NCBI GenBank assembly: GCA_033764315.1 | Contig: JANRJA010000245.1 | Location: forward strand, 1 to 20,760 | Origin: Oculatellaceae cyanobacterium bins.114 | Lineage (GTDB): Bacteria; Cyanobacteriota; Cyanobacteriia; Elainellales; Elainellaceae | DNA: 20,760 nucleotides | Direction of reading: 5' to 3' | Shown: one piece after another, positions 1 to 20,760 of the stretch | Position numbering within the stretch: the first letter of the stretch is position 1 | Layout of the letters: each line of letters begins with the position of its first letter | Program-made: the position numbers and the translations under genes | The notes under the pieces: generated by a model | Database searches by the model: none | What the model saw: the letters and a program-made list of their open reading frames with translations, nothing else | Told to the model about the DNA's origin: nothing

Positions 1-30
1 CCTTTACACCCACCTCCCAACAAATTGCCT

Positions 31-121
31 ATAGCAACCCCAAATGGTTGGTGAGCGGCCCACCCCTGTGGGGGGCGCCTCTCACAACCCGCCCATTTCA
101 CAACTGATTTAGGACTGCTAT
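31..121. repeat. Miniature inverted-repeat element (MITE-like cyanobacterial dispersed repeat)
   Basis: Left end ATAGCAACCCCAAATGGTTG (31-50) is an imperfect inverted repeat of the right end CAACTGATTTAGGACTGCTAT (101-121; reverse complement ATAGCAGTCCTAAATCAGTTG). Internal GC hairpin GTGAG...CTCAC at 51-85. Confidence 0.65.
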
Positions 122-282
122 GTAAGGAGTTGTTACAAGGAGATGTGGAGGCTTTAACCACAGTTCGCTTTTGACCTGAGTGCTCACGCCAAACCCTCTG
201 CACCCCGTTCTAACCAATACTTCAGTTGCAATAGAACTACCCTAATATCTAATGAAAGAAGCATGAAGTGGTAGATCTTACA

Positions 283-1539
283 ATGACATCGACGATAGCA
301 AAGACATTACAGCTTGATTTTGTCCGACAGCAATTTCCATCTCTGGCAGGAGATTGGGTGTTTTTTGATAATGCGGGGGGGTCTCAAACCCTCAAGCGAG
401 TCGTCGATCGCATTACTGAGTATTTGCTCACCTCTGATGTGCAATTGGGCGCGTCCTATGCGATTTCACAGTTGGCTGGTCAGCGGGTCGCGATGGGGGC
501 ACAGGCTGTGGCAACCCTCATGAATGCCGCTCCCGATGAAGTAGTGATGGGGGGTTCCACGAGCCTGTTACTGAGAATTTTGGCATTGTGCTTGAGCCAG
601 ACTTGGCAACCAGGGGATGAGGTCATTGTCACAAACTGCGATCATGAAGCCAACATTGGTCCTTGGGTTGACTTGCAACGTCAGGGCATTGAGGTCAAAG
701 TTTGGCAGGTTAACCCTGAAACGCTAGAGTTGCATCTTGAAGATTTAGAGATGTTGCTAACTCCCAAAACACGCCTGGTTGCCTTGACCCATGCGTCTAA
801 CGTCTTGGGAACAATCAATCCTATTGAGCAGATTGCACAGGTGGTTCATGCACATGGGGCACTAATTTGTGTCGATGGAGTAGGTTATGCCGCTCATCGG
901 TTGATCGATGTTAAGGATTGGGATGTAGATTTCTATGTCTTCAGCTTTTATAAAGTCTATGGTCCCCACTATGCCGGTTTGTATGGCAAGCGAGAACATT
1001 GGTTAACGCTGCCGAGGTTCAACCACTACTTCATCGGCAATGCAGACCTTCCCTACAAGTTTCAACCAGGAAACGTGAATTTTGAGTTGAGCTACGGCAT
1101 GGTAGGGCTATGTGATTATTTGAGTGATTTAGCCGCTTACCCAACAACTCTCCCAGCACCAGTTGCCACGGCTGATCAACGAACTCAAATTACCCAGGCA
1201 TTTGAGTTGATTTCTCATTATGAAGACGTGATTGGCGATCGCCTCTTGAGCTATCTCAACAGCAAACCCAACGTCCGCATCATGGGTCATCCCACAAGCG
1301 ATCGCCACAAACGAGTCCCCACAATTTCCTTTGTGGTGAATGGGGTCAACAGTTCCACTATCCCGGCTCAAATTGATCCCCATCAAATAGCTATCCGTTA
1401 TGGAGATTTCTACGCCAAGCGATTAATTGAGTCTTTGGGTTTAGCCGATCAAGGGGGAGTTGTGCGGGTCAGCATGGTGCATTACAACACTATTGAAGAA
1501 GTCGATCGCCTGATTCAGTGTTTTGAACAGGTGATCTAA
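283..1539 (+). CDS. Cysteine desulfurase-like protein (PLP-dependent aminotransferase class V)
   Basis: Motifs FFDNAGGSQ, DHEANIGPW, THASNVLG, DGVGYAAH, FSFYKVYGPH (PLP lysine) and VRVSMVHYN. ATG 283 preferred over GTG 268. Confidence 0.9.
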   Translation: MTSTIAKTLQLDFVRQQFPSLAGDWVFFDNAGGSQTLKRVVDRITEYLLTSDVQLGASYAISQLAGQRVAMGAQAVATLMNAAPDEVVMGGSTSLLLRILALCLSQTWQPGDEVIVTNCDHEANIGPWVDLQRQGIEVKVWQVNPETLELHLEDLEMLLTPKTRLVALTHASNVLGTINPIEQIAQVVHAHGALICVDGVGYAAHRLIDVKDWDVDFYVFSFYKVYGPHYAGLYGKREHWLTLPRFNHYFIGNADLPYKFQPGNVNFELSYGMVGLCDYLSDLAAYPTTLPAPVATADQRTQITQAFELISHYEDVIGDRLLSYLNSKPNVRIMGHPTSDRHKRVPTISFVVNGVNSSTIPAQIDPHQIAIRYGDFYAKRLIESLGLADQGGVVRVSMVHYNTIEEVDRLIQCFEQVI

Positions 1540-1575
1540 CATGAATTCGGGATCAGGGGTTTAGCGGTCAAAACC

Positions 1576-1668
1576 GCAGCTATTAGGAGCAAAACCAACC
1601 TGCATCGGCTTGTCAAACCCTGCATCTTCCGGAGTCCGTCAATGTGGGACTTGGCTCCCATAGCCGCC
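1576..1668. repeat. Degenerate palindromic intergenic repeat
   Basis: GCAGCTATTAGGAGCAAA (about 1576-1593) pairs imperfectly with TTGGCTCCCATAGCCGC (about 1651-1667). Internal AGTCC...GGACT hairpin at 1633-1651. Confidence 0.45.
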
Positions 1669-1699
1669 AATTCACTCGTCAGGCTCTTAAACAAACTGA

Positions 1700-1977
1700 C
1701 GTTGATTTAGAGCTGAGTGATGAGTGATGAGTGATGAGTGATGAGTGATGAGTGATGAGTGGAGGTATTAAACTCACAATTCAAAACTTAAAACTCAAAA
1801 CCTAAAACTCAAAACCCATCATTTACAGTGTGTGATCCTCAATTATCTCAACCGTTGATTTGGGGCTGAGTGATGAGTGATGAGTTGAGGTATTAAACTC
1901 ACAATTCAAAACTTAAAACTCAAAACTTAAAACTCAAAACCCATCATTTACAGCTTATGATCCTCAATCACTTCAAC
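1700..1977. repeat. Tandem duplication (153 + 125 bp) containing heptameric STRR arrays (TGAGTGA)n and (AAAACTY)n
   Basis: Copy 1 is 1700-1852 and copy 2 is 1853-1977; both start CGTTGATTT. TGAGTGA occurs x6+1 versus x2+1, a 28-bp difference that equals the length difference. Both copies continue GAGGTATTAAACTCACAATTCAAAACTTAAAACTC...CCCATCATTTACAG. Confidence 0.95.
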
Positions 1978-2601
1978 CTCAGCTTCGGCAGCAGCTAACC
2001 ATTCCTGCATCGTCGGCAGTGCCCAAATGGCATCAGCATAAGCTTGAGCAACGGGATCCAGTGAAACGCCATAGGTGACAAACCGAGAAACCACAGGGGC
2101 AAACATCGCATCGGCATACGTAAACTGCCCAAATAAGAAATCACCCCCTGCGCCAAATCGTTGACGAGTCTCTTGCCAGAGTTGCGTGATGCGCTCAATA
2201 TTGCTTTGCACTCCAGGTTGTCGCCCTTCTCCAGGATGGCGAGATCGGCAATCCATAGGCATGTGTTGGCGCAATGCCTGAAAGCCTGTGTGCATCTCAG
2301 AACTAACGGCACGGGCGATCGCTCTAGCCGTTGCATCTTGAGGTAAAAGATAGCGATCGGGGACTTGTTCTGTGATGTATTCACAAATGGCTAACGATTC
2401 CCAAATGTGAAGATCATTGTGAATCAACACAGGCACTCGTCCAGAGGGAGAATGTTGCGCGATTTGGGCATGGGTTTCAGGAGTGTCTAAAGGAATGCGG
2501 ATCTCTGTAAATTCAAGCCCCGATTGCTTTAAAGTCAACCAAGCCCGCAACGACCAAGACGAGTAGTTTTTATTACCGATGACCAGAGAGAAATGTGTCA
2601 T
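1948..2601 (-). CDS. Glutathione S-transferase family protein
   Basis: N-terminal LVIGNKNYSSWSLRAWL, SPSGRVPVL, IWESLAICEY and FLFGQFTYADAMFAPV. ATG 2601 preferred over TTG 2628. Confidence 0.93.
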   Translation of the reverse strand: MTHFSLVIGNKNYSSWSLRAWLTLKQSGLEFTEIRIPLDTPETHAQIAQHSPSGRVPVLIHNDLHIWESLAICEYITEQVPDRYLLPQDATARAIARAVSSEMHTGFQALRQHMPMDCRSRHPGEGRQPGVQSNIERITQLWQETRQRFGAGGDFLFGQFTYADAMFAPVVSRFVTYGVSLDPVAQAYADAIWALPTMQEWLAAAEAEVEVIEDHKL

Positions 2602-2819
2602 GAGGGGAAATTCCAAAAAATTGCTCAAACTGGAGGACTAAATTACAAGACCTATCACGCAACAGTGTGCAATCGGTAGTCTACCGTGCTCTCTCCGCTA
2701 AGTCCTATCAACAATATTCAACCTTGTCAGAAATAGAGTTCATCCGAGTGCAATGGAGAATGGGGTACAGGCAAACTGAACGGCGTGAGGGTCGAAATCC
2801 CTTATCTCTGCAAATCCCT

Positions 2820-3584
2820 ATGATGAATGTAGTCGCTTATTCTCAACGCTCTGTAACAGGTGACAGTTTAGATTGCACTTCAGCAGATTGGCTCACCTAC
2901 TTCCGCTTTAATCGAGAAAACTTGCGATCGCTGCCCTGGGAGAGAGATATAGCATTAACCGCCGTTGAGAAGCTCAGAATTGCTTATTCGATTAGCTATT
3001 TTCAATTAGGTGAAAGCTCTGAAGGAGCACACCTGATGCGGCTATCACGAGACTATGCTGAGCGAGTGGGCGATCGCCACTGGGTTGAGACAGTGAAACT
3101 GTTTATCGGTGAAGAGCAACGCCATGCTAAAGATTTGGGTCGGTTCATGCAACAACAACAGTTGCCCCTGGCTAAACAGCATTGGTCTGATACGTGGTTT
3201 CGCACCTTGCGACGATTAGCCAATCTGGAAGTTGCCCTCATGGTGTTATTGACAGCTGAGTTGGTGGCAACCCTTTATTACCCGGCGTTAGGCTCTGCTA
3301 CCCAATCCCCTCTGCTACACGATCTTTGTCAGCAAATTCATCATGATGAGATGCGACATGTTCAGTTTCAAACGGAGACGTTACATCGCATTTGGCGATT
3401 GCACCCACACTGGCGACAGCGTCTGACCCAAACCCTCTATCCCCTGTTCTTTCAAGCCACTCTGATTGTGGTTTGGGTCAACCATGCTCCAGTCCTAAAA
3501 GCCGCAGGCTATTCCTTCACAGCATTCTTCCAAAGAGCGTGTGCTGCGTTGCAAAGTAGTTTATTAGAAAAGAAAAATATATAG
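2820..3584 (+). CDS. Ferritin-like di-iron carboxylate domain protein
   Basis: Ligand pattern FQLGE...EEQRH...AELVA...DEMRH (two ExxH motifs). Start uncertain: ATG 2820 or 2823; the ORF is open from GTG 2667. Confidence 0.78.
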   Translation: MMNVVAYSQRSVTGDSLDCTSADWLTYFRFNRENLRSLPWERDIALTAVEKLRIAYSISYFQLGESSEGAHLMRLSRDYAERVGDRHWVETVKLFIGEEQRHAKDLGRFMQQQQLPLAKQHWSDTWFRTLRRLANLEVALMVLLTAELVATLYYPALGSATQSPLLHDLCQQIHHDEMRHVQFQTETLHRIWRLHPHWRQRLTQTLYPLFFQATLIVVWVNHAPVLKAAGYSFTAFFQRACAALQSSLLEKKNI

Positions 3585-3637
3585 ATTCAGTAAACTTGCT
3601 GAAGCGTTCATAGATGCAGATGCTAGACTGAATCTAT
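3581..3637. terminator. Inverted repeat at the 3' end of the ferritin-like gene (possible terminator or mRNA-stabilising stem)
   Basis: Perfect 11-bp arms ATAGATTCAGT (3581-3591) and ACTGAATCTAT (3627-3637). Large loop, no strong U-tract. Confidence 0.35.
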
Positions 3638-3775
3638 TAGTAATGTTGCAAAAGGTTGCAGTGCGTTGAGAATTTCAGCATTAACTGGTCGTTCTTGGCT
3701 GCCAGTGTGGTACTTAGAAATGAAATTGCAGCGCAAACGGCTCTCAGATCCGGCTCTGTCGTGGGCAGACCGCTG

Positions 3776-4045
3776 TGAGGGACCTAGTATGAGCTGATCG
3801 ACCTGTAACTGTAGGTTTGCAGGCAGTAGCTATTGGCTACCCACTAGAGATGAGACGAATGCTGTTTCTAGTTGCCTCGCCAACTCGGTCGGTCAATTCT
3901 CAATGGAGAGTTTTTCCCTTAACTGAATGATCGGATGATGGCAAATTGCTCTGCGTTTGTTGCAGTGCTTCATCTGCCCACATTTGTGATTGGTTCGTAA
4001 CCCAGTTGCAAAGAGGTAGGGCTGTTTGTCGTTTGCCTATCCTTC
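3776..4045 (+). promoter_or_regulatory. Structured 5' leader of speY (candidate cis-regulatory RNA or attenuator)
   Basis: Nested stems 3776-3782/3915-3921, 3795-3803/3887-3895, 3821-3826/3872-3877, 3826-3830/3836-3840 and 3843-3852/3863-3872. Further hairpins at 3932-3976, about 3984-4011 and about 4014-4043. Confidence 0.45.
3817..3930 (+). CDS. Putative leader peptide (uORF) upstream of speY: MQAVAIGYPLEMRRMLFLVASPTRSVNSQWRVFPLTE
   Basis: Manual translation: open from TTG 3817 (in-frame ATGs at 3850 and 3859) to TGA 3928-3930. Below the ORF-track length cutoff. Same strand as speY and 175 nt upstream of its start. Confidence 0.55.
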   Translation: MQAVAIGYPLEMRRMLFLVASPTRSVNSQWRVFPLTE

Positions 4046-4105
4046 CGTTGATCAAACGCATGTTCACTTCACTTTAATGTGTTGAATTCATTTGGGAGTA
4101 CCACC

Positions 4106-5299
4106 ATGTCTAACCTACTCAATCGTAAAATTGCCCCCACGCCCATGCCCACTGAAATTGGGGTGGTGGATTTGATTGACAGCTATTTTACGGCTTATAA
4201 CTCAGCTCGTCTGCGGGAAATCTGTCACTTGTTGAGCCGTGAGGTGATGCAAGAAGGAGTCACCGTTGGTCTTAGTCTCTCTGGAGCGTTGACCCCTGCT
4301 GGGTTTGGCGTGTCTGTACTATCTCCACTGATGCGTCACGGCTTTATTGACTGGATCATTAGCACTGGAGCTAACCTCTACCATGATTTGCACTACGGCT
4401 TGGGGCTAAACCTTTATAGCGGCAATCCGTTTGTGGATGATGTCAAACTGCGTGAAGAGGGGCAAATTCGCATCTATGACATTACCTTTGGGTATGACGT
4501 GTTGCTTGAAACGGATGCCTTTATTCGAGAGCTACTGCGGGCAGAACCCTTTCAAAAACGCATGGGTACCGCTGAATTTCATTACCTGTTGGGCAAATAC
4601 ATTAATGCTGTTGAAAAGCAAATTGGGGTGCAACATTCCTGTTTGCTATCCACAGCTTATGAGTGTGGAGTGCCAATCTACACTTCGTCTCCGGGTGATA
4701 GCTCCATTGGTATGAATGTGGCGGCTCTCGCGCTAGAAGGGTCAAAGTTAATTCTTGATCCTTCCCAGGATGTCAATGAAACAGCGGCGATCGCCTATAC
4801 CGCTCGTGATTCAGCGATCGCTGGTGAAGAAGGCAAGAGTGCTGCAATCATTTTGGGGGGCGGCAGTCCTAAAAACTTCTTGCTGCAAACTCAACCTCAG
4901 ATCCATGAGGTGTTGGGATTAGAGGAACGGGGACATGACTACTTTGTACAAATCACCGATGCTCGCCCTGATACTGGCGGATTGTCGGGCGCAACTCCCT
5001 CTGAAGCCGTAAGTTGGGGCAAGATCGACCCTCATGAGTTACCCAGCACCATTGTCTGCTACACCGATAGCACGATCGCCCTACCGATCATGACCGCTTA
5101 TGTAATGAGCCAGTGCGCTCCTCGTCCTTTAAAGCGGCTCTATGATCGCCGAGAAGAAATGCTCGATCGGTTGCGGTTAGCCTATTACGCGGCAAAAACC
5201 CGTCAACCAGAACAAGCTACAGCGGCGATCGCTCAGATTGTCACCGCTACTCGTGAACCTGTAGCGACTTACCCCTGTGGTACGCCCATCAAACGGTAA
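4106..5299 (+). CDS. speY: Deoxyhypusine synthase-like homospermidine biosynthesis protein
   Basis: DHS motifs SGALTPAG, STGANLYHD, SSPGDSSIG, GGGSPKNF and DARPDTGGLSGATPSEAVSWGK. GGGAG RBS before ATG 4106. The cyanobacterial DHS homologue makes homospermidine (established in Anabaena). Confidence 0.9.
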   Translation: MSNLLNRKIAPTPMPTEIGVVDLIDSYFTAYNSARLREICHLLSREVMQEGVTVGLSLSGALTPAGFGVSVLSPLMRHGFIDWIISTGANLYHDLHYGLGLNLYSGNPFVDDVKLREEGQIRIYDITFGYDVLLETDAFIRELLRAEPFQKRMGTAEFHYLLGKYINAVEKQIGVQHSCLLSTAYECGVPIYTSSPGDSSIGMNVAALALEGSKLILDPSQDVNETAAIAYTARDSAIAGEEGKSAAIILGGGSPKNFLLQTQPQIHEVLGLEERGHDYFVQITDARPDTGGLSGATPSEAVSWGKIDPHELPSTIVCYTDSTIALPIMTAYVMSQCAPRPLKRLYDRREEMLDRLRLAYYAAKTRQPEQATAAIAQIVTATREPVATYPCGTPIKR

Positions 5300-5319
5300 T
5301 AGGGGAAAGGATAAAAGTG

Positions 5320-5365
5320 AAGCGGTGGTGGGTTGTGTGTCATTAAACCTCACTGCCGCTTTTTT
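5320..5365 (+). terminator. Rho-independent terminator of speY
   Basis: AAGCGGTGGTG-GGTT...AACC-T-CACTGCCGCTT stem followed by a T6 tract. Confidence 0.75.
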
Positions 5366-5427
5366 GCTGCAAACGACCTTACGGACTCTGAGAATCTCGG
5401 CAGTTCGAGAAGTGCCCGTTCAAATGG

Positions 5428-5825
5428 CTAGAGTGATGTACGCACCTCTAATCCTGGGATTCCTGCAAAGTCTTTTACGTTGTGGGTCACGAGTGGGAGA
5501 TTATAGCGAAGTGCTGTTGCAGCAATCCATGCATCTTGAACAGAGATCGGTTTTCCTGTGGTTTGCATTGCTGCTCTCAGACTTCCCCAAGAACGACACA
5601 ATTCAATATCGACAGGGATGATCAGGTAGTTGGTGAGAGTTTGCTCAAGTTGCCTAATACGAGGTTCACCCCAATTACAAATTGCAGCCATTGAAAAAGT
5701 TCAGCAACTGTCATAAACGAAAGTGCCAGTTGATTATCCTGCAACAGTGTGGTGTAGTTTTCAGCGCGGCTATCTTGCTTAAAAATAAATGACACTACGT
5801 CGGTATCTATCAAAAGAATACTCAT
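5428..5825 (-). pseudogene. vapC: VapC/PIN-domain toxin with a 1-nt frameshift
   Basis: N-half LLIDTDVVS...SFMTVAELFQW lies in ORF 5622-5825; C-half ...GKPISVQDAWIAATAL...LVTHNVKDF lies in ORF 5428-5691. The span is 398 nt, one short of 133 codons. Adding one G at TGG|CT (5688-5689) restores ...FQWAAICNWG... Confidence 0.88.
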
Positions 5826-6118
5826 AACATCTCAATTGCTTCAGAGGTGCGTTGTCGCCGCAAAAATATTAGAAATTCATCCCCTGATTCATCACTCTCC
5901 CAAAAGTCAAGCTTCAGTGAACTCAGGTCAGTAATGACAGGAGGCTTTTGTTCTTGAATAAGTTGGTCTAGTGAATGAAAAACCCAAAACCGCTCGTTCT
6001 GTGCTTCCAAGGAATCCGGTTTTTGAATAATATTTGATAAGACGCGCAGCAATTCGATTTGCTCAGTTTGTGAGAGCAAGTGAACTAGATGAATAGCTTG
6101 TTGGAGTTGAGGAGTCAT
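5822..6118 (-). CDS. Probable antitoxin (hypothetical protein) of the VapC module
   Basis: 98 aa with an acidic C-terminus (DFWESDESGDEFLIFLRRQR). Its stop overlaps the vapC start (ATGA, 5822-5825), the standard type II TA layout. Confidence 0.7.
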   Translation of the reverse strand: MTPQLQQAIHLVHLLSQTEQIELLRVLSNIIQKPDSLEAQNERFWVFHSLDQLIQEQKPPVITDLSSLKLDFWESDESGDEFLIFLRRQRTSEAIEML

Positions 6119-6167
6119 AGTAAATTAGCATTCCTAACATGAGTTATCTAACTAATGAATGTGTAAG

Positions 6168-6440
6168 TTACTCCATTAATCTGGCTTGAATCTTTTCAAT
6201 CAAATCCTTAAAGTCAGCTTCGCTATGCATACTAGCTGTTAGGGTATTCATATTTCCTAAAACCCCAAGTAGATTAGAGATAGCTGCTCTAATCTCAGTA
6301 AACTTGTTAATTTCGTTATAGAAGTCTTTAAGGTTTGCTAAACTCACTGCTTTAACAGCTTCCTCAAGTGCTTTGATTTCCCCTTCCCAATGTGCAATAT
6401 AGCTGATACGTTCAACGGGTTTATAAATTTGAGCTGAGGA
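6168..6440 (-). pseudogene. 5'-truncated remnant resembling the C-terminal helical extension of cyanobacterial TIR-domain (e.g. LRR-ROC-COR-TIR) proteins
   Basis: Manual translation SSAQIYKPVERISYIAHWEGEIKALEEAVKAVSLANLKDFYNEINKFTEIRAAISNLLGVLGNMNTLTASMHSEADFKDLIEKIQARLME*. No ATG/GTG/TTG between 6440 and the in-frame stop at 6492-6494. Family recognised from memory of the A.IY.P..RI.Y..YW...MNTLT...H pattern. Confidence 0.62.
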
Positions 6441-6604
6441 CTTAAGGGGCTGAAGGGGGCAAAACTTCTTTCCTCTAGTTATACCAACAGATCAGATTGA
6501 TTTTCCTGAGACAGCAATGTATCTCAAGATTGCTTGACTCAGAAGCCAGACATAGAGACATAAAATGATCTGAGCGATCGCCTGCCCTATGAATACTGTA
6601 AAAA

Positions 6605-6716
6605 CGATGCGTTAGGCTGCGCTAACAAATCATACTGGACTGCTCTCTGTCTTCTCTTATCTTTCAGCCTTTATCGTTTATCCTTTTTTCTTTTTTCTCT
6701 CTTCTTTTTTCCTTCT
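6605..6716. repeat. Degenerate REP-like hairpin plus pyrimidine-rich heptamer repeats downstream of the NAD kinase gene
   Basis: GATGCGTTAG...CTAACAAATC (6606-6631), then TTATCTT TCAGCCT TTATCGT TTATCCT and T/C tracts (6657-6716). Confidence 0.45.
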
Positions 6717-7637
6717 TCAGTTTCGATGATTGTTGCTGTAGCGAATCCGTGCGCCTGCCCACTGGAGTTTTTCGCGCAAGGTTTGATAGTAGGAATAATT
6801 TTCTTTCAAAATGATAAATTGTGCCTGACACTCTGCCATGCGAATGTCAACTCGTTGTCCGGGCCAAATGGAGGTGGCTAATACCCCATCCATCCATAAC
6901 TTTGTGGTCAGTTCGCGATCGGCAAGAGGCCATATGCTAACCACCGAACCAGGGGGTAACACAATGGGGCGACTAGAAAGGCTGAGGGGGCAGATAGGGG
7001 TAACGGCGATCGCCTCCATGCCGGGATGAATGATCGGGCCGTTTGCCGCGACGGTGTAGCAGGTAGAACCAGTAGGGGTAGCTACGATTAGCCCATCACC
7101 CTGATATTGATCGACGACTTCTCCATCGATTTCCATTTCCAAAATGGAGGTGATCATGCGATCGGCAGAGGCAGGTTTAACGCACATCTCATTGAGAGCG
7201 AGGTAGCGATCGCTCATCGGTTCTTGATTGCTGCGATTGCCCTCAAAGGTTGTTGCTTGCAGCATCATGCGACGTTGTACTGCAAATCGATCGTCTTGAA
7301 GCCGATCTAATAAAAGACTGGGATTGCTAAAATCATCAGCGGATTCTGTCAGGAACCCTAACGTTCCACCGATATTGAGTGCCAAGATGGGGATTCCTTC
7401 AGGGGCAAGATGCCGAGCAGCTCCCAAGGCTGTGCCATCCCCACCCAAGACCAACGCAAAATCGATCGGCTTGGAAACCGACGCCAAAAAAACAGGATAG
7501 GGATTGTCTTTAGCCCCGCTAGGTCCTAACAAGACCTTGCAATTTCTAGCTTCCAACTGTCGGGCACAACTTTCTGCCCAACGCTGACTGAGCAGATCAC
7601 CCGCTTTATGAATAATGATGACTTGGTTTAATTCCAC
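6717..7637 (-). CDS. nadK: NAD(+) kinase
   Basis: LGGDGT, ALNE and GDGLIVATPTGSTCY motifs. Lies downstream of ndhE, as is common in cyanobacteria. Confidence 0.96.
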   Translation of the reverse strand: MELNQVIIIHKAGDLLSQRWAESCARQLEARNCKVLLGPSGAKDNPYPVFLASVSKPIDFALVLGGDGTALGAARHLAPEGIPILALNIGGTLGFLTESADDFSNPSLLLDRLQDDRFAVQRRMMLQATTFEGNRSNQEPMSDRYLALNEMCVKPASADRMITSILEMEIDGEVVDQYQGDGLIVATPTGSTCYTVAANGPIIHPGMEAIAVTPICPLSLSSRPIVLPPGSVVSIWPLADRELTTKLWMDGVLATSIWPGQRVDIRMAECQAQFIILKENYSYYQTLREKLQWAGARIRYSNNHRN

Positions 7638-7657
7638 TCCCGGCGATGCTCAATCTG

Positions 7658-7963
7658 CTACCACTTCAACAGATTGAATTGCTCCATATCTACAGTATCG
7701 CGGTTACGGTAAATCGATAGAACAATCGCCAAACCAACGGCTGCTTCAGCGGCTGCAATTGAGATGACAAACACTGCAAATACTTGCCCTTTAACCCCTT
7801 CAGGGTCAAGGTAGTTGGAGAATGCCATCAGGTTGATATTGACTGCGTTAAGCAATAACTCAATCGACATCAATACCCGAATGGCGTTGCGACTGGTGAC
7901 TAGACCGTAGATGCCAATGCAAAACAAGGCAGCAGCAATGAGAAGAAAGTATTGGAGTTGCAT
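7658..7963 (-). CDS. ndhE: NAD(P)H-quinone oxidoreductase (NDH-1) subunit 4L/E
   Basis: MQLQYFLL...[19 protein letters not shown]...[12 protein letters not shown]...FNLLKW. ATG 7963 gives 101 aa. Confidence 0.97.
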
Positions 7964-7989
7964 GGGTTGGTTCAATCTAGAAGGGTCAA

Positions 7990-8637
7990 TTAAGCGTTGC
8001 GATCGCCAGGTGAGTCAGTAATAGTGCGCTCTGGACGGCTGATGCCAACTGAGGTCAGCTCACGAGGTCGCTCTGGCAAGGTCAGAATTGGCTGCTGTGG
8101 TTGCACCGCAGAAGAATCTTCGGGCAAGAATTCACGGCGTGCGAGGACGATCGCCCCAATTAACGCCATTAACAGCAACACGGAGACCAACTCAAACGGC
8201 AGCAAAAAGTCACTAAAGAAATGCAAACCAATCGTAACAGTTGCCTCATCTCCAGCGATTGGGGCACTCGAAATAGCCCACGGGGTAGCAATAACCATCG
8301 TTCCCAACAGGGCAAAAAGACCAACACAAACCACCGCTGTGGCAGCTTTGCCTAACCAAGCATTGGCCATAGGTTGAAAGGGTTGTCGCTTGTTAACCAG
8401 CATGATCCCAAACAGGATCAACACATTAACCGCTCCAACATAGATGAGAATTTGAGCGGCAGCGACGAACCCAGCATTGAGCAGGATGTACAACCCAGAA
8501 ATACTAATAAAAACACCGCCCAGTAAGAAAGCTGAATAGACGATGTTATTTAACAACACGACACCCAGAGCTGCTGCCAGCGTCATGAAAGTCAGGATGC
8601 CAAACGAAACAATTTGAACCCCATCTGCTAAATTCAC
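7990..8637 (-). CDS. ndhG: NDH-1 subunit 6/G
   Basis: [30 protein letters not shown] and [14 protein letters not shown] motifs; operon position. Confidence 0.97.
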
Positions 8638-8741
8638 CGCTACCTTATCTCCATCAAAACTGCATCAACGTATCTAATCGCGATCCCTTGCGGGTATCTC
8701 AGAGAGATCGCCCGATCAACGGTTTAGCTGATCAGCTCAAG

Positions 8742-9329
8742 CTATTTAGCTTCCATGTCTTCTAAGATTTCTTCTGGCATCTTACCAGCCCGACGAGACC
8801 CTGCTGGCAACCCATGTGGTTCTAATACCCCTTTGGGCAGGTAGGCAAGTTCACGTAATGGCGTCACCATTGGATCCTCTGTCACCTTATAAGGCAAGCG
8901 ACCCAACGCCACGTTGTCAAAATTAAGTTCATGGCGATCGTAGGTTGCCAGTTCATATTCCTCTGTCATAGAGAGGCAATTGGTAGGGCAATACTCAACG
9001 CAGTTGCCACAAAAAATACAAACTCCGAAGTCAATGCTGTAGTGATTCAACTTTTTCTTCTTGGTTTCTTTGTTGAACTCCCAATCCACTACAGGCAGGT
9101 TAATTGGGCAAACCCGGACACACACTTCACAAGCAATACACTTGTCAAACTCGAAGTGAATGCGACCGCGAAATCGCTCCGAGGGGATCAATTTTTCGTA
9201 GGGATATTGAACCGTGATAGGACGGCGTTGCATGTGGTCAAAGGTAACAGATAGCCCTTGTCCAATGTATTTTGCCGCTTGTCCTGCCTCTTTTGCATAG
9301 TCAACAACAGACTTGAGAAATTTCAGCAT
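8742..9329 (-). CDS. ndhI: NDH-1 subunit I (2x[4Fe-4S])
   Basis: [12 protein letters not shown] and [21 protein letters not shown]. Confidence 0.98.
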
Positions 9330-9386
9330 GGCGTTAACAGTAGGGTTGAAGCAAATAGGGTTTGAGCTAGGAGGGAATGGGTCGGA

Positions 9387-10505
9387 TTAACCGCCAAAAG
9401 CAACGGGAAAGGCAAGCTTAAGACCAGCTGTAAGCAGCAGATTGACGAGCGAGACAGGGAGTAAAAATTTCCAACCTAAGTCTAGCAATTGGTCAATCCG
9501 GACGCGAGGAACTGTCCACCGGAGAAGAATAGCGATGAAAACAAGCAAATATGCCTTAAAGACAGTCATCGTGATGCCGATCGCCCCAGTAATAACTTGC
9601 AGCCACGGAGTCGTCTCACTGACCCCAATCCAATTAGCGAGCAAGTTAATGGGAATTGGAAAATCCCAACCGCCCAAGTACAGCACAGCCACAAACAGAG
9701 ATGACAGGATCAGGTTAACGTAGGAACTCAGGTAGAACAGACCAAACTTCATACCGGAATACTCAGTCTGATACCCGGCGACCAACTCTTCTTCTGCTTC
9801 AGGTAAGTCAAATGGAAGGCGTTCACACTCTGCAAGGGCTGCAATCCAAAAAATGAGGAAGCCAATGGGTTGTCGCCAGACATTCCAGCCTAAGATGCCA
9901 TAGCCTGATTGCTGATTAACGATGTCAATTGTGCTGAGCGAGTTTGACATCATGACGATCGCCAATACTGACAAGGCTAAGGGCAGCTCATAGCTAATCG
10001 ACTGAGCGGCGGCTCGCAAGCCACCTAACAAAGAGTATTTATTATTGGAGGCATAACCTGACATTAGCAAGCCAATGGGCGCGATACTCGACAACGCAAT
10101 CCACAGGAACACGCCAACACCCAGATCAGTAATTTGCAAGTTCTGACCAAAAGGAATGACCAGGTAGGACAAGAAGACAGGTATAACAACCAGTACAGGC
10201 CCTAAGGTAAAGAGCCAAGGATCCGATTTGGTCGGGATCAAGTCTTCCTTAAACAGCAGCTTGGCTCCATCAGCAATTGGGATCAACATTCCCAGCGGGC
10301 CCGCAAACTCAGGACCAATGCGCTGTTGAGCCGAAGCAGAAATCTTTCTTTCTAACCAGGTTGTAACCAACACCCCAAAAGTTGCACCCAGCAACATCAA
10401 GATCATGGGTAAAGGCAGCCAGATTAATTTTGCTAACTCTGGCGACAAGCCAAAACCAGTCAGAGCTTCAATAAAGCTTCCTTGTAAATCAATTCCAGAA
10501 TTCAT
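9387..10505 (-). CDS. ndhA: NDH-1 subunit 1/A
   Basis: [27 protein letters not shown] and [23 protein letters not shown] motifs; 372 aa. Confidence 0.98.
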
Positions 10506-10767
10506 AGGTTGCCGCTCTAGGCTAGTACTCTATTGAGCAGTTTCACTAAAAAACGATTGTGCTGAATTGCAGACTCGTCCAGATCCATCGGGTCACAGCA
10601 AGAACGCTTGTTTGTGAAGAATCTTCACGTCAGTCCTCGTCATCAGTATATCGTTGCCCGGTTCTTAACGTGGCACTGATTGCCAGAAGTTCTCTCAAGT
10701 AGCGGTGCAAATATTGCGATTTGACAAATGCTTGTAATGCTTATCAAATCAGGAGGACAGCGATCGA

Positions 10768-10821
10768 ATAGTGTTTTATCTATGATTAATCTTGCACAAA
10801 TCGAATTAAATCTATCATTGA
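10768..10821. promoter_or_regulatory. Paired LysR-type (NdhR/CcmR-like) operator boxes
   Basis: ATAG-TGTTTTAT-CTAT (10768-10783) and ATCG-AATTAAAT-CTAT (10800-10815), 32 bp apart. The minus strand also reads TCAATG-N10-TTCGAT (10821-10800). Confidence 0.5.
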
Positions 10822-11065
10822 TGATTAGTTTGGCTAAACATATTTTTGCGATCGCTGGCTTTGATCACACCACTTCTAACTTCAAAAGTTGATAGTCCTT
10901 ACTCAAAAATCATTACTTTTAGAGGACTACTCAAAAGTTTGAAAATTTATCGTAAAAAAAGTTGTGTAATCTAAAACAATGTGTATATTGAGAGCTATTC
11001 ATTTCAGCCAATCTTTGTAATAAGTTGGCGATCGCCAAAGTTTGTGTGAGGCAACTGAGATTATT

Positions 11066-11728
11066 GTGCAAATTCCAAACTTTCCTGAATGTCATCATCC
11101 CCTGTTGAAATCGCTGCATCATTACAGCGATCAGGAATTGTTGACTCTGTTTCAACGCCATCCCGATGCAGGGCAATACTTTACAGCTATTTTTTGCCGT
11201 TACAGTCCCATTGTTTATACGCTCATTCGCCATTCAGCGCGATCGCCCGTTCAAGCTGACTATCTATTTGCCATTACCTGGCGGCACATCTATCACGAAC
11301 TGGGTGGGTTAGATCTGCATCAAAACCCAGCTACTGGAGCAGAGCAGTTCAATCTACAGAGTTGGATCATCAACGTTACGGCAGTTTGTATCAACCGTGC
11401 CGATCTGCCCCCAGTCGAATCAATTCACTATTCACTGCAAGCGGCTCCTCCGCCTTTGTGGTGTTATATTAAGCGATCGCTCGATCAACTGCCACCCGTC
11501 CAGCGATTGATGGTTTTAATGGCACAGACGTTTCATTGGAGTGAAACGCGAATTGCCGCTTATTTACAAGCCGAAGGAGAAATCATCTCTTCTGCTGAGG
11601 TCAAGCAACAGCTTCAGGCGGGCTATCAGCAGTTAGAAAACAGCCTGCCTGAAGATATTCGAGCAATTTATCTAGAAGGCCAAAATCGCAGCTTGATCAA
11701 CGCAGAACCTGTCCCTTCTGAGAGTTAG
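11066..11728 (+). CDS. Conserved cyanobacterial sigma-70/ECF-like protein
   Basis: SDQELL...FTAIFCRYSPIVYTLI...ADYLFAITW...SWIINV resembles region 2. LDQLPPVQRL...WSETRIAAYL...EVKQQL resembles the region 4 HTH. GTG 11066 is the probable start. Confidence 0.7.
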   Translation: MQIPNFPECHHPLLKSLHHYSDQELLTLFQRHPDAGQYFTAIFCRYSPIVYTLIRHSARSPVQADYLFAITWRHIYHELGGLDLHQNPATGAEQFNLQSWIINVTAVCINRADLPPVESIHYSLQAAPPPLWCYIKRSLDQLPPVQRLMVLMAQTFHWSETRIAAYLQAEGEIISSAEVKQQLQAGYQQLENSLPEDIRAIYLEGQNRSLINAEPVPSES

Positions 11729-12282
11729 TTGAGATAGACAGAACCATTTGGCTCAACTCTCAAGGCAGTGCGATCGGCCGTAAAGTCGCTCGTCTGCTGC
11801 AAAATTAAGGTGAGTTCACCTGCGGCACTGCTGGTCTCAATAGTGGCAGTGACCAACCCACCGTCGTTACGGCGAAAGGTCACGGTGGTAGGAATGCTCA
11901 GGTCTTGCAACGTCGCCTGAGATTGTGCACCCAATACTCGAAACTGAGTATCGCCAATGACCTGATAATTTAGCTCAGCACCCGTGGCATTGATGACCTG
12001 AATAGTAATGGTGCTGCCGTTGGGCTGCACGATCGCCAAAGGAATCGGCAATACATCTGAGGTTGACTGCTTGAGCTGAGCCTGACTCAGTTGAGACCGA
12101 TTGAGTTGAGGGGTTGTCTGAGAAATGGCGGTGGTTAACGCTGTGGGTAACGGCGCAGCAAACACCTGGGAGAGAGGGATAAGACTCAAGCTACTGATGA
12201 GTGCCGCACGACTGAGCCGTGTCCAAGTTAACCCTAAAGAGGGGCGATCGGTTTTTTGATCAGGGTTCCTAGCCATAGCCAT
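11725..12282 (-). CDS. Hypothetical exported protein
   Basis: Signal-peptide-like segment (RLSRAALISSLSLIPLSQVFAAP), a Q/S/T-rich linker and a beta-rich C-terminal domain. Start uncertain (12282, 12276 or 12312). Confidence 0.7.
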   Translation of the reverse strand: MAMARNPDQKTDRPSLGLTWTRLSRAALISSLSLIPLSQVFAAPLPTALTTAISQTTPQLNRSQLSQAQLKQSTSDVLPIPLAIVQPNGSTITIQVINATGAELNYQVIGDTQFRVLGAQSQATLQDLSIPTTVTFRRNDGGLVTATIETSSAAGELTLILQQTSDFTADRTALRVEPNGSVYLN

Positions 12283-12427
12283 AATTGAAAAAGTGAATTG
12301 ATTTTCAGTCAAATTGTCATATCGTCATTCATAACTCAAAAATCACAACACAAAACTGATCCACCGACTGAGGTATCCTTAGCAGGAAGAATCTAATTCC
12401 AGCGAATAGCCCTGTTAGTGAGAGCCC

Positions 12428-12745
12428 GTGAAGTATTTTTTTCTTTCAGATGGATGGAATGTCGGCAGAGTATGGGAGTTTGGCGGTTTGTGGAACGAAC
12501 TCGCTTGGCGACGAAAGCCCGAAATTTATCGCCTAGACCTGTGCATGATGGAACGTGGGGAAAAACTATGGCTCTATAAAGTCGAAGACGCTGTTTTGAT
12601 GTTAGAAGTGAAGCCCTCTGTGCTTCAAGCCGATGACCCCGCCAATGCGATCGGTCAAGTAGTGTTGAAGCGGCTCATCTCCGCTGAACAAGTGATCGAT
12701 ATGTTGTGCGCGGCTGAAGCCGTGCTAGAAGCCGATAAAAAATAA
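12428..12745 (+). CDS. Conserved cyanobacterial hypothetical protein
   Basis: 105-aa ORF from GTG with protein-like composition (MKYFFLSDGW.VGRVWEFGGLW...IGQVVLKRLI), followed by a strong hairpin. Confidence 0.78.
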   Translation: MKYFFLSDGWNVGRVWEFGGLWNELAWRRKPEIYRLDLCMMERGEKLWLYKVEDAVLMLEVKPSVLQADDPANAIGQVVLKRLISAEQVIDMLCAAEAVLEADKK

Positions 12746-12753
12746 AGATTTTG

Positions 12754-12796
12754 GGTAAGGATGGGTTGGGCAGCACACACTTAGCCCATCCTTACC
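12754..12796. terminator. REP-like hairpin or bidirectional terminator between convergent genes
   Basis: 17-bp stem GGTAAGGATGGGTTGGG/CTTAGCCCATCCTTACC (3 G-U pairs) with a 9-nt loop. Confidence 0.7.
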
Positions 12797-12832
12797 TGTT
12801 TAGGGATACCTATTAGAGACACCTAATCTCAG

Positions 12833-14596
12833 TTAAGGAGTTTCTCCCAGGTTGCTACTAGCCAAGTTGCTAACAGAACGTTGAAGTTGTACTAAGGAAC
12901 GGTTGTAGCCCAAGATGGCGTTCAGTTGATTCACTTCTGCACGAGTCAACTCGGTTTGCGATCGCAATACATCGGTTTGAGTTCCCACCCCAGCCTGGAA
13001 GCGCAAACGAGCCAGCCGCAGAGCTTCTGTAGCTTGTTGCAACGCTAATGCTGTCGTTGCAATGTTTTCAAAGTTAGCTTGCAAAGATAAGTAGGATTGC
13101 TCGACCTCAAAGCGCACCTGATTACGAGCATCCGCAAACTGAGCCTCAGCGATCGCGATATTAGCTTCTTGCTGATCAGCTTGCGCCCTGGCTGCTCCGC
13201 CATCAAACAGCGTAATGCTCACCTGTGCCCCTAACTCATAGGTATCTTCAAACCCTGAATCTTGATTGAGGAGGTTGCTGACATTATAAGCTGCACTCAA
13301 CGAGACTTGAGGGTCTAGTGCCGCTAGTGCCGCTCGGCGTTGTTGCTCGCTGATATCCCGTTGCACCAATTGCTGCTGCAACTCAGCCCGGTTGCGGTAC
13401 GCCAGAATAATGCTTTCCTCTAGAGGCAGACCCCAGCGATCAGCAACTTGAACCGGGTCAGCCGCTGCAATGTTAATGGTTTCAGGCAAATTGAGACGAC
13501 GGGCTAACTGACGACGAGCAATTTGTTGCTCACTGATGCGCTGTCTCAACTCCTGTTGAGTATTTGCCACATCGACCTGAGCTTGTAGCACATCAAAGCG
13601 AGTACCTACGCCCGCCCGTTCCAACGCTTCAGCATCCTGTAAACTCCGCAGAGATTGTTCCAGAGTATCCTGCGAAATCCGCACCTGTTCGTCGGCTTCT
13701 TGTAAGTCGTAATAGTCGTTTGTGACATCTAGTCGCAATTGCTCAGCCGTAGTTTCGACTTGGAGTTCCTGCAATCGCACCTGTCCCTCAGCGGCTCTAA
13801 TAGCTGCCGATCGCCGTCCAGAGGTAAACAAATTGTAGTCAAGCTGCACTGTGCCGCCCAAAGTGACATTAATATCATCCTGGTTACCGACAGGTCGCCC
13901 AAACACATCCGTCTGACCTTGATTTTGGTTCTCTGCGGCGTTGACTGAGACCCCCGCTTGAACAGTCGGGTCATTCGCGGCCTGTTGTTCACGCAGACTC
14001 GCCTGATTTCTCTCTAGCTCTAATTGAGAGACTTGCAACTCTCGGCTATTGCGGCGGGCCACCTCTAACGCTTGTTGCAGCGTAATCGGTTGAGTCCCAA
14101 TAATTTGGACTTCTTCAGGGCGGGTGGGAAACAGCAGAGGGTTGGGGTCAGAATTTAAGTATTCTGGGGCAGATTCAGTCAGGGGTGCTGCCGTTGATGT
14201 TGGCGTCGGAGCATCGGTGACAGATGGTGAATTGCTGGTATCGGGTCGGGGTGTAGCGGGGAGATCTTGGGCGATCGCCTCTGGGTTTGCAGTCGCTGGT
14301 GAGCGGTCTAAAGCAGACGGAGCAGTTGATGCATCACGTCCTTGCTCCAGTTGCTCTTTGGTCAGCGGCTGAACTGAGCTAAACGATGACCTGACAGCAA
14401 CAGCATCGACCTTAGGTGGATCCATAACTTGCCGTTGAAATCCAGAGATCGGTTGATCTCTTTCAGATTGACTACCCTTAGTCAATCCCAAATCAGAATT
14501 CAACGGTGGAGGTGTTTGAGCAGAGGCAGTTCCAACAGAGTTAAGGGCTATGACTGCACCAATGCTAAGAGCAATAAGAGGATGAGTGGGTTGCAT
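12833..14596 (-). CDS. tolC: TolC family outer-membrane efflux protein (HgdD-like)
   Basis: Signal peptide, P/T/S-rich N-terminal extension, NPLLFPTRPEEV..ITLQQAL, and two OEP repeats ending AGVGTRFDVLQAQ and RFQAGVGTQTDVL. Confidence 0.93.
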   Translation of the reverse strand: MQPTHPLIALSIGAVIALNSVGTASAQTPPPLNSDLGLTKGSQSERDQPISGFQRQVMDPPKVDAVAVRSSFSSVQPLTKEQLEQGRDASTAPSALDRSPATANPEAIAQDLPATPRPDTSNSPSVTDAPTPTSTAAPLTESAPEYLNSDPNPLLFPTRPEEVQIIGTQPITLQQALEVARRNSRELQVSQLELERNQASLREQQAANDPTVQAGVSVNAAENQNQGQTDVFGRPVGNQDDINVTLGGTVQLDYNLFTSGRRSAAIRAAEGQVRLQELQVETTAEQLRLDVTNDYYDLQEADEQVRISQDTLEQSLRSLQDAEALERAGVGTRFDVLQAQVDVANTQQELRQRISEQQIARRQLARRLNLPETINIAAADPVQVADRWGLPLEESIILAYRNRAELQQQLVQRDISEQQRRAALAALDPQVSLSAAYNVSNLLNQDSGFEDTYELGAQVSITLFDGGAARAQADQQEANIAIAEAQFADARNQVRFEVEQSYLSLQANFENIATTALALQQATEALRLARLRFQAGVGTQTDVLRSQTELTRAEVNQLNAILGYNRSLVQLQRSVSNLASSNLGETP

Positions 14597-14825
14597 GTTG
14601 GATGAATTGACAGTCCAAAGAACGAGTTGGAAGAAAAACCTTAAGCAGATACTGACAGGGTATTTTACTGGGCAAATGACCCGATTCAGTTAGTTTATGG
14701 AACCTAAAGGGAATACACTTCATCCGGTTGGATCAACTCGCAGACTAATCTTACTCAATCTAGATGCAAGACTTCAAAATTTCTATCCCTGGAATGATTT
14801 TTTGTCGTTCATAGAGATGGTGCGG

Positions 14826-15701
14826 TCATTGACGCAGAAAATTTAGTAACTCTCTGTTCACCGTTTGAGGAGCTTCTTGCTGAATCCAATGGCCACACTG
14901 AGAGATGGGGGTCAAGCGAAATGGAGCAACAATGAGTTTATCGATACCTTCAATGAACTGGCGACTCACCAAAGCATCTTCTTCGCCCCACAGCACCAAG
15001 GTTGGCACCGTAATCGGCTTAGGCGATCGCCCCCATTGATTGAGCCATGCTTGAGGCGACAACAGTTGACGATAGTGATGAATAGTGGCTGTCAAAACTC
15101 CTGGTTTTTCGAGGGCAGCCTGATACATCTCCGTATCCTTCGTAGAAAAGGCACCTTTGCGAATGGCTTGGTCCTGCAACATCGTCTTGACAAAAGCACG
15201 CAGGTTTTGTCGGATCAACCACTCAGGCAAAGCTGGAATCTGGAACGCTAAAATCTGCCAACTGCGCCGCACCTGATCGAGATTGCTGACCATCGCTTGG
15301 GTAAAGTCACGGGGATGCAAAGCATTGAGCACAGCAAGCCGATTGAGAGATTGAGGAAATTTTTGGGCCAGAGACCAGGCGATCGTGCCTCCCCAGTCAT
15401 GCCCAACGACATGAGCTTTCAAATATCCCAGACTTTCAATCAACCCTCGAATATCATTGCTCAGGGTATCTAAGTCATATCCGTCGTCTGGTTTGTCTGA
15501 GTCGTTATAACCCCGTAAATCAGGAACTACGACTTTGAAGTGACGAGCTAAAGCTGGAATTTGGTGTCGCCAAGAGTACCAAAACTCTGGAAAACCATGA
15601 AGTAAGACAACCAAATCTCCTTCACCTTGGGTCACACAGTGCAATCGAATACGATTGGTCTCGACAAAGCAATGTTGCCATCCAGTTCCTAATGCAGTCA
15701 T
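14826..15701 (-). CDS. Alpha/beta hydrolase (epoxide hydrolase-like)
   Basis: HGFPEFWYSW oxyanion motif, DLRGYN.S, GHDWGG (Asp nucleophile), WGEED and GHWIQQE. Confidence 0.93.
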   Translation of the reverse strand: MTALGTGWQHCFVETNRIRLHCVTQGEGDLVVLLHGFPEFWYSWRHQIPALARHFKVVVPDLRGYNDSDKPDDGYDLDTLSNDIRGLIESLGYLKAHVVGHDWGGTIAWSLAQKFPQSLNRLAVLNALHPRDFTQAMVSNLDQVRRSWQILAFQIPALPEWLIRQNLRAFVKTMLQDQAIRKGAFSTKDTEMYQAALEKPGVLTATIHHYRQLLSPQAWLNQWGRSPKPITVPTLVLWGEEDALVSRQFIEGIDKLIVAPFRLTPISQCGHWIQQEAPQTVNRELLNFLRQ

Positions 15702-15795
15702 AATTCTAGAAAAACAGTGGACGTAGGGTACGTCTCCTCAACCTGAACGCTTCATGTACAGACTCAGGGAAATCAAACTGGGACAGCCAAAACGG

Positions 15796-15933
15796 TGTAA
15801 TGATGACTACTTCTGGGTTGAAGACATAACACTTGCAGCTATTTCTACAACCCGACCCACGTAGAGAAACACGGCACTGATCGCCCGCCTAAGAGACGTA
15901 TGAGTAACGATTAATAGTGTAATGATTAATACA
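15796..15933. promoter_or_regulatory. Cluster of NtcA-type GTA-N8-TAC boxes
   Basis: GTA-ATGATGAC-TAC (15797-15810), T-GTA-ATGATTAA-TAC-A (15918-15933) and near-match GTA-ACGATTAA-TAG (15904-15917). Confidence 0.4.
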
Positions 15934-16093
15934 ATTACTGGATTTCGTCTTACAGCTTAGCACCTTGGGAATCACAGTCGGTTCAGTCGGAGTACTGAAC
16001 AGGAGACGACTCAACCTAATGTAATACTTCCATAATGTGACTGGTAAGTGCCTAAAGCCAAAATTTTTGTGAAAGAAATTTTTAGGCTCAGCT

Positions 16094-16576
16094 TTAAGGA
16101 CAAACAGTACCAGTGACTACAGGTACGGTGGCAGGGGTTCCCTGGCAGACAATTGACCACGAGGTTAACGTACCATCGGTTAACACACCCAGCCAAACTC
16201 GTCCTGCATATCCCCGCATGACGCCTGCTGGAGTGGCAGTTGTAACAGCGGCTGCAAGGCTGCCTGCCCCTACTGGAGTTGAAGCATAGGTATAGTTTTT
16301 AGAACTGGAAAGACCTACCTGGAGATCATCCAAATTACCAAAGGTATTTTTCTCAAGGAAATACGCTTGTTGACCGCGATTGATCGAACCGATATAAGTT
16401 AATGCTTCTGATTCACGAGCTTTGCTCGATTGAGAGAGAAATGAGGGTAATGCTAAAGCAGAGAGTAATCCAATGATCATGATTACGACTAGCAATTCCA
16501 AGAGGGTGAAGCCCTGCTCTCTTGGAATTGACTCAATCCAATACTGAAGCAATTTCACTCGTAATTCAGTTTTCAT
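16094..16576 (-). CDS. Type IV pilin-like protein (cyanobacterial PilA/G-H family)
   Basis: Prepilin cleavage motif QG|FTLLELLVVIMIIGLLSALALP, KARESEA...INRGQQAYFLE, and a C-terminal Cys pair. Confidence 0.92.
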   Translation of the reverse strand: MKTELRVKLLQYWIESIPREQGFTLLELLVVIMIIGLLSALALPSFLSQSSKARESEALTYIGSINRGQQAYFLEKNTFGNLDDLQVGLSSSKNYTYASTPVGAGSLAAAVTTATPAGVMRGYAGRVWLGVLTDGTLTSWSIVCQGTPATVPVVTGTVCP

Positions 16577-16862
16577 GAGTAGTTCTTCCTTGAGGATGGA
16601 GGGTTAATTTCAGCTCCTGAAACAAAGGGGCAGTAAGAATGTGGATCACCACTGGGTAATTTGGTCACATTCTTGTTTACGTATTCCGAGAGCCACAAAA
16701 AAATCCGGAACCTAACCTCAAGGGGATCAATCGCCTTTTTGAACTCTTAAATGATCTGTGAAATTACTGTATGGATGAAGACTACCGAGTCACTTTAGGG
16801 TATTTGTACAGGGTTGAGCTGCGATAGAGAGTGCACAGGGTATGGATTAACCCTTGCACAAC

Positions 16863-16892
16863 AAAAAAGGCGCGAGATTTCGCGCCTTTTTT
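16863..16892. terminator. Rho-independent terminator of the hli gene (bidirectional)
   Basis: AAAAAA-GGCGCGA-GATT-TCGCGCC-TTTTTT perfect inverted repeat. Confidence 0.9.
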
Positions 16893-16918
16893 AAATCAGT
16901 CAAAAGTAGATGAAGCCG

Positions 16919-17062
16919 TTACAGGAGACCCAATTGAGAAAGGATGCCATTACCAGTCATCAACTCCGTTGCGAGACCGATGGCAAACCCTAACATGGCT
17001 AACCGACCGTTCCAGGTTTCAGCAAATTGAGTAAATCCGAACTTTGCTTGTTGGTCTTGCAT
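16919..17062 (-). CDS. hli: High-light-inducible protein (HLIP/SCP, HliC-like, 47 aa)
   Basis: FGFTQFAETWNGRLAMLGF contains the CAB motif ExxNxR. GAGGA RBS upstream of ATG 17062. Confidence 0.95.
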   Translation of the reverse strand: MQDQQAKFGFTQFAETWNGRLAMLGFAIGLATELMTGNGILSQLGLL

Positions 17063-17090
17063 GGCGAGTGTCCTCAATATAAATTCAAGC

Positions 17091-17108
17091 TCTGTAACAA
17101 AAGTTAAC
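17091..17108 (-). promoter_or_regulatory. HLR1 (RpaB-binding)-like direct repeat overlapping a putative extended -10 of hli
   Basis: Minus strand GTTAACTT-TT-GTTACAGA versus consensus (G/T)TTACA(T/A)(T/A)-N2-(G/T)TTACA(T/A)(T/A). TG-T-TAACTT overlaps the first half-site. Confidence 0.6.
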
Positions 17109-17158
17109 ACAGCCCTGAGGGACTTGACAATATTCTCCTTGGGTGGGTTAACCGTACC

Positions 17159-18877
17159 TCAGATGGTGGGGGCTGCGGATTCAACTGTTACAGCAGTGTT
17201 GCCCATCACCTGGTTCATATGCTCAGCCAAGCGGACGGCAAGAGCAACCAGAGTCAGGGTGGGGTTAGCATATCCGCCTGTAGGAAAAACTGAGCTGCCT
17301 GTGATGTAGAGATTCGAGATGCCATGTACCTTGCCATTTGCATCGACAACCCCTTGTGTCGGGTCTGGGTGCATGCGAGTGGTGCCAATGTGGTGGTGTG
17401 TGCTTTGAAACCGAGGTACCTCTTTGCCATTGACTATATTCGTTGCCCCGTTAAGCTCATACATCGTCTGAAACTGACCGATGCCCGACTGGGCAAAGTC
17501 TTCTTTTAAGATGGCAGCAGTCCGACGTAGGCTTTGTAGATCGAGATCAGTCCATTGCCAATAAAACTCGATGCGACGACGACCAAATGGATCTTGCTCG
17601 TTACCCAACATGACCCGATTTGTTGGATCGGGGACTTGCTCGACCTGGGCAACTGCTTCTAAAAATCTAAATTGGTTGGAGCGATCGGGCAGGGTAGACC
17701 ATCCGCCCCGACTCGCTGTATAAAGATTGCCGAGTTTGCGTGCCCGACGATACGCATACAGAGCCGTATCGTCAAGATTAGTAAGGACTTTTTGAAGCTT
17801 TTTGATCGCCTCTTCGGGCAGTTTGCCTTGTTTGGCGGAGCGCACTAGAGTCATTAACGGTTTGGCGGCTAAGCCATACCCGATTGGTTTAGGAACCAGC
17901 ATAATGCTGCTGTTTAAGAGTTTTTCTTGACGCATCACCTCTGGGGCGATCGCCAACCGTCCTAAAATCGGAGTTTGTCTGACCCGTCGTAAATCATAGA
18001 GCGTGGCGATGTCAAAAATTTTGCGATTTGTGGGAATCAAGACTCCGATTCTAAAACCGGGGTGATCCATGAAATATCGCCCTACCAGGTCATGCTGATT
18101 CCCTAACCCGGTGGATTGAGTTTGATTGGATAGCAATAAAAGGCGAGCATTTTCAAAGCCACCTGTTGCCAGAATCACAATGCGAGCCGCAACCCAAAAC
18201 TCGCGGTTAGGGGCAGAGGCAACCCGCAAACGGCTGACCTGGGTAGCCGTTTCGTTGGTTTCAATATTCAGGACGTGGGCGTTGTAATAGCTGGTGATGT
18301 TGGGAACATTCTGCAAGGCTTGTCGGGGCACATGAGCAAACGCTGCACTAGGGCCGAACTGAAAAACCCCTGTGGTAATGCGATCGCCCATAGATAAGAC
18401 ACGAGCATCGTCTGTTTCCCAGGATGCCCCGTCATATTGGAAAGGCCCTGCCTGACAGTATTCTTGGGCACGCTCATAATAGGGCACCAAGTGGTTGTAA
18501 TCAAAGGGCCAACCACTGTAAGGTAACCACTCTCGTTTTTCAAAGTCGATTGGGTCTAAAGGAGCGTGACGAACGTGGCACTTTTCTTCGCCCCGTTGAA
18601 TTTTAATATCCCAGTAGTTGGATGACCCACCAAATTGGCGGCAGCGTCCACGGGTCAGTTCATCAGTGGGATAAAAATGAGGGGTTGTAATCTTTCCGGC
18701 TGATAGCGACTGGGTTGCCTCATCAAACTCTAATCCACCACTTTCAAGTAAACAGACACGGAAGTTTTTTCCGGCCAACTCGCGGGCAATGGTAGTCCCA
18801 GCAGGGCCAGTGCCAACAATACAAATCTCAGTTTCAATTGTTTCGTTGATGGGCAACGTGCGGGCGTCAATCAGCAT
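17159..18877 (-). CDS. GMC family FAD-dependent oxidoreductase
   Basis: ICIVGTGPAG Rossmann motif, GGSSNYW, LATGGFENARLLL, VGRYFMDHP, HHIGTTRM and SVFPTGGYANPTLT. Confidence 0.93.
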   Translation of the reverse strand: MLIDARTLPINETIETEICIVGTGPAGTTIARELAGKNFRVCLLESGGLEFDEATQSLSAGKITTPHFYPTDELTRGRCRQFGGSSNYWDIKIQRGEEKCHVRHAPLDPIDFEKREWLPYSGWPFDYNHLVPYYERAQEYCQAGPFQYDGASWETDDARVLSMGDRITTGVFQFGPSAAFAHVPRQALQNVPNITSYYNAHVLNIETNETATQVSRLRVASAPNREFWVAARIVILATGGFENARLLLLSNQTQSTGLGNQHDLVGRYFMDHPGFRIGVLIPTNRKIFDIATLYDLRRVRQTPILGRLAIAPEVMRQEKLLNSSIMLVPKPIGYGLAAKPLMTLVRSAKQGKLPEEAIKKLQKVLTNLDDTALYAYRRARKLGNLYTASRGGWSTLPDRSNQFRFLEAVAQVEQVPDPTNRVMLGNEQDPFGRRRIEFYWQWTDLDLQSLRRTAAILKEDFAQSGIGQFQTMYELNGATNIVNGKEVPRFQSTHHHIGTTRMHPDPTQGVVDANGKVHGISNLYITGSSVFPTGGYANPTLTLVALAVRLAEHMNQVMGNTAVTVESAAPTI

Positions 18878-19113
18878 TAGACAACACCTTATTAAGCGTC
18901 AGAATAGGGGCACAGAGACTGAAAATATGGCGATCGCCTACATGAGCTCTACGGTCATATGGAACGATCGTGTATCCACACTATATTGACCCCTAAGGAA
19001 GATGACTAGTGCTGCCTTTTGTCTTTATCCAATCTTGAAATCGTCAAGGTGTGCCGTTGTAGAAGGTGAAGTTTAAGTAAAATTCTGTGAGAACCCCATG
19101 CGCGACTTTGCCA

Positions 19114-19179
19114 AGATCCCCGGTTTCGGGTGATGGGAATCAGACCCCTTTCAGGATGCTGATGAGAAACCGGGGATCT
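19114..19179. repeat. Inverted-repeat element downstream of pepA
   Basis: Perfect 14-bp arms AGATCCCCGGTTTC (19114-19127) and GAAACCGGGGATCT (19166-19179) with a 38-nt spacer. Confidence 0.75.
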
Positions 19180-19190
19180 AGCCCTTTGCC

Positions 19191-20663
19191 CTAACCCAAC
19201 ACCCAGTTGACTAGAGTCCGCACACCAAACCCAGTGCCTCCAGCATTGTTATAGCCATTGTCTTTGTCAGTCCAAACAGGGCCAGCAATATCCAGATGTG
19301 CCCAGGGAGTTTCTTTGACAAATTGCTTAAGGAATAAACTGGCAGTGATGGCTCCACCGGGACGAGGCCCCGTATTTTTCATGTCTGCTACGACAGATTT
19401 CAGGCCATCAAAGTATTTCTCTTCCATCGGCATCTGCCAGAATTTTTCGCCTGACCGCTTAGCAGCCTCTAAAAACTCAGTGGCGATCGCCTCACTGGTG
19501 CTCCACAATCCGGCGATATCGTCACCCAGGGCAACGACACAAGCTCCGGTAAGGGTTGCCAGATCCACAATGGCATCCACGCCCAACTTTTCGGCAAAGA
19601 CCAAGGCATCCGCCAGGGTGAGCCGCCCTTCGGCATCGGTGTTGTTGATTTCGATGGTTTTGCCATTGGAAGCGGTGAGAATATCACCAGGATGCATGGC
19701 GCGACCACTGATCATGTTCTCTGTAACGGCACTGATAAAGTGAACTTCGACATCAGGCTTGAGAGACCCAACCGCCTTGGCAGCTCCTAAAGTAGCAGCG
19801 GCTCCCCCCATGTCAGTTTTCATCATTTCGATGCCACTGCCCGTGGGTTTGATATTCAAACCGCCGCTATCAAAGGTGAGTCCTTTGCCCACGATCGCCA
19901 GCTTACGACGGGGAGTGCCCTGAGGACGATAGGTGAGGTGAATGAATTTGGGAGGCAGTTCAGAGGCTTTTGCCACACCCAAAAAAGCCCCCATACCCAG
20001 TTTTTCGCACTCTGCTTGCTCTAAGATTTGCAACTCCAAGCCATATTCATGGGCGATCGCTTCAGCGGTTTCTGCCAGGGTGACAGGGGTGACGATGTTA
20101 GCAGGGGCGGCTACTAACTCTCGTGCCAAGATCACACCCAGAGCAATTTGGCGGGCTCGGTTGATAGCGGCGTCTTGACCCGCAAACCCTAGCAGTTCGA
20201 CGTGTTGAATCTCAAAGGTTTTGTCGTCGCTGTCAGATTTGAAACGGTGATCTTGGTGTAGCGTTAGTTCTAAGCCTTCGGCGATCGCTTGCACCGTTTG
20301 TGCTGGGTCTTCGTTCCATGTTGGAAAGCTAAACCCGACCGTTTTGCATTTCTCGCGTTTGGCCAATCGTATGGCTGCGGCTGTCGCTCGTCTCAGGGTT
20401 TCCAAGGTCAAAACCTCTGCTTTACCCAACCCCACAACCGCAATTTTACGAATGGGACTATTAGCACCTACCCTTGCTACAGCAGTACTTTCAGCTTTAC
20501 CCTTAAACTCAAACTCACTGATCAGTTCTTGCAGCGTGCCTGATAGGGTTTGATCTAACTCTGCTAAATCATCGGTTAACGCGATCGCGTCTTCAAACAA
20601 TCCAATGACTAAGCAATCTCCTGTCCAGTTGACCCGTGGTGTATCTGTGCCTCGAAAATCCAT
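19191..20663 (-). CDS. pepA: Leucyl aminopeptidase (M17)
   Basis: [33 protein letters not shown] and WAHLDIAG motifs. Confidence 0.97.
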
Positions 20664-20760
20664 GACTACAATTACCGAATATGTCCTTAATCCTGTATTT
20701 ACCCAGTATTGCTCAATTCTTTAACCCTTGGCTTAGCATTTACTAAGAGCCTATCCGAAA

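Follow-up and report, generated by a model that had tools for sequence, protein, structure and literature searches.

The window, a 20,760-nucleotide stretch of contig JANRJA010000245.1 (assembly GCA_033764315.1) from Oculatellaceae cyanobacterium bins.114, carries on its forward strand a speY-type homospermidine biosynthesis gene of the deoxyhypusine synthase (DS) family (positions 4106..5299, 397 amino acids). The identification of this gene as speY in the original prediction was confirmed: its product matches the Pfam DS family with an E value of 6.3e-70 and scores 574 bits against NCBIfam NF001980 ('homospermidine biosynthesis protein'), above the equivalog cut-off of 450. In Anabaena, homospermidine synthesis and normal diazotrophic growth require SpeY (as cited in the excerpted text of PMC13625781). 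The gap between the upstream gene and speY spans positions 3585-4105 (521 nt, in agreement with the ~520 nt given previously). Within the final 150 nt 5' of speY, the sole well conserved block among 30 loci is TTTGGGAG, in which we place the Shine-Dalgarno sequence of the gene (GGGAG, 4094..4098, + strand). The leader region described below is single-copy in the genome, ruling out a repeat or mobile element.

We identified in this gap an ORF of 43 codons on the + strand (3666..3797; MRISALTGRSWLPVWYLEMKLQRKRLSDPALSWADRCEGPSMS), which starts with TTG and stops with TGA. The ORF is unannotated, and gene callers miss the element. It is intact in 30/30 relatives, with TTG (28 loci) or GTG (2 loci) as the start codon, TGA as the stop codon in all 30, and a length of 42-48 codons that equals 43 in 27 of them. 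It is also intact in 80/80 named cyanobacterial genome loci, starting with TTG or GTG and stopping with TGA throughout; none of the 30 relatives and 80 named loci has an ATG start. The pN/pS ratio is 0.18 at codons 13-43 (the last 31) and 0.66 at codons 2-12, and thus the constrained stretch is approximately as long as the ribosomal exit tunnel. Purifying selection is therefore concentrated in the C-terminal, tunnel-length part, as is expected of leader ORFs of the SpeFL and TnaC kind. Over the last 31 codons, the other + frames have pN/pS ratios of 1.33 and 1.98, with 76 and 56 stops. Antisense coding was ruled out, as the minus frames have ratios of 0.36-2.27 and contain stops in 2-22 of the 30 loci. 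The peptide has 13 invariant columns and the consensus ..WYLEMKLQRRRLxDPALSWxDRCEGPSM. It matches no family in Pfam (E up to 10) or NCBIfam (E up to 1), and a comparison with a protein atlas gave no usable match. Attenuation through the arginine codons of the R-K/R-R cluster was considered and set aside, as its logic fits poorly and the whole peptide is under selection.

Upstream of the ORF we found elements resembling those of a promoter. An extended -10-like element, TGCTAGACT (TGnTAnnnT; 3621..3629, + strand), is present in 28/29 loci at 39-56 nt 5' of the TTG start, and places the putative transcription start near 3636. A simple sigma-70 scan detected no two-hexamer promoter. Centred ~40 nt 5' of this presumed start, the conserved columns of the 30-locus alignment reveal a semi-conserved upstream box (3590..3603, + strand), which reads GTA-N8-GAA here and GTrAT..CTGA in relatives and is a possible activator site. 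The NtcA site consensus is GTA-N8-TAC, and the box does not match it as a canonical NtcA site. Ten nt 5' of the TTG start lies a Shine-Dalgarno-like AAAAGG (3650..3655, + strand); the AAGG-type motif before the start codon is conserved, with variable spacing. Pairing of the 5' UTR segment GGTTGCAG with the CTGTAAC of an internal loop further downstream, noticed by eye, was dropped, since the UTR motif varies in position and several loci lack it.

The end of the ORF forms part of a long-range RNA helix, P1 (3795-3803 with 3887-3895), on the + strand. The 5' strand (3790..3803) consists of a core at 3795-3803 (TGATCGACC), which includes the TGA stop, and an extension at 3790-3793 in the last two codons; the 3' strand is a segment that we call box B (3887..3895, GGTCGGTCA). 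This pairing was found by RNAduplex in 30/30 loci, at -15.5 to -24.0 kcal/mol. The nine core pairs are 99% paired across 84 sequences, seven of them with compensatory changes. The 5' strand runs from the last codons through the stop to 6 nt beyond it; a ribosome positioned where the ORF ends would block the helix.

Enclosed by P1 is a second helix, P3, also on the + strand. Its 5' strand (3814..3825, GGTTTGCAGGCA) contains the TTG at 3817, and its 3' strand (3873..3885) has the consensus CCTnGCAAACT in relatives; the window reads GCCAAC here, giving one mismatch. Pairing across the 10 pairs of the model (3814-3823 with 3875-3885) is 88-93%, with compensatory changes at 6 of them in 32 sequences and 7 in 84 sequences; pairs between 3824-3825 and 3873-3874 were noticed by eye only and left out of these counts. 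Taken together, the two helices reach 96.0% pairing in 32 sequences (slid controls, 22-49%), where 9/19 pairs are compensatory, and 93.6% in 84 sequences, where 14/19 are. One such pair is CG in 41, UA in 41 and UG in 2 of the 84 sequences. The covariation in the larger set is 0.328 vs 0.184, and 0/500 shuffles reach it. Both helices are contained in 12 of 14 unconstrained minimum free energy (MFE) folds. Between them, on the 5' side, lies an asymmetric internal loop (3804..3813, TGTAACTGTA) with invariant alignment columns; its CTGyAAC motif is nearly invariant though modelled as unpaired, and occurs in 83/86 distinct leaders (absent from L051, L053 and L056). The apical domain (3826..3872) is variable in both length and sequence among relatives, as seen from alignment gaps and indels, and contains local hairpins in the MFE folds. 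A search of positions 3400-4300 against Rfam 15 returned two chance-level matches only (E 1.1 and 1.4; 16-17 bits vs gathering thresholds of 50-100), and thus no known RNA family.

Box B is followed by a small, weak hairpin, AATTCTC-AATG-GAGAGTT (3895-3912), and a T-run at 3911-3915 (together 3895..3915, + strand). The CTCA of the hairpin's 5' arm (3899-3902) can alternatively pair with the last codons of the ORF, as the extension of P1. In the 23/32 leaders that have a T-run, the hairpin preceding it has an energy of 0.0 to -6.6 kcal/mol, and the T-run is absent from the scanned interval in the other 9/32. Across 84 leaders, a T-run is found 5-45 nt 3' of P1 in 74, vs 38 in a control interval, at a median of +17. 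Among the 12 MFE folds with P1, the helix covers the 5' arm of the small hairpin in 7, leaving the hairpin unformed, and the hairpin coexists with the core of P1 in 4. Our scan found no canonical terminator, including between leader and speY. A permissive search of this interval, run without a shuffle control, gave hairpins of <=-8 kcal/mol before T-runs in 66/77 loci, at scattered positions. No conserved promoter-like block was found between leader and speY in 30 loci. Metatranscriptome contigs of a relative (<90% alike) are confined to 3749-3933 and stop short of speY. In the genome, which is 90.7% complete, the best match to Rho scores 22.8 bits vs a cut-off of 509, and cyanobacteria are reported to be without Rho (PMC12642595).

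We detected the leader peptide at 17 places in 16 genomes of a 401-genome sample of the phylum (E <=8e-12), in all 17 on the same strand as, and just 5' of, a DS-family gene. At least 121 genome loci have the element, and in the 80 named loci examined SpeY is encoded 217-753 nt 3' of the leader in 77, the contigs being cut in the other 3. Carriers include Leptolyngbya-like, Thermosynechococcus-like, Chroococcidiopsis and other lineages. The leader is linked with two enzyme clades, NF001980 and the distinct NF002699 (583-593 bits), and one genome has a leader copy before each. In three loci of the latter clade the gap between leader and enzyme gene is only 71-78 nt. These paralogue-type copies stop with TAA or TAG, and the conserved Ser is followed by 2 to 7 codons before the stop, so that the distance from CEGPS to the stop varies. 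In two of them (L044 and L045) we noticed by eye a sequestration of the Shine-Dalgarno sequence by codons of the upstream ORF, which the MFE folds did not reproduce. The upstream neighbour is variable: at 69 loci it falls into 34 clusters, the five largest of which have divergent members only. In one family of 45 sampled genomes speY is present in 40/45 and the leader in 0/45, and thus the leader is dispensable.

Given these analyses, we propose that the leader ORF and its stop-codon helix before the homospermidine gene probably constitute a new cyanobacterial control element that senses translation. The unit would have five parts: the extended -10 promoter (3621-3629), the TTG-initiated ORF, P1 with P3, the small hairpin with its T-run, and speY ~190 nt further on. 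Specifically, we favour, with a probability of roughly 0.6, a cis-acting leader on which a ribosome, while terminating or stalled, gates P1 and hence read-through into speY. What we infer in this proposal is that leader and speY are co-transcribed, that ribosomes stall, that there is an effector, and in which direction and at which level control acts. The TTG start would give weak initiation of the 43-codon ORF. A ribosome on the ORF end, either slow in termination or arrested by the conserved nascent peptide, possibly together with a metabolite of the agmatine/homospermidine pathway, would mask P1's 5' strand, so that neither box B nor the small hairpin's 5' arm is paired. Upon departure of the ribosome P1 would form, and in many species the pairing could extend to that 5' arm. 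We favour an output at the level of transcription, which would be attenuated or pause at the hairpin and T-run. Presence of the ribosome may lower read-through, amounting to product feedback; the opposite sign is also possible. Counting against the leader reading are the very low stability of the small hairpin (0.0 to -6.6 kcal/mol) and the loss of the conserved internal loop in L051, L053 and L056, as well as the absence of the leader from the family with speY in 40/45 genomes. The switch between P1 and the hairpin is not clear-cut, because the two coexist in 4/12 folds, and the variable distance from CEGPS to the stop in the paralogue type argues against a strict arrest at termination.

We speculate further that the conserved peptide may be an arrest peptide that senses agmatine, homospermidine or its bis-guanidino precursor, gates the stop-codon helix without Rho and controls both clades of homospermidine enzymes, possibly with the help of a small aptamer-like loop. 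We put this more specific version forward tentatively.

Alternatively, the 43 codons may encode a small protein in its own right, with a promoter and a weak terminator of its own. This protein would work in trans on the homospermidine pathway, for instance by regulating the DS-family enzyme, partnering it or serving as its substrate; P1 and P3 would then be a stabilising or terminating 3' structure. The strong amino-acid conservation (pN/pS 0.18, 13 invariant residues), the conserved extended -10 of its own and the stem and T-run after the stop fit such a protein equally well. Its near-fixed length of 43 codons in 27/30 loci also favours this possibility, and the strict co-occurrence with two DS-family clades is compatible with a protein partner. 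An AlphaFold2 model predicts helices at residues 11-27 and 29-36; however, there is no confident fold (mean pLDDT 64.4, pTM 0.33). The lack of ATG starts in the 30 + 80 loci would be unusual if the protein must accumulate, the N-terminal 11 codons are under weak constraint (0.66), and only 4 predicted proteins in a collection of 5.8 billion clusters match the peptide, all of them unnamed. Moreover, the covarying helix begins within the last codons and takes in the stop, and a plain terminator would not predict the nearly invariant internal loop. In the three loci where the enzyme gene begins 71-78 nt after the ORF, a separate transcription unit is unlikely because the gap is so short. On balance we regard a protein acting in trans as rather unlikely.

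A second alternative is that P1, the internal loop and P3 form a small riboswitch-like RNA that binds a ligand or protein and is the true sensor, translation of the ORF merely modulating access to P1. Covarying stems around a nearly invariant unpaired CTGyAAC, with a variable distal domain, are the usual pattern of an aptamer, and the element precedes genes of a single pathway. Such an RNA would, however, leave the selection on the peptide sequence unexplained; it has no Rfam match, and the loop is small, and three loci that retain the ORF and the long-range helix lack it. We consider this explanation improbable.

The cis-acting leader that we favour can be compared with several known systems. 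In SpeFL, a short leader ORF lies directly 5' of speF, an mRNA hairpin takes in the 3' end of the ORF, and downstream transcription is set by the position of the ribosome at the ORF end (10.1101/604074, excerpt). The likeness consists in a short leader ORF 5' of a polyamine-synthesis gene and a helix containing the ORF's 3' end. SpeFL has 34 codons, a UAG stop, a block of RF1 and a Rho-dependent read-out (excerpt of 10.1101/604074), unlike the present leader, with 43 codons, a TTG or GTG start and a TGA stop in a genome without Rho above the cut-off. The enzymes also differ, being ornithine decarboxylase for SpeFL and a DS-family homospermidine enzyme here. The two peptides, compared via family libraries only, are unlinked in Pfam and NCBIfam. 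TnaC has conserved residues along its tunnel-length part and arrests at a UGA stop via RF2 (excerpts of PMC8450073 and PMC10941005). The main-type leader here likewise stops invariably at TGA. TnaC, however, responds to tryptophan and depends on Rho; the TGA of the present leader also pairs within P1, and the paralogue-type copies end in TAA or TAG. The invariance of TGA could be due to the pairing in P1 alone, because the stop is part of that helix.

In trp/his-type attenuators and mgtL-like leaders, the place of the leading ribosome selects between alternative pairings before a hairpin and U-run. The position of a ribosome on the leader ORF described here would similarly select an RNA pairing before a hairpin and T-run. 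Unlike in the trp/his attenuators, there is no run of one regulatory codon, only the basic R-K/R-R cluster; the peptide sequence is itself under selection, and the hairpin preceding the T-run falls far short of a canonical terminator in strength. In the mammalian AdoMetDC uORF and the antizyme frameshift site, control lies in how translation proceeds at the stop of a short upstream frame, near which there is RNA structure. They share with our leader a polyamine-pathway gene, a short upstream frame and RNA structure at its stop codon, but they are eukaryotic scanning or frameshift mechanisms. Unlike for antizyme, there is no conserved frameshift product, because the +1 frame (3817..3930) is not conserved; a +1 frameshift at the TGA (3797) into that frame was therefore ruled out.

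To our knowledge, the regulation of cyanobacterial polyamine synthesis is essentially undescribed. Our literature search found no leader for speY and no paper matching the leader element. The element is precisely delimited and testable, from the promoter through the 43-codon TTG ORF and the covarying stop-codon helix to the T-run. If it senses a metabolite of the pathway, it would represent the first cyanobacterial nascent-peptide sensor to be described, a model of leader-ORF control without Rho, and a small regulatory part for engineering cyanobacteria. If the conserved peptide indeed arrests the ribosome, the leader would be a Rho-independent counterpart to SpeFL.

The original prediction had placed an unannotated same-strand leader ORF with an RNA hairpin before speY. 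This general idea holds for the ORF at 3666..3797, which lies 20 nt upstream of the proposed frame, has a conserved C-terminal peptide with RNA structure at its end, is under strong purifying selection and is tightly linked to speY-type genes; it does not hold for the ORF picked by eye, and the real one was revealed solely by comparing relatives. The ORF proposed there does exist on the + strand, from TTG 3817 to TGA 3930, encodes 37 amino acids with the translation given, and ends 175 nt before the speY ATG at 4106. Its frame is +1 with respect to the conserved ORF, and it crosses P3, the apical domain, box B, the small hairpin and the T-run. Counting all six frames, 13 ORFs of >=20 amino acids, this one among them, overlap positions 3500-4200. 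A tblastn search of its peptide against 30 upstream regions matched only the window itself and a same-genus relative (L002, SpeY 94% identical), the latter as two pieces in two different frames; all remaining matches had E >=0.068, several with stops, leaving no similarity among 28 further relatives. In L002 the TTG at 3817 is TGG, the ATG at 3850 is absent, and the frame is shifted twice, once by 1 nt inserted near 3847 and once by 2 nt deleted near 3920. The length of the region also differs between relatives. Given the 13 ORFs nearby and the frame broken even in this close relative, the ORF is no more than expected by chance: it is a chance frame, not a gene.

An arrest peptide ending in SQWRVFPLTE, translated from TTG 3817 or ATG 3850 and stalling ribosomes in response to polyamines or arginine, is thus extremely unlikely and is refuted by the criterion that the original prediction itself set, since relatives conserve neither the frame nor the C-terminal peptide, and what conservation there is lies at the nucleotide level, with indels. 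The hairpin drawn at its start (CCTGTAA 3802-3808 with TTGCAGG 3817-3823) can be formed, with 7 pairs including one G-U, but does not covary. Across 32 relatives, 85% of its cells are paired with 0 compensatory pairs, a level of pairing reached by 469-500 of 500 shuffles. Both of its arms are parts of other, covarying helices, and it is at most an alternative conformer. The conserved nucleotides within the ORF are accounted for by P3, P1, the small hairpin and the T-run, and SQWRVF is encoded by nucleotides that make up the 3' strand of a helix, the small hairpin and the T-run.

The gene at 4106-5299 encodes a protein of the deoxyhypusine synthase family (Pfam DS, 6.3e-70) whose score against NCBIfam NF001980 ('homospermidine biosynthesis protein'), 574 bits, exceeds the cut-off of 450, in agreement with its original assignment as speY. 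The original prediction placed an arrest-peptide uORF before this gene. The proposed 37-codon frame, TTG 3817 to TGA 3930, is present as read and ends 175 nt before ATG 4106, but it is unremarkable in itself, with 13 ORFs of at least 20 aa overlapping 3500-4200. Its peptide was matched by tblastn only in the window and in a same-genus relative (L002); all other matches had E values of at least 0.068, often with stops. The relative's SpeY is 94% identical, and the peptide is matched there as two pieces in two frames. Pairwise alignment gives four breaks: TTG 3817 is replaced by TGG, ATG 3850 is lost, and the relative has one extra nucleotide near 3847 and lacks two near 3920. The region is conserved at the nucleotide level only, with indels, a pattern that the original prediction itself named as refuting it. 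The frame is real but no more than expected by chance, and its interpretation as an arrest peptide was wrong. The general idea of a leader ORF was right for a neighbouring frame, at 3666..3797.

We identified this leader ORF by comparing speY loci. A SpeY search of 41 related genomes gave matches in 37, and 30 loci were kept with 1.5 kb of flank. The intergenic region contains a block (3643-3823), single-copy in the window's genome, that blastn detected upstream of speY in all 29 other loci with 72-84% identity. In the multiple alignment, the frame TTG 3666 to TGA 3797 (43 codons in the window) varies at third codon positions and has indels divisible by three. It is open for 42-48 codons and ends in TGA in all 30 loci. 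Its start codon is TTG in 28 loci and GTG in two, within a near-invariant GTTGAA context and preceded by an AAGG-type Shine-Dalgarno motif. The pN/pS is 0.18 over the last 31 codons; the other two plus-strand frames have values of 1.33 and 1.98 with 76 and 56 stops, and the minus-strand frames 0.36-2.27 with stops in 2-22 of the 30 loci. Synonymous codons vary at invariant residues, with at least four each for Leu, Arg and Pro. Together, these patterns point to an ORF that is selected and translated.

The peptide consensus is MKxxSxxGxPWxPLWYLEMKLQRRRLxDPALSWADRCEGPSMx, with 13 invariant columns. Constraint is uneven along the peptide: in the 27 loci that have 43 codons, pN/pS is 0.66 over codons 2-12 and 0.18 over codons 13-43. 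The constrained part is about as long as the ribosome tunnel, behind a start codon that is non-ATG throughout. The Ser codon three before the stop (window 3783-3788) is AGT in 30/30 loci, and all four TCN codons occur at the other invariant Ser. The exclusive use of AGT probably reflects an RNA-level constraint on the last codons, imposed by extension of the long-range helix described below. Searches of Pfam at E values up to 10 and of NCBIfam at values up to 1 assigned the peptide to no family, and it had no usable match in a protein atlas. Only four predicted proteins, all unnamed, matched it among 5.8 billion protein clusters, and the ORF has essentially been missed by gene callers.

The leader is linked to homospermidine genes well beyond these loci. 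In a 401-genome sample of the phylum, a peptide profile matched 17 places in 16 genomes with E values of 8e-12 or better (three further matches, E 0.0016-0.0074, are not counted among these), and a DS-family match follows just downstream on the same strand at all 17. Four of the places precede another clade, ~30% identical to SpeY and assigned to NF002699 '1,9-bis(guanidino)-5-aza-nonane synthase' (583-593 bits vs a cut-off of 500); one 2.5-Mb genome has one leader copy before each of the two enzyme clades. With one genome scanned per species, the peptide proved to be encoded at 121 loci. The best 80 of these, which partly overlap the first 30 because both sets are species representatives, come from Leptolyngbya-like, Elainellales, Oculatellaceae, Phormidesmis, Stenomitos, Thermosynechococcaceae, Hormoscilla, Chroococcidiopsis, Crinalium, Coleofasciculaceae, Desertifilum and Vacuolonema records. 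The TGA stop, with a TTG or GTG 41-48 codons before it, is present in every one of the 80, and SpeY lies 217-753 nt downstream on the same strand in 77, the contigs of the remaining three ending early. The gene upstream varies (34 clusters among 69 loci), and every member of the five largest upstream clusters is divergent. The upstream neighbour is thus not conserved, and the leader and speY travel as a unit. The leader is strictly associated with two clades of one pathway. It is not present everywhere: in one family, 40 of 45 sampled genomes have speY and none has the peptide.

The last codons and the stop of the leader ORF also serve as the 5' strand of a conserved RNA helix. The TGA and the next six bases (TGATCGACC, 3795-3803) are complementary to GGTCGGTCA (box B, 3887-3895), forming a long-range helix, P1, in 30/30 loci (-15.5 to -24.0 kcal/mol by RNAduplex). 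Nested within P1 is helix P3, formed by GGTTTGCAGG (3814-3823) and the consensus CCTnGCAAACT (3875-3885), with one mismatch in the window. Across both helices, 96.0% of cells are paired in an alignment of 32 leaders and 93.6% in one of 84, falling to 22-49% and 19-48%, respectively, when the partner is slid. Changes on both sides affect 9/19 pairs (41 cells) in the smaller alignment and 14/19 pairs (189 cells) in the larger. Covariation is 0.299 vs a shuffled mean of 0.197 and 0.328 vs 0.184, respectively, and was reached in 0/500 shuffles of either alignment. The larger alignment was fitted to a covariance model built from the smaller, which favours the structure; the slid controls and pair types (for example, CG 41, UA 41 and UG 2 at one pair and UA 41 and CG 34 at another) nevertheless speak clearly for P1 and P3. 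The originally proposed ORF covers P3, a variable apical domain, box B and the sequence after it, and the hairpin once drawn at its start, with arms taken from P1 plus the loop and from P3, has zero compensatory changes.

The covariance model recovered all 80 named loci and the four loci of the second enzyme clade, and found a single site in the window's genome (3765-3936, 131.7 bits). It matched none of 13 leader-less speY loci from five families (L031-L040, L048-L050), in which ~1.25 kb upstream also gave no good peptide match (one weak match, E 5.7e-5); the speY orthologues there are 70-79% identical by tblastn. In five of these genomes, searched whole, RNA matches were at chance level only and away from speY. 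Between the 5' strands of P1 and P3 is a 10-nt internal loop, TGTAACTGTA (3804-3813), unpaired in the model. Its CTGyAAC motif is nearly invariant, being absent only in three Vacuolonema-group loci, which keep a long-range helix including the stop. Read in the -1 frame relative to the leader ORF, the loop CTGTAAC of the window (3804-3809) contains a TAA. Rfam gave two chance-level matches only in 3400-4300.

Directly after box B there is usually a hairpin of 4-7 bp, often with a four-base loop, and then a T-run (3895-3912 and 3911-3915 in the window). Hairpin stability is low (0.0 to -6.6 kcal/mol among the 23/32 leaders with a T-run); the other nine have no T-run in the stretch scanned. A T-run lies 5-45 nt after P1 in 74/84 leaders (median position +17) vs 38/84 for a control window, and a simple scan found no canonical terminator. 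The best duplex formed by the ORF end runs on, in many species, beyond box B and takes in the hairpin's 5' arm. Of 14 unconstrained MFE folds, 12 contain both P1 and P3; among these 12, the extension over the hairpin arm forms in seven, the hairpin together with core P1 in four and neither in one. A second TGATCGGA (3925-3934), resembling the 5' strand of P1, follows the T-run in the window and pairs with box B in a ribosome-constrained fold; it is not conserved in the same-genus relative.

Upstream, a simple scan found no sigma-70 two-hexamer promoter. In 28/29 loci the start codon is preceded, at a distance of 39-56 nt, by an extended -10-like TGnTAnnnT (window 3621-3629). A semi-conserved box, GTrAT..CTGA (3590-3603), ~40 nt before the probable leader start, would suit a class II (CRP/NtcA-type) activator by its position; it does not match the canonical NtcA consensus. 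The Shine-Dalgarno sequence TTTGGGAG is the only well-conserved block in the 150 nt before speY.

We propose that the leader and speY share one transcript and that formation of P1 and its extension would decide the outcome at the small hairpin and T-run. A ribosome whose A site holds the stop codon shields some 12-15 nt downstream of it, so one at the ORF end would cover P1. A free ORF end would favour the P1 extension and read-through, and an occupied one the small hairpin with its T-run. When the hairpin's 5' arm emerges, its upstream partner, the last codons, has already been made, and given this kinetic order we lean towards a ribosome held at the ORF end lowering speY, which would suit feedback by homospermidine or its precursor. 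The opposite sign could also apply, with P1 stacking on and strengthening the weak hairpin and arrest inducing expression, as with the SpeFL and TnaC leader peptides. Rho was not found in the window's genome (90.7% complete; best 22.8 bits vs a cut-off of 509), in line with the report that cyanobacteria lack it (PMC12642595), so a Rho read-out of the SpeFL or TnaC type is excluded.

In the copies before the second enzyme clade, CEGPS has 2 to 7 codons after its Ser and then TAA or TAG. In one of them (L041), CGA stands in place of the TGA and the ORF continues through the P1 strand to a TAA at the corresponding loop position; the spacing from the conserved peptide end to P1 is kept and the stop position is not. 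Arrest, if any, may be elongation arrest near the GPSM codons rather than termination arrest. Only 71-78 nt separate the leader ORF from the enzyme gene in three of these four loci. In two with this spacing (L044, L045), the leader TAA is part of CUGCUAACC:GGUUAGCAG, a helix closing a small hairpin in an architecture like P1/P3 but of different sequence, and the AGGAGG Shine-Dalgarno of the enzyme gene is in a local hairpin with an upstream CUUCCU. This arrangement may be a translational version of the switch.

Alternatively, the leader ORF may be an independent micro-protein gene whose product acts in trans on the homospermidine pathway. The amino-acid conservation fits this, as do a promoter and T-run of the ORF's own, but it is less easily reconciled with a weak start codon in every locus, a helix that begins within the ORF, an invariant loop and a spacing of 71-78 nt, and we consider it less likely than action in cis. 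An AlphaFold2 model of the peptide, two helices at low confidence (mean pLDDT 64.4, pTM 0.33), decides nothing here. That P1, loop and P3 form a riboswitch-like sensor, which would be compatible with a leader ORF acting in cis, is less probable still.

Among known systems the nearest is SpeFL, the leader of speF, which likewise has a leader ORF before a polyamine gene and a hairpin that takes in the ORF's 3' end (10.1101/604074); the two have different peptides, stop codons, release factors and regulated enzymes, and they differ in their dependence on Rho. The element belongs to no described leader-peptide or RNA family in Rfam, Pfam or NCBIfam. Leader-ORF control of polyamine synthesis is known in kind, but we found no such element before speY in the literature searched on speY, on polyamines and on leader or arrest peptides of cyanobacteria, a coverage that excludes Burnat et al. 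2018; a term search of a 2026 JBC paper on SpeY found no 'leader', 'uORF' or 'riboswitch'.

The gene just upstream of the leader (2667-3584, +) encodes a 305-aa protein with weak, sub-threshold similarity to diiron/ferritin-like families (AurF, 22.9 bits, below the cut-off of 29.6; encapsulin-associated ferritin-like, E 0.02). Two ORFs without a Pfam family follow speY, at 5277-5621 (+, 114 aa), overlapping its end by 23 nt, and at 5822-6118 (-, 98 aa). Beyond them, 6717-10505 (-) encodes NAD kinase and then an ndh cluster (NADH dehydrogenase chains 4L and 6, a 4Fe-4S subunit and chain 1), an ordinary cyanobacterial context.
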